Source: a bacterium
GTDB taxonomy: Bacteria; SAR324; NAC60-12
Length of the DNA stretch: 64,000 nt
NCBI GenBank assembly: GCA_965233585.1
Contig: CBDDTI010000747.1
Location: 1-64,000, forward strand
Direction of reading: 5' to 3'
Below the pieces are notes generated by a model. That model was given only the letters and a program-made list of their open reading frames with translations. It was not told where the DNA came from and did not search any database. Of this stretch, positions 1 through 64,000 are shown piece by piece. The position numbers and the translations under genes were made by a program. Every line of letters begins with the position of its first letter. Position 1 is the stretch's first letter.

Positions 1-582
1 GTCAAGCGTTAGAAATGTCTGTCAATAGTGTAGGCATCAGAAAGATAGCTCGTTTTGTGCAGGTGTCTCCAACTTCTGTTCTCAACTGGATCAAAAAAGC
101 CAGAGTGTCTCAAATCCCAAAAGACGCACCAAGTTTCCATGAACAAGTAGATAGTATAGAGATGGATGAGATCTATACTTTTGTTCAAAAAAAAGTCAAA
201 GAGTAGCCGTTTGGACAGCAGACTCTCGTAGAAAGCAATGTGTGATTGCCTTTGTGATAGGCAAAGGATTGGCAGCTGCCCAAAAGTTGTATGCACTAGT
301 CAAAGAACAGCGACCTAGAATGAAGACGATCTATACCGATGCCAACTCATGCTATCAAGTGGCATTTGCTCAATGACAAATTCAACAGAACCACGAAATA
401 GGCAAGAGAAATACTCATCTCATTGAATCTTCTAATTCTTCCATCAGAGATAACCTAGCTCGCTTGATGAGAACATCTAAACGACATTCTAAAACTTTGG
501 ACATGCTGGAACACTCTCTCAAACTCTTCTTTGACTATAAAAGACTTGAAAAATATCATGCCAACACTAAGTGAACACTGCC
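1..582 (+). mobile_element. IS1-family element copy A1 (left end outside window, degenerate)
   Basis: InsA C-terminus (IEMDEIYTFVQKK) and A-run frameshift site. The InsB frame has a premature TGA at 374-376 where copy A2 has CTC. Right IR ...GTGAACACTGCC ends at 582. Highly similar to 608-1380. Confidence 0.9.
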
Positions 583-607
583 GTGACAAGAGGGGTGTCC
601 CAAAGGG

Positions 608-1380
608 GGCAGTGTTTAGTTGGTATTGTCATTGCATGTGAGAGTGAATTTGAGGAATGGAAATGAGAAGTTGTCATCATTGTGGGAGTCAGACTTATAT
701 CAAGAATGGAAGTTACAAAGGGGTTCAGAGGTATCGTTGCAAGTCATGTCAGAGAGCATTCACCTCAAATGGGTTGAGAATCCCACTAGAGACCAAGCGT
801 CAAGCCTTAGAGATGTATGTCAATAGTGTAGGCATCAGAAAGATCGCTCGTTTTTTGCAGGTGTCTCCCGCTTCAATTGTCAACTGGATCAAAAAAGCTA
901 GAGTGTCTCAACTTCCAAAAGACGCACCAAGTTTCCATGCACAAGTAGATAGTATAGAGATGGATGAGATCTACACTTTTGTTCAAAAAAAAGCCAAAGA
1001 GTAGCTGTTTGGACAGCCTATTCTCGTCAAGAACAATGTGTGATTGCCTTTGTGATAGGCAAAGGATTAGCAGCAGCAAAGCAGCTGTATGGACTAGTCA
1101 AAGCACAACGAGCTAGAATTGAAACGATTTATACAGATGCCAACTCATGCTATCAAGTGGCATTTGCACAACTCCAAATTCCACAAAAGCATCAGATAGG
1201 CAAGGACAACACTCATCTCATTGAATCTTCTAATTCTTCCATCAGAGATAACCTAGCTCGCTTGATGAGAAAATCTAAACGACATTCCAAAACTTTTGAC
1301 ATGCTGGAACACTCTCTACAACTCTTCTTTGACTATAAAAGGTTTGAAAAATATCATGCCAATATCAAGTGAACACTGCC
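608..1380 (+). mobile_element. IS1-family element copy A2 (apparently intact)
   Basis: Terminal IRs GGCAGTGTTTAGTTGGTATTG / CAATATCAAGTGAACACTGCC. InsA 657-1004 has a CxxC..CxxC finger and HTH. A8 slippery run at 985-992; the -1 frame reads KKSQRVAVWTAY into the DDE domain ending at 1372. Confidence 0.93.
657..1372 (+). CDS. IS1-family transposase InsAB (programmed -1 frameshift)
   Basis: ORFs 657-1004 and 1040-1372 join through the A-run. Motifs EMDE, IYTD, IESSNSSIRDNLAR. Confidence 0.88.
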
Positions 1381-1384
1381 CTGA

Positions 1385-1807
1385 CAAGAGGGGTGGCAGG
1401 CGAAGCCTGACGGGGTAGTAGACATTGGCTATAAGGTCTTTTCACTCACCAAAAAACCAAAATTGGTAGAGGAAAAAGACGAGAACCAAAAAGAACTTTT
1501 TGTGTTAGAAAACGAACGCAAAACCACCACCGACACGCTTTATAACATGCTCTGTGCCACTGGCAAACCTTTGCATAGCAATATACAAGAATTGATTAAG
1601 GATAAATTGTATTTGGTAGAAACCAAAGCCGAAGAAGGTACAGAAAAAAGTTTATATGTATTGGGCGAGGTGTCTAGCAAGGATTTGGAGAGGTACGAAG
1701 ATGCTCAAATTTACATTGACGGCTACAGTGATATTAGTTTAGAAAATTGGCTTAACTTGTTTGGCTTGAATGAAAAGGATAAGGAACGAGTCAGTGTGGT
1801 TTATTAG
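1385..1807 (+). pseudogene. C-terminal remnant of a type III R-M modification methyltransferase (Mod)
   Basis: Frame open from 1385 reads QEGWQAKPDGVV-DIGYKVFSL..., matching the D(L/I)G(F/Y)KVF motif of type III Mod C-termini. N-terminus replaced by IS1. Lies upstream of a Res remnant. Confidence 0.7.
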
Positions 1808-1817
1808 GGGATAATTT

Positions 1818-2141
1818 ATGAGTAAAAAATCAAAAGACAAACATTTATTAGAAAAATCTATTCAAGCGACTATATCAGCTATTGAAATTTATAATAAACC
1901 TGACTTTAAATACAGGGAGGAGAGTTTTTGTATTTTAATTGTAAATGCTTGGGAAATACTTTTAAAGGCAAAAATTGTAGCTGATAATAATGGTAAATTA
2001 AAATCAATTTTTGTTATTGATAAACAAGCAAAAAGGAAAGATGGACAAGATTATAAAAAACCAAAATTTAAAAAGAATAGAGCAGGTAATGAATTAACCA
2101 TTGATATTTTTGCTTTTATTAAAGGTATTGTTAAACTATAA
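1818..2141 (+). pseudogene. DUF3644-like protein, N-terminal part, truncated by IS1 at 2124
   Basis: Motif LLEKS...SAIEIYNKPDFKYREESFCILIVNAWEILLKA. The last codons come from the IS left end. Confidence 0.75.
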
Positions 2142-2883
2142 GTGATATGCGATATTAATTTCATTTAATTGAATTGATAGTCATGGTGTAGCAATGAAGT
2201 TGTGTCCTAGATGTGAAAGTGAGAAGACGGTTAAGAATGGTTTTTTATATGGTAAACCGAGGAGGCGTTGCAATGCCTGCAACTATCAATATACCAAGTC
2301 CTATCGTGGTCAAATCTCACCACAGATCAAAAGAAGAGCATTAGAGTTGTATTTGGAGGGTCTTGGTTTCAGGTCAATCGGTCGTTTGCTGAATTGTTCT
2401 CATGTTTCAGTTTATAATTGGGTCTGTAGTTTTGGCGAACAGCTCAAGGCATTAAGAAAGGACACAGACATTGAAATTATGGAAATTGATGAAATGCACA
2501 CCTACATCCAGTCAAAAAAAACTACTGCTGGCTCTGGATTGCTGTTGATAGACGTGGGAAGCAATTTATCAATTATGTGCTTGGAAACAGAGACTCAAAA
2601 GCCTGTAGGCATTTATGGGACAAGGTCAAGGAAACAAAACCTCTTCAGGTGATGACTGATCACTGCAAGGCTTACAAACAAGTCATTCCCAAAGAAATTC
2701 ATACATGTTCCAAGGCAGAAACATACACGATAGAAGGGTATAATTCTCTCTTGAGACATTTCTTGGCAAGAATGAGAAGGAAAACCAAATGTTACAGCAA
2801 GTCTCTTAAAGCATTACAATATTCTGTTCTTTTGTTCATGGCAAAACGGAATAATCAGCTATCACTTATTACTTAACAATGCC
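2124..2883 (+). mobile_element. IS1-family element copy B1 (760 bp)
   Basis: IRs GGTATTGTTAA / TTAACAATGCC. InsA 2194-2652, A8C slippery site 2514-2522 (-1 frame KKNYCWLWIAVDR), InsB ends 2876. Near-identical to 18893-19652. Confidence 0.95.
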
Positions 2884-2913
2884 ATCAGCTATCACTTATT
2901 ACTTAACAATGCC
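2854..2913 (+). repeat. Perfect 30-bp tandem duplication of the IS1 right end
   Basis: ATCAGCTATCACTTATTACTTAACAATGCC at 2854-2883 and 2884-2913. Confidence 0.95.
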
Positions 2914-2918
2914 TTATT

Positions 2919-4091
2919 TTGCAACAAAACCAAATTATAGATAATGAAGGACAAATACAATCGTCAGTTTATGAGTTTTTAAAAACAAATCAAGATAAAT
3001 TGGAGATGCTTAAATTATCTGATGAACGCTATCAAGAAATCTTAACAATCTTTACCGATAACCGTAACTACATAAAAGACGGTAATAAAAAACAGAAAAT
3101 GGTTAAAATCCGTCAAAACAAATGGGAAGAATTTAAACAAGTTTGGGAGACAATTAATAAAAAACCTAAAATTGTTTATCAAAATATTAACGAGAACAAT
3201 ATTATTGAAGATGTAACAACACAATTTAACAGAGAAACCATAGAACCAATCAGAATCACCCGTTATGCTGAAAGATACAATTCTCAAAGCGATAAAATAG
3301 AAACATTAGCAGAGGAACAAATAGGCGAAGTAGATTTTTTCCAAACCCAAAAATTCACGGATTTTTTAGATTTGTTTGTGAAGAAAGAAAAGTTCCCTTT
3401 TGGCTTTATGGTTAAAATGCTTAATAAAATAGACAAGCAAAAAATTAAAAACAACCCCAAAAAAGCTCAAGAAAGATTATTGACTATTCTAAAAGACACT
3501 TTGCATGGTAGCTTGTTAAGTCAAGTGCATTATGAGTTTTTAGACACCATCATTTACCCGAACGATTTACAAAACGAACAAGGCAAGAAAAAGCCAAGCA
3601 TTCCTTATACACTCTTAGGCAAAAATTTTATTGATGAAGAAGCAAGACAAGAGCTACTTTATGACACCATTTGCTTTGACAGTGAGATTGAGAAAACTAT
3701 ACAACAAAACGATCCCCTTACTATTAAAAGTCATTGCGGGCTTGACCCGCAATCTAGGGAGATTCCGCATCAAGTGCGGAATGACGGTGGTAGTGCAAGC
3801 ATTACTGTGTTTGCTAAATTGCCTAAAATCTCTATTCCTACTCCTTACAAAAGTTATAACCCAGACTTTGCTTATTTGATAAAAAAACAAGATGGCAACA
3901 AGCTCTTTTTGGTAGTAGAAGCAAAAGGTTATGAATCTAAAAGCGATATACCTGAAGCAGAACAGCAAAAAATAGACTACGCTCAACAGTTTTTCAAGGA
4001 TTTGCAACAACAAATGCCAGATGTAGAGATTCAATACAAAACAAGAATCAACGGGCAGTCTTTGTTGGATTTGTTGAGTTCAAAACCATAG
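2919..4091 (+). pseudogene. C-terminal remnant of a type III restriction endonuclease (Res)
   Basis: Ends with VFAKLPKISIPTPYKSYNPDFAY...LFLVVEAKG, the type III Res nuclease domain. N-terminal helicase motifs are absent and the ORF abuts the IS end. Confidence 0.85.
3730..3785. repeat. REP/RPE-like double-hairpin palindromic element inside the res ORF
   Basis: GTC-ATTGCGGG-CTTGA-CCCGCAAT-CTAGGGAG-ATTCCGCA-TCAAG-TGCGGAAT-GAC: two 8-bp stems whose halves are inverted copies; GC-rich within an AT-rich gene. Confidence 0.85.
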
Positions 4092-4129
4092 AAAAATCTT
4101 TATAAAAACCTGATGAAATTGCAACTTAC

Positions 4130-5137
4130 ATGACTCAACTTTCAGATACTCAAAAACTTCAAAGGCGTCAAGTTAGCAAAGGCTTTTTACACGATGCCAC
4201 ACAAAACTGGAATGCTGTGCTTGCCTTGGTTGATGAAGACTGCTTTGCCCAAGCCCATGAATTTGCACAACGATTCTTACATCATGCGTTGCAAGGATAT
4301 TTGGCACTTTTTGGTGAGAACACTTATACAACATTGCAAGAGGCGATTGATGGTTTTTTGGAAGAACATCATCAACTTGCACCTGCCAACTTAACGCAAA
4401 CGTTATTCAAGCAAATCAGCCAGCCTCTTGATTATTTTGCTGATGCACGACAAGTAGCAGAATTTCATCGCTTGTTTGATAGCTGTGGAGAAATGAAGTG
4501 GAGGCTTGAAAGGCTTGCTCAACAAAAAATCAAATCAGATTTGTTGACACCACAAGACCGCCTTCAAGCAAAAAAGCGTCAAAAAAATATCGTGATTCGT
4601 GCAGGGATTGCTATCACCACTTTTCTTCTTTGGTTTGGCTTTTATTACAACTCGTATTTAGAAGAGATGAAGGTCAACGCATTTTATACTCAAGCCCAAT
4701 GGTTTTGGATTACACCAGACAAATCTTCTTTTTCAGAGCCTGCATCATTACGTAAACGTTTCAAGGCAGATGGGTCTTTGCAAGAAAATATGATTCAACT
4801 CAATCAACCCGTTGTCGTGAAACAAATCAGACTTGACCCAACAGAATTGCCCATTTCTTACATTGAATTAAATTATATTGAATTGTTGAATCAAGCAGGT
4901 CAGGTCATCAAACGTTTTGAACTGAATCAATCCATGACAGGCTGGCAATCATACAACGCGCAACAAGAACTTTCGCCTGAAGGCAACGTCAGGCTTATTC
5001 CCCAAAACAGCGACCCTTTTGTCATCAGTCCAGAATTTGAAGAATTAGAAGTTTCTGCCATGCGTTGGCAAGGAAAGTTTGTGGACATTCCAAATTTTTG
5101 GAGGTGGCTAGTCCAACCTGAAATACCCATCAAATAA
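4130..5137 (+). CDS. Hypothetical bitopic membrane protein
   Basis: 335-aa ORF: helical N-terminal domain, one TM segment (IAITTFLLWFGFYY), beta-rich C-terminal domain. Confidence 0.7.
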   Translation: MTQLSDTQKLQRRQVSKGFLHDATQNWNAVLALVDEDCFAQAHEFAQRFLHHALQGYLALFGENTYTTLQEAIDGFLEEHHQLAPANLTQTLFKQISQPLDYFADARQVAEFHRLFDSCGEMKWRLERLAQQKIKSDLLTPQDRLQAKKRQKNIVIRAGIAITTFLLWFGFYYNSYLEEMKVNAFYTQAQWFWITPDKSSFSEPASLRKRFKADGSLQENMIQLNQPVVVKQIRLDPTELPISYIELNYIELLNQAGQVIKRFELNQSMTGWQSYNAQQELSPEGNVRLIPQNSDPFVISPEFEELEVSAMRWQGKFVDIPNFWRWLVQPEIPIK

Positions 5138-5167
5138 GGCAATTTTTGACACGAAAGATGATTTGAC

Positions 5168-7255
5168 ATGAAAGATGAATTTTTTAAAAAGGAACTGCCT
5201 GATTCCTATCGCTTTGAATTTGATGATGAAGTGGCATCGGTTTTTGAAGACATGATGCAACGTTCTGTGCCTTTGTATTCAGAGAATCTGCAAATCTGCC
5301 AAGACCTCGCTTTGCTCTTTTACCAACCCAAAAGTCATATTCTTGATTTAGGTTGTTCTACTGGCACACTACTCATCGCCTTGAGCCGCCTGCCTTTTCC
5401 TGACAAACCCGATTTGATTGGCATAGATTCTTCTCCTGCTATGGAAAAGAAGTTTTACCAAAATTGCCAACAACAAAATCCTGATGCCAATTTTGCGTTT
5501 CTACAAATCCCCGTTGAAAAACTGACTTTGGAACTCTGCCAAAACTTGAAGCCTTCGGTTGTCTTTTTCAATTACACCCTACAATTCATTGACCCCAAAA
5601 AACGACAAATTTTATTAGAGCTAATTTATAAAATCCTGTTGCCTCAAGGCATTTTGATTTTATGTGAAAAAACCAAAGCAGAAGACGAGTGGCAAGGCTT
5701 GTTAGAAGACGTGCTTTATGTGCAGTTCAAAAGACACAACGGATATTCAGATGTTGAGATTCAGCAAAAACGTAAGGCATTGCAGTCTGTCTTGACTCCG
5801 CATAGCTTGCCAAGTAATCGGCAAAAATTGAAACAAGCAGGCTTTCAGCACACAGTCACAGTGCTTCAGTGGTGTCAATTTTCTACATTATTGGCTTGTA
5901 AAGACCCGCAAACACCAAGTGTCAGTTTAGAAGAAGCTGATGAATTGGTCATCACTCCAGAATATGAAAAAGTGCTGAAAGCGATTCAGTTAGGTTGCCC
6001 TGTCATCTTCGTCACAGGCAAGGCAGGCACAGGAAAATCTACGCTGATTGAACATCTTAACGAGACATTAGTTGGACAAAAGAAAAATATTGTGAATGTC
6101 GCCCCAACAGGTGTTGCCGCACTGAACGTGCAAGGAATGACGATTCATTCGTTTTTTTGTATTCCTCCAGATGTTGTTGACATCAATGAACTAGAATTTA
6201 AAGGGTCTGGTCAGATTTACCGCAGTCTTGATTTGCTCATCATTGATGAAGTTTCAATGGCACGTGCTGACTTGATAGACTTGATTGATGGCTGTTTGAA
6301 GTATTGGCGGGAATCTACCCAACCCTTTGGGGGCGTGCAAGTCTTGTTGGTGGGCGATTTGTTTCAACTGCCTCCTGTCATCAGAGGTGAAGACTTGGAA
6401 GACTTCAGAAAAAGGGGCTACCTTTCAGAATACTTTTTTTCCGCACGTGTCTTTCAAGACCCTGTGGTCTCTATTGAACTGAAAAAAGTATTCAGGCAAG
6501 CAGACCCTGAATTTGTTGCCGCACTCAATCAAATTCGTGAAGGCATTCAACTCAACCAAGCACTGCATGTCATCAATTCTTGCCTCACTCCAACGATTCC
6601 CCAAGGCGCCATCATGCTCACTGCACGCAATGCCCAAGCAGACGAATACAACCAACAACAGCTTTCAAAAATCCAAGCAGAAGAACATGAGTTTGAAGGG
6701 GAAATCATAGGAAAGTTTAACTTGACAGGTAACAGACTCCCCTCTCCTTCTACTTTGGTTTTGAAAGAAGAGGCTCAAGTTATGTTCACCAAAAACGATG
6801 AAAATAAACGTTGGGTCAATGGGACGCTTGGCAAAGTGATTGGAGTTGAAACCTATGAAGATGAAGAATCAAATGAAGAACAGACGTGTATTGTCGTAGA
6901 GATTTACCAAAATGACTATGTCGCTACTGTGAAGGTTTTGCCAACCAGTTGGGCAACCTTCCGCTATAAATGGGACGCAACAAACCGCACCTTAGAAAAA
7001 GAAAAAATAGGTGAATATATCCAATATCCTTTGACCTTAGCTTGGGCTGTCACGATTCATAAAAGTCAAGGGAAAACATTGCCTTCCGTTTACATTGATT
7101 TGGGAGATGGCGCCTTTGCCCCAGGTCAGGTGTACGTTGCCTTGAGTCGTGCTAAATCTTTGCAAGACCTGCATCTTGCACGCAAAATCTTGCCACGTGA
7201 CGTGCGAGTAGATTTTCGTATCAAAGACTACTATCAAAAGCTTTTTGGAAGTTAG
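5168..7255 (+). CDS. Fusion of a CmoA-like (carboxy-SAM synthase) domain and a Pif1/RecD-like SF1B helicase
   Basis: N-terminus: FEFDDEVASVFEDMMQRSVP, LDLGCSTG, NYTLQFI, GYSDVEIQQKRKAL. C-terminus: GKAGTGKS, APTGVAA, TIHSFF, IIDEVSM, GDLFQLPPV, VFRQ, AWAVTIHKSQG, GQVYVALSR. Confidence 0.9.
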   Translation: MKDEFFKKELPDSYRFEFDDEVASVFEDMMQRSVPLYSENLQICQDLALLFYQPKSHILDLGCSTGTLLIALSRLPFPDKPDLIGIDSSPAMEKKFYQNCQQQNPDANFAFLQIPVEKLTLELCQNLKPSVVFFNYTLQFIDPKKRQILLELIYKILLPQGILILCEKTKAEDEWQGLLEDVLYVQFKRHNGYSDVEIQQKRKALQSVLTPHSLPSNRQKLKQAGFQHTVTVLQWCQFSTLLACKDPQTPSVSLEEADELVITPEYEKVLKAIQLGCPVIFVTGKAGTGKSTLIEHLNETLVGQKKNIVNVAPTGVAALNVQGMTIHSFFCIPPDVVDINELEFKGSGQIYRSLDLLIIDEVSMARADLIDLIDGCLKYWRESTQPFGGVQVLLVGDLFQLPPVIRGEDLEDFRKRGYLSEYFFSARVFQDPVVSIELKKVFRQADPEFVAALNQIREGIQLNQALHVINSCLTPTIPQGAIMLTARNAQADEYNQQQLSKIQAEEHEFEGEIIGKFNLTGNRLPSPSTLVLKEEAQVMFTKNDENKRWVNGTLGKVIGVETYEDEESNEEQTCIVVEIYQNDYVATVKVLPTSWATFRYKWDATNRTLEKEKIGEYIQYPLTLAWAVTIHKSQGKTLPSVYIDLGDGAFAPGQVYVALSRAKSLQDLHLARKILPRDVRVDFRIKDYYQKLFGS

Positions 7256-7917
7256 TCCAAAATGACTTCAAAGCTCAGCCATGAGGCAACAACCAAGAAC
7301 GTGTCAAAGATGAGCAACAGCTTCCACCACGACCAAAATTCTAACTCACTGCCAGAAAAAAAGATGTAATTGGAGATTTTAACCGCACTGATGAGTCCGG
7401 GAACAGCAAGGGGGAACAGGAGAATTGGTAAAAGGATTTCTCTGCCCGGAATCTGTGAGGTGATGATAGAAAGCACCACTGCCACTGCAGAAAATCCCAA
7501 AGACCCAAAGACTAACACTGCAAAAAGCCACAGAAACGATTGGGGAAAGATGCTAAAGGCGACGCATAAAAAAAACATCATCACCACCAATGTCAGTAAC
7601 AAAAAAAGAAAGGTTGCCAGAAGTTTGCTTAAAAACAAAACTCCGCGATCTATTGGGGCGCTGATTAATAAATCAATACGTCTGTCTATGGCTTCTTGAC
7701 TGGTTTGTTTGTTGATGGCAAGCGTTCCTGCTGTCAAAAAAACAGCCCAAAGCATGCCGGGCGCCATCAATGCTACTTCTTGCGCATCATGGTCAAATGC
7801 AAAACGCAAAACAATCAGAGAAAGACTTGTGAAACAAATGATTGAAAGAACGCTTTCTTTCTGACGAAACTCAATTAAAAAATCTTTGTATAAAATGGCA
7901 ACAATTTGCTGAATCAT
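7252..7917 (-). CDS. ccmB: Heme exporter protein B
   Basis: Polytopic; KDFLIEFRQK, APGMLW, REILLPILLFPLAVP motifs. ATG at 7917 chosen over the longer ORF start. Confidence 0.85.
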   Translation of the reverse strand: MIQQIVAILYKDFLIEFRQKESVLSIICFTSLSLIVLRFAFDHDAQEVALMAPGMLWAVFLTAGTLAINKQTSQEAIDRRIDLLISAPIDRGVLFLSKLLATFLFLLLTLVVMMFFLCVAFSIFPQSFLWLFAVLVFGSLGFSAVAVVLSIITSQIPGREILLPILLFPLAVPGLISAVKISNYIFFSGSELEFWSWWKLLLIFDTFLVVASWLSFEVILD

Positions 7918-7999
7918 CTTACTTGTCAAATTGCTTGTCAAATGAAGAGCAACAACATTGTTGCTAACACCGCCAAAATCGTCATGCACCCGATTGGCA

Positions 8000-9292
8000 T
8001 CACATTACCTTTTTTCGTGTGCCTCGTGCGGCATCTTTACGGATTTCATCTTTACGTTGTTCTTGAGCCTGCCATTCTTGTTGTTCTCCTTCTAATTTAT
8101 TGCGTTCACTGACAACAAAAGAACGCATCGCATCTTGCTCTGACCCTGCAGGCATTTTGACCACCGATGTATGAATGATGGTTAAAATCTCATCTTTTTC
8201 TTTAAAGACTTCTTCAGAGTTTCGTTCTTTGCCTAACAACAACAATGAATCTCGTAACGCTTTAGCCGCCTGAGAGAGCTTGCCAAGAGCCACGTAGCTT
8301 TTGCCAATAGAAATCAACACTTCAGAACGTTTTTTACGATTTCGGTCTGGGGGAAAGTATTGCAATCCTTTTTCGTAGTATTTGATAGCTTCATGTTGCA
8401 ACTCCTTGTAAATCTCTTTGACGGTCATTTTGTTAATGGGACCAGTCACGTCCTTCAGACGCCCCCGCTTTGAAATCACCAAATCTGCATCACGATTGTT
8501 ACGGAAGATAAAATTTTGCAAAATCTGACCATTCTTAAAATCTCCTTCAAATGAAAAAATCTCTTTGTAAAGGTCACCTATGTTCAAATAAATCACACAA
8601 ATTTTTTCTTTGATTTTGGGAGTCAGTGGCTTTTGGTTAAATAAAGATTCTAAAATTTTTTCATATTGGAACAACACATCAGCAAAACATTTTTGTTGAA
8701 GGAGCAGACTGGCTAATTTGTTTCTAACAGAAATGGTAGGGACTCCCTCTTTGATAGCTCGTTGTAAGGAGATGTTGAGGTTAAAAATCTTTTTTTCCCT
8801 TGACATGTGAGAAACGAACGCATTTGGCATTTTGGAGATGATTTGCAAGATCATAAAGGAAGGAATGTTGTCAATGCCCTCATCGTATTGCATGACCATA
8901 CGTAAGCAATCTATGGCTTTGAACAACAGCACCACTTGTGTCCCTGCAGTTTGCCCAGTTTGCCTTGTTTGTTCTATGAGAAATTGAGCAATACATTTAA
9001 GGTCAGCAATGGCTTTTTGGGGGTCTTTTCTAATATAAAAACGCAAATGCTGGTCAAGCGTGCCTTCATTGATAGAGTTTTTTTTAATCATAGACTCCAA
9101 ATCGTCCAACGTGACCTTTAAAGAACCATGTGCAATGGTGTCCATCATCTTACTAAAAATTCCCTTCTCTCTTTCTGATGTGTGAAATTCTGGATTTCCT
9201 GAAAAGAGCCTGTCTTCTTCTTTAAACTTGCCGGGAATCTCCAGAAACTCAAATGAACGGTTTTTTTTACTAGCAGGAGCTTCTTGAGGCAC
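8000..9292 (-). CDS. Hypothetical TPR-containing protein
   Basis: 430-aa helical ORF with TPR-like segments (IYLNIGDLY, VLISIGKSYVALG). Confidence 0.65.
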   Translation of the reverse strand: MPQEAPASKKNRSFEFLEIPGKFKEEDRLFSGNPEFHTSEREKGIFSKMMDTIAHGSLKVTLDDLESMIKKNSINEGTLDQHLRFYIRKDPQKAIADLKCIAQFLIEQTRQTGQTAGTQVVLLFKAIDCLRMVMQYDEGIDNIPSFMILQIISKMPNAFVSHMSREKKIFNLNISLQRAIKEGVPTISVRNKLASLLLQQKCFADVLFQYEKILESLFNQKPLTPKIKEKICVIYLNIGDLYKEIFSFEGDFKNGQILQNFIFRNNRDADLVISKRGRLKDVTGPINKMTVKEIYKELQHEAIKYYEKGLQYFPPDRNRKKRSEVLISIGKSYVALGKLSQAAKALRDSLLLLGKERNSEEVFKEKDEILTIIHTSVVKMPAGSEQDAMRSFVVSERNKLEGEQQEWQAQEQRKDEIRKDAARGTRKKVM

Positions 9293-9437
9293 TTGAATTA
9301 TTTACAAACGGATAGGAAGGAAGAGGTGTTGAATCTCAACAAGTCAAAATCAGGCATTCTCTAAAAAATATGCCCTGTTGTCAAGAAGAAATCCAGAGTC
9401 CATGTCATATGTTTTTGAGGTATTTTGAATGGAAGTT

Positions 9438-10460
9438 TTAAATCAAGCTAGTTTGGAATCCGCAAGGAAAAGGAGCGTTGGGGTCAATATGAACCCAGTT
9501 GAAACCAGTGACGTAAGCAGAGCCTTCAATAGATGGAATGATGGCAGGAATCCCCCCAACTTTTGTGTGTTCTTCTGGTTTGCCTACAAATTGAGAGCCG
9601 ATGATGCTTTCATGCACAAAGTCCTCTCCTATTTGCAAATGTTGTCTGGCAACCAGTTGAGCCATTCTTGCTGACGTGCCTGTGCCACATGGTGATCGGT
9701 CAATGGCATTATCACCATAAAAAACGGCATTGCGTGCATGACTACCAGACTGCTTAGGCAGACCCGTCCATTGAATATGAGACAAACCTTGAATTTGAGG
9801 ATTGTTAGGGTGAATAAATTCATAATGTTCATTGATACGTCCCCTCAAATCTCTTGCCATCGTAATCAATTCAGAAACTGAATAATCAGCCATGTCTTGA
9901 AAGTTTTCTTGTTCTTCTATGATTGCATAAAAATTGCCTCCATACGCCACATCAAAAGTCAAATGTCCTAAAAACTTAGATTCAATCTGCAAGCCTTGTG
10001 AATGCAAGAAGGAAGGGACGTTGCGAATTTTGACAGATTGCACACGATGCCCTTTGAGCTTGTAAGTGGCTTGCACAAAACCAGCAGGGGTCTCTAAATT
10101 CAAAACACCGGGAGTTTTGGGAATTACCAATCCATGTTCAATGGCAACAGTGACCGTGCCAATCGTTCCATGTCCACACATTGGCAAACAACCACTTGTT
10201 TCAATAAACACAATGCCAACATCACATCGTTCATCAGCTGAAGGAAAAAGCATTGCCCCCGATTGCATGTCATGCCCCCGTGGCTCAAACAACAACCCTT
10301 GACGAATCCAGTCAAACTCTTGCAAAAAATGTTGACGTTTTTCAAACATCGTTTGACCACAAAGCATTGGCACACCCCCAACCACCACTCTGACAGGATT
10401 GCCGCAGGTGTGAGCATCAATACAAGCAAAGGTTTTTTGCGGGATATTGGGGAAGGTCAT
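9438..10460 (-). CDS. 4-hydroxyproline 2-epimerase / proline racemase family protein
   Basis: IDAHTCGNP, EPRGH, catalytic MCGH and DRSPCGTGT motifs (Cys/Cys pair). Confidence 0.9.
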   Translation of the reverse strand: MTFPNIPQKTFACIDAHTCGNPVRVVVGGVPMLCGQTMFEKRQHFLQEFDWIRQGLLFEPRGHDMQSGAMLFPSADERCDVGIVFIETSGCLPMCGHGTIGTVTVAIEHGLVIPKTPGVLNLETPAGFVQATYKLKGHRVQSVKIRNVPSFLHSQGLQIESKFLGHLTFDVAYGGNFYAIIEEQENFQDMADYSVSELITMARDLRGRINEHYEFIHPNNPQIQGLSHIQWTGLPKQSGSHARNAVFYGDNAIDRSPCGTGTSARMAQLVARQHLQIGEDFVHESIIGSQFVGKPEEHTKVGGIPAIIPSIEGSAYVTGFNWVHIDPNAPFPCGFQTSLI

Positions 10461-11044
10461 GTTTTTGGGTTTTGTTGGGTTGCAATCCAGTGAATCGCTT
10501 GGGGCAAGATGAGACGTTCTTGTTCTTGAATACGTTGGGTCAGGGTGTCTAATGTGTCATGCTCGTCAATGGGGACAGCAGATTGAGCAATGAGCTGTCC
10601 TGTGTCAATTCCTTCATCAACAAAAAAGACAGACGCACCTGTGACCTTTGCTCCATAATCCAACGCCTGTTGCACAGCATTTAAGCCAGCAAATGCAGGT
10701 AAAAGCGATGGGTGAACATTGATGATTTTGTCCCTCCAAAGTTTCACAAACTCCGCAGACAGCAACCTCATAAAGCCTGCCAGCACAATCAAGTCAACTT
10801 GTGATTCTGACAGAATCTGATGCAGCATCATATCAAAATCAAGTCTTGAAGCAAAGGTTTTGCGGTCTATAAAGTGGGATTGAATCCCGTGCGTTTCAGC
10901 CCGTTGCAGTGCAAAAGCCTGTGCCTTGTCTGCAATGACAACCTGAATCTGAACAGGAAGTTTGCCTTGTTCAGATTGGTTGATGATTTCTTGCAAATTA
11001 CTCCCATACCCTGATGCTAAAACGGCAATAGGCAGTTTCGTCAT
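10457..11044 (-). CDS. purN: Phosphoribosylglycinamide formyltransferase
   Basis: ASGYGSNLQ, LAGFMRLL, NVHPSLLPAF motifs. Confidence 0.96.
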   Translation of the reverse strand: MTKLPIAVLASGYGSNLQEIINQSEQGKLPVQIQVVIADKAQAFALQRAETHGIQSHFIDRKTFASRLDFDMMLHQILSESQVDLIVLAGFMRLLSAEFVKLWRDKIINVHPSLLPAFAGLNAVQQALDYGAKVTGASVFFVDEGIDTGQLIAQSAVPIDEHDTLDTLTQRIQEQERLILPQAIHWIATQQNPKT

Positions 11045-12828
11045 ATTGAATCAGCACCTGACTTTGCATGATTGATGGCAACTTGTTGCTCCATGTCTAT
11101 TTTATGCTGTTTCAGTTTAGCTCGTAGGTCTGCATGATGAACGGCAAGAATTTGGGTGGCTAAAATGGCTGCATTAGCACCGCCTCCAATCGCAACAGTA
11201 GCAACAGGCACACCCGGTGGCATTTGAACAATGGACAACAGGGCATCATGTCCCTCTAAACTAGATTTAATGGGGACGCCAATGACAGGCTTGATGGTTT
11301 GAGATGCCACGACCCCGGGCAAATGTGCTGCCATTCCTGCAAAAGCAATGAAGACCCCCGCCCCTGCATTTTCGCACTCTTGAATGAATTGCGTCACACG
11401 GTCAGGTGAACGGTGTGCAGAGGCGACGATGGCTTTGTAGCTGACCCCAAATTGCTTTAAAATCGCAGCAGATTTTTTGACAATTTCCAAATCTGAGTGA
11501 CTTCCTGCCACCATGCCCACACAAATTTCAGGGTGATTTTTTTCATGGAAAAGCCCTTTTAAGCCAATATCTCTGCGATACGTTTTGCCCTTCCATTGAA
11601 TTTTAGGGACTTGTTCATAAGCTCTATTTAGTGCCTGTTCCAATGTGTTTGCTCTGGTGGTGATGCTCAAAACCCGTCCCCCGTTGACTCGGAAGGCTTG
11701 ACCATCTGCCACTGTGCCTGCATGAAACACCTTGACTGCTTCGTCATTGCAAACTTGCTCCAATCCTGAAATCACCTCACCTTTCACAGGATTCTTGGGA
11801 TAGCCTTCTGCGGCAAGAACAACACATGCAGCGGCTTCGTGTAACTGTAGTGAGTCTTGATATTTAGCCAGCTGACCTTTGGCTGCGTCAAGGAACAACG
11901 GCACAATGTCATTTTTAAACCGCATCATCATCACTTGACATTCAGGGTCTCCCAGACGGCAATTAAATTCAACAACTTTGGGCTGACCTTCGTGAATCAT
12001 CAATCCAGCATAAAGCACGCCTTGATATGGACGCCCTTCCTTTGCCATGCCTTCAATCGTGGGTTGAACAATTTGATCCAAAATTTTTTGTTCTACTTCC
12101 TTGGTGATGACAGGTGCTGGAGAATAAGCACCCATGCCACCTGTGTTCAAGCCTGTTTCCAGTTCACCAATGCGTTTATAATCCTGACTGTTTGGCAAAG
12201 TGACAAAGTCTTGACCATCAGAGATGACAAAATACGAGGCTTCCTCACCTTCTAAAAATTCTTCAATCACAACGGAACGTCCTGCCTCGCCAAACAACAC
12301 GCCTGAAAGCATGCCTTCAATCGTACGTCCAGCTTCTGCAAGGTCTTGACAAATCACAACACCTTTTCCACCTGCTAATCCACTGGCTTTGACAACATAA
12401 GGAGCGTTGAGCGTGTGCAAAAATTCTACGGCTTGAGAGGTTTGATGAGACTGGAAGGTTTGAAAGTTTGCAGTAGGAATGCCATGTTTTTTCATAAATT
12501 CTTTGGCAAAGGCTTTGTCTCCTTCTATTCTGGCACTTTCTGCTGACGCCCCAACAACAAGATGATTTTTCTGCCTCAAAGCATCGGCTAGTCCGGAGAC
12601 TAAATATTGCTCACTGCCAATCACTGTTAAGTCTATTTGGTGCGTTTCTACCAGCTTGACGATTTGTTCATTGGTCTCTTGTTCAGAGCAAAGCTCATGG
12701 CATGTTGCCACTTGTGCAATGCCTGCATTGCCCGGTGAACAAAAAAGTTCTTTGACAAGGGGACTTTGGGAGATTTTCCAGCAAAGTGCGTGTTCTCTTG
12801 CTCCATTTCCAACAACTAAGATTTTCAT
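11041..12828 (-). CDS. purD: Fused phosphoribosylamine-glycine ligase / N5-CAIR mutase (PurD-PurE)
   Basis: GNGAREHA, KASGLAGGKGV, NTGGMGAYSP, EFNCRLGDPE, followed by PurE motifs GSHSD, SAHRSP, AGMAAHLPG, VQMPPGVPVATV. Confidence 0.95.
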   Translation of the reverse strand: MKILVVGNGAREHALCWKISQSPLVKELFCSPGNAGIAQVATCHELCSEQETNEQIVKLVETHQIDLTVIGSEQYLVSGLADALRQKNHLVVGASAESARIEGDKAFAKEFMKKHGIPTANFQTFQSHQTSQAVEFLHTLNAPYVVKASGLAGGKGVVICQDLAEAGRTIEGMLSGVLFGEAGRSVVIEEFLEGEEASYFVISDGQDFVTLPNSQDYKRIGELETGLNTGGMGAYSPAPVITKEVEQKILDQIVQPTIEGMAKEGRPYQGVLYAGLMIHEGQPKVVEFNCRLGDPECQVMMMRFKNDIVPLFLDAAKGQLAKYQDSLQLHEAAACVVLAAEGYPKNPVKGEVISGLEQVCNDEAVKVFHAGTVADGQAFRVNGGRVLSITTRANTLEQALNRAYEQVPKIQWKGKTYRRDIGLKGLFHEKNHPEICVGMVAGSHSDLEIVKKSAAILKQFGVSYKAIVASAHRSPDRVTQFIQECENAGAGVFIAFAGMAAHLPGVVASQTIKPVIGVPIKSSLEGHDALLSIVQMPPGVPVATVAIGGGANAAILATQILAVHHADLRAKLKQHKIDMEQQVAINHAKSGADSI

Positions 12829-12884
12829 AATTTCCTCAAAAAGATAAAAGTTGAATTGATTTTTGATGATTCAAGTTTAGGGAT

Positions 12885-13736
12885 TCAAAATAAAGTTTGT
12901 TGAGTTTGGGGCTGGCTTTGATATTTTCCTGTAAATTCCTTGTTGTTTTTTCTGTCTTGAAACGTTTTTCGCACGACATGCTTTTCTTGCTCTTCCAAAA
13001 TTTTTGAACGTTCGTCTTCTGCATGACTCAAACGTTCTTGTGCCATGCTGACATAATTTTGTGAAATCTCAATGCCAAGATACTTTTGATTTAAGAGTTT
13101 AGAAGCAACTAAAGTGGAGCCACTGCCAGCATAAGGGTCAATCACCAAGCCTTGTTCTTCGTCCAAAATGGCATAAATGATTCTTGCGGGTAAAGCTAGG
13201 GGAAAAGGTGCAGGATGTGGATTGTCTCTTTCGGGAGAAAGACGCCAAATAGAAGTCAACAAAGCATGTTTAGATTTTAACTCCCGACCAATTTTTTGAT
13301 TGTTGCAAGGTTTGTATAGCCAATAGATTCTTTCATCTATTTGCCAAAAACGCCAGCCTCTGATGTTTGCCGCAATCATTCTGTCCCAAATAATTTCCTG
13401 TTTGACAGACCATTTGCTTTTTAACAACCATTCCATCGGGTGAATCATTGCTCCTTGATTCCAGCGAGTCTTATGATTATAAAAAAATGACCCTCCTGAT
13501 TTAGTAACCCTATACAATTCATTCAAAACCTCTATCTGATTTTGTTGATAATCCTCTTCCGTTTGAATATCACGCATCGCATCGTATTTGACGTTTTGGA
13601 CAAGCCACCCTTTCTGCTTTTCTTGTTTGTTATAAGGTGGTGAAGTAATTCCCAAATCTACCAGTTCGTCAGGCAATTTTTTTAATTCTGTGAACGTATC
13701 ACCTATTAAAATTTGGTTATGATATGGATTTGCCAT
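12885..13736 (-). CDS. Orphan beta-class DNA amino-methyltransferase (SPPY, likely m4C)
   Basis: Catalytic ITSPPYN precedes HPAPFP and the SAM-binding IDPYAGSGST. No adjacent endonuclease. Confidence 0.88.
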   Translation of the reverse strand: MANPYHNQILIGDTFTELKKLPDELVDLGITSPPYNKQEKQKGWLVQNVKYDAMRDIQTEEDYQQNQIEVLNELYRVTKSGGSFFYNHKTRWNQGAMIHPMEWLLKSKWSVKQEIIWDRMIAANIRGWRFWQIDERIYWLYKPCNNQKIGRELKSKHALLTSIWRLSPERDNPHPAPFPLALPARIIYAILDEEQGLVIDPYAGSGSTLVASKLLNQKYLGIEISQNYVSMAQERLSHAEDERSKILEEQEKHVVRKTFQDRKNNKEFTGKYQSQPQTQQTLF

Positions 13737-13779
13737 GAAGCTCCAGTAGAGAATTTTAAAAAAATAATAAACTCTAACT

Positions 13780-15078
13780 TCAAGGAGCGATTAATTTTTC
13801 TGATAAGACTCCATTGACAGAAAGTTTCTCAATCAACCATGCTGGAACTCCTCTTGAGGTATTCAAACGAATTTGTGAAAGTTGTGCATTGTGCCATCTG
13901 ATTTGATGAACCACAGAGTTTTGAAAGACAGACCGAGTCAGTTTGGCATGACCCAGATTGGCTTGTGCCAGAAATGAATTATAGACTTTAACCCCCTTCA
14001 AGTTAGCTCCCTCTAAATCCATACGATACAAAAATGAATCTAAAATGGTGACGTCTTCTAGTCTTGCTTGACAGGCAGTAGCTTGTTCTAAATTACTTCC
14101 AAAAAACTCTGCATTTTGAAAAATTGCCCCCGAAAGATTGGCATTTTGAAATTTGGAGTAATGCAAAGTGGCATTGGTAAAGTTGGCATTTTGAAGTTTT
14201 GCCCCTGTGAAGTTTGTGCCTGTGAGTGTCATATTTTCAAAGGAAGAACCTCTTAAATCTAAACCATTCAAATCTTTTTTTTGAAAATTGCAATGGGAGT
14301 AATCTCTCCACGGCTTGAATGAACGGCAATTTCCTTTCTCAATCTTTTGCAAAACAGGAGGCTTTTGTTTAAGGAGGCAAGAATAGGTCGGTTTTTTTAT
14401 GTTCTTTTGAGGCAAGTTTGGTGATTGAAAAGTCTTTTGATTTGGTTCAGGGTGTGTTTGAATATAGTGTATTGTTTCTTGGAGTTGTTTGAGTCTTTTT
14501 TTGGCACTTTGATTGTCAGCATGAGAGGCAATTTGATAGAACTGCTCAGCTTGTTCTAAGTCTTTGGCAACACCATTGCCTTGTTCGTAAAGTAGCCCAA
14601 GATAGTAATTAGCATCGCTGACATCTTGGTCTGCCGCTTTTTGAAGCCATTGCAACGCCATTGAAAAATTTTGTTGAATGCCACGACCGTAGTAGTACAT
14701 TAACCCCAGATGGTATTGTGCCATTGGAACATTTTGCCTTGCGGAGTGATAGAACCATTCAAAAGCATCAAAATAATTCCGAGCCATTCCATGTCCGTAA
14801 TAGTGCATGATTCCAATGTAATACTTGGCTTGTGGATAATCAGAATTTGCACTTTTTAGGAATAATGGATAAGCATTTGCATAATCTGGTTGTGAATCTT
14901 TTCCTTTGTAGTAGATCATTGCAAGCTGGAATTGTGAACTTGCGACACCTGCCTCAGCTTCATCTAAAAGCCTTTCAAATTCTGTTTGAGGGAAAACAGG
15001 AGAAGAAACGAAGCTGATGAAGAGGACAGCGAGAGTATAACAACAAATAGATTTGATTTTGACTAAACCTTTCATCAA
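13780..15078 (-). CDS. Secreted Sel1-repeat plus pentapeptide-repeat protein
   Basis: Signal peptide, Sel1 repeats (AQYHLGLMYYYGRG), then A(N/K)(L/F)xx pentapeptide repeats. Confidence 0.88.
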   Translation of the reverse strand: MMKGLVKIKSICCYTLAVLFISFVSSPVFPQTEFERLLDEAEAGVASSQFQLAMIYYKGKDSQPDYANAYPLFLKSANSDYPQAKYYIGIMHYYGHGMARNYFDAFEWFYHSARQNVPMAQYHLGLMYYYGRGIQQNFSMALQWLQKAADQDVSDANYYLGLLYEQGNGVAKDLEQAEQFYQIASHADNQSAKKRLKQLQETIHYIQTHPEPNQKTFQSPNLPQKNIKKPTYSCLLKQKPPVLQKIEKGNCRSFKPWRDYSHCNFQKKDLNGLDLRGSSFENMTLTGTNFTGAKLQNANFTNATLHYSKFQNANLSGAIFQNAEFFGSNLEQATACQARLEDVTILDSFLYRMDLEGANLKGVKVYNSFLAQANLGHAKLTRSVFQNSVVHQIRWHNAQLSQIRLNTSRGVPAWLIEKLSVNGVLSEKLIAP

Positions 15079-15088
15079 TCAAAACACT

Positions 15089-15436
15089 ATGAAAACATTT
15101 AAATTTTACCCCGTAGCACTGGCACTACTAATTGTGATGAGTGCCTGCTCAAAAGCAAGACATGCAACAGCCAAATTGGAACTCTCAGCAACTGAAGTCA
15201 CAACTGAAGAAACCATTATAGGAAAAGCTGAAGGCTCCACTTACGACCGCCTTTACTGGTATGTTGGGGGAGTCCTGCAACCTGATTGCCAAAACAAAGT
15301 GGAATGCGAATTTATATTTGATGAAGTAGGAGAATTTGAGATTAAGCTAGAAGCATCGGTGACGCCCGTTTCAGGAGTGTCAGGCTGGCAAACCCGAACA
15401 GAATCCTCTTCAACCAAAACTATTATCGTTCAATAG
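15089..15436 (+). CDS. Small lipoprotein with PKD/Ig-like domain
   Basis: Lipobox MSAC; beta-rich body (YWYVGG...FIFDEVGEFEIKL). Confidence 0.7.
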   Translation: MKTFKFYPVALALLIVMSACSKARHATAKLELSATEVTTEETIIGKAEGSTYDRLYWYVGGVLQPDCQNKVECEFIFDEVGEFEIKLEASVTPVSGVSGWQTRTESSSTKTIIVQ

Positions 15437-15758
15437 GTGTTTCTAACTCCTTGAGACTCTTGAGTTCTTGATGTTTCAACACTGCTAATTTTTTAAATTG
15501 GTTGACCTCTTGGCTTCTTCTCTTCAACAAGTAATGAATTTTCAGATGCTCGCCCAACAACACCATTGCAGCACATAAAATCCCCAAAATAAAAGCAAGA
15601 GTTAAAGCCACCCACAAAGGAACTTTCACACTGAACAGCTGCAGATTGACAGTGTCCAAGTAAAATTTGATTAAGACTTCTTGCGTGTTATCCAAGCTGA
15701 AAGCCAGCACTACAAGCAAAGCGCCTGCGAAAATCATCAATTTCAAATACTTCAGCAT
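15423..15758 (-). CDS. LapA-family membrane protein
   Basis: Two TM segments, FSLDNTQEV and VPLWVALTLAFILG, then a coiled tail. Confidence 0.7.
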   Translation of the reverse strand: MLKYLKLMIFAGALLVVLAFSLDNTQEVLIKFYLDTVNLQLFSVKVPLWVALTLAFILGILCAAMVLLGEHLKIHYLLKRRSQEVNQFKKLAVLKHQELKSLKELETPIER

Positions 15759-15767
15759 CAGCTTGGG

Positions 15768-16622
15768 TTAGTATGCAAGGAATTTGAGAGAAAAGCTGGG
15801 TTTTTGAGAAAGAAAGTTTTTGGCACGTTTAATCTGCCCCAAAACATCTAACCAAGAAGGTTCAGAATCTTGGTAGAGAATCTGATAGCCACCTTCAAGC
15901 CCTAAATCTTCAACAAGTGTCCTCAGTGCATCAGAGGCACTGCCAAGTGCATCAACAAGCCCAAGATGATATGCCTGCCTGCCACTTAAAACACGTCCAT
16001 CTGCAACCTCTACAAGTTGTTGACGGTCAAGATTTTTGCGTTGTGCCAGAATGGCGTCAACAAATTGCTCATGTACATCATTGACCATGTCTGCCAAGAT
16101 TCTTTTTTCCTCATCGCTTGAGTCTCTAAACATAGAACCTGTGTCTTTGTATTTGCCACTTTTGACCACTTCAAATGTGATTCCCAATTTCTCAGATACC
16201 TCTTTGAGATTAGGAAATTGCATAATCACGCCAATACTTCCTGTAATCGTGCCGGGATTTGCAAAAATTTTCTCTGTGGCACTCAAAACATAATAGCCCC
16301 CTGATGCAGCTGCATTACTTGCAGAACCATAAACAGACTTATGCCTTCTCGCCTTCACAATGGCAGAATAAATTTCTTGCGAACTCCCTACTTTGCCACC
16401 GGGGCTGTCCACCTTGACTAAAATCCCTTTGACATAGTCGTCATTTTGGAAGTCCTGAAGCTGTTTTACAATGCTTTGAGCATTGTCAATTTCTCCGTGA
16501 ATCTCCACAATCCCAATCGCATGTTCCGACACCTGATATTTTGACACTCCAAAAATCACAGAGGACAAGATGACAAAAAGAAAACTCCCAGTGAGATAAG
16601 GATGACGTTGTAAAACATTCAT
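15768..16622 (-). CDS. sppA: Signal peptide peptidase SppA (36K type)
   Basis: VDSPGG, AASGGYY, TGSIGV, KSGKYKD, ADGRVLSG motifs. Confidence 0.93.
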   Translation of the reverse strand: MNVLQRHPYLTGSFLFVILSSVIFGVSKYQVSEHAIGIVEIHGEIDNAQSIVKQLQDFQNDDYVKGILVKVDSPGGKVGSSQEIYSAIVKARRHKSVYGSASNAAASGGYYVLSATEKIFANPGTITGSIGVIMQFPNLKEVSEKLGITFEVVKSGKYKDTGSMFRDSSDEEKRILADMVNDVHEQFVDAILAQRKNLDRQQLVEVADGRVLSGRQAYHLGLVDALGSASDALRTLVEDLGLEGGYQILYQDSEPSWLDVLGQIKRAKNFLSQKPSFSLKFLAY

Positions 16623-16840
16623 ATTAATAGACTCAAATGTTAGGAAGGTTAGGGGGACAATCCAAATGATTGTATTCTCAATCAATCAACAGGCTATCAT
16701 CTCTCAAAATGAAACGAAAATCAAACCAAATCCATTAAATCTAATGCTTGATTTGAGACAATCCAGAACAAAAACAAATCAAAAAAATGAATTGAAAACA
16801 GGAAAAGAAAGAAAGAAGGAAAACGTCTGCTCACTTTTGA

Positions 16841-18039
16841 AAAGAAAATCTTTCAAAGAAAATTGAACAATTCAAAATGATCAGATTTCTGCTTCGTGTG
16901 TCTCCAATGTCAAGTCACAGGAATGAACCTAGATGACATAAGCAGGCATGTTTTGAGTCAGGACGAAAGATTCTGGATTTGTTGTAGAGACAGCCCCGTG
17001 ACTGATTCAATCAAGTCTTTGTCTAATCCTTGAGCCAGCATGTTTTGAGCAATTTGAATTTTTTCTTGCTCAATGCCTTTTTCAATTCCTTTTTCCATTC
17101 CTTCTTGTCGTCCTTGTTCAATGCCCTCTTGTTTTCCTTTTTCAATTCCTTCTTCAATGCCTTCTTGTCGTCCTTGTTCAATGCCCTCTTGTTTTCCTTT
17201 TTCCATTCCTTCTTGTCGTCCTTGTTTGATGCCTCTTTCTATGCCTTGTTTGACGCCTTTTTCCATTCCTTTTCGGAAGTTGAGTTGTTCAGCTCCTTTG
17301 ATGACTGCTACAAACTCCTGTCTTTTATAGACCATCTCCAGCTCTTCAGGAGAAAGCCCTGCTTGGTCAACGACATGTAAGGCTTGTTGGATTGTAGGAT
17401 TCAGGACTTCTGGAATGTCTTGTAGCTTTTCTGCATGCTTGATGAAGTAAATCCATTCTTCTTGCAATGCCTCCAATTCGTTTAAAGATTTTTGAAACTT
17501 AGGAAGTTCTACAAAGATGAGTTCTATGTCATCAGAGTATTGGGTCAGAGTCTTTTTGTCTAAAAGTTTAAAAGAATTGATGATGTTGTCATTGTCTTCA
17601 AACATGACGAAGTCTAGGACATTCAAAGCGATGACAGGGTTCAGCAGGTGATATTGGTCTCCTTTGACCAGTTGCATAGAATAACTTTTACAAGCATTGT
17701 AGAGGATTCGTTTCTCAAAACCATCGTGGTTGACAATCTGCATCTCAATCAACACTTGTTCTCCTGTGTCAAGTCTTGCTTTCACGTCAACGAAGGTGAT
17801 TTTCATGCCTTGCAGTAAAGGGGGATTGTAAGGGTCTTGAATGGTCAGGTCTTGCACTTTCTGTTGATGAGGGAACTCTATCATCGCATTGAGAAAGCTG
17901 ATAAGCAGCGATTTGTTCTTCTCATCTCCAAACAGCATCTTGAACGCATAGTCTGTCTTGATGTCTAAAAATCTCATGGCAGTTTTTTCATAGTAGTTTT
18001 ATTGATTCAGTCAAAGAAAATCTTTCAAAGAAAATTGAA
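16841..18039. repeat. 27-bp direct repeat flanking the Rpn gene
   Basis: AAAGAAAATCTTTCAAAGAAAATTGAA at 16841-16867 and 18013-18039; a 1-mismatch copy at 20633-20659. Confidence 0.9.
16958..17977 (-). CDS. Rpn-family recombination-promoting nuclease / PD-(D/E)XK putative transposase
   Basis: DIKTDYAFKMLFG, VDVKA...IEMQ, FVELPKF, C-terminal (E/Q/K)G(I/M/K/R)x tetrapeptide repeats and IAQNML...TGLS tail. Confidence 0.93.
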   Translation of the reverse strand: MRFLDIKTDYAFKMLFGDEKNKSLLISFLNAMIEFPHQQKVQDLTIQDPYNPPLLQGMKITFVDVKARLDTGEQVLIEMQIVNHDGFEKRILYNACKSYSMQLVKGDQYHLLNPVIALNVLDFVMFEDNDNIINSFKLLDKKTLTQYSDDIELIFVELPKFQKSLNELEALQEEWIYFIKHAEKLQDIPEVLNPTIQQALHVVDQAGLSPEELEMVYKRQEFVAVIKGAEQLNFRKGMEKGVKQGIERGIKQGRQEGMEKGKQEGIEQGRQEGIEEGIEKGKQEGIEQGRQEGMEKGIEKGIEQEKIQIAQNMLAQGLDKDLIESVTGLSLQQIQNLSS

Positions 18040-18068
18040 AATGAAGAAATGAGCAGCGAAGACAGAGG

Positions 18069-18830
18069 TTAACTTAAACTCTGGTTTGGGGAAGTGATGC
18101 GGAGTTGTCCTGATTCTTCTTCTAAAATGTAAATCCCTAAAGACTTCGCTTTTTCTAACACTTTGGGTTGAATCACTTCTGCTGCAATACCCAGACGAAT
18201 GTTGCCTTTGTATCTGGGATAAGCCTGTTCTAAAAAATCCCGCTGCTTGAAAAGCTGGTCAAAGGTTTTCATCTTCGGATTGTGCTTCACTTCTATCAAA
18301 AACAGCTGCGTGTCATTACGCATGATGATGTCGCATTCTGTCTGAATAACACCTTCCTTCATAATCTGCATTCCTTTTTCTACATGGTCATAATGAATGC
18401 CATCTACTACCTCCATATTAGAAAGACTTTCTGCATAACGTTTTTCATACTTCTCGCTTTCAACGTCTGTGTAACGTCCTATTTGTTTGGCTAAATCAGA
18501 CAACACCTGATCCATCTTTGCCTCCCGTTCTTTACGTTCTTGCTTCCATCTTTCAAAATCTGCATCACGTCTGGCTTGCAATTCTGCTTCTTGCTTTTCA
18601 CGCTCTGCTTCTCGTTTCTCACGTTCTGCTTGTGCCTCTGCTTCTCGTTTTTCACGCTCTGCCTCTAGCTCTTTCTTCCACTCCTCAAACTCTGCTTCTC
18701 GTTGGGCTTTTGCTTCGGCTTGCTCTTTGGCAAAGGCTTTTTTCCACGCTGCAAACTCTGCGTCTCGTTGGATTTGTGCTTTGGCACTTTCTTCCAAGAT
18801 TCTTTCTATTCTATCTAAACGTTCTGACAT
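18069..18830 (-). CDS. Coiled-coil + PD-(D/E)XK nuclease-like protein, array copy 1 (253 aa)
   Basis: AGGAG RBS before ATG 18830. E/K/R/A-rich coiled coil, then ECDIIMRN...LIEVK motif (DUF3782-like). Confidence 0.8.
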   Translation of the reverse strand: MSERLDRIERILEESAKAQIQRDAEFAAWKKAFAKEQAEAKAQREAEFEEWKKELEAEREKREAEAQAEREKREAEREKQEAELQARRDADFERWKQERKEREAKMDQVLSDLAKQIGRYTDVESEKYEKRYAESLSNMEVVDGIHYDHVEKGMQIMKEGVIQTECDIIMRNDTQLFLIEVKHNPKMKTFDQLFKQRDFLEQAYPRYKGNIRLGIAAEVIQPKVLEKAKSLGIYILEEESGQLRITSPNQSLS

Positions 18831-18892
18831 CACCACTCCTTGACAATGAATGCACAACAATCAAAAAACTCCAGTCTAACAGAGGCTTCTTA

Positions 18893-19652
18893 GGCATTGT
18901 TAAGTAATAAGTGATAGCTGATTATTCCGTTTTGCCATGAACAAAAGAACAGAATATTGTAATGCTTTAAGAGACTTGCTGTAACATTTGGTTTTCCTTC
19001 TCATTCTTGCCAAGAAATGTCTCAAGAGAGAATTATACCCTTCTATCGTGTATGTTTCTGCCTTGGAACATGTATGAATTTCTTTGGGAATGACTTGTTT
19101 GTAAGCCTTGCAGTGATCAGTCATCACCTGAAGAGGTTTTGTTTCCTTGACCTTGTCCCATAAATGCCTACAGGCTTTTGAGTCTCTGTTTCCAAGCACA
19201 CAATTGATAAATTGCTTCCCACATCTATCAACAGCAATCCAGAGCCAGCAGTAGTTTTTTTTGACTGGATGTAGGTGTGCATTTCATCAATTTCCATAAT
19301 TTCAATGTCTGTGTCCTTTCTTAATGCCTTGAGCTGTTCGCCAAAACTACAGACCCAATTATAAACTGAAACATGAGAACAATTCAGCAAACGACCGATT
19401 GACCTGAAACCAAGACCCTCCAAATACAACTCTAATGCTCTTCTTTTGATCTGTGGTGAGATTTGACCACGATAGGACTTGGTATATTGATAGTTGCAGG
19501 CATTGCAACGCCTCCTCGGTTTACCATATAAAAAACCATTCTTAACCGTCTTCTCACTTTCACATCTAGGACACAACTTCATTGCTACACCATGACTATC
19601 AATTCAATTAAATGAACTTAATATCGCATATCACTTATAGTTTAACAATACC
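18893..19652 (-). mobile_element. IS1-family element copy B2 (760 bp)
   Basis: Same IRs and ORFs (19124-19582, 18900-19199) as 2124-2883, with only a few SNPs seen. No target duplication. Confidence 0.95.
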
Positions 19653-19795
19653 AAAAAAAGAATGAGTCAGCAGAGAGGCTAACCTAAAACTAAAAATGAG
19701 GAAGGAAAAAGTCTGCTCACTCTTTTCAAAGAACATCAAAGAACGAATTGAAAACTAAAAAAGAAAGTAACGAAAAATGAGCAGCGAAGACAAAG

Positions 19796-20389
19796 TTAAC
19801 TTAAACTCTGGTTTGGGGAAGTGATGCGGAGTTGTCCTGATTCTTCTTCTAAGATGTAAATCCCTAAAGACTTCGCTTTTTCTAACACTTTGGGTTGAAT
19901 CACTTCTGCAGCAATGCCCAGACGAATGTTGCCTTTGTATCTGGGATAAGCCTGTTCTAAAAAATCCCGCTGCTTGAAAAGCTGGTCAAAGGTTTTCATC
20001 TTCGGATGGTGCTTCACTTCTATCAAAAACAACTGGGTGTCATTACGCATGATGATGTCGCATTCTGTCTGAATAACACCTTCCTTCATAATCTGCATTC
20101 CTTTTTCTACATGGTCATAATGAATGCCATCTACCATCTCCATATTAGAAAGACTTTCTGCATAACGTTTTTCATACTTCTCGCTTTCAACGTCTGTGTA
20201 ACGTCCTATTTGTTTGGCTAAATCAGACAACACCTGATCCATCTTTGCCTCCCGTTCTTTACGTTCTTGCTTCCATCTTTCAAAATCTGCATCACGTCTG
20301 GCTTGCAATTCTGCTTCTTGCTTTTCACGCTCTGCTTGGGCTTTGATGCTGTCTTCTAAAATCTTTTCTATGCGGTCTAATCTGTCCAT
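19796..20389 (-). CDS. Coiled-coil + PD-(D/E)XK nuclease-like protein, array copy 2 (197 aa)
   Basis: AAGGTG RBS, MDRLDRIEKILED start; C-terminal domain nearly identical to copy 1. Confidence 0.8.
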   Translation of the reverse strand: MDRLDRIEKILEDSIKAQAEREKQEAELQARRDADFERWKQERKEREAKMDQVLSDLAKQIGRYTDVESEKYEKRYAESLSNMEMVDGIHYDHVEKGMQIMKEGVIQTECDIIMRNDTQLFLIEVKHHPKMKTFDQLFKQRDFLEQAYPRYKGNIRLGIAAEVIQPKVLEKAKSLGIYILEEESGQLRITSPNQSLS

Positions 20390-20858
20390 TTTCAAACACC
20401 TTTAAAAGTTAGATTTGAATAAGATCGGGTTAAGAGAGAATCTAAATAACTAGAATCCTCAAAACGTCAAAAATAACTATAAAACAAATTACAAAAAAAG
20501 ACATTCTCAAATTGCATTTGAAATAATCAAAAAACAGAAGAAAACTAAAGAATGAATCAAAAAATGAATTGACAGACTAGAAAGAACAGAAAAAGAAAGA
20601 AGGAAGGAAGGAAAGAGCTGACTCGCTCTTGAAAAGAAAATCTTGCAAAGAAAATTGAAAACAGGAAAGGGACAGAAAAAGAAAGAAGGAAGGAAAGAGC
20701 TGACTCGCTCTTTCAGAAAAAAAAGAATGAGTCAGCAGAGAGGCTAACCTAAAACTAAAAATGAGGAAGGAAAAAGTCTGCTCACTCTTTTCAAAGAACA
20801 TCAAAGAACGAATTGAAAACTAAAAAAGAAAGTAACGAAAAATGAGCAGAGGGAAGGA

Positions 20859-21506
20859 TTAGTCTAAGCTCTGGTTAGGGGAAGTGATGCGGAGTTCTCC
20901 CGATTCTTCTTCTAAAATGTAAATCCCTAAAGACTTTGCTTTTTCTAACACTTTGGGTTGAATCACTTCTGCGGCAATGCCAAGACGAATGTTGCCTTTG
21001 TATCTGGGATAAGCCTGCTCTAAAAAATCCCGCTGCTTGAAAAGCTGATTAAAAGTTTTCATCTTCGGATGGTGCTTCACCTCTATCAAAAACAGCTGCG
21101 TGTCATTACGCATGATGATGTCGCACTCCACCTGACCTAAATCCTTGTTCGCAATACACATTCCCTCTTCTACATTGTCATAATGAATCCCATCTACTGT
21201 CTCCATTCTGGTTAGACTTTCTGCATAACGTTTCTCATACTTCTGACTTTCAATGTCTGTGTAACTGCCTAGTTGCTTGGCTAGATTAGACATCACCTCA
21301 TCCAGCTTTGCTTCCCGCTTTTCACGTTCTTTCTTCCATCTTTCAAAGTCTGCATCTCGTTTGGCTTGCGCTTCTGCTTCTTTTGCCTGCCACTTAGCAA
21401 AGTCTGCATCTCGTTTAGCTTGTGCTTCTGCTTCTCGTTTTTCACGCTCGGCTTGTGCCTTCGCATTGTCTTCTAAAATCTTTTCTATGCGGTCTAATCT
21501 GTCCAT
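20859..21506 (-). CDS. Coiled-coil + PD-(D/E)XK nuclease-like protein, array copy 3 (215 aa)
   Basis: GAGGTG RBS; same architecture, ECD...IEVK motif. Confidence 0.8.
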   Translation of the reverse strand: MDRLDRIEKILEDNAKAQAEREKREAEAQAKRDADFAKWQAKEAEAQAKRDADFERWKKEREKREAKLDEVMSNLAKQLGSYTDIESQKYEKRYAESLTRMETVDGIHYDNVEEGMCIANKDLGQVECDIIMRNDTQLFLIEVKHHPKMKTFNQLFKQRDFLEQAYPRYKGNIRLGIAAEVIQPKVLEKAKSLGIYILEEESGELRITSPNQSLD

Positions 21507-21725
21507 TTTCAATCACCTCAAAAGTTAGTTTTGGATAAGAGTAGGTTTAAGAGAGAATCCAAGTTGCTAGAATCCTCACATCCAACACAAAATACGATAA
21601 CTCAAAAATCAACAAAAAGACATTCTTAATTAGGATTTGAAACAATCCAAAACAAAAGAACACCAAAAAACGAATTGAAAACGAACAAGAAAGTCACAAA
21701 AAATGAGAATGGAGAGAGGAAAGGG

Positions 21726-22520
21726 TTAACTTAAACTCTGGTTAGGGGAAGTGATGCGGAGTTCTCCCGATTCTTCTTCTAAAATGTAAATTCCTAAAGA
21801 CCTTGCTTTTTCTAGCACTTTGGGTTGAATCACTTCTGCAGCAATGCCAAGACGAATGTTGCCTTTATATCTGGGATAAGCCTGCTCTAAAAAATCCCGC
21901 TGCTTGAAAAGCTGATTAAAGGTTTTCATCTTCGGATGGTGCTTCACCTCTATCAAAAACAGCTGCGTGTCATTACGCATGATGATGTCGCACTCCACCT
22001 GACCTAAATCCTTGTTCGCAATACACATTCCCTCTTCTACATTGTCATAATGAATCCCATCTACTGTCTCCATTCTGGTTAGACTTTCTGCATAACGTTT
22101 TTCATACTTCTGACTTTCAATGTCTGTGTAATTGCCTATCTGTTTGGCTAAATTAGACATCACCTCATCCAGCTTTGCCTCTCGTTCTTTACGTTCTTTC
22201 TTCCATCTTTCAAAATCGGCATCTCGTTTGGCTTGTGCTTCAGCTTCTCGCTTTTCACGCTCGGCATCTCGCTTTTCACGCTCGGCATCTCGTTTGGCTT
22301 GTGCTTCAGCTTCTCGTTTTTCACGCTCGGCATCTCGCTTTTCACGCTCTGCTTCCCATTTCTCACGTTCTGTTTGTGCTTTAGCTTGTGCTTCAGCTTC
22401 TCGTTTTTCACGTTCTGCTTCTAGCTCTTTTTTCCACGCTGCAAACTCTGCGTCTCGTTGGATTTGTGCTTTGGCACTTTCTTCCAAGATTCTTTCTATT
22501 CTATCTAAACGTTCTGACAT
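21726..22520 (-). CDS. Coiled-coil + PD-(D/E)XK nuclease-like protein, array copy 4 (264 aa)
   Basis: MSERLDRIE start as in copy 1; expanded 21-bp (D/E)AEREKR repeats; C-terminal domain like copy 3. Confidence 0.8.
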   Translation of the reverse strand: MSERLDRIERILEESAKAQIQRDAEFAAWKKELEAEREKREAEAQAKAQTEREKWEAEREKRDAEREKREAEAQAKRDAEREKRDAEREKREAEAQAKRDADFERWKKERKEREAKLDEVMSNLAKQIGNYTDIESQKYEKRYAESLTRMETVDGIHYDNVEEGMCIANKDLGQVECDIIMRNDTQLFLIEVKHHPKMKTFNQLFKQRDFLEQAYPRYKGNIRLGIAAEVIQPKVLEKARSLGIYILEEESGELRITSPNQSLS

Positions 22521-22635
22521 CACCACTCCTTGACAATGAATGCACAACAATCAAAAAACTCTAGTCTAACAGAGGCTTCTTAGAAAAAGAAGACACACCA
22601 AGACCTCAAGACTTCACAAACAAGAGCAAGAAAGC

Positions 22636-22777
22636 AAAAAACCTGCTCACTTCTGAAAAAACAATCAAAAAACTGATTGAAAACTAGAAAGGACAGAAAA
22701 ACAAAGAAAGGAAAAAACCTGCTCACTTCTGAAAAAACAATCAAAAAACTGATTGAAAACTAGAAAGGACAGAAAAA
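22636..22777. repeat. 66-bp perfect direct repeat (76-bp period) in the array spacer
   Basis: AAAAAACCTGCTCACTTCTG...GGACAGAAAAA at 22636-22701 and 22712-22777. Confidence 0.9.
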
Positions 22778-22958
22778 GGAAGAAGGAAGAAAGGAAAGAG
22801 CTGACTCACTCTTTCAGAAAAAAAGAATGAGTCAGCAGAGAGGATAAACTAAAACTAAAAATGAGGAAGGAAAAAGTCTGCTCACTCTTTTCAAAGAACA
22901 TCAAAGAACGAATTGAAAACTAAAAAAGAAAGTAACAAAAAATGAGCAGAGGGAAGGA

Positions 22959-23519
22959 TTAGTCTAAACTCTGGTTTGGGGAAGTGATGCGGAGTTGCCC
23001 TGATTCTTCTTCTAAAATGTAAATCCCTAAAGACCTTGCTTTTTCTAACACTCTCGGATGAATCACTTCTGCTGCAATGCCAAGACGAATGTTGCCTTTG
23101 TATCTGGGATAAATCTGCTCTAAAAAATCCCGCTGCTTGAAAAGCTGGTCAAAGGTTTTCATCTTCGGATTGTGCTTCACTTCTATCAAAAATAGCTGGA
23201 TGTCATTGCGCATGATGATGTCACATTCTGTTTGACCTAAATTCTTGTCAATAATCCACACTCCTTTTTCTACATGGTCATAGTGAACCCCATCTACAGT
23301 CTCCATTTTAGCAAGACTTTCTGCATAACGTTTCTCATACTTCTGACTTTCAATGTCTGTGTAACTGCCTAGTTGCTTGGCTAGATTAGACATCACCTCA
23401 TCCATCTTTGCCTCCCGCTTTTCACGTTCTTTCTTCCATCTTTCAAAATCTGCGTCCCGTTCTGCTTGTGCTTTGGCATTGTCTTCTAAAATCTTTTCTA
23501 TGCGGTCTAATCTGTCCAT
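22959..23519 (-). CDS. Coiled-coil + PD-(D/E)XK nuclease-like protein, array copy 5 (186 aa)
   Basis: Shortest coiled coil; same C-terminal domain with a third variant of the variable patch. Confidence 0.8.
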   Translation of the reverse strand: MDRLDRIEKILEDNAKAQAERDADFERWKKEREKREAKMDEVMSNLAKQLGSYTDIESQKYEKRYAESLAKMETVDGVHYDHVEKGVWIIDKNLGQTECDIIMRNDIQLFLIEVKHNPKMKTFDQLFKQRDFLEQIYPRYKGNIRLGIAAEVIHPRVLEKARSLGIYILEEESGQLRITSPNQSLD

Positions 23520-23733
23520 TTTCAAACACCTTTAAAAGTTAGATTTGAATAAGATCGGGTTAAGAGAGAATCTAAATAACTAGAATCCTCACATCCAACA
23601 CAAAATACAATAACTCAAAAATCAATAAAAAGACATTCTCAAATTGCATTTGAAACAATCCAGAACAAAAAAACCAAAAAACGAATTGAAAACAGAAAAG
23701 GGACAGAAAAAGAAAGAAGGAAGGAAGGAAAGA

Positions 23734-23844
23734 GCTGACTCACTCTTTCAGAAAAAAAAGAATGAGTCAGCAGAGAGGATCACCTAAAACTAAAAATAGG
23801 TAAGGAAAAAACGCCTACTCACTCCTTAAAAAAGAATGAGCAGG
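23734..23844 (-). terminator. Two stacked terminator-like hairpins downstream of the large lipoprotein gene
   Basis: Minus strand: CCUGCUCAUUCUUU..AAGGAGUGAGUAGG+CGUUUUU (23814-23844) and GCUGACUCAUUCUUU..AAAGAGUGAGUCAGC+UCUUUCC (23734-23771). Copies also at 22800-22836 and 20699-20736. Confidence 0.7.
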
Positions 23845-23899
23845 GAAAAGAGACAAGAGAAAAGGACAGCAAGGCTATCCTTGACTTTTTGGGAACAGA

Positions 23900-26800
23900 C
23901 TAGAAATTTCCGTTAGGCGTAGAATTTGTTGCTGCAGCATCATCTGTTGCTTGATTACCTGCTGAATCATAAACCCCAGACTTAATTTTAGCAGCAGAGA
24001 AAGTATCAGAACCACTAAGTGTTGCTAGTGTCCCAACACCACCACCAACAACGCTAGCAATAGGTAAGGTTAAGATTTTCTTGTCAGAATTAAAAGAACC
24101 AGCAGTAACTGTAAATGATTCGTTTGCATCAGAGTATCCAGTAGCACCTTTAAAAGTTGCTATTTCATTACCATTTGTTGCTGATGTTCCATGATAGATA
24201 GTAAATAAGCCAGAAGTTTGAGTATAGGTAATGTAATAATCAGCTTCTGCCGTACCGCCTACATCGCCATCAAAGTCAACATCTATAGCTTCAGGGAAAG
24301 TGATTGTTATCTTATCACCAACCTCAATTTTATAAGCTGTATTAGCAGAAGTCTTGCCAGCTATAGCAATAGAGGAGATGACAGGTTTAGTGTTATCGAA
24401 AGTGACTGCTAATTTAGAACTAGCAACTGAAACATTACCTGCTGCATCTTTGAGGAACAAATACAAATCTTTGCTAGCTCCAGCACTTGGAAGTAAGCCT
24501 GTATGACCTGAAAGATCAACATCAGTTTTATTCAAGTTTGTTGCTGAAGTGACTGAAACCCAACCGCTATTGCCACTAGATTTACTTGCATCTTTTGCTG
24601 GCGCAGGCGGTTTAGTCCCTCCTGTGGCAACTGAAATAGCATAGTAAGCCGTTACTCCAACTGTATCTGTTCCTGTGATGGTAAAATTATCACCAGCAGC
24701 CTTAATCAAAGCTGTCCCTGTTTGAGAACCAACTTTGATGGCTGGACTTGCTGGTGCAGTACTGTCTGGATTTGGCAGAGTGAACTTGGCATCAGTTCCA
24801 GTATGACTCGCAGCATTGCCTGCAACATCTTTGACCTTGTTTTGTTTAGGAGTCAAAGCATTGCCTGCTTTTATATCTGCCAAACTTCCACCAGACACTA
24901 AAGTTATGACCCACTCATCATCAGCTGCTCCACTTCCTGTTTTGCTGTCAATCGTAGAATTTCCTAAATTGGGTGTTCCACTCGCAGCAGTGCCTTTAAC
25001 AATGGCAAAGAAAGTTGATGCTGTTTTGTTAGAACTGCTCCAACCATCTAAAGCTACTGTCTCATCAAATTTCAGTGTAATCGTGTCATTAGCATTATAA
25101 GCACTGTCAGTGTTTGTATCTGTAAAGACAACAGGATTAGAAGAGTCTGCTTTGGGAGCAGTCTTGTCTGAAGCTGGCAAAGTAAACTTAGCATCATTGC
25201 CAGTATGATTCGCAGCATTGCCTGCAGCATCTTTGACCTTACCTGATTTAGGAGTCAAAGTATTGCCTGCTTTAATGTCTGCAAGACCTCCACTATTCAC
25301 TAAAGTTATGACCCACTCATCATCAGCTGCTCCACTTCCTGTTTTGCTATCAATGGTAGAAGCACCTAAATTGGGCGTTCCACTTGCTGCAGAACCTTGA
25401 GCAATGGCAAAGAAAGTTGAGGCTGCTTTGTTAGAACTGCTCCAACCATCTAAAACTACTGGCTCATCAAATTTCAGTGTAATCGTGTCATCAGCATTAT
25501 AAGCACTGTCAGAGTCGTTATCTGCAAAGACAACAGGATTAGAAGAGTCTGCTTTGGGAGCAGTCGTGTCTGAAGCAGGAGCTTGCCCGCCAGCAGTTGC
25601 GATTTTTTTGGAGACGATTTGGCTTGCCATTTTGTTTGGAGTAGCCGCTTTGTCTTTGATGACGTTTGCTTGGAACTTGACGAAGACATACTTGCCTGCC
25701 ACTAAAGCAGTTTGGTTAGGCAAAGTGATGGTCAGTTGAGTTTGGTCATTTTTTGCACTCCAAGCGATTTTTTTGGCAGTCAGTTTTGTGCCTGCAGAAC
25801 TCCCTGCTGTGCCATCTACGCTTAACTCTGCAATCAAATTGCTGACTTCGGTGATTGAGGTGTCTATCACTTCACTAAATTCCACCACAACTTTTCGTCC
25901 ATTGCCTGAAAATCTTGGGCTCACGTCTGCAAGTTCTGCAGTGGGTTTGGTTGTGTCTTTGACACCAGAGACAGTGATAGCATTGTCTGTTGCATCAGCC
26001 ACAGCTGTTTTGGCTTCGATGAATCCTGCAGCGGCTGCTAGGTTGTAAGTTGTATCATCTGAAGACTTGGTTCCATTTGTATCTAAAACGGCATCAATCG
26101 CTGTTTTGGCAGTGCCTTTAAAAGTCACAGTGGCTTTGGTCGCACTATCAGCACCAATGGTAGTTGTATTATCACCAGAACCAGCAGCTAGGGTCACATC
26201 AGAACCCTTCCCTTGAACTTTTAGCTTAGTGATGTCCCAGCCATCTGTTGCGGTTGCCAAATCTTGCCCTGTGATGACTAACTTGCCAGTAGAGGCATCG
26301 TAAGTGGCACTTTCAATGACAGGGTCGCCTGCGGCAACAACCTTAATGGTGTAAGTGATGGTGACTTTGGAGTCTCTGTGTTTCTTACTTGAAAGAGTGA
26401 CGTCCACGATGGCAGTGTTTGCGTCTGTGAGCTTGGCGTGGTCAAAAGTGATGGCACTGCTAGCGACTAAATAGCCATCGTCGCCTGTTCCTGGAGTTGA
26501 ATTTTTCTCAACTTTTGAGACTGTTGGATTCACTAGTGCAGACATACCTGTTGCAGTTTTTGCTGAGGCTAAGATGTCGGCTGTGCTGATGGTGAGACCT
26601 GTTGAAGTGACAGTGACGCTTTCAGCTTTGGTAGCATCTGCTACTTTCGCTCCTTTGTGAGCTGTGTTGGAACATTGGATGTCAGAGATTTTTCCGCTTG
26701 AACTGACTTTGAGACAAAGGTTTCCTGCAGCAATGTAGTCATCGTGGCTTGAACTGTCCTTGGTGTATGTTTTCCAAGTGAGACCACCATCGGTTGAATA

Positions 26801-28411
26801 TTCATAAGTGTAGCCTGATTTTTGACCATCAAAAGTGATTTTTCCATCGTCTCCCACACTGATTTTAGAAGGTGCAGTGTAACCGTCGTCTTCTGTCACT
26901 TTGGTTTCTTTTTTGTCAATCTGTTTTGCATAAACAACCCAGTCAGAAGCTAGGTATTTGCCTTCAGAGGCTTTGACACGGACGCCAAGTTGGTTGGCTT
27001 GCACTTGAGCATCACCAAAATTATAAGGTGCTGTACAATCTTCAATTTTGTCAGCAGTCGCACTTGAGCCTGCTTTGGTACATTCATACTTTGCACCTGT
27101 TACCATGGAGAATGAAAGTTCTCTTGCCACTTTGTCAATGTTATCGTCAGCAATGGCATTAGGTTTGTCCATTTTGGGAAGTGCCTGCTTGGCAACAGTG
27201 ATTTTGGCACTTTTGGCTGCATCAGACGCCAAATAAGCTTTGGTGGCTTTGGTGCGGACACTGAGTTCTTTGTCTTTAATTTCTGCGAGGTCTTTGACAA
27301 CATCATTGCTTTGGCAGTCAAACCAAGACTCTCCACCTTCAAGCTGGCACTCATAATAGCCGGGTGCATCTGCTCCAGTAGGTTTTGGTTTGTCAGCATT
27401 TGTAATCGTGATGACACCATTTGCGACTGCGACTGATTTAGGTGCAGTGGCTTTTGCAGTCACGTCTGCATTAGGCTCCACAGATTTTGCTGGTTTGATA
27501 GACAGAGTGATTGGATAAGTTTTTTTAATTGAATCAATGGCAGCGTTGGTATAAGTGGCTGTCACTAACGTAGAACACTTCCCAACAGCAAGCTTGGAGG
27601 CTGTGGCGAACTTCCCTTTGGCATTAGCTGTGTCTTCAATCGTGAAACAACCATTGTTGGCTGGGACGTAAGTTGCAGCCAAGGTGAACCCTTGTACATC
27701 TACGGTAGAAGACAACGTAAACCCTTTGAATTGTTCTGCAGCAACAGCATGCTTGTTAGCAACGATGGTGCTGAACAGATGCGTTCGGCTCTCTTTAGCA
27801 GTAATCAATCGCTTATTCTTTTTAGGATTGTCCGTTTGAAGTGCAGCTTTGACGACAACCCGAGTGACTTCTTCGTTTTGGGCAAATTCATCTGGATCAA
27901 CATTGAAGTCAATCTTATTGATTTCAGCAGGGGCGTCTTTGACATGTTCCAAATTGATTCCGTTGGAGGGGTCTCCGTCTGCATCAAGGGTTTGAACAAA
28001 GCGTGCAAAGTTTTCTACAGCATCAGTGATTTGTTCACCATCTTCTACAAAGATGTCAGCAGGGCTGAGGATTTTGTCTGCCCCAGCCTTGCCTAATTCT
28101 GTTTCAGCAGGGACTTGGAATTTGGCAATCTCCACTCCACCGAGCGAGAACGCCACGTCTTTGCCTGAAAAGTATTTAAACTTTCCTTCTTTGTCAGTCG
28201 TGCCAGACTTGCTAGCAGACTTATAATCCACACCTGCCACAGCACTATCCACGAAGTATCCCACTTTCGCTTCTGCTTCTGCAGGTTGATCTCCAGCGAC
28301 AGCTTCCTTCTTTTCGGAAGTGCTACTATCGTTGTTATTAGCACATGACAGCACCATCGCTGACGTCAAACCGAAAGCCGCAATGTATGCAAATTTTTTA
28401 AGCATGTTCAT
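23900..28411 (-). CDS. Large surface lipoprotein / adhesin with Ig-like repeats (1503 aa)
   Basis: AAGGAG RBS, lipobox VLSC, adhesin-type GYFVDSAVAGVDY...TDKEGKF and LDADGDPSNGI segments, repeated DTT(K/A)P Ig-like modules, A/T/S/G/D/K-rich composition. Confidence 0.88.
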   Translation of the reverse strand: MNMLKKFAYIAAFGLTSAMVLSCANNNDSSTSEKKEAVAGDQPAEAEAKVGYFVDSAVAGVDYKSASKSGTTDKEGKFKYFSGKDVAFSLGGVEIAKFQVPAETELGKAGADKILSPADIFVEDGEQITDAVENFARFVQTLDADGDPSNGINLEHVKDAPAEINKIDFNVDPDEFAQNEEVTRVVVKAALQTDNPKKNKRLITAKESRTHLFSTIVANKHAVAAEQFKGFTLSSTVDVQGFTLAATYVPANNGCFTIEDTANAKGKFATASKLAVGKCSTLVTATYTNAAIDSIKKTYPITLSIKPAKSVEPNADVTAKATAPKSVAVANGVITITNADKPKPTGADAPGYYECQLEGGESWFDCQSNDVVKDLAEIKDKELSVRTKATKAYLASDAAKSAKITVAKQALPKMDKPNAIADDNIDKVARELSFSMVTGAKYECTKAGSSATADKIEDCTAPYNFGDAQVQANQLGVRVKASEGKYLASDWVVYAKQIDKKETKVTEDDGYTAPSKISVGDDGKITFDGQKSGYTYEYSTDGGLTWKTYTKDSSSHDDYIAAGNLCLKVSSSGKISDIQCSNTAHKGAKVADATKAESVTVTSTGLTISTADILASAKTATGMSALVNPTVSKVEKNSTPGTGDDGYLVASSAITFDHAKLTDANTAIVDVTLSSKKHRDSKVTITYTIKVVAAGDPVIESATYDASTGKLVITGQDLATATDGWDITKLKVQGKGSDVTLAAGSGDNTTTIGADSATKATVTFKGTAKTAIDAVLDTNGTKSSDDTTYNLAAAAGFIEAKTAVADATDNAITVSGVKDTTKPTAELADVSPRFSGNGRKVVVEFSEVIDTSITEVSNLIAELSVDGTAGSSAGTKLTAKKIAWSAKNDQTQLTITLPNQTALVAGKYVFVKFQANVIKDKAATPNKMASQIVSKKIATAGGQAPASDTTAPKADSSNPVVFADNDSDSAYNADDTITLKFDEPVVLDGWSSSNKAASTFFAIAQGSAASGTPNLGASTIDSKTGSGAADDEWVITLVNSGGLADIKAGNTLTPKSGKVKDAAGNAANHTGNDAKFTLPASDKTAPKADSSNPVVFTDTNTDSAYNANDTITLKFDETVALDGWSSSNKTASTFFAIVKGTAASGTPNLGNSTIDSKTGSGAADDEWVITLVSGGSLADIKAGNALTPKQNKVKDVAGNAASHTGTDAKFTLPNPDSTAPASPAIKVGSQTGTALIKAAGDNFTITGTDTVGVTAYYAISVATGGTKPPAPAKDASKSSGNSGWVSVTSATNLNKTDVDLSGHTGLLPSAGASKDLYLFLKDAAGNVSVASSKLAVTFDNTKPVISSIAIAGKTSANTAYKIEVGDKITITFPEAIDVDFDGDVGGTAEADYYITYTQTSGLFTIYHGTSATNGNEIATFKGATGYSDANESFTVTAGSFNSDKKILTLPIASVVGGGVGTLATLSGSDTFSAAKIKSGVYDSAGNQATDDAAATNSTPNGNF
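24774..25577 (-). repeat. Intragenic tandem duplication, 2 x 402 bp (134 aa)
   Basis: D(T/K)TAPKADSSNPVVF...DAKFTLP occurs twice, at 25176-25577 and 24774-25175. Confidence 0.92.
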
Positions 28412-28642
28412 TATTTTCTCCTTAAATTTAATGAAAAATTAAAAAAACCTGCCCATAGCCATCTGCTTTGAACAAGTTCCAAACGAAAAAAGTTTTACCT
28501 CAAACACTTTCCTTGAAAAATGACTTTAAAAAATAAACTGCTTTCATCATCTCAAATTGACCTTGAGTTTTGAGCTAAGCAAGACAATGAAAAACCAGTC
28601 ATTCAAAGATGAGTGTCCAGACAAAACTTAGACAGGAAAGAG

Positions 28643-28670
28643 ATTATGCACGTACAAAAAAAAAAAACAA
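28643..28670 (-). promoter_or_regulatory. Candidate sigma70 promoter of the lipoprotein gene with poly(T)12 across the -35 and spacer
   Basis: Minus strand TTGTTT-N16-CATAAT; A12 tract at 28656-28667 on the + strand. Confidence 0.55.
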
Positions 28671-28984
28671 GCCTCAACGTTTTAAAAAGTTAAAAAAATG
28701 GCTTAAGCCTTGTCTGGAAAGTGTAAATTTTTCAAAAAAAGAATTATAAAAATCAAAAAGTTAAGCGAAAAAGAATCAGAACGAAAAAATTTGAAGAAAG
28801 TTTTGAAAGCTAAAAAAAGACAAAGCAGAAAGTGAGAAAGGGGAAGAGAGAAAAAATTTTTTCAGATGTTGACAACGACTGGGATTAGGGAACTAATAAA
28901 ACAACTGGACAAGGGGCGTCTGGCAAGCTACACTATTGGCTTTGACATTTTTTGTGATTGAACAACCCCAATAATTAAGAGAAG

Positions 28985-29404
28985 GTGATGTCTGGAGAAA
29001 ATCCGTATCTGACAAGTGTTGACGTCCAACCTCCCCAAAAATCTTACCGCCTCACTGTCAAAGGTGATGGCTGTGAGCAGGTCATCTCTGTCAATCCTGA
29101 AGATTTAGATGAAAACGGGATAGGATTGCATGGGTCGGTGTTGGATATTTTAGAAAAGGAAGGAATAGAAGTAGACCATGCTTGCGGAGGTCTTTGTGCC
29201 TGTTCTACTTGTCATGTCATTGTGCATGAAGGATTGGAAACCTGTAATGAAGCCACAGAAGATGAGGAAGACATGCTAGACATGGCACCGGGGCTTTGCT
29301 CTAAATCACGTCTGGCTTGCCAAGTTGTTCCCAATGGGTCAAGTGATGTGGTGGTTGAGATTCCTGAATGGAATCGTAATGCTGTCAGCGAAGCACCTCA
29401 TTAA
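28985..29404 (+). CDS. fdx: 2Fe-2S ferredoxin (ISC/adrenodoxin type)
   Basis: HACGGLCACSTCHV and SRLACQ motifs. Confidence 0.9.
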   Translation: MMSGENPYLTSVDVQPPQKSYRLTVKGDGCEQVISVNPEDLDENGIGLHGSVLDILEKEGIEVDHACGGLCACSTCHVIVHEGLETCNEATEDEEDMLDMAPGLCSKSRLACQVVPNGSSDVVVEIPEWNRNAVSEAPH

Positions 29405-29443
29405 ACCGAATGGGAGAGAAAAAATCATTTTAAGGGAAAACTT

Positions 29444-29821
29444 ATGATTTCTTTAACAGAACAAGCGGCTCAGCAGATTCAAAAAATTTTAGACCAACAG
29501 AACGTTCCCAAAGGTGAGGCAAAGATTAGGGTGGGTGTCAAAGGCGGGGGTTGCTCTGGGTTTACATACACTTTTGAATTTGACACACAACGAAGAAAGT
29601 TTGATTTGGAATTTGAATCGCAAGGGTTTGAGATTCTGGTTGACAAAAAAAGCCACATCTACATCAACGGGACAGAGATAGATTGGAGCTTCAGTTTGAG
29701 TGATAGGGGTTTAAAGTTCAACAACCCTTCAGCGAATAAGTCATGTGGTTGCAAGACCTCATTTTTATTTGAATCTTCGCAAAAAGACCAGCCCCCTGCG
29801 CCTTGGACACTGAGTTTGTAA
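29444..29821 (+). CDS. iscA: A-type Fe-S carrier (IscA/ErpA/HesB family)
   Basis: GVKGGGCSG and FNNP...SCGCKTSF motifs. Confidence 0.88.
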   Translation: MISLTEQAAQQIQKILDQQNVPKGEAKIRVGVKGGGCSGFTYTFEFDTQRRKFDLEFESQGFEILVDKKSHIYINGTEIDWSFSLSDRGLKFNNPSANKSCGCKTSFLFESSQKDQPPAPWTLSL

Positions 29822-29825
29822 TTTT

Positions 29826-30068
29826 ATGGAATTTGAACTTTCCCAAGCCATTAAACAGGCGATTGAAGAAGCGATTCCCCAGTCTGTTGCAGACATTGAG
29901 TTGCGTGGTTCTCATGCTGCCATTTCTGTCACATCACCCGTCTTTGAAGGCAAACGTCTTTTAGAAAAGCAAAGGCTGGTCTATGATGTGTTAAAACCCT
30001 TCATGTCAGGAGACAATCCCCCTTTGCATGCAGTAGATCATCTTCAAACTCTCACCCCATCATTTTAA
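29826..30068 (+). CDS. BolA/IbaG family protein
   Basis: H..ISVTSPVFEGKRLLEKQRLVY...LHAV. Confidence 0.88.
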   Translation: MEFELSQAIKQAIEEAIPQSVADIELRGSHAAISVTSPVFEGKRLLEKQRLVYDVLKPFMSGDNPPLHAVDHLQTLTPSF

Positions 30069-30142
30069 ATTTAATTCTTAACATTCAAAGAGTTGTTGCC
30101 TGTGTTTGACAAATAGGCTGGCAATTTCTGTATCTTTTTAGT

Positions 30143-32581
30143 ATGACTGAACAAATCATTGACATAGATATTTCTGAGGAGATGCGTGATTCCTACATGG
30201 AATACGCGATGAGTGTGATTGCAGGACGGGCGTTGCCTGATGTCCGTGATGGCTTGAAGCCTGTGCATCGCAGAATCCTGTTTTCCATGAACGAACAAGG
30301 TAATGACTACAACAAGCCTTACCGTAAATCTGCCACAGTGGTAGGTGACGTCATTGGGAAGTATCACCCTCACGGAGAAGCGGCGATCTATGATGCAATG
30401 GTTAGACTCACCCAAAGCTTTGCCACACGTTACCAGTTGGTAGATGGTCAAGGCAATTTTGGGTCAGTAGATGGGGATTCTGCAGCTGCCATGCGTTACA
30501 CAGAAGTCCGCATGAAGCAAATCACAGGGGAGTTGCTGGCAGACCTGAATAAAAACACAGTGGACTTCATGCCAAACTATGACAACTCTAAGCAAGAGCC
30601 AACTGTGTTGCCTTCCAAAATCCCAACACTGCTTTTGAATGGATCAATCGGAATTGCAGTGGGCATGGCATCAAATATCCCCCCTCATAATTTAGGTGAG
30701 GTGATGAATGCCTTCCTTTATTACATAGACAACCGACAAGCACCAGACCTCTTGGAGATGATGAAGCTGATGCCGGGACCTGACTTTCCAACAGGTGGGA
30801 CTATCATGGGAACTAGTGGAATTTACAGTGCCTACTCCACAGGGCGTGGAATCATTAAAATTCGGGCAAAGAGTCATATTGAAACAGAAAAAGAACGTTC
30901 TGCCATCATTGTGACAGAACTTCCTTACATGGTGAATAAAGCGGCTTTGCTGGAAAAAATTGCAGACCTTGCACGAGATAAAAAACTGGAGGGAATCTCA
31001 GATTTAAGAGATGAGTCTGACCGAAAAGGCATGCGAATTTTTATTCAAGTGAAACGTGGAGAGAACCCGCAAGTAGTGTTGAGCAATCTTTACAAACAGA
31101 CGGCGATGCAATCTTCGTTCGGTGTCATTATGCTGGCGATTGTAGACCGTCAGCCCAAAATCTTACCACTGATTCAAGTGTTCAAACACTTCTTGGCACA
31201 TCGCTTTGAAACCACCACCAGACGCATCCGCTATGATTTACAAAAAGCAGAGGCTCATGCTCATATCTTGCTTGGACTTTCCAAAGCATTGGAGCATTTG
31301 CAAGAAGTGATAGACCTGATTAAATCCTCTGCCAATCAAGAGGAAGCAAAGGAAACGTTGAAGGACAAATTTGACCTTTCACAAAAGCAGTCGCAAGCGA
31401 TTTTAGAGATGCGCCTACAACGACTGACAGGATTGGAGCGTCAAAAAATTGCTGATGACTTAGCCAGCACACAGCAAGCGATTGAAGAATATCGCTCTAT
31501 TCTTGCCGATGATGACAAGGTGTTTGCTATCATTCGTGAAGAGTCTTTGCAAATTATCTCAAAATATGTTCCAAATGACTCCAGACGTTCTGAGATTTCA
31601 ATGCAAAGCAGTGACATTTCTATTGAGGAGCTGATTACTTGTGAAGATGTGGTCGTGACCATTTCACGCAGTGGTTACATCAAAAGGAGTCCTGTCAATG
31701 AGTATCGTGTTCAGTCCCGCGGGGGCAAGGGACGTATTGGAATGGCAACCAAAGAAGAAGATTTTGTGGAAAAGATGTTTGTTGCCTCTACCCATGATGT
31801 GTTGTTGAGTTTTACAACTCTTGGAAGGGTTTTTGCCATTAAAGTTTATGAGATTCCACCTTCAGGTCCCAATAGTCGTGGAAAAGCGATTGTCAATTTG
31901 TTGCAACTGGAAGCTGAGGAAAAGATTTGCACTTACTTGAACATCTCAGCCTTTGAAGAAAACAAGTACATTGTGTTGGGAACAGCATTGGGCATTTGTA
32001 AAAAGACAGCATTGGTTGCCTTTAAAAACATTCGTAACAAAGGGTTGCGTGCTATCAATCTTGATGAAAATGACACGATGATTTCTGCTCAACTGACTGA
32101 TGGCTCGCAAGAGATTTTTCTTTCTACAAGAAATGGGTTGGGCATTCGCTTCCCTGAAGACAACTTGCGTCCGATAGGAAGGGCATCACGCGGGGTGATG
32201 GGAATTAGATTAAGGGAAGATGACCGTGTTTTGAGCATGAGTGCTTTGACACAGTCAGGGACCATTCTGACAGTTACAGAAAGGGGGGCAGGCAAACGGA
32301 CGAATCTTGAAAATTTTACTTTGCAAAAAAGAGGAGGCAAAGGGTTGATGATTCTCAAATCTACTGCACGCACTGGCAAAGTGGTCGGGGCTTCAGAAGT
32401 TGCACAAGACACAGAAATTTTGCTAATGACCAAAAGTGGGAAGTTGATTCGCATCAGTGCCTCTCAAATTAGTGTGATTGGCAGGGTTACGCAAGGAGTG
32501 AAACTGATTGACATTGATAAAGATGACTGCGTCATAGATTTTGCAGTTGTTCCCAACGAGAATGACGAAGGAACACAGTGA
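30143..32581 (+). CDS. gyrA: DNA gyrase subunit A
   Basis: RALPDVRDGLKPVHRR, AAMRYTE catalytic Tyr, GyrA-box QSRGGKG, beta-pinwheel CTD. Confidence 0.98.
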   Translation: MTEQIIDIDISEEMRDSYMEYAMSVIAGRALPDVRDGLKPVHRRILFSMNEQGNDYNKPYRKSATVVGDVIGKYHPHGEAAIYDAMVRLTQSFATRYQLVDGQGNFGSVDGDSAAAMRYTEVRMKQITGELLADLNKNTVDFMPNYDNSKQEPTVLPSKIPTLLLNGSIGIAVGMASNIPPHNLGEVMNAFLYYIDNRQAPDLLEMMKLMPGPDFPTGGTIMGTSGIYSAYSTGRGIIKIRAKSHIETEKERSAIIVTELPYMVNKAALLEKIADLARDKKLEGISDLRDESDRKGMRIFIQVKRGENPQVVLSNLYKQTAMQSSFGVIMLAIVDRQPKILPLIQVFKHFLAHRFETTTRRIRYDLQKAEAHAHILLGLSKALEHLQEVIDLIKSSANQEEAKETLKDKFDLSQKQSQAILEMRLQRLTGLERQKIADDLASTQQAIEEYRSILADDDKVFAIIREESLQIISKYVPNDSRRSEISMQSSDISIEELITCEDVVVTISRSGYIKRSPVNEYRVQSRGGKGRIGMATKEEDFVEKMFVASTHDVLLSFTTLGRVFAIKVYEIPPSGPNSRGKAIVNLLQLEAEEKICTYLNISAFEENKYIVLGTALGICKKTALVAFKNIRNKGLRAINLDENDTMISAQLTDGSQEIFLSTRNGLGIRFPEDNLRPIGRASRGVMGIRLREDDRVLSMSALTQSGTILTVTERGAGKRTNLENFTLQKRGGKGLMILKSTARTGKVVGASEVAQDTEILLMTKSGKLIRISASQISVIGRVTQGVKLIDIDKDDCVIDFAVVPNENDEGTQ

Positions 32582-32634
32582 ACCAGACTCATTTGAGTTA
32601 GTCAAAGACATATCCTATTTGAATCTTGATTGTT

Positions 32635-32895
32635 ATGCCTTATGTTTCTATGTTCTTTGGGATTATTATCAGAATGTTTCACAACGATCATAACCCCCCT
32701 CATTTTCACGCCATTTATCAAGGTCAAAGTGGCGTCTTTGATTTCAGTGGAAATATGATTAAGGGTCATTTAAGTTCAAAAAATGCTCAAAGATTAATCA
32801 AGGAATGGGCTGGTTTACATCAAAAAGAGTTAGTAGAAAACTGGGAAAAAGCAACGCGTGGTCAGCCTATCAATAAAATTGCTCCTTTAAACTAA
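32635..32895 (+). CDS. DUF4160-family protein
   Basis: MPYVSMFFGIIIRMF..DHNPPHFHAIY...LVENWE...KIAPL. Confidence 0.88.
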   Translation: MPYVSMFFGIIIRMFHNDHNPPHFHAIYQGQSGVFDFSGNMIKGHLSSKNAQRLIKEWAGLHQKELVENWEKATRGQPINKIAPLN

Positions 32896-32913
32896 TTTTT
32901 ATAAAGAATACTT

Positions 32914-33144
32914 ATGGAATATATGCCCCAAGTCGTTGACGCTGAATATTTACAAAATTATCAATTAAAAATTGTTTTTTCTAATGGTGTAGAAAAAGTA
33001 GTTGACTGCGAAAAGTGGCTCAAAGGAGAGATATTTGAGCCAGTAAGAAAGTTGGAATATTTTAAAAAATTTTTTGTAGATGGTTGGACAATCTCTTGGG
33101 AAAACGGAGCTGATATTGCTCCTGAAACTCTTTATTTAGACTAA
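32914..33144 (+). CDS. DUF2442-family protein
   Basis: YQLKIVFSNG...GEIFEP...TISWENGADIAPETLY. Confidence 0.88.
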   Translation: MEYMPQVVDAEYLQNYQLKIVFSNGVEKVVDCEKWLKGEIFEPVRKLEYFKKFFVDGWTISWENGADIAPETLYLD

Positions 33145-33241
33145 AAATCTATTTTTGAAGACATGAAAACGTCTCAAAAAATTCATGATACTCTTGGCAC
33201 TTAACTTACAAAAATCATAGCAATTTGATGATTGTTTCTTC

Positions 33242-33949
33242 ATGAAAATCACTGACCCTCTCAATTATGCTGGCAGAGATTTGGAGGCGATGACCTTTTC
33301 TGTCAATTATCACTATTGGATTTTTGAGCAAATCCAGCCGTATCTTGGGAAGAAGCTTTGTGAAGTGGGAGCAGGTTGTGGAAATTTTTCCCAAATTCTG
33401 GTGCAAAATGTAGAACACTTGACAGCTTTGGAGCCGTCAAATCAAATGTTCCCCTTGTTGCAAAAATATTTTGAGCATCATTCGCAAGTTGAAACGATTC
33501 ATTCTACTTTTGAGCAAAAACATCAAGACTTCAGTTGTGCATTTGACTCCATGGTTTATGTGAATGTGTTGGAACATATTGAAGATGATGAACAAGAGTT
33601 GTCATACATTCATAGTGCCTTAAAACAGAGGGGGCATGTTGTGATTTTTGTGCCTGCACTCTCTTTTTTGTATAGCGACTTGGATCAAGAGATTGGGCAT
33701 TTCAGAAGGTATCATTTAAAGCCATTGGTCAGACTAGTAGAACAGACAGGTTTTCGCATCAAAATTGCAAAATATTTTGACATACTGGGGATTTTACCTT
33801 GGTACATTGTTTTTGTTTTAATGAGGTCAAAGCAGAGTGCTACGAAAGTTAATTTGTATGACAAAATAGCCATTCCGATCGTTAAGAGATTAGAAAATTT
33901 GATCACACCTCCCATTGGGAAAAATATCCTGCTCATTGCCCAAAAATAA
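33242..33949 (+). CDS. Class I SAM-dependent methyltransferase
   Basis: EVGAGCG, NVLEHIEDD, FVPA...D...GHFRRY motifs. Confidence 0.88.
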   Translation: MKITDPLNYAGRDLEAMTFSVNYHYWIFEQIQPYLGKKLCEVGAGCGNFSQILVQNVEHLTALEPSNQMFPLLQKYFEHHSQVETIHSTFEQKHQDFSCAFDSMVYVNVLEHIEDDEQELSYIHSALKQRGHVVIFVPALSFLYSDLDQEIGHFRRYHLKPLVRLVEQTGFRIKIAKYFDILGILPWYIVFVLMRSKQSATKVNLYDKIAIPIVKRLENLITPPIGKNILLIAQK

Positions 33950-34007
33950 AGTTCATCAAGTGAATACTGATTGTTAAGACTCATTTTCATTTTCAAGCGG
34001 ATTTTTT

Positions 34008-36188
34008 ATGTTTTCTGTTGAACAAATTGATCGTGTGACTTCATGGCTGATTACTTTGACAGGTTGGTTGGTCATTTTGAGTGTTGTTGGAATTTTTGCC
34101 CTTTCGTTTCAAGTTGCGTTACCTTTGTTTTTGCCTGCCTCAATAGAACAAAGTTTTGAAAAACAAATCAAAACCTCTAAAAAAATTGTTGGAGTAGGTG
34201 TTGGAGATTATTTAGAAAACAGCTTTCTTTTGCAAGATAACGGCTCTTTGATTCTGTTTGAGAAGGAACAGCAAAACCAATATCAACTCACACCTCCCCA
34301 AGAAAATTTGACCATTCTGTCAGCCAAACTCTTATCCCAAAGTGTTTATCAGGTTCTCTGGAATGATGGAACTTTGACCCTTGAGCAAATCAGGTTTCAG
34401 CCTCAATTTACAGAAAAAGGTCGCATGATGACTTTGAAAGTAGAAAGATTGGGGAAATTTTCACTGACCTCAGATGCAAAAGTTGTGGGTTCTGGGATTT
34501 TTGGAGAAGAAGAATTGAAAAAAATTGCTGTTTCTGTCAATTCGCAAAATCAAATACAAGTGATGGTACAAACAGAGACAGAAGATTTTTTTGGAGAACG
34601 AACGATTGAAGAAGTGCAAATCAGTTTAAATCAGGTGTCAGGGAAGGAGGTGACAGCACTTGCTCTTGGGCAAGGAGGGGATTCACTTTTTGTAGGCACA
34701 AAATCAGGTCAGATGTTTCATTGGAGTCTTTCAGATATACAAACAGCAGAGTTTTTGGGAGAAGTTTCAACAGACTCCCAAAGTGCCATCAGCGCCATGG
34801 AATTTGCAATAGGTGGGATCTCATTGGTGGTGTCCCGTCAAGATGGCACATCTCAAGTTTATAGCAACTTTACCAACGATCAAGGTAGGCAGTGGGTTCA
34901 AATTCATCAACTCCCTCGCTTGGAAACCAGTGTTCAACAGCTGATTCCTGCCCCAAATAACAAGTCTATTTTTGTCAAAGATACTCAAGGTCGCATTCAT
35001 CTTTTTCATCTCACCACAGAACAAGAAGTGATTCAGTTTGGTAGCAATTTTGATTTTTTTATTCCTTCCAACAGAGGCAATGGCGGAGTTTCGTTTTCAA
35101 AAGGTCAGGTTCTGCAAATCTGGGAATTGGACAACCCCCACCCTGAAATCAGCTGGAAGGCATTGTTTGGTCAGATTTGGTATGAAGGCTATTCTGAACC
35201 AGAATATATTTGGCAATCTTCAGCGGCAAGTGATGATTTTGAGCCGAAGCTCAGCTTTATTCCATTACTGCTTGGGACTCTCAAAGGAGCATTTTATGCA
35301 ATTATTCTCGCCGCACCCATTGCTGTCTTTGGTGCCATTTATATCAGTCAGTTTGCCAAACCTGCTTTACGTAATGTGGTCAAACCTGTTGTAGAGATCA
35401 TGGCGGCGATGCCTTCTGTGATTGTGGGGCTTCTTGCTGCGCTTTGGCTTGCCCCCCTTTTGGAGTCATTTTTGATTGGTGCTGTCGTTGGCACGTTGTT
35501 GTCAGTCATTGGAATTTGGCTTTTTCTAATCTGCTGGGAAAAACTGAGTTGCCAATATCATTCACTGACGAAACTAGAAGGCGGTTGGGAGTTTGTCTTA
35601 CTGCTTCCCGTGCTATTGATTTGTTTTTATCTGGCAAATTTGCTTGCGCCATCAGTAGAATTACTGCTGTTTGGTGGCAATTTTAAGGAGTGGTTGTTTG
35701 CAGAATGGAAGACTCCTTACAGCCAACGCAATAGTATCATTGCAGGCTTTGCACTCGGATTTATGACAATTCCTATTATCTTCACCATTTCAGAAGATGC
35801 ACTTTCTAATGTGCCAACCAGTTTGAAAGCGGCATCGTATGCACTGGGTGCCAGTCGTTGGCAAACAGCAGCAAAGATTACATTTCCTGCAGCAATTTCA
35901 GGAGTGTTTGCCAGCATCATCATCGGTCTGGGACGTGCCATTGGTGAAACGATGGTGGTTTTGATGACAACAGGGAACACGCCTGTGACCAGTTGGAGCA
36001 TCTTTACTGGAATGCGAACGTTTTCTGCAAACATTGCTGTTGAATTACCTGAAGCCCCTGTGGACAGCACCTTGTATCGCTCCTTGTTTCTTTCTGCAAT
36101 TCTCTTATTTCTCATCACGTTTGTTCTCAACACCATTGCCGATGCTGTCAGGCAGCATTTTAGCAAACGTTACGGAACGATGAAGTAA
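34008..36188 (+). CDS. pstC: Phosphate ABC transporter permease PstC with a large beta-propeller-like insertion
   Basis: KPVVEIMAAMPSV, SEDALSNVP...ASYALGASRWQT, RAIGETM, IAVELPEA motifs. Confidence 0.9.
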   Translation: MFSVEQIDRVTSWLITLTGWLVILSVVGIFALSFQVALPLFLPASIEQSFEKQIKTSKKIVGVGVGDYLENSFLLQDNGSLILFEKEQQNQYQLTPPQENLTILSAKLLSQSVYQVLWNDGTLTLEQIRFQPQFTEKGRMMTLKVERLGKFSLTSDAKVVGSGIFGEEELKKIAVSVNSQNQIQVMVQTETEDFFGERTIEEVQISLNQVSGKEVTALALGQGGDSLFVGTKSGQMFHWSLSDIQTAEFLGEVSTDSQSAISAMEFAIGGISLVVSRQDGTSQVYSNFTNDQGRQWVQIHQLPRLETSVQQLIPAPNNKSIFVKDTQGRIHLFHLTTEQEVIQFGSNFDFFIPSNRGNGGVSFSKGQVLQIWELDNPHPEISWKALFGQIWYEGYSEPEYIWQSSAASDDFEPKLSFIPLLLGTLKGAFYAIILAAPIAVFGAIYISQFAKPALRNVVKPVVEIMAAMPSVIVGLLAALWLAPLLESFLIGAVVGTLLSVIGIWLFLICWEKLSCQYHSLTKLEGGWEFVLLLPVLLICFYLANLLAPSVELLLFGGNFKEWLFAEWKTPYSQRNSIIAGFALGFMTIPIIFTISEDALSNVPTSLKAASYALGASRWQTAAKITFPAAISGVFASIIIGLGRAIGETMVVLMTTGNTPVTSWSIFTGMRTFSANIAVELPEAPVDSTLYRSLFLSAILLFLITFVLNTIADAVRQHFSKRYGTMK

Positions 36189-36259
36189 TCCAAACTTTGC
36201 AATCATGGACTTCACTCAGAACAAAACAACTTAATTTTTATTAAATTAAACTAAACAAA

Positions 36260-37831
36260 ATGACAAACGCAGGAGAACGTTGGGTCTGGGTCAGTGCCTG
36301 TGCCTTGACGTTGATTTTATTTGCAACTATCACAGTCATTGGAATTATTTTTATAAGAGGAGGAAGCACGTTTTGGGTAGATGATCTGGCTTTGGTGAAG
36401 ATGCAAGACGTCCAGCCTGTGCTTGCAAAAATTCTTGCAGAAGATACGAATGTTGACACTGGAAACATTCAAGTCAACATGAAAGTTGGAAATCGTGAAC
36501 TTTATGGAATAGATTTTCGTTGGGTGAATCGTGATGACATTTTGGAGTTGTCCTATCCGAAAGAAGCGATTGTGATTGAACGTTACGAGTATGGTGATTT
36601 TCACGGATTCCTTAAAAAGATTCAATCGCCAGATCCATTGTCTGGAAGTGTTTGGCAGCAATTCCAACAAGCTCAAGAGAAGTTTCATTCCATCGGCTTA
36701 GAAGAGATAGAAGAAGAGATCACAGACTTAGTCACAAATTCCAGATTTATCAAACGTGAGCAAAAAAAACTCATCTATCAGGGGAAAGAGAATACTCCAG
36801 AAATGAAGAAGTTAGATGCTGAAGAAAAAGCATTCAAGCAAAAACTTCAAGAATTAGTGAAAAAGCAAACAAGTCTTTTGGAAAGTGCAGAACATTATCA
36901 GCTTGAGTTAGAAACAGCAGGTGGTCAACAAATTGTCGTGCCAATCACCCATGTTGTCAGGGCATACTATCCTAACCAACTTGGTATCTTTGGCAAGCTG
37001 TTGCATTATTTGGTGAAGGTGAGAGAACTCTTGTTAGATGCACCCCGTGAATCTAACACAGAAGGGGGCTTATACCCTGCCATCTTTGGCACAGTCACTC
37101 TGGTCATGGTGATGAGTATTTTTGCTTTCCCACTTGGAGTGATTGCTGCAATCTATTTAAGAGAATATGCCAAAAGTGGCTTGACTGTGAGGTTGATTCG
37201 GTTGGCAGTGAATAATCTGGCGGGGATTCCTTCTATTGTTTATGGAGTGTTTGGGCTGGGTTTTTTTGTCTATGGTGTTGGCGGGGTGATTGACCGCACT
37301 TTTTTTCCTGAATTTTTACCAACTCCTACCTTTGGATCTGGCGGAGTGCTTTGGGCAAGTTTAACGCTTTCTTTGTTGACTTTGCCTGTCGTGATTGTCG
37401 CAGCAGAGGAGGCAATCGGTGCAGTTCCTGAAGAAATCAAAGAGGCGTCTCTTGCATTGGGAGCGACCAAATGGCAGACTTTGTGGCGTATCATTATTCC
37501 AATGTCTTCACCGGGCATTATGACAGGATTCATTCTTGCCATGTCCCGAGCTGCGGGAGAAGTTGCACCCTTGATGATTACTGGTGTCGTGAAATTAGCC
37601 CCATCTGTTCCCATTGATTCTGAATTTCCTTATATTCATCTTGAACGAAAGTTTATGCACTTGGGCTTTCATATCTTTGATGTAGGATTCCAGTCTCCTA
37701 ATATTGAAGCGGCAAAGCCTATGGTTTTTGTAACCACTCTGCTTTTACTTTTGATTGTCTTGCTCTTGAGTGGGTCTGCAATCTATCTGCGAGCTTTTAT
37801 GAAAAAACGATACACTCTCAAAGCATTTTAA
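36260..37831 (+). CDS. pstA: Phosphate ABC transporter permease PstA (long form)
   Basis: EGGLYPAIFGT, NLAGIPSIVYG, EASLALGATKWQT, RAAGEVAP. Confidence 0.92.
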   Translation: MTNAGERWVWVSACALTLILFATITVIGIIFIRGGSTFWVDDLALVKMQDVQPVLAKILAEDTNVDTGNIQVNMKVGNRELYGIDFRWVNRDDILELSYPKEAIVIERYEYGDFHGFLKKIQSPDPLSGSVWQQFQQAQEKFHSIGLEEIEEEITDLVTNSRFIKREQKKLIYQGKENTPEMKKLDAEEKAFKQKLQELVKKQTSLLESAEHYQLELETAGGQQIVVPITHVVRAYYPNQLGIFGKLLHYLVKVRELLLDAPRESNTEGGLYPAIFGTVTLVMVMSIFAFPLGVIAAIYLREYAKSGLTVRLIRLAVNNLAGIPSIVYGVFGLGFFVYGVGGVIDRTFFPEFLPTPTFGSGGVLWASLTLSLLTLPVVIVAAEEAIGAVPEEIKEASLALGATKWQTLWRIIIPMSSPGIMTGFILAMSRAAGEVAPLMITGVVKLAPSVPIDSEFPYIHLERKFMHLGFHIFDVGFQSPNIEAAKPMVFVTTLLLLLIVLLLSGSAIYLRAFMKKRYTLKAF

Positions 37832-37858
37832 GATTTTAAAACACAATTTTTTAAGAGA

Positions 37859-38647
37859 ATGACAACACCAATAGACAGCCAGAACACAGGCTTTCAAACT
37901 CTCATTTCTACATCAGCTTTGGATTTATTTTATGGAGAGTCTCAAGCATTGTTCAAAATTGATTTGAATTGTCCCAAAGATCAGGTGACGGCATTGATTG
38001 GTCCTTCAGGTTGTGGGAAGTCCACCTTTTTAAGGTGTATCAATCGTATGAATGATTTGATTGACAATGTCAGGGTTGACGGAAGTATCAAACTAGATGG
38101 GTTGGAGGTCAATGATCCCAAGCTGAATGTGATTCAACTCCGCCGTAAAATTGGCATGGTTTTTCAAAAATATACGCCATTTCCCAAAAGCATTTATGAA
38201 AATGTCATTTATGGTCTGCGTATTGCGGGAGTGAAGGACAAGAGCAAGCTGGACGAAACGGCTGAAAAAAGTCTGCAAAATGCTGCGCTTTGGAACGAAG
38301 TCAAAGACAGACTTCATTCTTCTGCATTGGGTCTTTCAGGTGGGCAGATGCAGAGGCTTTGTATTGCCAGAGCATTGGCTGTCAACCCTAGTGTCATTTT
38401 AATGGACGAACCTTGCTCAGCGCTTGACCCTATTTCTACCTCCAGAATTGAAGAACTCATTTTGCAACTCAAAGGTCAGTACACGATTGTCATTGTCACA
38501 CACAACATGCAGCAAGCCTCTCGTATTTCAGATTACACCGCCTTTTTTTATCAAGGTTATCTTGTAGAATTTGGGCAGACTAGCCTCCTCTTCACCAAAC
38601 CTGAAAAAAAGGAAACTGAAGACTATATCACAGGACGTTTTGGGTAA
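37859..38647 (+). CDS. pstB: Phosphate ABC transporter ATPase
   Basis: [44 protein letters not shown]. Confidence 0.97.
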
Positions 38648-38708
38648 TGAGTCCTGACTATCAAATGAAGAAATGAGAAGAAGTGATGAGAATGATGAAG
38701 TTTGGATT

Positions 38709-39593
38709 TTAAAAAATGCTTTCTTCCGATTGTAGAATAGATTGGTCCCGCCACTGCTTCGCCTGCCTAAATCGTTCAATTAGTTTGTTAAAATCTTGAT
38801 TTTTAATGTCTTCTTCAAGACTGTCAATCAGTTGACGGAAGTTTTGCAACACACCTAAAAACTCTGGATTGCTCAAAAAAATGTCTGCCCACATTCTGGG
38901 TTCAGATGAAGCGATTCTTGAGAAATCTCGCAGACCTGCACCAAGCCGTTGTAGGTATTCATCTCCTCCATGAGTACCAATCAGTTCAATAGAGCTGTAT
39001 GCCAATAAATGAGGTAGATGACTGACATATCCAAACAACAAGTCATGCTTCTCAGGCTCCATTCTTTCAATCAATGCTCCAAAGTTCCGCCAAATGTCTT
39101 CAATAAGCAACATGGCGTCGGTGTCTGTTGTGGCATCTGGAGTTAGCACAAATCGTTTTTTCCAAAACAGGTCACGCTTTGCGGCAAGGGGTCCAAATTT
39201 TTCTGCACCAGAAATGGGATGTCCTCCAACAAAGCGAATACTTCTATACTCTTCTTTTTGGAAAAGCTGTAAGATTGGCATTTTGATACTGGAGGTATCT
39301 GTCACAACAACTTGGGGAGAAAGAAAGGGAGCGATTTGGGCAAGCACAGATTCAAGGGAGCGTGGGGGAACAGCTAAGACAACAAGGTCAGCATCAGATA
39401 AATGCTTGTCATATTGCGATTTTGCATCATGGACAATTTTGGCTTGAAGTGCCTGCCTGATGTGTTGTTCTGATGTGTCATAACCAAAGACAAACTTTGC
39501 CAACTGCCGTTCTTTTAACTCAAGGGCAATGGAGCCTCCAATCAACCCTAAGCCGATGATGACAGCATGGTCAATCAGAGGGACTTGGCTCAT
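38709..39593 (-). CDS. tyrA: Prephenate/arogenate dehydrogenase
   Basis: GLGLIGGS, GGHPISGAEK, HD...SHLPHL, DFSRIASS. Confidence 0.93.
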   Translation of the reverse strand: MSQVPLIDHAVIIGLGLIGGSIALELKERQLAKFVFGYDTSEQHIRQALQAKIVHDAKSQYDKHLSDADLVVLAVPPRSLESVLAQIAPFLSPQVVVTDTSSIKMPILQLFQKEEYRSIRFVGGHPISGAEKFGPLAAKRDLFWKKRFVLTPDATTDTDAMLLIEDIWRNFGALIERMEPEKHDLLFGYVSHLPHLLAYSSIELIGTHGGDEYLQRLGAGLRDFSRIASSEPRMWADIFLSNPEFLGVLQNFRQLIDSLEEDIKNQDFNKLIERFRQAKQWRDQSILQSEESIF

Positions 39594-42106
39594 GGTTGTT
39601 CCTCTTTCTCTGGTGCGTGAAAAGTTGTTTTAAAAAACCTTTGTTGCAAGACAAGCAAAGGACTTGCAATGTAAATGGAAGAATACGTCCCAACTAAAAC
39701 ACCGATAAGCAAAGCCGCAGAAAACTGATGCAAGATTTCCCCACCAAAAAAGAACAAAGCTAAAACGACTAAAAGTGTTGTAACGGACGTCAACATGGTT
39801 CTGCCTAGTGTTTCATTGAGACTTTGATTAATCGTTTCCAGCAGTGTTCGGTTCCGATAACGTCCCAAATTTTCACGGATTCGGTCAAAAACGACAATCG
39901 TATCATTGAGAGAATAACCAATCACAGTCAAGACAGAAGCAACAATGGACAAAGAGATTTCAAAATCAAAAAAAGAAAACATTGCCAAAATGAACAGCAC
40001 GTCATGTGAAAGCGTGATGATAGAACTCAAGCCAAAATTCCAATGAAAACGAAAAGAAATGTACACTAAAATCATGGCAAGTGTAATCAAGATGGCATAG
40101 ACTGCGGACTCTTTCAGAGCTTCTCCCACACGGGGTCCAATCATTTCTAACCGTCTGATTTCAAAGTCAGTGTTTGGTAGAATCTCTTGCAACTGTACTG
40201 TAAGGTCAGAAGACCCTACGCTTTTTCCCACTTGAATCAAAGAACTGTCCACAGGCACAGAGATTAAAACTTCACGCCCTCCATCTTCTCCGTATGTTTG
40301 CAGTGAAAAAGATCCTATGTTGCCATCACTCAACTGCTGGCGGAGCTTCTCTAAATCTGGTTGATTAGCAAATTGAATTTGAATGTTGGCACCTCCCCTA
40401 AAATCTACTCCATACTTCAAACCACCTTTGACAATAATAGAGGTCACGCCTGCCAGTAACACAACCACTGAAAAAACCAGTGCTATTTTTTGCTTACTTA
40501 AAAAATCAATGAAAATTTTAGAGGAAATCCACCTGACTCCCAGACTAATTGATTTGATACGTTGCCTTCTCAAATAGACCAGCTCAAACATGAAACGAGT
40601 GACAAAGATTGCTGTAAACATGCTCACAAGAATCCCAGTTGCCAAAGTAACAGCGAACCCTTTGATGGGACCTGACCCAAATTGCATCAACACCAAAGCA
40701 CTAAAAAGAGTGGTCAAGTTGGCATCTAGTATGGCACTAAATGCTTTGGAGAATCCTTCTGTCACTGCTTCTCTTGGGTGGGATTTTTTAGAGAGTTCTT
40801 CGCGTATTCTTTCAAAAATCAAGACGTTTGCGTCAACTGCCATGCCAATAGTCAGGACAATCCCAGCAACGCCGGGCAGTGTTAAAGTGGCTTCCAGCGC
40901 AGACAAGATAGAGAGAATCAGTAAGATGTTCAGACTCAACGACACATTGGCAAAGACCCCGGACAAACGGTAGTAGCCAAACATCATCACGATGACCAGA
41001 CCACCTCCCAACAATAGTGACATCAAACCATCTTGTACAGAGTCTTCTCCAAGACTTGCACCCACAGTCTGCTCTTCTCTAATCTGGATTGGTGCTTTAA
41101 GCGAACCAGAACGCAAAACTAATGCAAGGTCACTAGCTTCTTTGATAGTAAATAGCCCGGAAATTGAGGCTTGCCCTCCTGTGATGGCTTCACGAATGAC
41201 AGGGGAAGAACGAACTTTGTCATCTAGTACGATGGCAAGCCTTCTACCCACGTGACGTTGAGTGAGTTTGGCAAATTTATCAGACCCCGCAGAATTGAAT
41301 TGAATTGAAACATAGGGAGTGTTGTCGTTGTGGTCAAACAGGACTTGTGCATCATTCACAAATTCACCTCCCATTTCTGGAATCCGTTTTAAAACAATAG
41401 GGGTTCTGCCAATGACCCTGCCAGTTTGGGGATTGATTTGCTCTTCATATCTGACAATAGTTGAATTAAGGTTGCGCGAGCTGTCTGTTGTATTCTCACT
41501 CACTAAGTGAAACTTCAGAACGGCTTGCGTACCGATTGCGGCAATGGCACGGCTCCGATCAGTCACTCCCGGTAATTGAATGATGATGCTGTTTTCTCCT
41601 TGCCTCTGAATAGAAGGTTCACTGACACCTAACCCATCAATGCGGTTGCGAAGGACTTCTAAGGTTTGGTCTACTGTTTCAGTACGGAAACGTTCCTCTC
41701 TTTCTGAAGTTAATGCGAACTCAACAACATTGTCATTTTGTGTAGAATCATAGTTTTGCAAAATCCTATCATAAGGAGCCACAGTGAAATCTATTTGCTC
41801 GCTTGCTTCAAGCTCCAAGTAGATTGTATTGGCTTCAATGTCCAAACCAAGATAGCCTGCACCTTGTTGTAAAAGAGCATCTTCCAAGTCATTGGCAGTG
41901 TTTTGCAAAAGATCGTTGAGTGCCTTGTCTAAATCAACGCCAAGGTCAAGATACATGCCTCCCTGAAGGTCTAATCCCAGATTGATTTTTCCAGCAACAG
42001 ATTCAGGTTGGCTTGCTTGAAAATAGGCTTGGTAAGAGGGGAATGCAAAGTAAAGAGCCGTTGCAATAATCAGAGAGATGAATACTCCTTTGAATTGTAA
42101 TTCCAT
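39590..42106 (-). CDS. secDF: Fused protein translocase subunit SecDF
   Basis: LGLDLQGG, GMAVDANVLIFERIREE, GVDFRGG, GYSLNDTIVVFDRIRE in a single ORF. Confidence 0.96.
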   Translation of the reverse strand: MELQFKGVFISLIIATALYFAFPSYQAYFQASQPESVAGKINLGLDLQGGMYLDLGVDLDKALNDLLQNTANDLEDALLQQGAGYLGLDIEANTIYLELEASEQIDFTVAPYDRILQNYDSTQNDNVVEFALTSEREERFRTETVDQTLEVLRNRIDGLGVSEPSIQRQGENSIIIQLPGVTDRSRAIAAIGTQAVLKFHLVSENTTDSSRNLNSTIVRYEEQINPQTGRVIGRTPIVLKRIPEMGGEFVNDAQVLFDHNDNTPYVSIQFNSAGSDKFAKLTQRHVGRRLAIVLDDKVRSSPVIREAITGGQASISGLFTIKEASDLALVLRSGSLKAPIQIREEQTVGASLGEDSVQDGLMSLLLGGGLVIVMMFGYYRLSGVFANVSLSLNILLILSILSALEATLTLPGVAGIVLTIGMAVDANVLIFERIREELSKKSHPREAVTEGFSKAFSAILDANLTTLFSALVLMQFGSGPIKGFAVTLATGILVSMFTAIFVTRFMFELVYLRRQRIKSISLGVRWISSKIFIDFLSKQKIALVFSVVVLLAGVTSIIVKGGLKYGVDFRGGANIQIQFANQPDLEKLRQQLSDGNIGSFSLQTYGEDGGREVLISVPVDSSLIQVGKSVGSSDLTVQLQEILPNTDFEIRRLEMIGPRVGEALKESAVYAILITLAMILVYISFRFHWNFGLSSIITLSHDVLFILAMFSFFDFEISLSIVASVLTVIGYSLNDTIVVFDRIRENLGRYRNRTLLETINQSLNETLGRTMLTSVTTLLVVLALFFFGGEILHQFSAALLIGVLVGTYSSIYIASPLLVLQQRFFKTTFHAPEKEEQP

Positions 42107-42142
42107 AATTGAAAGTGCGAATGCTGGAGATAAGAAAGGAGT

Positions 42143-42493
42143 TTACTTTTTGTCAGATTCAGACTGGTCTTTGGCTTCGTCAACAATGACACGTGCGATT
42201 AAAGCACGTTCTTGCTCTATTTTAATTTTATCTGCAATTTCTAGTGTGATGGAATTTTCATGGAGTTTTTGGATTGTGCCGTAAATTCCTGCAGTGGTGA
42301 CTACACGGTCTCCTTTTTTGAGTCCGTTAATCATGGCTTGGTGCAGTTTTTGCTTCTTCTGCTGTGGGCGAATGAGAAGAAAGTAAAAGATGACAAACAC
42401 CAGCAGGAACGGTGCGATTTGCATCAAGAGGGAAGAGGAAGAAGATGCGGCAGAGGCTGTTTGTGCAAAAACATCAGAAGCGAAAAGATTCAT
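42143..42493 (-). CDS. yajC: Preprotein translocase subunit YajC
   Basis: FYFLLIRPQQKKQK...LKKGDRVVTTAGIYG; upstream of secDF. Confidence 0.96.
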   Translation of the reverse strand: MNLFASDVFAQTASAASSSSSLLMQIAPFLLVFVIFYFLLIRPQQKKQKLHQAMINGLKKGDRVVTTAGIYGTIQKLHENSITLEIADKIKIEQERALIARVIVDEAKDQSESDKK

Positions 42494-42614
42494 AGAGTAT
42501 CCTTAATTGATAGTGGAAAAATAATAAACGAAGAATTAGGTAAACCTGATATAATATCATGTTTTCAAAAACAATATCCATCAGAAAATTGAAAAGTTGA
42601 TGATTTAAGCCTCT

Positions 42615-43754
42615 ATGCCTGAACAATCTGCTACTCCTAAATCCATTGGGCTGAGATGCCCGGTTTGTCAAGCTCAATTCCGTGTCCCTCACGAACGCAC
42701 CAAAAAGTATTCTTCTGCCAAATGTGCCAGATGTGGCTCTACCTTCAAAATTGCTGATGCCCTCAAAAATACAACATTATCCAACGCAGAAAAAGCCTAC
42801 TTAGAAGCCACCACATTTGATAGCCAAAATCTTTTGGGAAGAGATTCTCAAGTCGCTTCTGATTTGTTCATGAATCCTGATGAACTCGCATCATTCCAAA
42901 AAAAACGCAGACCCGCACCAATTCAAGACCCACAAAAACAGCAAGAACCAGAGGCAGAACCTGACCCTTTTCCTCCAAGTACACAACAACAAGAACCAAA
43001 AGAACAAACCGACACAGAAGAAGAGGATTGGTTAGGTTCAAAGACTGATGCTGAGGAAAGTTTAGACATTGATGACCAACCAGAGGCAGAGCCTGACCTG
43101 TTTGAAGAAGAGTGGAATGAACTCTCTGCTGATGGCGATTTAGATGAATTGCCGTCTGTTGCAGAAATTGAGGAGAAGAAAAAGAAGTCATCATTGGTGA
43201 CCAAAGCGTTTCTTGCAGTTTGGGCATTGATGTTTTTTGGAGGGCTTGGCGTCATTGCTTATGCCAGCCTCACGCACCCCATTTGGTTAGAAAATATCTA
43301 TCGCTTTTTTAATCTTTCATTGCACGAAATTTCATTTTCTGATGAAAGTACCCAAACCTATGAGATTCACAACATTCATGGCAGAAGATCTCTTTATGTC
43401 GTAGAAGGTCAGCTTGTGAATCAATTTGACACTGATGAAAAGGTCAGTTGGATTCAGGTTAAAGGGGTTGCACTTGATGAGAATGGAAAAATGCTAGAGA
43501 CGTCTATTGCTTTTGCAGGAAATGTTTTGACCAAAAAAGAACTTGCAGAACAAGAACTCTATCAAATCAAAAAATTCTACAAATACCCTAATGGTCAGGG
43601 TAATACCAACCATGAACTGAAAGAACAGCAAGCTGTGCCTTTTCAGATTGTGTTTTATGATTCAAGTCAAAGACTCAATAATGTGTCTGTCAAAATCATC
43701 AGTTATGTCAAAAACAGCCAAACCGTTTATCCTCAATCTATTAGTGTGAATTAG
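42615..43754 (+). CDS. Zinc-ribbon (MJ0042-type) / DUF3426-like membrane protein
   Basis: CPVCQAQFRV...CARCGSTF, acidic linker, one TM segment, periplasmic domain (LYVVEGQLVN, VPFQIVF). Confidence 0.8.
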   Translation: MPEQSATPKSIGLRCPVCQAQFRVPHERTKKYSSAKCARCGSTFKIADALKNTTLSNAEKAYLEATTFDSQNLLGRDSQVASDLFMNPDELASFQKKRRPAPIQDPQKQQEPEAEPDPFPPSTQQQEPKEQTDTEEEDWLGSKTDAEESLDIDDQPEAEPDLFEEEWNELSADGDLDELPSVAEIEEKKKKSSLVTKAFLAVWALMFFGGLGVIAYASLTHPIWLENIYRFFNLSLHEISFSDESTQTYEIHNIHGRRSLYVVEGQLVNQFDTDEKVSWIQVKGVALDENGKMLETSIAFAGNVLTKKELAEQELYQIKKFYKYPNGQGNTNHELKEQQAVPFQIVFYDSSQRLNNVSVKIISYVKNSQTVYPQSISVN

Positions 43755-43759
43755 GCAAA

Positions 43760-44512
43760 ATGATGCTTTGGGTTGTTGCTTTGTTTTGTGCTTTGGCGTT
43801 CAGTACTCTTGGCTTGTATTGGGCAGAGACCAAGCCTTATGTTCAGAAGCCTTGCCGATTTTGCTCTCATACACGCACATTCAAAGCATACCTTCCTTTT
43901 GTTTCTCATCAATCGTGGCAGTGTTGCCATGAGGCTCAAAGAGAACGTCCAAAATTTGAAGCCTTGCGTCTCTTGTTGATTGTGGGAATACTAGTCCCTT
44001 TGTGGTGGCAAAATTCCTTATGGGCATGGGCAAATGACATCGTTTTTTTTGCGTCACTCATTTTGTTGGCATTTGTAGATTGGCAAGAATATGTGATTGA
44101 AACATGGCTTGTGGTCTTAGTCATTTTGTTTCGCTTAGCATGGCTTGTTGTGTTTCAATTAGATGCGTTAGTAGATTTTGTAGGGGCATGGCTGATTGGT
44201 GCAGGTGGTTTATACTGGCTCTCCTTTTTCTATCAAACCATCAGAGAACGTGTAGGTATTGGAGAAGGAGACCCTGCCATTTTAGGCATGATTGGACTTT
44301 GGGTTGGACTGATTGACTTGCCTTCAACCATTTTTATTGCTTCTTTTTCAGGAGCGGCAGTTGGTTGGGTCATGCTCAGAAGGCAAAAACAGCCTGTTCA
44401 CTCAACACCCATTCCTTTTGTCCCTTTTCTTGTTTTAGGAGGTCTGGCAACCTATGTCTTCCAAAAAATCTATCTGATGCCAATGACTTCCGCATTTCTC
44501 AAAATACTTTGA
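43760..44512 (+). CDS. Prepilin peptidase (A24 family)
   Basis: Catalytic Asp motifs FVDWQEY and GIGEGD; IPFVPFL; N-terminal Cys cluster is divergent. Confidence 0.82.
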   Translation: MMLWVVALFCALAFSTLGLYWAETKPYVQKPCRFCSHTRTFKAYLPFVSHQSWQCCHEAQRERPKFEALRLLLIVGILVPLWWQNSLWAWANDIVFFASLILLAFVDWQEYVIETWLVVLVILFRLAWLVVFQLDALVDFVGAWLIGAGGLYWLSFFYQTIRERVGIGEGDPAILGMIGLWVGLIDLPSTIFIASFSGAAVGWVMLRRQKQPVHSTPIPFVPFLVLGGLATYVFQKIYLMPMTSAFLKIL

Positions 44513-44598
44513 GTGATCTTAAATCAAAACTTTTTTCCCAAAACCGGCACAAGTTGCAAGTGTTTTAAGAAAGAGGCAAGATGCCGTTTTTCAATCTT

Positions 44599-45792
44599 TC
44601 AAGATTCACTTGTTTCATCTTCAGAAAAAGACTTTTGAGCTTTTTGATAGACATATCTGATAGGCATGTGGTGTTGTTTAGCAATTTGACGGCATTGTTC
44701 AAATTCAGGTTGAAAATAGGTGAGATCATCAATTTTTGTGCATTTCCCCTCAATCAGTCCCCATTCTGTTTGCACTTGACAAGTGCTTCGCTTCAGTGCA
44801 TACCTTTGTACAGAATAAAAACGAATGCCAAGTGATGAGGTTTCAGAGAATAAAATATGATGAATCTCATGACGTTTTTGTGGAGTGTATAAGACCTGAA
44901 CCAGTGTGGCAGGTCGGTTTTTTTTCATTTGTGCATGTAAAAAAATCACATCACAAGCTCCTGCTTCCAGCAATCTTTCTTGAGTGTATCCAAGCCATTC
45001 GGGCAGGCTATCGTCAATGTTAATTTCTGCACACTCCAGCCACTCTAGCTTTCCTAAATTCTGCTCAAAATGATGACACAAACTTCCTCTTAAAATATTT
45101 GGCACAGCATCAGGGTTTTTGGTACCCAACCCGATGCCAATGCGAGAAGGCGTCATTTTTTGATTTGCCTGCAATGGTGTTGCAAGTGCTTTCAAAATAG
45201 CTGCACCTGTTGGCGTGACTCTTTCAAACGCTAAGTCATCATAGACAATCTCAAGCCCGCACAAAAGTTCTAAAGTTGCAGGTGCAGGAATGGGCATTGT
45301 GCCATGAGCAGTCTGTACAAATCCCGTGCCAACAGGGATTGCTGACACTGTGATTTGCGAAATATCTAGTTCATCTAATGCGATTGCGACGCCTACAATG
45401 TCAGCAATAGAATCCCATGCACCGACTTCGTGAAAATGGACGTTGTTGATATTGCATTGATGCACTTTGGCTTCTGCTTCTGCCAGTTGTTGGAAGATGG
45501 CTAATGCTAGCTTTAACGCCCTTTTGTTTTGAATGCTACTTTGCAAAAGTTGTGTGATTTGCAAATAATTTTTGGATTCTTGGGGAAGGGTTTGGGGCTG
45601 GATAGAGATTTTAACGCCGCCAATTTGGTGTCTTTTTTCGTAAGTTTTTTGGACAAGAAGTTTGGGAATCTCTTCAATGGATTGGAGTGTTTCTTGAATC
45701 TTGTCTAACGATGCACCCAAATCAACCAAAAGTCCAAGCATCATATCCCCTGAAATTCCGCCTATGGGTTCAAGGTGTAGATTCTTTGCCAT
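44599..45792 (-). CDS. larC: Nickel pincer cofactor biosynthesis protein LarC
   Basis: GISGDM, AEAKVH..VHFHEVGAWDSIADIVG, HGTMPIPAPAT, TPTGAA, MKKNRP, PEFE. Confidence 0.92.
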   Translation of the reverse strand: MAKNLHLEPIGGISGDMMLGLLVDLGASLDKIQETLQSIEEIPKLLVQKTYEKRHQIGGVKISIQPQTLPQESKNYLQITQLLQSSIQNKRALKLALAIFQQLAEAEAKVHQCNINNVHFHEVGAWDSIADIVGVAIALDELDISQITVSAIPVGTGFVQTAHGTMPIPAPATLELLCGLEIVYDDLAFERVTPTGAAILKALATPLQANQKMTPSRIGIGLGTKNPDAVPNILRGSLCHHFEQNLGKLEWLECAEINIDDSLPEWLGYTQERLLEAGACDVIFLHAQMKKNRPATLVQVLYTPQKRHEIHHILFSETSSLGIRFYSVQRYALKRSTCQVQTEWGLIEGKCTKIDDLTYFQPEFEQCRQIAKQHHMPIRYVYQKAQKSFSEDETSES

Positions 45793-45821
45793 GAGTATTT
45801 ATGATGAAAAATGGGCAAAGG

Positions 45822-48488
45822 CTACTTTCCGTGACATTTTTTAAACTTTTTGCCACTACCACAAGGACAAGGGTCATTGCGTTTAATCGTTTGAGACCTT
45901 TGGGCAGGCTTTTGCTTGGGAATTGATGAAGTTTTCTGCTCAAATTCACCTACTTCATCATGGGACATGACCATGTCTTGTGGAGGTTGAGGCTCGTGAG
46001 TTGGAACAGCAGAAAGTTTGACTTTGAAGAAAGTGGTTGTCGTTTCAATATTGATTCGCATGATGAGGTTAGAAAAAAGCTCAAATGCTCGTTTTTTATA
46101 TTCTACGATTGGTTTTTTTTGTGCATAGCCAACCAAACCTGTTTCTTCTCGGACGTGGTCCATGGCTAATAAGTGGTCTTTCCAAAGGGAATCAGCAGTA
46201 GAGATTAAGATATGCCGTTGCAAATCCGTCAATGCGTTAGGAGCTTGTTCTGGTGGTAATTCTTGATTGAACACTTTTGTAAATTCATCAATTTGCTCTT
46301 GATATTCTACCCCTAAATGGTCAAAGAATTTTTGCATCATCTCTTCTTTTGAAATATCTTCTTCATACCATTTTTCGTGATGTAATCGCTTAAAGATTTG
46401 TAAATAGCTTTTTCTAAACCCCGAAATATCCCATTGATCGGCATATTTACCTCCACAGTGCATTTCAAAGTGTTCAACAAAAGTTTCATCAATCGCCTCA
46501 AGTAAAAGTGGCTTGGGGTCTTCTGTCATAAAAGAGCGTCGGCGTTGGTAGATGATAGAACGTTGCCGATTCATCACATCGTCATATTCAAGTAGGTGTT
46601 TGCGGATTCCAAAGTGATGTCCTTCCACTTTCTTCTGTGCATTTTTGATCGCACGAGAGACGTAAGAATGTTCAATCGGCTCATCATCTTCAATTTTTAA
46701 CCTGTCCATCATGCGAGCAATCCACTCACCACCAAAAATGCGGAGCAATCCGTCATCTAGTGCAAGAAAAAACTGTGAAGCGCCAGGGTCTCCTTGACGC
46801 CCCGAACGTCCCCTGAGCTGATTGTCAATACGTCTGCTGTCATGCCTTTCTGTTCCAAGCACAAAGAGTCCCCCAGCCTTGCGTGATGCTTCATCAAGTT
46901 TAATGTCTGTTCCACGACCTGCCATATTAGTTGCAATGGTGACTGACCCTGTTTTTCCTGCATTGGCAATGATTTCTGCCTCTCGTTCGTGGTGCTTGGC
47001 ATTTAACACTTCGTGCGGGACACCGTTTTGGTGCAAGATTTGACTGATTTTTTCTGAGACTTCAATAGACACTGTCCCCACAAGGACAGGTTGTTGTTTT
47101 TCGTGCAGTGTCTTCACCAATTCCCCAATAGCTTTGAATTTGGCATTAGAATTTTTGTAAATCACATCAGAACGGTCAATTCTTGCGATGGGACGGTTGG
47201 TTGGAATGGAGACAACACCAAGGTTATAGATCTTTTGAAACTCCTCTTTTTCGGTCAATGCTGTTCCTGTCATGCCCCCAAGCTTATTGTAAAGCCTGAA
47301 GTAATTTTGAAATGTGACAGATGCAAGGGTTTGGTTTTCTCGCTCAATCGTGACCCCTTCTTTTGCCTCCAAAGCCTGATGCAACCCGTCACTGAAACGT
47401 CTACCGGGCATGAGGCGACCTGTAAATTCGTCAACAATCATCACCTTGTTATCTTGCACCACATAATCAATGTCTTTTTTAAAAATGTGATGTGCTTTCA
47501 GTGCCTGATTGATGTGATGCAAGACCTCAATATTTTCATAGTCAAACAAACTGGTCTGTTCTTTGAGCAATCCTTTAAGATGACTTTCTATTTTGATAGA
47601 CCCCCGCTCTGTCAAAGAAATACTTTTCCCTTTTTCATCAAGTGTGTAGTCTCCTTCGCAAACAACCTCATGTTCTTCAAAGTGATTCCAATCTTCAACA
47701 ATGTCATAGTCTTCAGGATTAGGAAGCCTTGCTAACTCCTCCTTACGCAACTCACGAAACAACTTGATACGTCTGATGACTTGATTGATTGTGTGATATT
47801 TTTCAACGTTGTCATCAGTTGGACCACTGATAATCAAAGGAGTCCTAGCCTCGTCAATAAGAATACTGTCCACTTCGTCAATGACAGCAAAGTTGTACCC
47901 ACGTTGGACGCATTCTTCTAGGCTAAACTTCATATTGTCCCGTAAGTAGTCAAAGCCAAATTCGTTGTTTGTGCCATAAGTGATGTCTTGTGCATAAGCA
48001 AAATGCCTCTCGTCATCTCTCATGTCATGCTGGATTAAACCAACACTTAAACCAAGAAACTGATAGATTTGTCCCATCCACTGGCTATCACGTTTGGCAA
48101 GGTAATCGTTTGGAGTCACGACGTGAACTCCCTGACCAGATAAAGCATTTAGATACACGGGACAGGTGGAAGAAAGTGTTTTCCCTTCACCTGTTTGCAT
48201 CTCTGCAATGTTGCCATCATTCAAAGCCATTCCTCCGATTAGCTGGACATCGTAATGTCTTTCACCAATAACACGATCAGCAGCTTCCCGAACCAGTGCA
48301 AAGGCTTCACTTAAAATGTCTTGCAGTGATTCACCATTTTTTAAACGGTTGCGAAAGTCTTCTGTTTTTTTAGGAAATTCGTCATCTTGTAACTGTTTCA
48401 TATCGTCAGCAAGAGCATTAATTTTGACAACAGAATTGCGGTATTGACGCAAATTTCTTTCGTTGGAGCTAAAATATTTGAAAACCAT
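45822..48488 (-). CDS. secA: Preprotein translocase ATPase SecA
   Basis: MQTGEGKT, DEVDSILIDEARTPLIIS, ATNMAGRGTDI, SEC-C motif CPCGSGKKFKKCH. Confidence 0.98.
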   Translation of the reverse strand: MVFKYFSSNERNLRQYRNSVVKINALADDMKQLQDDEFPKKTEDFRNRLKNGESLQDILSEAFALVREAADRVIGERHYDVQLIGGMALNDGNIAEMQTGEGKTLSSTCPVYLNALSGQGVHVVTPNDYLAKRDSQWMGQIYQFLGLSVGLIQHDMRDDERHFAYAQDITYGTNNEFGFDYLRDNMKFSLEECVQRGYNFAVIDEVDSILIDEARTPLIISGPTDDNVEKYHTINQVIRRIKLFRELRKEELARLPNPEDYDIVEDWNHFEEHEVVCEGDYTLDEKGKSISLTERGSIKIESHLKGLLKEQTSLFDYENIEVLHHINQALKAHHIFKKDIDYVVQDNKVMIVDEFTGRLMPGRRFSDGLHQALEAKEGVTIERENQTLASVTFQNYFRLYNKLGGMTGTALTEKEEFQKIYNLGVVSIPTNRPIARIDRSDVIYKNSNAKFKAIGELVKTLHEKQQPVLVGTVSIEVSEKISQILHQNGVPHEVLNAKHHEREAEIIANAGKTGSVTIATNMAGRGTDIKLDEASRKAGGLFVLGTERHDSRRIDNQLRGRSGRQGDPGASQFFLALDDGLLRIFGGEWIARMMDRLKIEDDEPIEHSYVSRAIKNAQKKVEGHHFGIRKHLLEYDDVMNRQRSIIYQRRRSFMTEDPKPLLLEAIDETFVEHFEMHCGGKYADQWDISGFRKSYLQIFKRLHHEKWYEEDISKEEMMQKFFDHLGVEYQEQIDEFTKVFNQELPPEQAPNALTDLQRHILISTADSLWKDHLLAMDHVREETGLVGYAQKKPIVEYKKRAFELFSNLIMRINIETTTTFFKVKLSAVPTHEPQPPQDMVMSHDEVGEFEQKTSSIPKQKPAQRSQTIKRNDPCPCGSGKKFKKCHGK

Positions 48489-48640
48489 GAAAAACCTTTA
48501 ATTTTGAATTTGGATTAGAAAGCCAGTCAATTTTAATTGCGGACTGTTGAGGGTAAACAAAGAAGTTTGCAAAATGAAGACAAAACCTTTAATCTTATCT
48601 TTCATGGGTTAGAAAGACAAGCCACTTGATAAAAAATTCA

Positions 48641-49564
48641 ATGATTTTCATCAGACTTCTTCCTGCTTTATTATTTGTTTTTGGGGGTCTTTCTGTTTAT
48701 GACCAAGAATGGAGTCTATGGCTTCATCAAAGGGATTTTCGTCCCTTTTCTCAATGGTTTGACCAATCGCTGTTAAGTGGTCAAAACTTCGGAGGTGCTG
48801 ATTTACCAGTCTTTTTGGCAGTGTTCTCTGCGTTGCTTTATGCTTTAAGTTTGTTTGAACCTTTTGGCAAATTTCGTTCGCATTCATGGACTGCTTACCT
48901 GCCTGCCTTGCTGGTTTTAACAGCAGTGACAACACATGCCCTGAAAATTTCCATAGGGCGTGCAAGACCTTACGACGTTTGGTCTGGAAAAGAGGAGTAT
49001 AGTGAATGGTTTCAATTTGGGTCGCATTGGATTGGAGAAGGAATCTTTTCAGGCAGTTTTACGAGTGGTCATACAGCTGCAACTATCACTTTTTTAGGAA
49101 TGGGGTGTTACCTTTATAACCATGAATACGTGAGAAAGCGGTTGTTCTATCATTTGGGTGCATTACTTTTTGTGATTTTGGCATTTAGTTATATGGTTGC
49201 CATGGGCATTTCCAGAAGCATGCTTGCCTATCATTGGATCACTGACACTTCTGGGTCTATTCTCATTGGCATAGCTTGGAGTTACCTGCTGTACTTCCAC
49301 ATCTTCAGAATCCATGAGCAACGTCTTTTTTATCAGAAGTATAAAAGAACAGCTGTTTTGTCCAGAATCTGGGAGGTTTTTTCGGTAGGCTATTTGGTGG
49401 GCATCATCTTCTGCTTTGCCGTGCTTGTCATTTCAATTCGTGCAATCTGGACGCAAGACCCGCTTTTGAGTTTGTTGGCTGTTCCTGCATCCGCACTTTC
49501 TTGGTGGTTAGGAAGAAAATTGAAACTTTTGAACGAACAAGTGCAATATGAATTGAATGCTTAA
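48641..49564 (+). CDS. PAP2-family membrane phosphatase
   Basis: LKISIGRARP, SFTSGH, SRSMLAYHWITD motifs. Confidence 0.88.
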   Translation: MIFIRLLPALLFVFGGLSVYDQEWSLWLHQRDFRPFSQWFDQSLLSGQNFGGADLPVFLAVFSALLYALSLFEPFGKFRSHSWTAYLPALLVLTAVTTHALKISIGRARPYDVWSGKEEYSEWFQFGSHWIGEGIFSGSFTSGHTAATITFLGMGCYLYNHEYVRKRLFYHLGALLFVILAFSYMVAMGISRSMLAYHWITDTSGSILIGIAWSYLLYFHIFRIHEQRLFYQKYKRTAVLSRIWEVFSVGYLVGIIFCFAVLVISIRAIWTQDPLLSLLAVPASALSWWLGRKLKLLNEQVQYELNA

Positions 49565-49863
49565 CGGTCGCATTCAAGGTACCCCCAGCATTGTTGGTAA
49601 ATCTCCTTGTCTCTGCTGAAACGGTGTTGTTTTTGCAGAATTTGAATTTGCACTTGTTCAAACTGTCTCCATGATTTTTTTTGCTCCTCCGTATAATTTC
49701 CCCAGTTCGCAGGCAGTGTTAATTGGGCAGGTGGAATAAGTTCTTGAAACATCTGTCTCATACTTGGTTTTTTTGGAATTTCTGTATCAGCAGATTGTGA
49801 AGAACACGCCATGATGAAAAAGAAAACCAGATAACAGCTTTTGGTTTGTTTAAGTAGAGACAT
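49561..49863 (-). CDS. Small hypothetical lipoprotein (start uncertain)
   Basis: Hydrophobic stretch ending IMAC; fills the gap between flanking genes. Confidence 0.5.
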   Translation of the reverse strand: MSLLKQTKSCYLVFFFIMACSSQSADTEIPKKPSMRQMFQELIPPAQLTLPANWGNYTEEQKKSWRQFEQVQIQILQKQHRFSRDKEIYQQCWGYLECDR

Positions 49864-49927
49864 AGTTACTCAAAAAATTGTCCAATTTCATTGGGCTTAT
49901 TATTACTCCCAATTAATTTATTTTTCT

Positions 49928-50455
49928 ATGATTCAATCTTTTTTACAAAAAACACGTCACATTGTTCGTCAAAAAATTATTGACCCTATTTTCAAAAGTC
50001 AATCACCAGTTAAAGAAGTCAGCTGGGGTGTGGCAGTTGGCATGTTTTTCGGGCTGACTCCAACAATGGGGATTCAAATGTATATTGTCACAGGAATCTG
50101 GTTGATCCTACGTTTTTTCCCAAAAGGTTCATTCAATTTGCCTGTTGCCTGTGCAATGGTCTGGATTAGCAACCCGTTGACCGTGATTCCGATGTACTAT
50201 GTTTTTTTTGTAACAGGAGATTTATTACTTCACGGAACAAGTCAGGCTGGCTCTTTTGTGTGGTTTCGGTCTAAAATAGAACAGATTCAGGAAGATTTTC
50301 AAGGCATAGAATTCATCATCAAAATATTAGAATTTTTAATCGTTGATCTTGGCTACCCAATGCTTGTTGGGAGTTTACTTTATGCCATTCCTATCGCATT
50401 TGGTTCTTTTTTTATCACAAAACGTTTGCTTACCAGAAGGGGAAAAACCGTATGA
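49928..50455 (+). CDS. DUF2062-family membrane protein
   Basis: SWGVAVGMFFGLTPTMG...NLPVA...WISNPLT. Confidence 0.85.
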   Translation: MIQSFLQKTRHIVRQKIIDPIFKSQSPVKEVSWGVAVGMFFGLTPTMGIQMYIVTGIWLILRFFPKGSFNLPVACAMVWISNPLTVIPMYYVFFVTGDLLLHGTSQAGSFVWFRSKIEQIQEDFQGIEFIIKILEFLIVDLGYPMLVGSLLYAIPIAFGSFFITKRLLTRRGKTV

Positions 50456-51696
50456 AGTCTCTTTTCAAAAGTTTTTTAAAAAGTGGTCAAAGTGTGTTTC
50501 AAAATAGGAAACTTCAAAAATTCCACAAACTTTGCCAAACGAAACCTCATCAGGCGCATCGCTTAGCATTACAACTGCAACCCCAAAACTTTTCACCTGA
50601 ACAGTCCTACATGATTGGCAACAAACTTTATGAGTTTGGTGAAGAAGTTCAGGCACAAAAGTTTTGGAAGCATCTTGAAATCACTCAAGAACGGGTTGTT
50701 CTGAAATACATGGTCAGTTTTTTAACAACTCTTAGTATTTTATTCTTTTATTTTCTGATTTTTCAGTTGAACCCACGCACAGATTTTTTGGGGCAACTTG
50801 CATTGCAATATGAACAAGACCAAAGCAAAAGGTTGGATAACTTCTGGCAAACTTACAGGCAGTCCCAAACGAGGCAAAGTGAATATATGGGATTGGGTCA
50901 AACATGGCAACTTTTTAAACAGAAGTGGGAACAGCTTTTTTCGTCAGAAGAAGAAAAGTATGCGTCTCATTATGAGCTGCTTCAACAGCTCCTGAGGCGT
51001 CAACGGCATCTCCAGTTTAGCTCTGGTCCTGTGACTTTAAGGCAGGCTTTGGGTCGTGGTTTTGCTGATTCTCGTTCTTTTGATCTGGCAATAGCACAAC
51101 TTCAACAAAACTTAAAAGAAGCAAAAAGTTCCTTTGAAAAGTCTCAAATCTATGAAGAATTAGGTACGGTTTACTATTACCAAGGATACCTCTTGCAACC
51201 CAACGGTCTTGCTAAATATGATCTGGCATTGGTACAAAAATCTGTTGAAGCCTACGAACAAACAATCCCGCAATCTAGGAGTCCATATCTCTATGGCAAT
51301 TTAGGTTGGGGATATTATCTGCTTGAAAAATATGAGCAATCTTTGGAAAGCAGCCTGAAAGCGCTGGCTTTGCAACCCAAACTAGTCTACGTCCGCATGA
51401 ATTTAGGTTTAACCTACCTGCGTATGAAACAGCATGAAAAGTCTTTTGAAACTTACAGCAATTTTATTGAGCTGGCTCAGTTTTCAGATTACGAAGGAGC
51501 AATACGTGACCTCAAAGAGTTGTCAAGAGACTCTAGTCAATACCCTTTTGCAACCTTCATCACCGGTTATTTATACATGGAATCTAAAAATTATTACTAT
51601 GCAAGGCAGTACTTCAAAGATTTTTTGAATCGGTGGAGTGGAAACATGAAATGGAGAAATCAGGCACGTCAATTTTTAGAACAAATGTCGTCGTAG
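50452..51696 (+). CDS. Membrane-anchored TPR protein
   Basis: One TM segment, then TPRs (YEELGTVYYYQG, YGNLGWGYY, MNLGLTYL). Confidence 0.8.
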   Translation: MKSLFKSFLKSGQSVFQNRKLQKFHKLCQTKPHQAHRLALQLQPQNFSPEQSYMIGNKLYEFGEEVQAQKFWKHLEITQERVVLKYMVSFLTTLSILFFYFLIFQLNPRTDFLGQLALQYEQDQSKRLDNFWQTYRQSQTRQSEYMGLGQTWQLFKQKWEQLFSSEEEKYASHYELLQQLLRRQRHLQFSSGPVTLRQALGRGFADSRSFDLAIAQLQQNLKEAKSSFEKSQIYEELGTVYYYQGYLLQPNGLAKYDLALVQKSVEAYEQTIPQSRSPYLYGNLGWGYYLLEKYEQSLESSLKALALQPKLVYVRMNLGLTYLRMKQHEKSFETYSNFIELAQFSDYEGAIRDLKELSRDSSQYPFATFITGYLYMESKNYYYARQYFKDFLNRWSGNMKWRNQARQFLEQMSS

Positions 51697-51743
51697 CAGA
51701 ATTACTCTGTGGCTTTGCTGTCATTGCCAGCAGAGCAGACGTA

Positions 51744-53945
51744 TCAACCTCTTCTTTCCGAGTCATATCTTTTTCTGGTCGTCTCATCTTTGAGAATGTC
51801 ATAAGCCTGTTGTACAAGTTTTGACTTACTCTCAGCCTCTGCTTTAATCCATGAATACTCAGAACTTTGATGTAAATCTGGGTGATATTCTTTCATTTTT
51901 TGGTAATAGGCTGCTTTCACTTGAGCGGCAGTCGCATTTTTTGAAACACCTAAAACAGAGTAATAATCAGGAAGTGGTTCTGATGGGGCTTGGGGAGGAG
52001 GCTCTTGTTGAAACTGAAGACTTTGCACAATTTGTTGAATTTTGAGCAATTTTTCTGTGAGTGAAGGGTAAGGAGCATGAGCGTCATTAGTTTTTTTGGC
52101 AATGACTGCAACTTCTGCCTCTAATTCAATCAAACGATGGGTATGTTGCCCCTGTTCTTTGGCAATCCGCAAAACTTCTTGAGTTTTAGAAAGTGTGTAA
52201 ACAAATTGTTGTTTTGCCTTATTAGGTCGTCTTTTGGAATGTAAATTTTGTTTTAAAGGCATTGGTTCATCTTCAGAAATGCTAAACCATTGACCAATAG
52301 AGGCACGGTAATTCCTAAAGACAAAAGCTCCTCCTGTTCCTAAAGCGATGAAAGCAAGAGACATGAGCGTCCATTTAAACAAAGACTCTACAAAATTTTG
52401 CTGTTCAATTTGAGCCACTAATTCCAGTGCTTTGTCATGTGTTGGCTCTTCCCTTAAAACCAGTTGCAAAAGGGCGAAGGCTTTGTCATTTTGACTTCGC
52501 AACATGTCATTTTGTGCTTCTTGAATTAGTTGTAAAAAACGGATTTGTTTTTCAGCAAAATCTATCAGATACCTTGCCTCATTAAATGGCTGTGCAGTAC
52601 GGGCAATCTGCATTAGGGTTTTGATGCCTCTTTCAAACTGCTCTTCTTCAATTTGTTGCTTGCCTTTTTCAAACAAAACCAATGACTGCGTCTGGTCAAT
52701 CAATTTTTGAACTTCCAGTATTTCGTAATGATTTGGAAAGAATTGCAGTGCTTCTTGCATGAGTTTTTCAGCTTCTTGCCAGTTTTTGACAGCAAGGGCA
52801 TCGTTGATTTGTTGCAGGTAAATCTTAACAGAAGGCAGGCGTTGTCGCTCAGTCAGCTCAAAAGTGGTTGGAGTTTCAAGCTGATTTTGGTACTTCCTTG
52901 CCAATTCTATACGATTCTTTTTTTTCAACTGCTGAATGTATTGGACAGGAGGCATCGGACGTGGTGCTTGGTAAATTTCAATGGCTTTAGAATCTTCTGC
53001 GATGGCAATAAATTTACCTGTTGCACTGAAGTCAATGGCATCAGGAGCAATCAAAGGCTTGGACTCTAACAACTCTGCTTCTTGGTCTAAAAAATGAGTT
53101 TGAGACTTGGTAGCAATGGCAAAGGTCTGACTATTTCTTGATTGTTGAATTGACACTACCTCTTCGGTAATACTTTTTAAAAGCTGACCTTTGGTTTTGA
53201 GACGAGATTCAGGATTGCCCCATGCGATGTTTTTTTCTGCATCAATGGAGACCAAAATGTTGGAAGGTGTAAATTGTAGGTCTGTCAATGGAAAAAAGTG
53301 ATAATCCATGGGCTTGCTCGTGTATCCTTTTTGTAAGTTTATGATAGAAATAGAGCCTTGTTTTTGAGAAAGTGATGCCAGCCATTTTTCATCTGATGAA
53401 AGACTAAACAAAGCATGAGCCTCGTTGTCTATCGTCCAAAGCAGGGAAGGAGAATAAGGTGGGGCGAGTTCCATCTGCAAAATTTGATTCCGATCCACCC
53501 AGACTAATTTTTCTTTTTTCTGAGAGAAGAGAACAGAAGGCGGGTTGGAAGTCCTTGCGTCCCCACTCCAAAGCACATGAGAGTCAGGAAATTCTCCTTG
53601 TACTTGGATTGGAAGCTCTTCCAAATCCCACAAGGTGACTTGATTTTTGGACACCAGAGCCAGCTTTAAAGAATGAGGAGAAAAAAGAACTTTTTGGATT
53701 GTTTGGTCTTCAATAAGAAAATCAGAAATCGGCTTGCCAGTTTTTCTGTCGTAAGCTGTGATGAGAGAATCTTTTTTTTGAAAGGAATTTGATGCGGCAA
53801 TGATAAATGATTCATCAGGACTAAATGCAATAGAATGCACAGCATGATTGGTTGCAATAGTAGATTGATGAATGAGAAAAGGAGTAGATGCGACAATTTG
53901 TGGAATAAAAATAAGATTGATGAGGACAATTCTAATCAAAAACAT
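51744..53945 (-). CDS. WD40 + TPR + TM + C-terminal DnaJ (J-domain) protein
   Basis: Signal-like N-terminus, AFSPD/FSPH blades, TPR helices, TM (WTLMSLAFIALGTGGAFVF), DYYSVLGV...YHPD...AYDIL. Confidence 0.85.
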   Translation of the reverse strand: MFLIRIVLINLIFIPQIVASTPFLIHQSTIATNHAVHSIAFSPDESFIIAASNSFQKKDSLITAYDRKTGKPISDFLIEDQTIQKVLFSPHSLKLALVSKNQVTLWDLEELPIQVQGEFPDSHVLWSGDARTSNPPSVLFSQKKEKLVWVDRNQILQMELAPPYSPSLLWTIDNEAHALFSLSSDEKWLASLSQKQGSISIINLQKGYTSKPMDYHFFPLTDLQFTPSNILVSIDAEKNIAWGNPESRLKTKGQLLKSITEEVVSIQQSRNSQTFAIATKSQTHFLDQEAELLESKPLIAPDAIDFSATGKFIAIAEDSKAIEIYQAPRPMPPVQYIQQLKKKNRIELARKYQNQLETPTTFELTERQRLPSVKIYLQQINDALAVKNWQEAEKLMQEALQFFPNHYEILEVQKLIDQTQSLVLFEKGKQQIEEEQFERGIKTLMQIARTAQPFNEARYLIDFAEKQIRFLQLIQEAQNDMLRSQNDKAFALLQLVLREEPTHDKALELVAQIEQQNFVESLFKWTLMSLAFIALGTGGAFVFRNYRASIGQWFSISEDEPMPLKQNLHSKRRPNKAKQQFVYTLSKTQEVLRIAKEQGQHTHRLIELEAEVAVIAKKTNDAHAPYPSLTEKLLKIQQIVQSLQFQQEPPPQAPSEPLPDYYSVLGVSKNATAAQVKAAYYQKMKEYHPDLHQSSEYSWIKAEAESKSKLVQQAYDILKDETTRKRYDSERRG

Positions 53946-54188
53946 TCAATTCAAAAGACAAAAAGTGGCAGAAAATATCCTTCAAAAGCCAAGCAAATTT
54001 TAGTCCATTTTACCAAATGCTATCTTGAAATAACTCAACCCTCGTTAAAAAGGAATTTGATGCTTGGTATTGTAAACCTTGAATCGTTTTTAGCACCGCT
54101 GTTCAGTAGCTACTGCAACACTTGATGGGGAACTCTTTTGCAGTAGGTGATGGATTTTTGCTTTGGCAGGAGTCATAGGAAGGTTTTA

Positions 54189-54228
54189 TGAGTCATTGAG
54201 CTTGCTTTTGCAAGCCTGAAATGACTCA
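54189..54228. terminator. Hairpin downstream of mdh
   Basis: TGAGTCATT..GCTTGC-TTTT-GCAAGC..AATGACTCA; no clear U-tract. Confidence 0.45.
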
Positions 54229-54263
54229 AAGAAGTTTGATTTTGACTGATTTGAGCTTGCTTT

Positions 54264-55247
54264 TTACCCTAATAGGTCTGCAACATCATCTCTTTCTTGT
54301 TCTAGTTCTTGAGCAGAAGCGTCAATTTTTTGACGGCTGAAGTCGTTAATTTCCAAGCCTTGCACAATGCTAACATTTGAACCATCACTTGTCAGAGGAT
54401 AACTAAAAACAAGCCCTTTTTGGATTCCATAACTTCCGTCAGAGACAATGCCTGCACTAAACCAGTCGTTTTGGGGGGTAGGATTGAGGATACGTTTGGC
54501 AGTATCTAAAGCAGCGTTCGCTGCAGATGCAGCAGAAGATGCTCCACGTGCTTTGATGATTGCGGCACCTCTTTGCTGGACGGTGCTGATGAAGTCATTT
54601 TTTAGCCATGCTGTATCAGAAATCACATCTGTTGCAACTTTGTCTGAAATTTGAGCATGATAAAAATCTGGGTATTGAGTCGCACTATGGTTTCCCCAAA
54701 TGGTCATATTAGAAACCTCGCTGACTGCAACATGTGCTTTTTGAGCAAGTTGAGACTTCGCCCGGTTTTCATCAAGTGCTGTCATGGCAAACCATTGACC
54801 AGAGGCGATTCTTGGGGCATGACTTTTGGCAATGAGGCAATTTGTATTACATGGATTACCAACAACAAGAATCCTTGCATCATCTGCTGCGACAGCTTCA
54901 ATGGCTTGTCCTTGCTCCACAAAGATTCCAGCATTTTTACGCAACAAATCTTTTCTTTCCATACCTGCCTGACGTGGAGCAGAACCGACTAGAAAAAGCC
55001 AGTTTGCATCGGCAAAGGCTTCTTCGGCACGAGATGATGACTTGACGCTTGCAAGCGTATTGAAGGCACAATCGTCAAGCTCCATCTGGACTCCTTCTAA
55101 TGCTTTCAACGCATTCTCAATTTCTAAAAGTTGTAAATGGACTTGTGTCTCTGCCCCAAAAAGCTCACCTGAAGCAATACGAAACAAAAGTGAATATCCA
55201 ATATTTCCTGCCGCACCAGTTACGGCAACCCTGATTTGCTTAGTCAT
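54264..55247 (-). CDS. mdh: Malate dehydrogenase
   Basis: [45 protein letters not shown]. Confidence 0.97.
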
Positions 55248-55377
55248 ATAAACCTAGTCAATGAATGAAGTAAAAATTTAAGCTGTGAAACCCGTCATTA
55301 TAAGATGTTGTGTCACCTTTGGCAAGATTTGTGAGAGAGGAGAAGGTAAGTTTTTTTTGAAAGAAATGTCAGGTAGA

Positions 55378-55406
55378 AAAGGAATAGCAAGAAGTGCTAT
55401 TCCTTT
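55378..55406 (-). terminator. Intrinsic terminator ending the 62490-55421 gene run
   Basis: 12-bp stem AAAGGAATAGCA/TGCTATTCCTTT, 15 nt after the stop codon. Confidence 0.75.
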
Positions 55407-55420
55407 ATAGAAGCGGGATT

Positions 55421-56170
55421 TTAAGACTCTGCTTCAAACTCTGTAATTTGTTCTTGAATTTGTCTTGCAAGGTCTTTTTGAAGGATGTTCAGGTCATTGC
55501 CAGCAACCTCCAAATATTTTTTAGCTTTTTCTAAGTTATTTGGTGGAGTACCACATGTAGGATTTGAAGAAAAATAAGCGGCTAGTGCAAGGCTTGCGTC
55601 TGTTCTGAGTACGTCTTCTACGACATCAGGGTTGAGTTTTTCTTCATCTCCGCATAACTCGTTAAAGTTACCCCTTTTGAGAAACGCCATTGTAGAAAGT
55701 CTGACCACTCTGACAATCGCATCATCAGGGTCTCGCTCCACGGCTTGATTCATCAAATCCATGCCCTTGCTAAGATTCAATAGTTTAGGAATCCCCCAAG
55801 TCAGATCAATAGCAGCACCTGCTTGTTTGATTGTATTTGAACCCATCCACACTCCCGCTAGTGCATGATTTGGGTCAACTTGCAGAGCCTTCTCCAGTAC
55901 TTCTTCTGCTTCGTCCAGTTTGTTGTACGAAGAAAGCAATGCCCCGTAGTTAGCAAGAATCTCTACATCATTGGGACTTTCTTGCAAAAATTCTTCATAA
56001 CCCTGAACTGTCTCTTGAGTTTCCTGATCCATTGGGATTTCATCAAAACTCCTAGGATAAGCACCCAGAGACCAACTGACAATGTTGCCTATCAGAAAAG
56101 AACTGACCAGTATTTCTACAACCCCAATACCTCTTCTTCTTTTCTTTGTTCTACGATTACTCATAATCAT
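55421..56170 (-). CDS. Membrane-anchored/secreted TPR protein
   Basis: GGAG RBS, basic N-terminus and hydrophobic segment, TPR (LANYGALL...LEKALQVDPNH). Confidence 0.8.
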   Translation of the reverse strand: MIMSNRRTKKRRRGIGVVEILVSSFLIGNIVSWSLGAYPRSFDEIPMDQETQETVQGYEEFLQESPNDVEILANYGALLSSYNKLDEAEEVLEKALQVDPNHALAGVWMGSNTIKQAGAAIDLTWGIPKLLNLSKGMDLMNQAVERDPDDAIVRVVRLSTMAFLKRGNFNELCGDEEKLNPDVVEDVLRTDASLALAAYFSSNPTCGTPPNNLEKAKKYLEVAGNDLNILQKDLARQIQEQITEFEAES

Positions 56171-56295
56171 TTTTATCTCCTAATTTATAAATTGAATATC
56201 ATTTTATTGAAAGAATTGAAATACAAACCCATTATTCAAACGAGTTGTTCAGTAAAAATGTCTTGTTTTCCGCGTGCCTCCTTACAAATTAAAAA

Positions 56296-56610
56296 TTAAT
56301 CAGAAAAATAAAGTAATTGAATTTGTTCTAAGTATTCTTTGTATTTTTGCCTGCCTAAACTGGTCAAGCGATAAGTTGTAGTTTGATTTCTCCCCGCATT
56401 GCTTCTGTCCTCTAAGATGTAATTTGCTTCTACAAGTTTTTTCATGCTGATACTTAAGTTACCATCAGTTGTGCCAATTCTTTTTTTTAAATTGACAAAA
56501 TTGGCTTCTCCTTCTTTTGCAAGAATTGTCATGACAATCGCCCGCAAGCTAGAATGAATCAGCTTGTCAAGATTACTTTTTTGGTACCTGTTATTGTCTT
56601 CTTTTGACAT
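56296..56610 (-). CDS. Winged-helix transcriptional regulator (ArsR/HTH_34-like)
   Basis: LDKLIHSSLR..IL...F..LK..IGTTDGNLS..MKKL...YI...TTYRLTSLGR. Confidence 0.88.
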   Translation of the reverse strand: MSKEDNNRYQKSNLDKLIHSSLRAIVMTILAKEGEANFVNLKKRIGTTDGNLSISMKKLVEANYILEDRSNAGRNQTTTYRLTSLGRQKYKEYLEQIQLLYFSD

Positions 56611-57193
56611 GCTGGCTTGAGTTTTTTTGAAGAAAATAAGTCAAAGTCAGAGCAAAAAAACAAGAAAGACCCGCAACCAAATATCTTTGTGTAAAGTCTT
56701 CTAAAAGGAGACTAACCAATGCAGAAGCACACCAAAAACCGACAATCCATCTAACCTGAGGAAGAGCAAAGATCAAGCTAATCGTCATATACAAACTTGC
56801 CATCAAGATTGCAAAAACAAAGGGATAGACCTGAAACATGGCAGATTCCATTGAACTACTAAAGCCGATAATGCTAAGCAAAACCCCCTGAATGATCCAA
56901 AAAACTGTGAACTGTTTTCTGGGGGTAGAAAGCGTATGGAGCTTTTTGTGTGAACGCCTAACCGAAACAGAAGTTACCAGCCATCCAAAACCGATGATAA
57001 TTGCCCAAAGAGCTGTTTGATACAACAGTTGATTGACTTCAAAATATTGCACTCGCCAGCTGACGGTGAAACAAAGCCCCAGTAAAACATGCCAAAATAT
57101 TGCAATATTAGGGAGAATATTGATTTTTTCTTGTGCGGTATGAATCCACTCAATCAGGTTCTCAATTTCTTGTTTCGCTTCTTTCTTATCCAT
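56591..57193 (-). CDS. Polytopic membrane protein overlapping the regulator gene
   Basis: About 6 hydrophobic segments; 20-bp overlap with the wHTH gene. Confidence 0.75.
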   Translation of the reverse strand: MDKKEAKQEIENLIEWIHTAQEKINILPNIAIFWHVLLGLCFTVSWRVQYFEVNQLLYQTALWAIIIGFGWLVTSVSVRRSHKKLHTLSTPRKQFTVFWIIQGVLLSIIGFSSSMESAMFQVYPFVFAILMASLYMTISLIFALPQVRWIVGFWCASALVSLLLEDFTQRYLVAGLSCFFALTLTYFLQKNSSQHVKRRQ

Positions 57194-57294
57194 ATTTTTT
57201 AATAATTTGAGTTAATCAGTTTAGAACTTTCACTCAAATTTCAATTTCATTTGCTCCTCCTATGGTCTTTCACGTCAATCGCTTTTAACACAGC

Positions 57295-58644
57295 TTAAAG
57301 AATAAACTGAATCTTGACGATGTAGGCATTTTGAAAAGAAGACATACCATTTTCTGAATAGTCGTCTCCTACGCTACCTTGAGCAGAAAGAGTGACGGTA
57401 TAGTCTTCTTTAGCAAACTCTAAGTTCATTTGAGAGAAATAGCTTTTATCGTCAAGATTATAGAGTAAAACGGGGGTAAGTTCAAAATTTTTAAAAATTT
57501 GACCTGTTGCAAACCGCGTTTTGAAATAATTTTGACGATAGTTGCCTATTCTCAAAATCGTTAAATTCCTCCTTAGAAATCCCGCATACGGATTGCCACC
57601 GTCTCCCTCAAACCGTTTATCTTGATAGGCTTTGCCCTCGTGAGCAGATTCTAAACCGTCCCTGATCATTTCCGCTTCATCATCATTAAAACCTGCACCA
57701 TGATAAAAGTATTCAGAGATGAGACTCCAAGTGGTTGCTCCTGTATGCTGGAATCCGAAGACGTGGGAGTTATAGATTTGTTCAGGGTCAAATTGAAATT
57801 GATAGATTGCAGGTTGCACGATAGGATTCCGTTCGCTGACAGGCTGTTGTGGATTAGCAGGTCTTGCAGCGGCAGTTTGTTTTGGTGCAACTCTATACTT
57901 ATTGATTGATGAAGAGGTTTGAAAATAAACGATTGTATCTCCTCCAACCTCACTGGAAAAAATTGCACCTACGCCGTTTTGACCATCAGTGACACCTCTC
58001 AACAAGAATGAAATGTCAGCCGCCCCCTCAAAGAAGTTTTGGCTGAATTTTAAGACAACCTGTTGCTCTGAAAACTCATCTTCAAAAAGTGTTTCCCCGT
58101 AATAATCTGCAACGACACCTTCTACTGAAAAATCTCCAAAACGGCGGCTGACTCTGAACATGGTGTTGCCTGTCTTGAAATCGTCGTTGATTTTATCTTG
58201 TACAATCTCGGTTTCAGTGTTAGGAAGTAACAAATCTGCGGGATTGTCAAAGTAAGAGGTTTCTACTGATTGAATATACTTGCCAACCAGCACATTGGTT
58301 TTTCCAAAAACAGTGCGATAGTAAAACTCACTCAAGTACGCTTGATCTTCATGGTTGACGAGCGTCCCCAAGACACGAGCTATCAAGGCAGAACTCACTC
58401 CTTTCTTATAAGCAAAATTCAAATCAGGGACAACTTTGAGGTTAGTCTCATCTAGTTCTACTAATTCTCCATCAGGATTATTGACGTTATCCTTGCGAGC
58501 GATACTTCTGTCCATGAAAAGATTCAGCTCGTGAGAATGGCTCAAACGATACCCTTCTTGTTTTTTTAGTGAAAAGGAAGGTGATGCAGAATAAATCAAG
58601 CTGGGCATCATCAAGCTCAACACAAGCATTTTAGAAGTTTTCAT
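57295..58644 (-). CDS. Putative outer-membrane beta-barrel protein
   Basis: GGAG RBS, signal peptide, amphipathic strands (YLSEFYYR, SEYFYHGAG), C-terminal YIVKIQFIL. Confidence 0.72.
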   Translation of the reverse strand: MKTSKMLVLSLMMPSLIYSASPSFSLKKQEGYRLSHSHELNLFMDRSIARKDNVNNPDGELVELDETNLKVVPDLNFAYKKGVSSALIARVLGTLVNHEDQAYLSEFYYRTVFGKTNVLVGKYIQSVETSYFDNPADLLLPNTETEIVQDKINDDFKTGNTMFRVSRRFGDFSVEGVVADYYGETLFEDEFSEQQVVLKFSQNFFEGAADISFLLRGVTDGQNGVGAIFSSEVGGDTIVYFQTSSSINKYRVAPKQTAAARPANPQQPVSERNPIVQPAIYQFQFDPEQIYNSHVFGFQHTGATTWSLISEYFYHGAGFNDDEAEMIRDGLESAHEGKAYQDKRFEGDGGNPYAGFLRRNLTILRIGNYRQNYFKTRFATGQIFKNFELTPVLLYNLDDKSYFSQMNLEFAKEDYTVTLSAQGSVGDDYSENGMSSFQNAYIVKIQFIL

Positions 58645-58684
58645 AAGATTTTCTCCACAACAGGTCAATGAATTTGAAAGCTAT

Positions 58685-59413
58685 TTAGAGGTTGACCATC
58701 ATTTCTTTGCTGTAAAAATTATCAGGCAATTCCACTGGCTGATAATTTAAAAAATAGACAAATGTATCGGGTTCTTTTCTGATTTCATCTTGCACACGCA
58801 AGACAGACTGTAAAACCTGCCCATCAAAGTCTTTGTATTCATCATAAAAGACTGTTTTCAGCATCTTCCCTGAAATGGCAAAATGCTGGCTCTTTTTTGC
58901 CTGATAAGTCTTGTGATCTATCCACAGCATGATTTTTCTGTATTGAGCATGTTTTGTCTTTCCCTTTAGCTCTAGCACCCGCAAGTTAGGGTCTTCAGGG
59001 TCTGGCTGCATGTCAATAGGTTCGTAATCTAGGGAAAAGCTGACTGAAAGCACATCACCCACGCTGACACGACCTGTCAGCCTCTGTGTTTGGCTAATTC
59101 GCACAAGACGTTTGTTGCCCGGTATAAAGAACCAGAGGCTTTTAATATCTTCTCTAAACATGGTACGCCCCTTTTCTTTGGCAGGTACCGTGAACTTCAC
59201 TATGTTTTGAACGCCATCAGTATAGGCTTCTAGTTCTCTAGTCGTTTCACCGGGTGCAGAAATCCGCAAGTAGGTGAAAAAGTGAGGAGTACTTAGGGAA
59301 CGGTAGCGGTCTGTCTTTTGCAGAATTTCTTCTAAATTTTGAGCGTATGTCAGACTTGACATAAACACGACCCCAACCAATGGGGCAATCAAAAGTTTAA
59401 GGTTGTTCATCAT
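58685..59413 (-). CDS. Outer membrane lipoprotein-sorting (LolA-like) protein
   Basis: Signal peptide; F..PAKEKG, LWFFIP...VRISQTQRL.G..S.GD, Y.KI.LWID, SGKMLKT. Confidence 0.85.
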   Translation of the reverse strand: MMNNLKLLIAPLVGVVFMSSLTYAQNLEEILQKTDRYRSLSTPHFFTYLRISAPGETTRELEAYTDGVQNIVKFTVPAKEKGRTMFREDIKSLWFFIPGNKRLVRISQTQRLTGRVSVGDVLSVSFSLDYEPIDMQPDPEDPNLRVLELKGKTKHAQYRKIMLWIDHKTYQAKKSQHFAISGKMLKTVFYDEYKDFDGQVLQSVLRVQDEIRKEPDTFVYFLNYQPVELPDNFYSKEMMVNL

Positions 59414-59477
59414 TTTTTGTCCTATTAGTTTTTAAGGTTAAAAATTGGCTAGCCAAAAACAGCTAGCCATAGGGAAG

Positions 59478-60701
59478 CTAAACATACCGTAGAGCTTCAG
59501 TGATTTTCATTTGACTGGCTTTAATAGAGGGGTAAATCCCTGCTAAGAAAGCAGTGATGGTACAAAGAATCAATGCTTTAGCTAAGGCACCATATTCCAC
59601 AAAGAAGCTAAGTGGAATCGGACGGTTGGTATTGGGAGGAGGAGGTAACTCAATACGCAACTCACTGATTCCATTGGCGGCAAAGTAACCGATGGCAATG
59701 CCTATAGCCCCCCCAATGAGACCAATGTAGATGGATTCAATTAGAAACAGCAACACCACTCTCAATCTGGTTTCACCCATTGCCCGTAAAGTTCCTATCT
59801 CTGGCACACGTTCCATCACATTCATAGTCATCGTATTGTTGATGAAGAAGATGACGACGATAATGATAATGACCTGTAACACATTGAAAATCGTACCTAG
59901 AAATTGACGGACTTGCCGATAAAAGTCTGCCAGTTCTTGCCAAGTTTTGTACTCTACTTGAAGATTTTGACCTTGAATGGACTGCGTCAAATGACCCAAA
60001 AATTGATCCACTCTGTCTGTTTCATCTAACAAGAAGATCATACGGCTGTATGCCTCTACATCGTACAAGCGGTTGATGTAGTCCAAATTGGCGTACAAAA
60101 TTCTTTCATCAATCTGAGTAATGCCAGTTGTGATAATTCCAACAATGGTGACATCAATCGCATTGACGTAGCCCTCAGCAGTCGTTGCTAACAAGGTGAA
60201 AATATCACCCACGTTGGCTTTCAGATTTTTGGCAAGTCCTGCACCAATATTCACACCATCTATGGTTTCTGAATCAAACAACTCACCATCATCTACTTGA
60301 ATCGCAGAATTGATCAGATTGATATTGTCTGCTTCTGCTCCAACAATGATAGTGGGTAGTGAGTTTTTACCATTAGAAAGCAATCCTGTAATATTGGTTT
60401 GTTTAGAGGCAATGGCAAAGTTTTCATGCTCTTCTGCAATGGCATTGAGAGACTCTACCATTTCTTCTGACATGAGGTATTTTTCAGGTTCAACGCTAGA
60501 AAATTCATCAAACCCTTTTTTATACACTTGTAAATGTCCCAAACCTGTTCTAATGGTTGTTTCTCTCAACCCATCAATCATAAAGGCAAAATAACCTTCA
60601 AACATGACTAATGCGGCTAAACCGAAAGCGATTGCAGAACAGGTTAGAAAAGTGCGTCTCAAGTTACGCGTGACGTTCAATAAAGGAACTTTAAATAACA
60701 T
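59478..60701 (-). CDS. ABC transporter permease (FtsX/LolC/E-like)
   Basis: NVTRNLRRT, GHLQV, NTMTMNVMERVPEIGTLRAMG, YPSIKAS...EALRYV. Confidence 0.92.
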   Translation of the reverse strand: MLFKVPLLNVTRNLRRTFLTCSAIAFGLAALVMFEGYFAFMIDGLRETTIRTGLGHLQVYKKGFDEFSSVEPEKYLMSEEMVESLNAIAEEHENFAIASKQTNITGLLSNGKNSLPTIIVGAEADNINLINSAIQVDDGELFDSETIDGVNIGAGLAKNLKANVGDIFTLLATTAEGYVNAIDVTIVGIITTGITQIDERILYANLDYINRLYDVEAYSRMIFLLDETDRVDQFLGHLTQSIQGQNLQVEYKTWQELADFYRQVRQFLGTIFNVLQVIIIIVVIFFINNTMTMNVMERVPEIGTLRAMGETRLRVVLLFLIESIYIGLIGGAIGIAIGYFAANGISELRIELPPPPNTNRPIPLSFFVEYGALAKALILCTITAFLAGIYPSIKASQMKITEALRYV

Positions 60702-60746
60702 GGCGATTCTCCGTAAAATGAAATGATGATACTAAGGAAAAAGTGA

Positions 60747-61430
60747 TTAAAGTTTCTCTTGCGCTCTTTTGCTCCAAAACCCTGCATCTTGATCCACTGC
60801 TATTTGATAGAAACGTCGAGCCTCATCTTCATCGTCTTTTTCCATGACCAAACCTAGTTCGTATGCACTTTGTGCCGCAAGTTGAGGAATCTCATCCACA
60901 GTGAGTTCATGCACCTTTTTCCAGTCTGCAATGACATGCTTGCGTTTTTTAAAGAGTTTGGGCAATGTTTTGTATGTATTGGCACGAATCAGGAGTACAT
61001 TGATGTCCTCAGGGTTTTTCTTCACCAGTTTATCCAGAGAAATGCTACATTTTCTAACTTGAAGCATTTGCTTGCCTGTTGTGTTCTCAAACAAAGCTCT
61101 TCTGCAAATGCTTGAACCAACAATAGACTTGATGTGTGCATTCTCTGGATTCTTCTTAGAAAGTGCATTTCCAATTTTGATGGTTTCTTCATTGACTTCT
61201 TTAGTTCCCCCTAGCTGGTCAAAAAGGGTCAAACGTAACAGTAAAAACTGTTGTGATTCTTTCAAATTCATTGAATCTCCTTTAGCCTCCAGCTTTTTGA
61301 ACAACTTCTCCATTTTTTCAGGACTGCTTGGTATGGGAATGAGCTCAGCAAATGCCACTTGAAAAGGCAAGGTCAGACCCAACACGCAGATTCCACGCAT
61401 GATTTTTTGATTGATTTTTTGAGAAAACAT
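60747..61430 (-). CDS. Secreted TPR-like protein
   Basis: AGGAG RBS, signal peptide ending AFA, helical body with LDKLVKKNPED...RANTYKTLP. Confidence 0.8.
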   Translation of the reverse strand: MFSQKINQKIMRGICVLGLTLPFQVAFAELIPIPSSPEKMEKLFKKLEAKGDSMNLKESQQFLLLRLTLFDQLGGTKEVNEETIKIGNALSKKNPENAHIKSIVGSSICRRALFENTTGKQMLQVRKCSISLDKLVKKNPEDINVLLIRANTYKTLPKLFKKRKHVIADWKKVHELTVDEIPQLAAQSAYELGLVMEKDDEDEARRFYQIAVDQDAGFWSKRAQEKL

Positions 61431-61450
61431 AATGACTCCTTTTGAATGAT

Positions 61451-61783
61451 TTAAATAAAATTAAAATTGTGTTTGATTCCTTCAGGTTTGAGAAGCGCAT
61501 CGTCTGGGCTTTTTTTAGAAAGAATTTTGCCCATCTTGATACTTTTCTCATCTCCTTCTAACACAATCTGATTGAAAAGAGATAAACGTAGCAGTAAAAG
61601 TTGCTTCGTTTCTTTCAAACTTCTTGAATGTCCTTTGGCTTCCAGCTTTTTTAACAACTTCTCCATTTTTTCAGGATTGCTTGGCGTAGGAGTGGATTCA
61701 GCAAATGCCATTTGAAAGGGTAAGATAAAACCCAAAACGCAAATTCCACACATGATTTTTTGATTGATTTTTTGGGAAAACAT
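61451..61783 (-). pseudogene. Truncated paralog of 60747-61430
   Basis: Same MFSQKINQKIM.GICVLG..LPFQ.AFAE start; similarity ends after about 95 aa. Confidence 0.7.
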
Positions 61784-61806
61784 AACGATTCTTTTTTAAG
61801 TTAAAA

Positions 61807-62490
61807 TTAAGATTGTTTGATTTCTTCCAAAACAGCACCGTCCACCATTTTAATCACCCGACTTGAACTTTGAATAAAAAGGTCATGATGAGATGCGGCA
61901 ATAAAAGTAATCTTTTTTTCAGTAGAAAGTTGCAAAATGATTTGAATGATCTGTTCTGAATTTTTAGAATCCAAGTTAGCCGTCGGTTCGTCTGCAATGA
62001 TCAGTTCTGGAGAACCTGCAAAAGCACGTGCAACAGCGCATCTTTGCCTTTGCCCTCCTGATAACTCATTGGGCTTCATCTTTGTAAAATCCTGCAAACC
62101 AACTTTCTCAATCATCTCCATAGCAATGGCACGTGCTTTGGGATTGCCATTGAGATTGAGTGGATACATCACATTTTCCAAAACTGTTAAGACAGACAGC
62201 AAATTAAAGTTTTGAAAAATAAAACCAATCCTCTCCCTTCGGATTTGTGAAAGTTGACTGTCAGAGATTTCTAAGACAGGATAACCAAAAATGGAAATTT
62301 CTCCATCGGTTGGGACGTCCATGCAACCTATAATGTTTAGAGCAGTAGATTTTCCGCAACCGCTAGGACCAATTAGTGTCACAAACTCTCCTGTATTGAC
62401 CTCTATATCAAAGTGATGTAGTGCCTGATAGTCCAGCTTGCCTACACGATAGTTCTTCTTAATGTTTTTCAACAAAGCGATTTGACTCAT
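61807..62490 (-). CDS. ABC transporter ATPase (LolD/MacB-like)
   Basis: [43 protein letters not shown]. Confidence 0.94.
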   Translation of the reverse strand: MSQIALLKNIKKNYRVGKLDYQALHHFDIEVNTGEFVTLIGPSGCGKSTALNIIGCMDVPTDGEISIFGYPVLEISDSQLSQIRRERIGFIFQNFNLLSVLTVLENVMYPLNLNGNPKARAIAMEMIEKVGLQDFTKMKPNELSGGQRQRCAVARAFAGSPELIIADEPTANLDSKNSEQIIQIILQLSTEKKITFIAASHHDLFIQSSSRVIKMVDGAVLEEIKQS

Positions 62491-62574
62491 TGTTTACCTC
62501 TTTTAAAAGTGAATCTATAACCAAATATTTTTTATCAAGTGCCTTTTTCAATTTTTTGCAACACTGATCAATCG

Positions 62575-62800
62575 TTCAGCAAATAAACGATGTTTAATAC
62601 TTTAATAAATAAAGAAAATGCTGTCAAGTCTTTTTTCAAAGTTTTTTTTGAATAGCCCTGAAATTTGAAAAAGGGACTGATTTCTATCACTCATTACAAG
62701 TTTTTTTTACAAAATTACTCAAAACCATTCAGCAAGTAGATGATGTTCAATACTTTAATAAACAAAGAAAACACTGTCAAGTCTTTTTTACAAGTTTTTT
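62575..62800 (-). promoter_or_regulatory. Two imperfect direct repeats (153-bp offset), each holding a sigma70 promoter
   Basis: TTGACA-N17-TAAAGT at 62627-62599 and again at 62780-62752. Confidence 0.78.
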
Positions 62801-62868
62801 CAGCAAAGAATGAACTCAATGTAAAGCTGGTCTTTGGAATCAATCTGACTTGGGTAGGATATTTCAGC

Positions 62869-62898
62869 TTGACAAAAAATACTTTTGTAGTGTGTAAT
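62869..62898 (+). promoter_or_regulatory. Candidate queH promoter
   Basis: TTGACA-N18-TGTAAT, ending 35 nt before the ATG. Confidence 0.5.
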
Positions 62899-62932
62899 GC
62901 CTAATTTTCAGCTTTCTTAATTTTTTTGAAAT

Positions 62933-63619
62933 ATGAATTCTTACACACTGAATGATTACCAACGTCCTGTTTTACAGGCTCCGGAAGGTGTCAAAAAGAT
63001 TTTACTGCATTCTTGTTGTGCCCCTTGTGCGGGTGAGATTATGCTAGCCCTTGCCTCCTCAAAGATTGAAACCACTTTATTTTTCTACAACCCTAATATC
63101 CACCCCAGAAGTGAATATGAAATCCGTAAAAATGAAAACAAGCGATTTGCTGACAAGCTCCATTTTGAATTTATTGATGCAGATTATGATGTGGATTATT
63201 GGTTTGAGTCTGTCAAGGGACTAGAGTTTGAACCCGAACGTGGCAAACGTTGTACGGCTTGTTTTGATATGCGTTTTGAAAGAACTGCAGAATATGCCAA
63301 GAAGCAAGGTTTCCAAGTGATCTCTAGCACGCTTGGTCTTTCCAGATGGAAGGATATGGAGCAAATCAATCAAAGTGGCGTGAGGTCGGCTCGTAAGCAC
63401 GATGTGGAATATTGGACGTTCAACTGGCGCAAAAAAGGTGGTTCTCAACGCATGATTGAGCTTTCAAAAACAGAACAATTTTATAAGCAAGAATATTGCG
63501 GCTGCGTTTATAGTCTTCGTGACACCAATCAATGGAGACTGCAAAACAACCGACCTAAAATTAAGCGAGGTCAAGAGTTTTACCAACATAGCTCAGACAT
63601 CACAGCGTCAGGTAATTGA
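62933..63619 (+). CDS. queH: Epoxyqueuosine reductase QueH
   Basis: [35 protein letters not shown]. Confidence 0.94.
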
Positions 63620-64000
63620 TGTTGAACGTCAGGCTCACTTTCCAATAAACTCTGCATTCCTTCCTCTAATGTGTGATTGATGAAGTGGTGTCTATGCACC
63701 CCTTGGGCAAGTAAGAGTGTGTCAAAGCCTGCTGTCTTGCCTCCTACAATGTCATGGTGCATGGAATCCCCAACTGCTAGTATTTTTTGGACAGATGGCT
63801 TCAGCAGGGATTTGATATGGTCATAAACCAGCTGATGAGGTTTGCCATAGTACGAGCATTGACCTCCCAAACTTTCATAGTATTTTGCCCAATAACCGGG
63901 GGCGTGAATGTTTTGCCGACCTTGCTGAATTGCAGAAAGGTCAGGATTTGAACAAATCAAATAAAGATTTTTTTGAATGGCTTCATCAAGCAATGCCTTC
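63580..64000 (-). CDS. HAD-superfamily subfamily IIA hydrolase (5' end outside window)
   Basis: [26 protein letters not shown] motifs. Confidence 0.85.

Follow-up and report, generated by a model that had tools for sequence, protein, structure and literature searches.

The locus studied here raises the question of why a carboxy-SAM synthase, CmoA, should be joined to a Pif1-family helicase in one chain, and whether the two halves work together. It lies in a window of 64,000 nucleotides, the whole stretch of DNA that was analysed. An earlier note had described an uninterrupted 695-aa ORF, and this was borne out by a single stop-free frame (Table 1), whose product is referred to as P0001. The stop of the fusion and that of ccmB, a convergent gene, share 4 bases (7252–7255).

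Table 1. Features of the cmoA-pif1 locus. Positions are those of the window; residues are those of the fusion protein.
Feature	Position	Strand	Basis
cmoA-pif1 fusion ORF, 695 aa (P0001)	5168–7255	+	Single stop-free frame
CmoA carboxy-SAM synthase domain, residues 1–245	5168–5902	+	TIGR00740, 194.2 bits; model pLDDT 95.6, TM 0.85 to E. coli CmoA 4gek
Pro115, in the place of adenine-binding Asp117 of E. coli CmoA	5510–5512	+	Pro in both fusions, in 0/126 stand-alone CmoA
Arg202 (E. coli Arg199), carboxylate-binding residue, in QKRKAL	5771–5773	+	Alignment
Linker, residues 246–257, 12 aa	5903–5938	+	Poorly conserved; frame-keeping indels relative to P0002
Pif1-family SF1B helicase core, residues 258–695	5939–7252	+	PF05970; best PDB matches bacterial Pif1 8bns, 8bnv, 5ftb; motifs
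Walker A 284–291, Walker B 358–364, motif VI 654–661	Pif1 half
In-frame TTG (Leu260), possible internal start for free Pif1	5945–5947	+	No distinct SD signal
335-aa gene of no known family, ancestral upstream neighbour of cmoA	4130–5137	+	Homologues directly upstream of cmoA in G003, G006, G008 and G016
Decayed defence remnant: DUF3644/PDC-S19 fragment, IS1-like transposase genes, C-terminal piece (third) of type III Res	1463–4091	+	

An assembly or sequencing artefact might have joined two genes. The earlier note had called for a check of the sequence across 5880–5960, and no stop or frameshift was found there: Logan contigs from all four runs crossed the junction without difference. None of the public runs listed for the gene is an RNA run. 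These are contigs rather than raw reads, at a depth of 3–5, from at most two samples of one study that is possibly the assembly's own source. In three of the four runs, a single contig covered 4000–8100 with no difference. The contig of the fourth run (X4, depth 3) covered 4000–7262 and carried one extra T at approximately 6151 (T7 run 6152–6158), away from the junction. This T would end the Pif1 frame soon after; it was absent from the other three runs and is probably an error. Since the assembly may have been built from these runs, the independent evidence comes from P0002. This 693-aa protein, encoded in another assembly, is 78% identical over the whole length and carries the same fusion with a different linker. 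Identity between the two proteins was 189/245 in the CmoA half and 350/438 in the Pif1 half, compared with 4/9 plus 4 gap columns in the linker, the least conserved part, whose length and sequence changed with the frame kept. The composition of the assembly was also considered. Only 7 contigs (2.99 Mb) of the 12-Mb assembly share the composition and coding density of the window's contig, and the remaining 740 contigs (9.0 Mb) are unlike the bacterium. Those 740 contigs have another tetranucleotide make-up and mostly low coding density, though the listed contamination is 2%. The window itself, however, sits on a 1.07-Mb contig of uniform bacterial composition. With four runs agreeing and P0002 at hand, an artefact is exceedingly unlikely; the CmoA-Pif1 fusion is real.

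To our searches, the architecture is very rare. Among the best 120 of 7,999 matches of 382–1217 aa, both halves were covered only by P0001 and P0002. Among 1.84 billion representatives, only P0002 aligned over residues 1–695 within the best 150. When the CmoA half was compared with proteins of 432–2000 aa, 3 of 1,290 candidates carried it, namely the two fusions and P0121, a CmoA-CmoB fusion. The best of 1,750 matches of the CmoA half to proteins of similar length reached 44% identity; close sisters without the fusion are thus absent from the record. A CmoA profile match was found in none of 148 new Pif1 representatives, a set in which a fused member behind an unfused representative would be missed. 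The scan of viral_contigs gave no further fusion. Neither did genome_contigs (2 loci) and metagenome_contigs (5 loci), where the three loci examined fully (L036, L038 and L039) encoded stand-alone Pif1. L038 was rejected as a fusion, as its apparent match to residues 149–694 is not CmoA. No CmoA-Pif1 fusion was found in the literature within the search, which left supplements and most subscription journals outside. As far as these searches reach, the architecture is new, and it represents a single event in a narrow lineage that joined two known families. P0121 (588 aa, with an 80-residue N-terminal extension) resembles the fusion in having CmoA as the N-terminal part of a longer chain, but it joins two steps of one pathway, whereas the CmoA-Pif1 fusion joins unrelated functions.

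For the CmoA half, the hallmarks that the earlier note had seen over about 245 aa were confirmed by a match of residues 2–245 to TIGR00740. The pass was marginal (194.2 bits for P0001 and 193.7 for P0002 vs a cut-off of 193.3), and P0001 missed the cut-off of PRK15451 (148 vs 285). In E. coli CmoA, numbered here from the 4gek alignment, the cofactor is described as held by Tyr39, Asp62, Gly64, Ser66, Asp89, Asn90, Asp117, Ile118, Asn132, Phe137 and Arg199 (PMC3663124). Both fusions keep Y37, D60, G62, S64, D87, N135, F140, E167 and R202, the equivalents of E. coli Tyr39, Asp62, Gly64, Ser66, Asp89, Asn132, Phe137, Glu164 and Arg199. R202 is the Arg of QKRKAL, which had rightly been taken for the Cx-SAM-binding Arg. 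The exception is the column of Asp117, whose side chain binds adenine in E. coli CmoA (PMC3663124): it holds Pro in both fusions, compared with Asp in 115 of the 126 stand-alone CmoAs, and none of the 11 without Asp has Pro. All 26 columns that are invariant among the 126 were kept in both fusions, and at 64 conserved columns P0001 departed 6 times and P0002 4 times, compared with 2–8 times in family relatives. The model of the domain has a class I methyltransferase fold with lid helices, and its top six Foldseek matches were CmoA/YecO chains; it was built on the family alignment and hence leans toward CmoA. The likeness to CmoA of E. coli (4GEK/4IWN) and YecO of H. influenzae (1IM8) thus lies in the fold, the cofactor residues and a cmoB in the genome. 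Stand-alone CmoA homologues (n = 126) are 231–271 aa long; unlike them, the 695-aa fusion has a 450-residue C-terminal extension and a 5-residue insert before strand 4, besides the Pro at Asp117.

The best named CmoA matches came from SAR324-group bacteria. In a quick tree of 68 rows, the fusions joined the six family CmoAs in a weakly supported (81) group of 11 rows and had a long stem; not included were 60 of the 120 homologues listed, three duplicate relatives, and G005 and G015, both of them divergent. The stem of the fusion pair was 1.21, compared with 0.13–0.79 for the end branches of relatives, and may hide a change of CmoA function. Identity to relatives was 40–45% for CmoA (45–77% among the relatives themselves) and 43–47% for CmoB (61–68% among themselves). 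By this sequence comparison, the lineage is fast-evolving overall, with CmoA no more diverged than CmoB.

For the Pif1 half, the earlier note had expected a complete SF1B helicase after a short linker. The core is indeed complete, and what is missing is the leader of about 40 aa found in the nearest stand-alone homologues. Motifs I, Ia, II, III, IV, V and VI, called with patterns that we take to be those of SF1B helicases, were all present, and every invariant column of alignment A4 includes the query. Pfam PIF1 matched residues 266–447 with 114.4 bits (cut-off 25.9). The half aligned end to end with the solved bacterial Pif1s 8bns (E 8e-90), 8bnv and 5ftb, including the 2B (SH3-like) region and the segment between motifs II and III ending in PFGGVQ, presumably the Pif1 'signature'. 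An identity as RecD2 or RecD was rejected, with scores far below the cut-offs (TIGR01448 82 vs 500; TIGR01447 58 vs 310). The likeness to bacterial Pif1 (8BNS and 8BNV; 5FTB/5FHD of Bacteroides; 6S3E of T. oshimai) extends over the whole core, motifs I–VI and the 2B region. The fusion differs in having a metabolic enzyme as its N-terminal partner and in lacking a C-terminal domain, WYL or otherwise. Of the 148 Pif1 representatives, 73 are extended appreciably at the N or C terminus; the other N-terminal additions seen were DnaJ, Sel1, TPR and ankyrin, none of them CmoA-like. The role of bacterial Pif1 is described as little known (PMC9964779).

In 104 of the 118 nearest stand-alone Pif1s, Walker A comes after 60–79 residues that mostly include a shared leader, compared with 38 residues from the end of CmoA to Walker A in the fusion and no trace of the leader. 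In a tree of 59 rows (every fourth near match and every fifth representative), the fusion pair stood beside a leader-bearing group. Loss of the leader is not proven by this, since the support is weak (82) and the solved bacterial Pif1s begin at about the position of Leu260 anyway; the donor may have had no leader. Searches of the 44 other family genomes and of 63 genomes of the order, incomplete genomes included, gave no Pif1. Because none of these 63 other genomes has one, Pif1 was likely imported. The nearest stand-alone homologues are about 50% identical, and the named ones come from varied phyla. Codon use of the fusion is genome-typical (62nd percentile). The Pif1 half is probably foreign but old. 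Between P0001 and P0002, highly conserved columns were identical at 58/59 (98%) in CmoA and 147/152 (97%) in Pif1, compared with 59/91 (65%) and 87/140 (62%) of variable columns. This pattern of substitution points to purifying selection on both halves.

Only one cmoA was found in the genome. The earlier note had reported no cmoB in the window, and there was indeed no match there; an intact cmoB (319 bits vs a cut-off of 275) lies on contig C746, which has the same composition as the window's contig. The two genes occur together in the same 9 of 45 family genomes (8 of 44 others and this one). In the eight relatives, the cmoA frames are 254–315 aa, and in four of them cmoB is not beside cmoA. 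In G003, G006 and G008, two pairs of genes are followed by a gene of about 335 aa, cmoA and cmoB; G016 keeps the 335-aa gene before cmoA, and G007 keeps cmoB after it. Here this 7-gene run is split over four places: the 335-aa gene with cmoA, one pair at 49.9–51.7 kb of the window, the other pair on C295, and cmoB on C746. Thus, unlike CmoA systems with an adjacent cmoB, the two genes are apart. The 335-aa protein, which had no Pfam, NCBIfam or PADLOC match, shares 25–29% identity with its homologues upstream of cmoA in four relatives. The cmoA of the fusion is a housekeeping gene at its ancestral position. The divergent cmoA genes of G015 (L013) and G005 (L050), with 32–34% identity and far from cmoB, perhaps represent a separate acquisition.

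The idea of a lineage-specific fusion was upheld, as only two proteins carry it and relatives have stand-alone cmoA. A simple stop-codon read-through into a native neighbour was not: in relatives cmoA is followed by cmoB, and Pif1 is lacking altogether, which calls for a rearrangement involving an imported gene. On the large contigs, two IS1-like transposase ORFs found in the window recur in 16 and 35 copies with at least 90% identity.

Other features of the genome were recorded. A peptidase-U32 gene is present, with TrhP as its best model, below the cut-off, and TrhO was not found in the genome. The only valine tRNA found was tRNA-Val(TAC) (G000:C295:182632-182707), and 62% of Val codons are GTT or GTC. 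The tRNA-Val(GAC) pattern was found in 0 of 45 family genomes and has no positive control, so the missing tRNA says nothing specific on the need for CmoA. For arginine, tRNAs with the anticodons GCG and TCG were found and none with ACG. RpsB is encoded in a frame of 653 aa in this genome (G000:C747:631631-633589) and of 651 aa in G008 (C50:64683), compared with 259–459 aa in other family genomes; as the long frame is shared with G008 and not private here, the notion of a fusion-prone genome was dropped. By eye, the – strand of the window holds a 595-aa ORF with the look of a PurD-PurE fusion (11041–12828). It also holds four near-identical tandem genes with variable charged coiled-coil repeats, a shared nuclease-like C-terminal domain and an IS among them (18069–22550), and a repeat protein of 1503 aa that looks secreted and begins like a lipoprotein (23900–28411).

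The earlier note had also proposed a coupling of carboxymethyl-donor synthesis to unwinding and had placed the fusion two genes from a decayed R-M locus. The type III Res fragment is in fact separated from the fusion by a single gene. In such a coupling, the helicase would open DNA or RNA while CmoA supplied Cx-SAM locally for a carboxymethyl mark, perhaps linked to R-M. There is a precedent in phages, where CmoA feeds the DNA cytosine carboxymethyltransferase CmoX, a C5-methyltransferase homologue (PMC12783734). The phage CmoA-CmoX-CmoY system resembles the present locus in having CmoA-made Cx-SAM near DNA-acting enzymes, but here no CmoX was found, cmoB is present and the locus is a chromosomal housekeeping one; the word 'helicase' is absent from the passages searched of that paper (PMC12783734). 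In this genome (92% complete), no CmoX-type C5-methyltransferase with SPPC and Arg350 was found beside cmoA and no full C5-methyltransferase at all: PF00145 gave five matches, all partial and weak (E 5e-5 at best), on small contigs and none on the five large bacterial contigs. Cx-SAM has an ordinary user in the intact CmoB. No record among the 620 matched phages or the 65 matched plasmids covered at least 80% of the fusion.

As for the R-M remnant, the Res gene is a fragment of 33% GC among recent IS copies, compared with 40–43% GC in the fusion. Because its GC differs and it lies on the far side of the ancestral 335-aa neighbour gene, we judged the remnant to be incidental. An arrival of Pif1 with an R-M cassette is not favoured either, as GC and codon use differ and no evident R-M gene stood beside Pif1 in the three homologue loci examined. 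No full-length PADLOC defence-model match was obtained; the 16 partial ones (best E 3.5e-18) were nearly all to the generic helicase core. The coupling thus found no support, and we regard it as very unlikely.

The reading that we consider probable is that two independent enzymes share one chain, tethered by chance and locked in as Pif1 likely relies on the cmoA start. A rearrangement in this IS-rich genome would have broken the old operon, and the imported Pif1 would have landed where cmoB used to be, with removal of the cmoA stop and of Pif1's own 5′ end. Pif1 would then depend on the cmoA promoter and start codon, and the absence of an evident separate start for Pif1 would keep the fusion in place. 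Since a new stop in the linker would silence a useful helicase, the fusion could be kept without any need for cooperation of the domains. A promoter scan gave 4 hits vs 7.3 expected, which is at chance level. The CmoA half presumably still converts SAM and prephenate to Cx-SAM, which would diffuse to CmoB, a separate protein, and serve there to make cmo5U, a wobble modification of tRNA. The Pif1 half may act as an ATP-driven 5′-3′ DNA helicase in repair or replication, with each half under selection for its own job.

Judged from sequence, the single ancestral cmoA, the intact cmoB, the IS copies, the lack of Pif1 in relatives, the invariant columns kept, the variable linker and the missing leader would all fit a chance tether. 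By analogy with E. coli CmoA, in which a lid is described as covering the cofactor where nucleic acid would bind (PMC3663124), separate jobs would also be expected. Against independent enzymes stand the Asp117-to-Pro change in both fusions and the long stem, which may reflect a change of CmoA function. The same holds for the narrow pass of TIGR00740 with the miss of PRK15451, the persistence of the fusion through 22% protein divergence, and the small number of examples, two.

If free Pif1 were also made, from the internal TTG (5945) or by cleavage of the linker, the enzymes would be mostly separate and one ORF would give two products. The TTG at Leu260 sits where solved bacterial Pif1s start, the Leu is kept in P0002, and the extra T of the X4 contig adds to the case. 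However, the SD signal at 5945 was not above background (52nd percentile of internal TTGs), in a test that is weak because SD use is low genome-wide. Leu260 is also needed for the fold, and the extra T was absent from the sample's other run and from both runs of the other sample. We find two products quite improbable.

The CmoA domain might instead serve as a structural or regulatory module, whose homodimer holds two helicases together and whose cofactor binding might tune unwinding. E. coli CmoA is reported to dimerise in solution through a conserved interface (PMC3663124), T. oshimai Pif1 as inhibited by dimerisation (PMC8053095), and the N-terminal tail of Pif1, which follows the linker here, as helping to bind nucleotide (PMC9964779). 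The Pro and the long stem common to both fusions, and the frequent terminal extensions of Pif1, would agree with this. The linker, however, is short, acidic and not conserved, the fusion has one origin only, and, with the catalytic residues and cmoB still in place, conservation is explained by the original job. A complex prediction for the two halves (score 0.00) was counted neither way, and the model of the whole fusion, from a 2-row alignment, had a pLDDT of 31.9. We hold such a module, the strongest rival to the chance tether, to be unlikely. A version in which CmoA is a dimerising, metabolite-sensing head, with occupancy by SAM, prephenate or Cx-SAM tuning Pif1 and tying DNA maintenance to the shikimate/SAM state, we hold to be about as unlikely.

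If the halves were coupled in this way, the protein would be a metabolite-regulated Pif1, of which we know no earlier case; the present evidence does not point there. Within the searches made, the pairing of these domains, seen in two proteins, is unreported. The likely reading, a housekeeping gene and an independent helicase tethered by chance, would make it a clear illustration of how, in a shuffled genome, an imported gene becomes fixed through fusion with a housekeeping one, and would caution against assuming a common function from such a fusion. The protein also offers a natural test case of a Pif1 forced onto a dimeric scaffold and of a CmoA without Asp117.

What the first reader, a model, noticed from the sequence alone, without database searches (positions are those of the whole stretch)
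18069..23519. Five-gene tandem array of mosaic coiled-coil/PD-(D/E)XK nuclease-like proteins with shuffled modules
Seen: five co-oriented intact paralogs (253, 197, 215, 264, 186 aa) whose parts assort independently. N-terminus plus upstream DNA is type A (MSERLDRIER) in copies 1 and 4 and type B (MDRLDRIEK) in copies 2, 3 and 5. The patch just before the putative catalytic Asp is KGMQIMKEGVIQT in 1 and 2, EGMCIANKDLGQV in 3 and 4, and KGVWIIDKNLGQT in 5. Other sites split differently: KHN 1,5 vs KHH 2,3,4; KAKS 1,2,3 vs KARS 4,5; tail QSLD 3,5 vs QSLS 1,2,4. Known: D-x(12)-E-x-K (ECD...IEVK) fits the PD-(D/E)XK fold; from memory, the architecture resembles the uncharacterised DUF3782-like proteins. 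Inference: a recombination-diversified nuclease repertoire (variable coiled-coil sensor or ruler plus variable specificity patch), plausibly anti-phage or toxin-like. Best candidate for an undescribed system here.
Basis: partly seen in the sequence, partly recalled or inferred. Interest (0 to 1): 0.82.

Follow-up and report, generated by a model that had tools for sequence, protein, structure and literature searches.

The report
Stalked nuclease gene array, recombining
Five neighbouring genes encode predicted DNA-cutting enzymes on rod-like stalks of different length that swap parts by recombination; they belong to a widespread family whose job nobody has tested, and this array offers ready-made pairs for testing what the stalk does.

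Summary
The five ORFs and their mosaic pattern are real: no single tree fits all segments. Each encodes a 7/11-residue-repeat stalk running as one helix into a PD-(D/E)XK head with E62/D100/E113/K115; a three-copy model passes as a parallel coiled coil. The array is not a stand-alone system. It is one of four head types of a family with 29 near-complete copies in this genome, 28 different stalks, and promoter-plus-N-cap modules shared between head types. The architecture is in print (DUF3782/DUF1626-like, function untested), 1,259 clusters match, and this scan noted similar arrays in another genome (e1-3209258, e1-3209257). The 'variable specificity patch' is not supported: pN/pS 0.85 here, 0.25 and 0 in sister subfamilies. 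Best guess: a stalk-regulated toxic nuclease that works like Rpn; against this, there is no defence-gene enrichment nearby (6 of 111 vs 7 of 111). New member of a known, uncharacterised family.

The parts
18069..18830 (-). Copy 1, 253 aa: type-A front, stalk 123 residues (N-cap Asp to motif-I Glu), head shared with copy 2
19796..20389 (-). Copy 2, 197 aa: type-B front, stalk 68, head nearly identical to copy 1 (8 differences in 501 nt)
20859..21506 (-). Copy 3, 215 aa: type-B front, stalk 86, stalk end shared with copy 5, head shared with copy 4
21726..22520 (-). Copy 4, 264 aa: type-A front, stalk 134, head shared with copy 3
22959..23519 (-). Copy 5, 186 aa: type-B front, stalk 57, own hairpin allele; the copy that was modelled
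23175..23336 (-). Catalytic set of copy 5: E62 (motif I, on the stalk-continuous helix), D100, E113-x-K115
   Evidence: all four present in 104 of 109 aligned family members; secondary structure
23229..23270 (-). Variable patch of copy 5 (residues 84-97): tip of the beta-hairpin between strands 82-91 and 95-104
18737..18893 (-). Type-A front module of copy 1 (promoter region + N-cap), 99% identical to 22427-22583 of copy 4
   Evidence: family D10
22427..22583 (-). Type-A front module of copy 4
   Evidence: family D10
18873..18881 (-). Extended -10-like motif 51 nt before the start of copy 1 (same at 22563-22571 for copy 4); found 42-58 nt upstream in 25 of 29 family genes, not in copies 2, 3, 5
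   Evidence: a consensus match, function inferred
18893..19652 (-). IS1-family element (760 bp, InsA/InsB), no target-site duplication; 33 near-full copies in the genome
16958..17977 (-). rpn (PF12784) gene directly downstream, co-oriented; its 3' flank (16751-16867) carries the same intergenic repeat as the array
23900..28411 (-). 1503-aa predicted lipoprotein directly upstream, co-oriented
   Evidence: crude lipobox rule
22800..22836 (-). Intergenic terminator-like hairpin between copies 5 and 4 (a second at 23734-23771 upstream of copy 5)

Best explanation
The array is a local tandem expansion of one head type (W) of a widespread family of stalked PD-(D/E)XK nucleases (DUF3782/DUF8196-like). 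SHOWN in sequence: each gene is [promoter + N-cap][heptad/hendecad stalk][nuclease head]; unequal crossing-over and gene conversion swap fronts between copies and between head types, change stalk length in steps of 7 and 11 residues, and homogenise heads that stay under purifying selection. MODELLED: the stalk is one helix that ends in the first catalytic Glu, and the chains form a parallel in-register coiled coil. INFERRED, untested: the proteins are conditionally active DNA-cutting toxins that work like Rpn (abortive infection or self-maintaining toxin). The stalk is the oligomerisation and control element: it holds the heads inactive until a trigger changes its register or brings heads together, and stalk length/sequence keeps paralogues from cross-assembling or tunes the trigger. 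The diversified element is the stalk, not the cutting specificity.
For: Fold: best structural matches are NucS/EndoMS (Z 11.2, rmsd 3.0, 110 aligned), Can2/Card1-type nuclease domains (Z 10.7, 5.4, 132; Z 10.6, 3.8, 126) and AF1548 (Z 10.6, 2.5, 106) (same families). E62/D100/E113/K115 kept in 104 of 109 family rows; D and E-x-K kept in 27 of 29 genome copies. Core pN/pS 0.12 (W), 0.10 (A), 0.08 (B). 28 distinct stalks in 29 copies; W stalks differ from the shortest by 11, 29, 66, 77; the 7 B stalks with an MS-type start are all multiples of 7; 127 outside stalks peak at lags 7, 11, 14, 18, 21, 25. Helix 2-71 continuous, pLDDT 96. Three-copy model: score 0.58, best of 3 controls 0.00; the mark was reached by 20 of 30 proteins solved as pairs of one chain and 1 of 23 solved as single chains; runs agree in at least 82% of contacts, pLDDT at least 81; contacts i-to-i along residues 3-60. 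Rpn parallels: patchy, multi-copy, tandem, variable helical repeats that set toxin-antitoxin matching, anti-phage activity (PMC10400941 passages, PMC10400984 whole text). Patchy spread here too: 12 of 71 other genomes of the phylum, 1-14 matches each; 6 of 9 rpn-positive genomes also have it against 6 of 62 rpn-negative (kin not independent); rpn is the next gene downstream at 2 of 18 loci.
Against: No defence-gene enrichment: 6 of 111 neighbours vs 7 of 111 control ORFs hit PADLOC at 1e-20, and 5 of the 6 look generic (three mad3 ATPase-type hits, one DndA/SspA, one ankyrin). No cognate antitoxin found: no consistent partner gene, and no family-wide internal start. Other families in the same genome vary in repeat number in the same way (20 CCDC90-like, 11 rpn, 4 coil+TM), so slippage alone may explain the stalks. 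Some copies are decaying (2 of 29 with catalytic substitutions, 4 fragments). The complex job was outside the tool's calibration (three copies, my own alignment), a dimer was not tested, and coiled coils can pass by likeness to solved ones. No activity, toxicity or expression data.
Confidence: 0.45

Rival explanations
1. Near-neutral or selfish expansion: a nuclease with one ordinary role (or only its own spread) was multiplied by ectopic recombination in plastic, repeat- and IS-rich sites. Stalk lengths drift by slippage and only helical phase is selected; the mosaicism is a by-product and there is no repertoire.
For: 9 of 18 loci have an IS1-family ORF within 3 kb (random mean 1.9) and 6 of 18 another multi-copy family (random mean 1.2). 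The same repeat-number variation occurs in unrelated families of this genome. No defence context. Within-subfamily heads are 83-99% identical. Fragments and mutated copies exist.
Against: 27 of 29 copies keep the catalytic residues with core pN/pS about 0.1 although synonymous sites have diverged to pS 0.2-0.3. Four head types are kept side by side, three of them closest to different outside proteins. No terminal repeats or target duplications define a mobile unit.
Confidence: 0.33
2. Recombination-promoting helper for surface variation: the nuclease nicks or cuts locally and so drives shuffling of the adjacent variable lipoprotein genes (and of itself).
For: 11 of 18 loci, the window's included, lie directly downstream of a co-oriented gene of a multi-copy lipoprotein-like family or with a lipobox; background 64 of 2077.
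Against: Much of the link is co-duplication: upstream 1.4-2.3 kb are 75-86% identical among loci, leaving about four independent links. About 40 genes of these lipoprotein families have no such neighbour, 7 of 30 IS1 copies also sit beside them, and no lipoprotein neighbour was evident by eye in 20 loci from other genomes. A diffusible protein need not be encoded next to its target.
Confidence: 0.08
3. One reading: a repertoire of nucleases with different target specificities, encoded in the variable patch before the catalytic Asp and reassorted with different sensors.
For: Three patch alleles in five copies; patch pN 0.30 against 0.03 in the core; the patch is a hairpin next to D100, where it could touch DNA (inference).
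Against: pN/pS 0.85 does not exceed 1; the same hairpin has pN/pS 0.25 in 11 A copies and 0.0 in 9 B copies; it has the highest entropy of all regions family-wide (2.75 bits). The closest folds include ligand-activated and structure-specific nucleases rather than one class of sequence-specific enzymes.
Confidence: 0.1
4. Assembly chimera: the mosaicism was created by mis-joining near-identical repeats.
For: No laid contig spans the whole array, so gene order and long-range phasing are untested; the best runs may be the source sample.
Against: Contigs of public runs cross the diagnostic junctions without differences: 18581-18766 (runs X2, X4) links the type-A front to the body shared with copy 2; 20152-20379 (X1) links a type-B front to that body; 23141-23343 (X1) crosses the copy-5 patch (30 letters on the shorter side, one short of the tool's bridging mark). 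Every stalk is unique, and the same front-swapping occurs between loci hundreds of kb apart.
Confidence: 0.03

Closest known systems
DUF3782 (PF12644) / DUF8196 (PF26618) coiled-coil PD-(D/E)XK proteins (Hartmann et al. 2016, PMC4786415, passages read)
   Same: N-terminal coiled-coil stalk plus C-terminal PD-(D/E)XK domain; bacterial members lack nonads, as here; nearest ESM Atlas clusters (0.95-0.96) carry these Pfam names in 12-16% of members.
   Different: The five copies do not reach the DUF3782 model; the passages read describe no function, arrays, stalk-length series or module exchange.
DUF1626 / PDDEXK_10 (PF07788, COG5493) (PMC1913061, PMC3424549, passages read)
   Same: Coiled-coil N-terminus, REase-like C-terminal domain, patchy distribution, function unknown; copies 3 and 4 score 17.0 and 15.5 bits.
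   Different: Below the 21.2-bit cut-off; motif III Lys is often Thr in DUF1626 but is Lys in 109 of 109 rows here.
Rpn / YhgA-like toxin-antitoxin nucleases (PF12784; PMC10400941 passages, PMC10400984 whole text)
   Same: PD-(D/E)XK nuclease, patchy and multi-copy, tandem arrays, hypervariable helical repeats in the oligomerisation part; an rpn gene adjoins this array.
   Different: Reverse layout (nuclease N-terminal, 4-residue repeats C-terminal); intragenic antitoxin from an internal start, for which no family-wide counterpart was found here; no PF12784 match.
NucS/EndoMS C-terminal domain; Can2/Card1/Cdn1 nuclease domains; AF1548; XisH (PDB 2vld, 8bao, 7bdv, 6wxw, 1y88, 2okf)
   Same: Head fold, Z 9-11.
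   Different: No CARF sensor or NucS N-terminal domain; a bare stalk takes their place. A shared fold shows no function.
CoCoNuTs (PMC11090510, search listing and abstract start only)
   Same: Coiled coils combined with nucleases in a predicted defence role.
   Different: Those are a branch of McrBC Type IV systems; here the genes are single small ORFs with no such partner seen among neighbours.

Membership tests
PD-(D/E)XK nuclease superfamily | Restriction-endonuclease-like alpha/beta core fold | tested here: met
   (15 chains with Z >= 8; the listed ones are nuclease-fold or uncharacterised entries)
PD-(D/E)XK nuclease superfamily | Motif I Glu, motif II Asp, motif III (D/E)xK | tested here: met
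   E62, D100, E113, K115; all five copies, 104 of 109 family rows
PD-(D/E)XK nuclease superfamily | Active-site geometry (distances) and nuclease activity | not testable with these tools
   Model coordinates are not returned; no assay
DUF3782 / DUF8196 stalked PD-(D/E)XK proteins | N-terminal coiled coil joined to a C-terminal PD-(D/E)XK domain | tested here: met
   definition from PMC4786415
DUF3782 / DUF8196 stalked PD-(D/E)XK proteins | Pfam PF12644 gathering score (24.4 bits) | tested here: not met
   No hit in the five copies at E <= 1; 4 of 13 outside relatives reach 20.7-23.9 bits, all below cut-off
DUF3782 / DUF8196 stalked PD-(D/E)XK proteins | Pfam PF26618 match | tested here: inconclusive
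   Not reported (the model may be newer than the library); top Atlas cluster by features carries it in 14% of members
DUF1626 / PDDEXK_10 | Pfam PF07788 gathering score (21.2 bits) | tested here: not met
   17.0 and 15.5 bits for copies 3 and 4; relative P0014 reaches 21.2
Rpn toxin-antitoxin | PF12784 nuclease domain at the N-terminus | tested here: not met
   only the neighbouring gene matches
Rpn toxin-antitoxin | Intragenic small antitoxin from an internal start | tested here: inconclusive
   Strong SD + ATG 23 codons before E62 in copies 1, 2, 5, absent in 3 and 4; 1 of 15 outside genes has a similar site and Met is not enriched there family-wide; the product would keep the nuclease and lose most of the stalk, the reverse of RpnS
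Rpn toxin-antitoxin | Anti-phage activity dependent on the active site | not testable with these tools
   needs phage challenge
CoCoNuT / McrBC Type IV systems | McrB GTPase and McrC partner in the locus | tested here: inconclusive
   None among PADLOC hits of 111 neighbours; no dedicated profile was run
Insertion sequence / transposon | Terminal inverted repeats or target-site duplications around each gene | tested here: not met
   0 inverted pairs of 25 nt or more in 17900-24000; flanks of 33 hits show no common end, read by eye

The most novel reading that the evidence does not exclude
The 29 genes are a stalk-coded immune repertoire: trimeric coiled-coil stalks of different length and repeat make-up act as sensors (for example by co-assembling with or being re-registered by phage trimeric coiled-coil proteins such as fibres) and fire the nuclease through the helix that carries the first catalytic Glu, while exchange of promoter + N-cap + stalk modules among four old head types generates new sensor-effector pairs. 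That would assign a function to a family of more than 1,200 clusters and add a combinatorial, length-coded class of abortive-infection nucleases.
Probability: 0.15. Interest if true: 0.85.

Novelty: new member of a known kind. Interest (0 to 1): 0.42.

Why it matters
The family is large (1,259 clusters at 50% identity), expands in single genomes, and has no tested function in the papers found. This array is close to a natural factorial experiment: same head with different stalks (copies 1/2: 123 vs 68; copies 3/4: 86 vs 134) and same front with different heads (1/4, 2/5). Five short genes can show whether stalk length matters, whether it sets assembly partners as the repeats do in Rpn, and whether the family is anti-phage. 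The exchange of promoter + N-cap modules between heads only 28-52% identical did not turn up in the searches made. If the neutral rival holds, the array is an ordinary paralogue cluster.

Tried and rejected
Word-index homologue search found only the window's own proteins (4 hits among 146 candidates); the profile search then found 1,259 clusters, so the first blank was a sensitivity limit. Pattern scans found no relatives in genome contigs (58 stretches, none confirmed) or viral contigs (39, none confirmed). One outside relative (P0009) as query gave no phage match and 5 plasmid records matching the stalk only; one query is a weak test. Pfam, PADLOC and NCBIfam gave no curated match for 10 family members; PDB sequence search gave one weak Can2 hit (E 0.37). 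Specificity-patch selection: rejected as a general feature (the IQ-TREE codon runs printed no omega, so only pN/pS counts are used). Internal start giving a stalk-less product: seen in copies 1, 2, 5 only, not family-wide; kept as a lead. Stalk-only antitoxin genes: a search with promoter + N-cap DNA found a 23-aa and a 60-aa ORF and two broken copies, no consistent partner. CCDC90-like gene as dedicated partner: next to 4 of 5 type-A loci but in both orientations, and 16 of 20 lie elsewhere. Defence-island context: not enriched (control = 111 of 168 ORFs from 18 hand-picked regions; multi-copy families were left out of both sets). 7a+11b test for subfamily A: does not fit from the shortest stalk and has little power with a free base, so not used; two B genes with MTDEE starts (43, 85) were left out of the B series and are 1 off a multiple of 7 with my anchor. 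Sigma-70 promoter scan: 9 sites against 12.4 expected. Loose ends in run X4 are explained by other repeat copies in the genome; its lack of cover over copy 5 is no evidence. No RNA holder listed. The constrained one-clade tree test did not finish. Supplements of the papers were not consulted and may hold more on family distribution.

Full report
Observation. The five ORFs exist at the stated places and lengths on the minus strand, and the quoted motifs are correct. Over the colinear last 501 nt there are 95 variable and 61 informative sites; 330 of 1830 site pairs are incompatible, and compatible sites cluster along the gene (PHI-like p 0.0002-0.004; 0.009-0.05 with one site per codon). Segment trees conflict: the front needs copies 1+4, the stalk end favours 1+2 and 3+5, and the patch/active-site segment accepts only (1,2),5,(3,4), with the other 14 trees at p < 0.025 (borders chosen after seeing the data). 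Long exact tracts mark the events: 200 nt (1/2), 179 nt (3/4), 135 nt (1/4 fronts), 112 nt (2/5 fronts), 91 nt (3/5). So the mosaicism is real, but it comes in about three blocks plus short tracts. It has no target duplication, whereas several of its 32 near-full siblings show 8-bp duplications; its left flank matches the upstream of copy 4 and its right flank the downstream of copy 3, which suggests an adjacent deletion (inference). A co-oriented rpn gene follows copy 1 and shares the intergenic repeat; a 1503-aa predicted lipoprotein precedes copy 5.

Assembly check. Six public runs hold the stretch or part of it, 4 with half of the words or more, all four from one study. Their contigs cross the diagnostic junctions of copies 1, 2 and 5 without differences, with 30 letters on the shorter side; none spans the array. 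In run X4, a second sample, one contig (18112-18335, depth 11) has the copy-2/4 letters at 18183 and 18189 but copy-1 letters at 18126, 18228, 18281 and 18309. That is what a short conversion tract polymorphic between samples would look like; it rests on one contig.

The protein. AlphaFold2 with 109 sequences gives pLDDT 96: one helix from residue 2 to 71, then an alpha/beta head. The head matches NucS/EndoMS, Can2/Card1-type domains, AF1548 and XisH best (Z 9-11). E62, D100, E113 and K115 are present together in 104 of 109 rows. E62 lies on the stalk helix itself, so a change in the stalk could reach the active site directly (inference). A three-copy job scored 0.58 against a best control of 0.00; the mark was reached by 20 of 30 proteins solved as pairs of one chain and 1 of 23 single chains; runs agree in at least 82% of contacts, pLDDT at least 81; contacts run in register along the stalk. 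The job was outside the calibration (three copies, own alignment), a dimer was not tested, and likeness to solved coiled coils may carry the score.

The array is part of something larger. An iterated profile finds 33 ORFs of the family: 11 of head type A, 9 B, 4 C, 5 W (this array) and 4 fragments, in 18 loci, with a second five-gene array on another contig. Among 28 full-length copies heads are 83-99% identical within and 28-52% between types, yet 108 of 274 cross-type pairs share DNA over the promoter and N-terminus (67-89% identity in the 45 best), and the first 20 residues reach 100% (A/C) and 95% (A/B) identity. Two N-cap types occur in each of A, B and C, which the head tree cannot explain without exchange. 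An extended -10-like motif precedes 25 of 29 genes. In a tree of 59 heads the genome's rows need 4 changes in all bootstrap trees, and A, C and W each pair with a different outside protein (99/95, 98/90, 87/82), so the head types probably predate this genome; the outside rows were found with a profile of these proteins, which biases the sample.

What varies and what is selected. 28 of 29 stalks differ. W stalks are 57, 68, 86, 123, 134 (steps 11, 29, 66, 77); seven B stalks are 56-98 in multiples of 7; C 67, 67, 74; 127 outside stalks show repeat lags 7, 11, 14, 18, 21, 25. This agrees with note e1-3209258 from another genome, which prompted the test. Heads are under purifying selection (core pN/pS 0.12, 0.10, 0.08), and 27 of 29 keep Asp and Glu-x-Lys. 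It looks relaxed or old, not a general specificity switch.

Distribution and context. 1,259 clusters match at E <= 0.001. In the phylum 12 of 71 other genomes carry 1-14 matches; rpn is in 9 of 71, and 6 of these 9 overlap (Fisher p 0.0004, within the family 0.007; kin are not independent). The genome also holds 20 CCDC90-like (weak Pfam match), 11-12 rpn and 4 coil+TM genes with variable repeat numbers. 11 of 18 loci follow a co-oriented lipoprotein-like gene (background 64 of 2077), largely by co-duplication. PADLOC hits are no more frequent near the loci than in control regions (6 of 111 vs 7 of 111).

What is known. Hartmann et al. 2016 (PMC4786415, passages) describe prokaryotic PD-(D/E)XK endonucleases with an N-terminal coiled coil grouped as DUF3782; PMC1913061 and PMC3424549 (passages) list DUF1626/COG5493 as coiled-coil plus nuclease fold, patchy, function unknown. 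The ESM Atlas puts copy 5 next to DUF8196/DUF3782 clusters at 0.95-0.96, though no Pfam cut-off is reached. Searches for DUF3782 (2 papers), DUF8196 (0), paREP15 (0; a recalled label), family accessions (2) and combinations found no functional study; subscription journals and supplements are not covered. Rpn is the best working analogy (PMC10400941 passages; PMC10400984 whole text): repeat number sets toxin-antitoxin matching and one member restricts phages. These genes are not Rpn members, and no RpnS-like product is supported family-wide.

Verdict. Real, recombining array; new member of a known but uncharacterised family; function most likely a stalk-regulated toxic nuclease (0.45), with near-neutral expansion close behind (0.33). 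Interest 0.42: not surprising in kind and already seen by this scan elsewhere, but unusually well suited to test what the family does.

Noticed in passing
G000:C746:88543-93393 (L001): A second five-gene tandem array of the same family (head type A), between a kelch-type lipoprotein-like gene and a CCDC90-like gene; three N-cap types and five different stalks.
   Followed up: partly
G000, 20 loci, e.g. C745:329970-334400: CCDC90-like (DUF1640) membrane-anchored coiled-coil genes, 95-270 aa, nearly all with different stalk lengths and many ATK-type motifs; some in tandem.
   Followed up: partly
G000:C746:73387-75109: Four tandem genes with a constant head, DMKELRE-type repeats of varying number and a C-terminal membrane helix; a similar gene adjoins the stalked nuclease in L008 (genome G009).
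   Followed up: no
G000:C747:729687-731832: Five tandem DUF29-like genes (label recalled, not from a call) with overlapping stops/starts and a variable central helix.
   Followed up: no
window:23403-23416 (and the same site in copies 1 and 2): Strong Shine-Dalgarno + ATG 23 codons before the first catalytic Glu; copies 3 and 4 have CTG there and each has a different synonymous change in the SD. Could give a stalk-less head; not conserved family-wide.
   Followed up: partly
window:18893-19652: IS1 ends 12 bp upstream of the -10-like motif of copy 1 and replaces its -35 region; another IS1 copy ends about 20 bp before a type-B gene at C745:506823. IS ends may alter expression.
   Followed up: no
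window:18183 and 18189: Run X4 carries copy-2/4 letters inside an otherwise copy-1 haplotype: possible gene-conversion polymorphism between samples.
   Followed up: partly
window:16958-17977: rpn gene with many G-x-E-E/K-G tetrad repeats; 11-12 paralogues in the genome with different repeat numbers.
   Followed up: partly
window:23900-28411: 1503-aa predicted lipoprotein with two internal repeats of about 130 aa and no Pfam match above cut-off.
   Followed up: no
window:11041-13736: A 595-aa ORF that reads as a PurD-PurE fusion (by eye, not tested), followed downstream-to-upstream by an N4/N6 DNA methyltransferase (PF01555) with no restriction partner seen beside it.
   Followed up: no
G000 whole file: About 8.1 Mb in 705 contigs has low coding density and many tRNA-like copies (66 Thr-ggt, 32 Arg-tct): non-bacterial DNA binned with the genome.
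   Followed up: partly
P0015: A 487-aa database protein holds two complete stalk + nuclease units in tandem; fusion or gene-calling/assembly artefact not checked.
   Followed up: no
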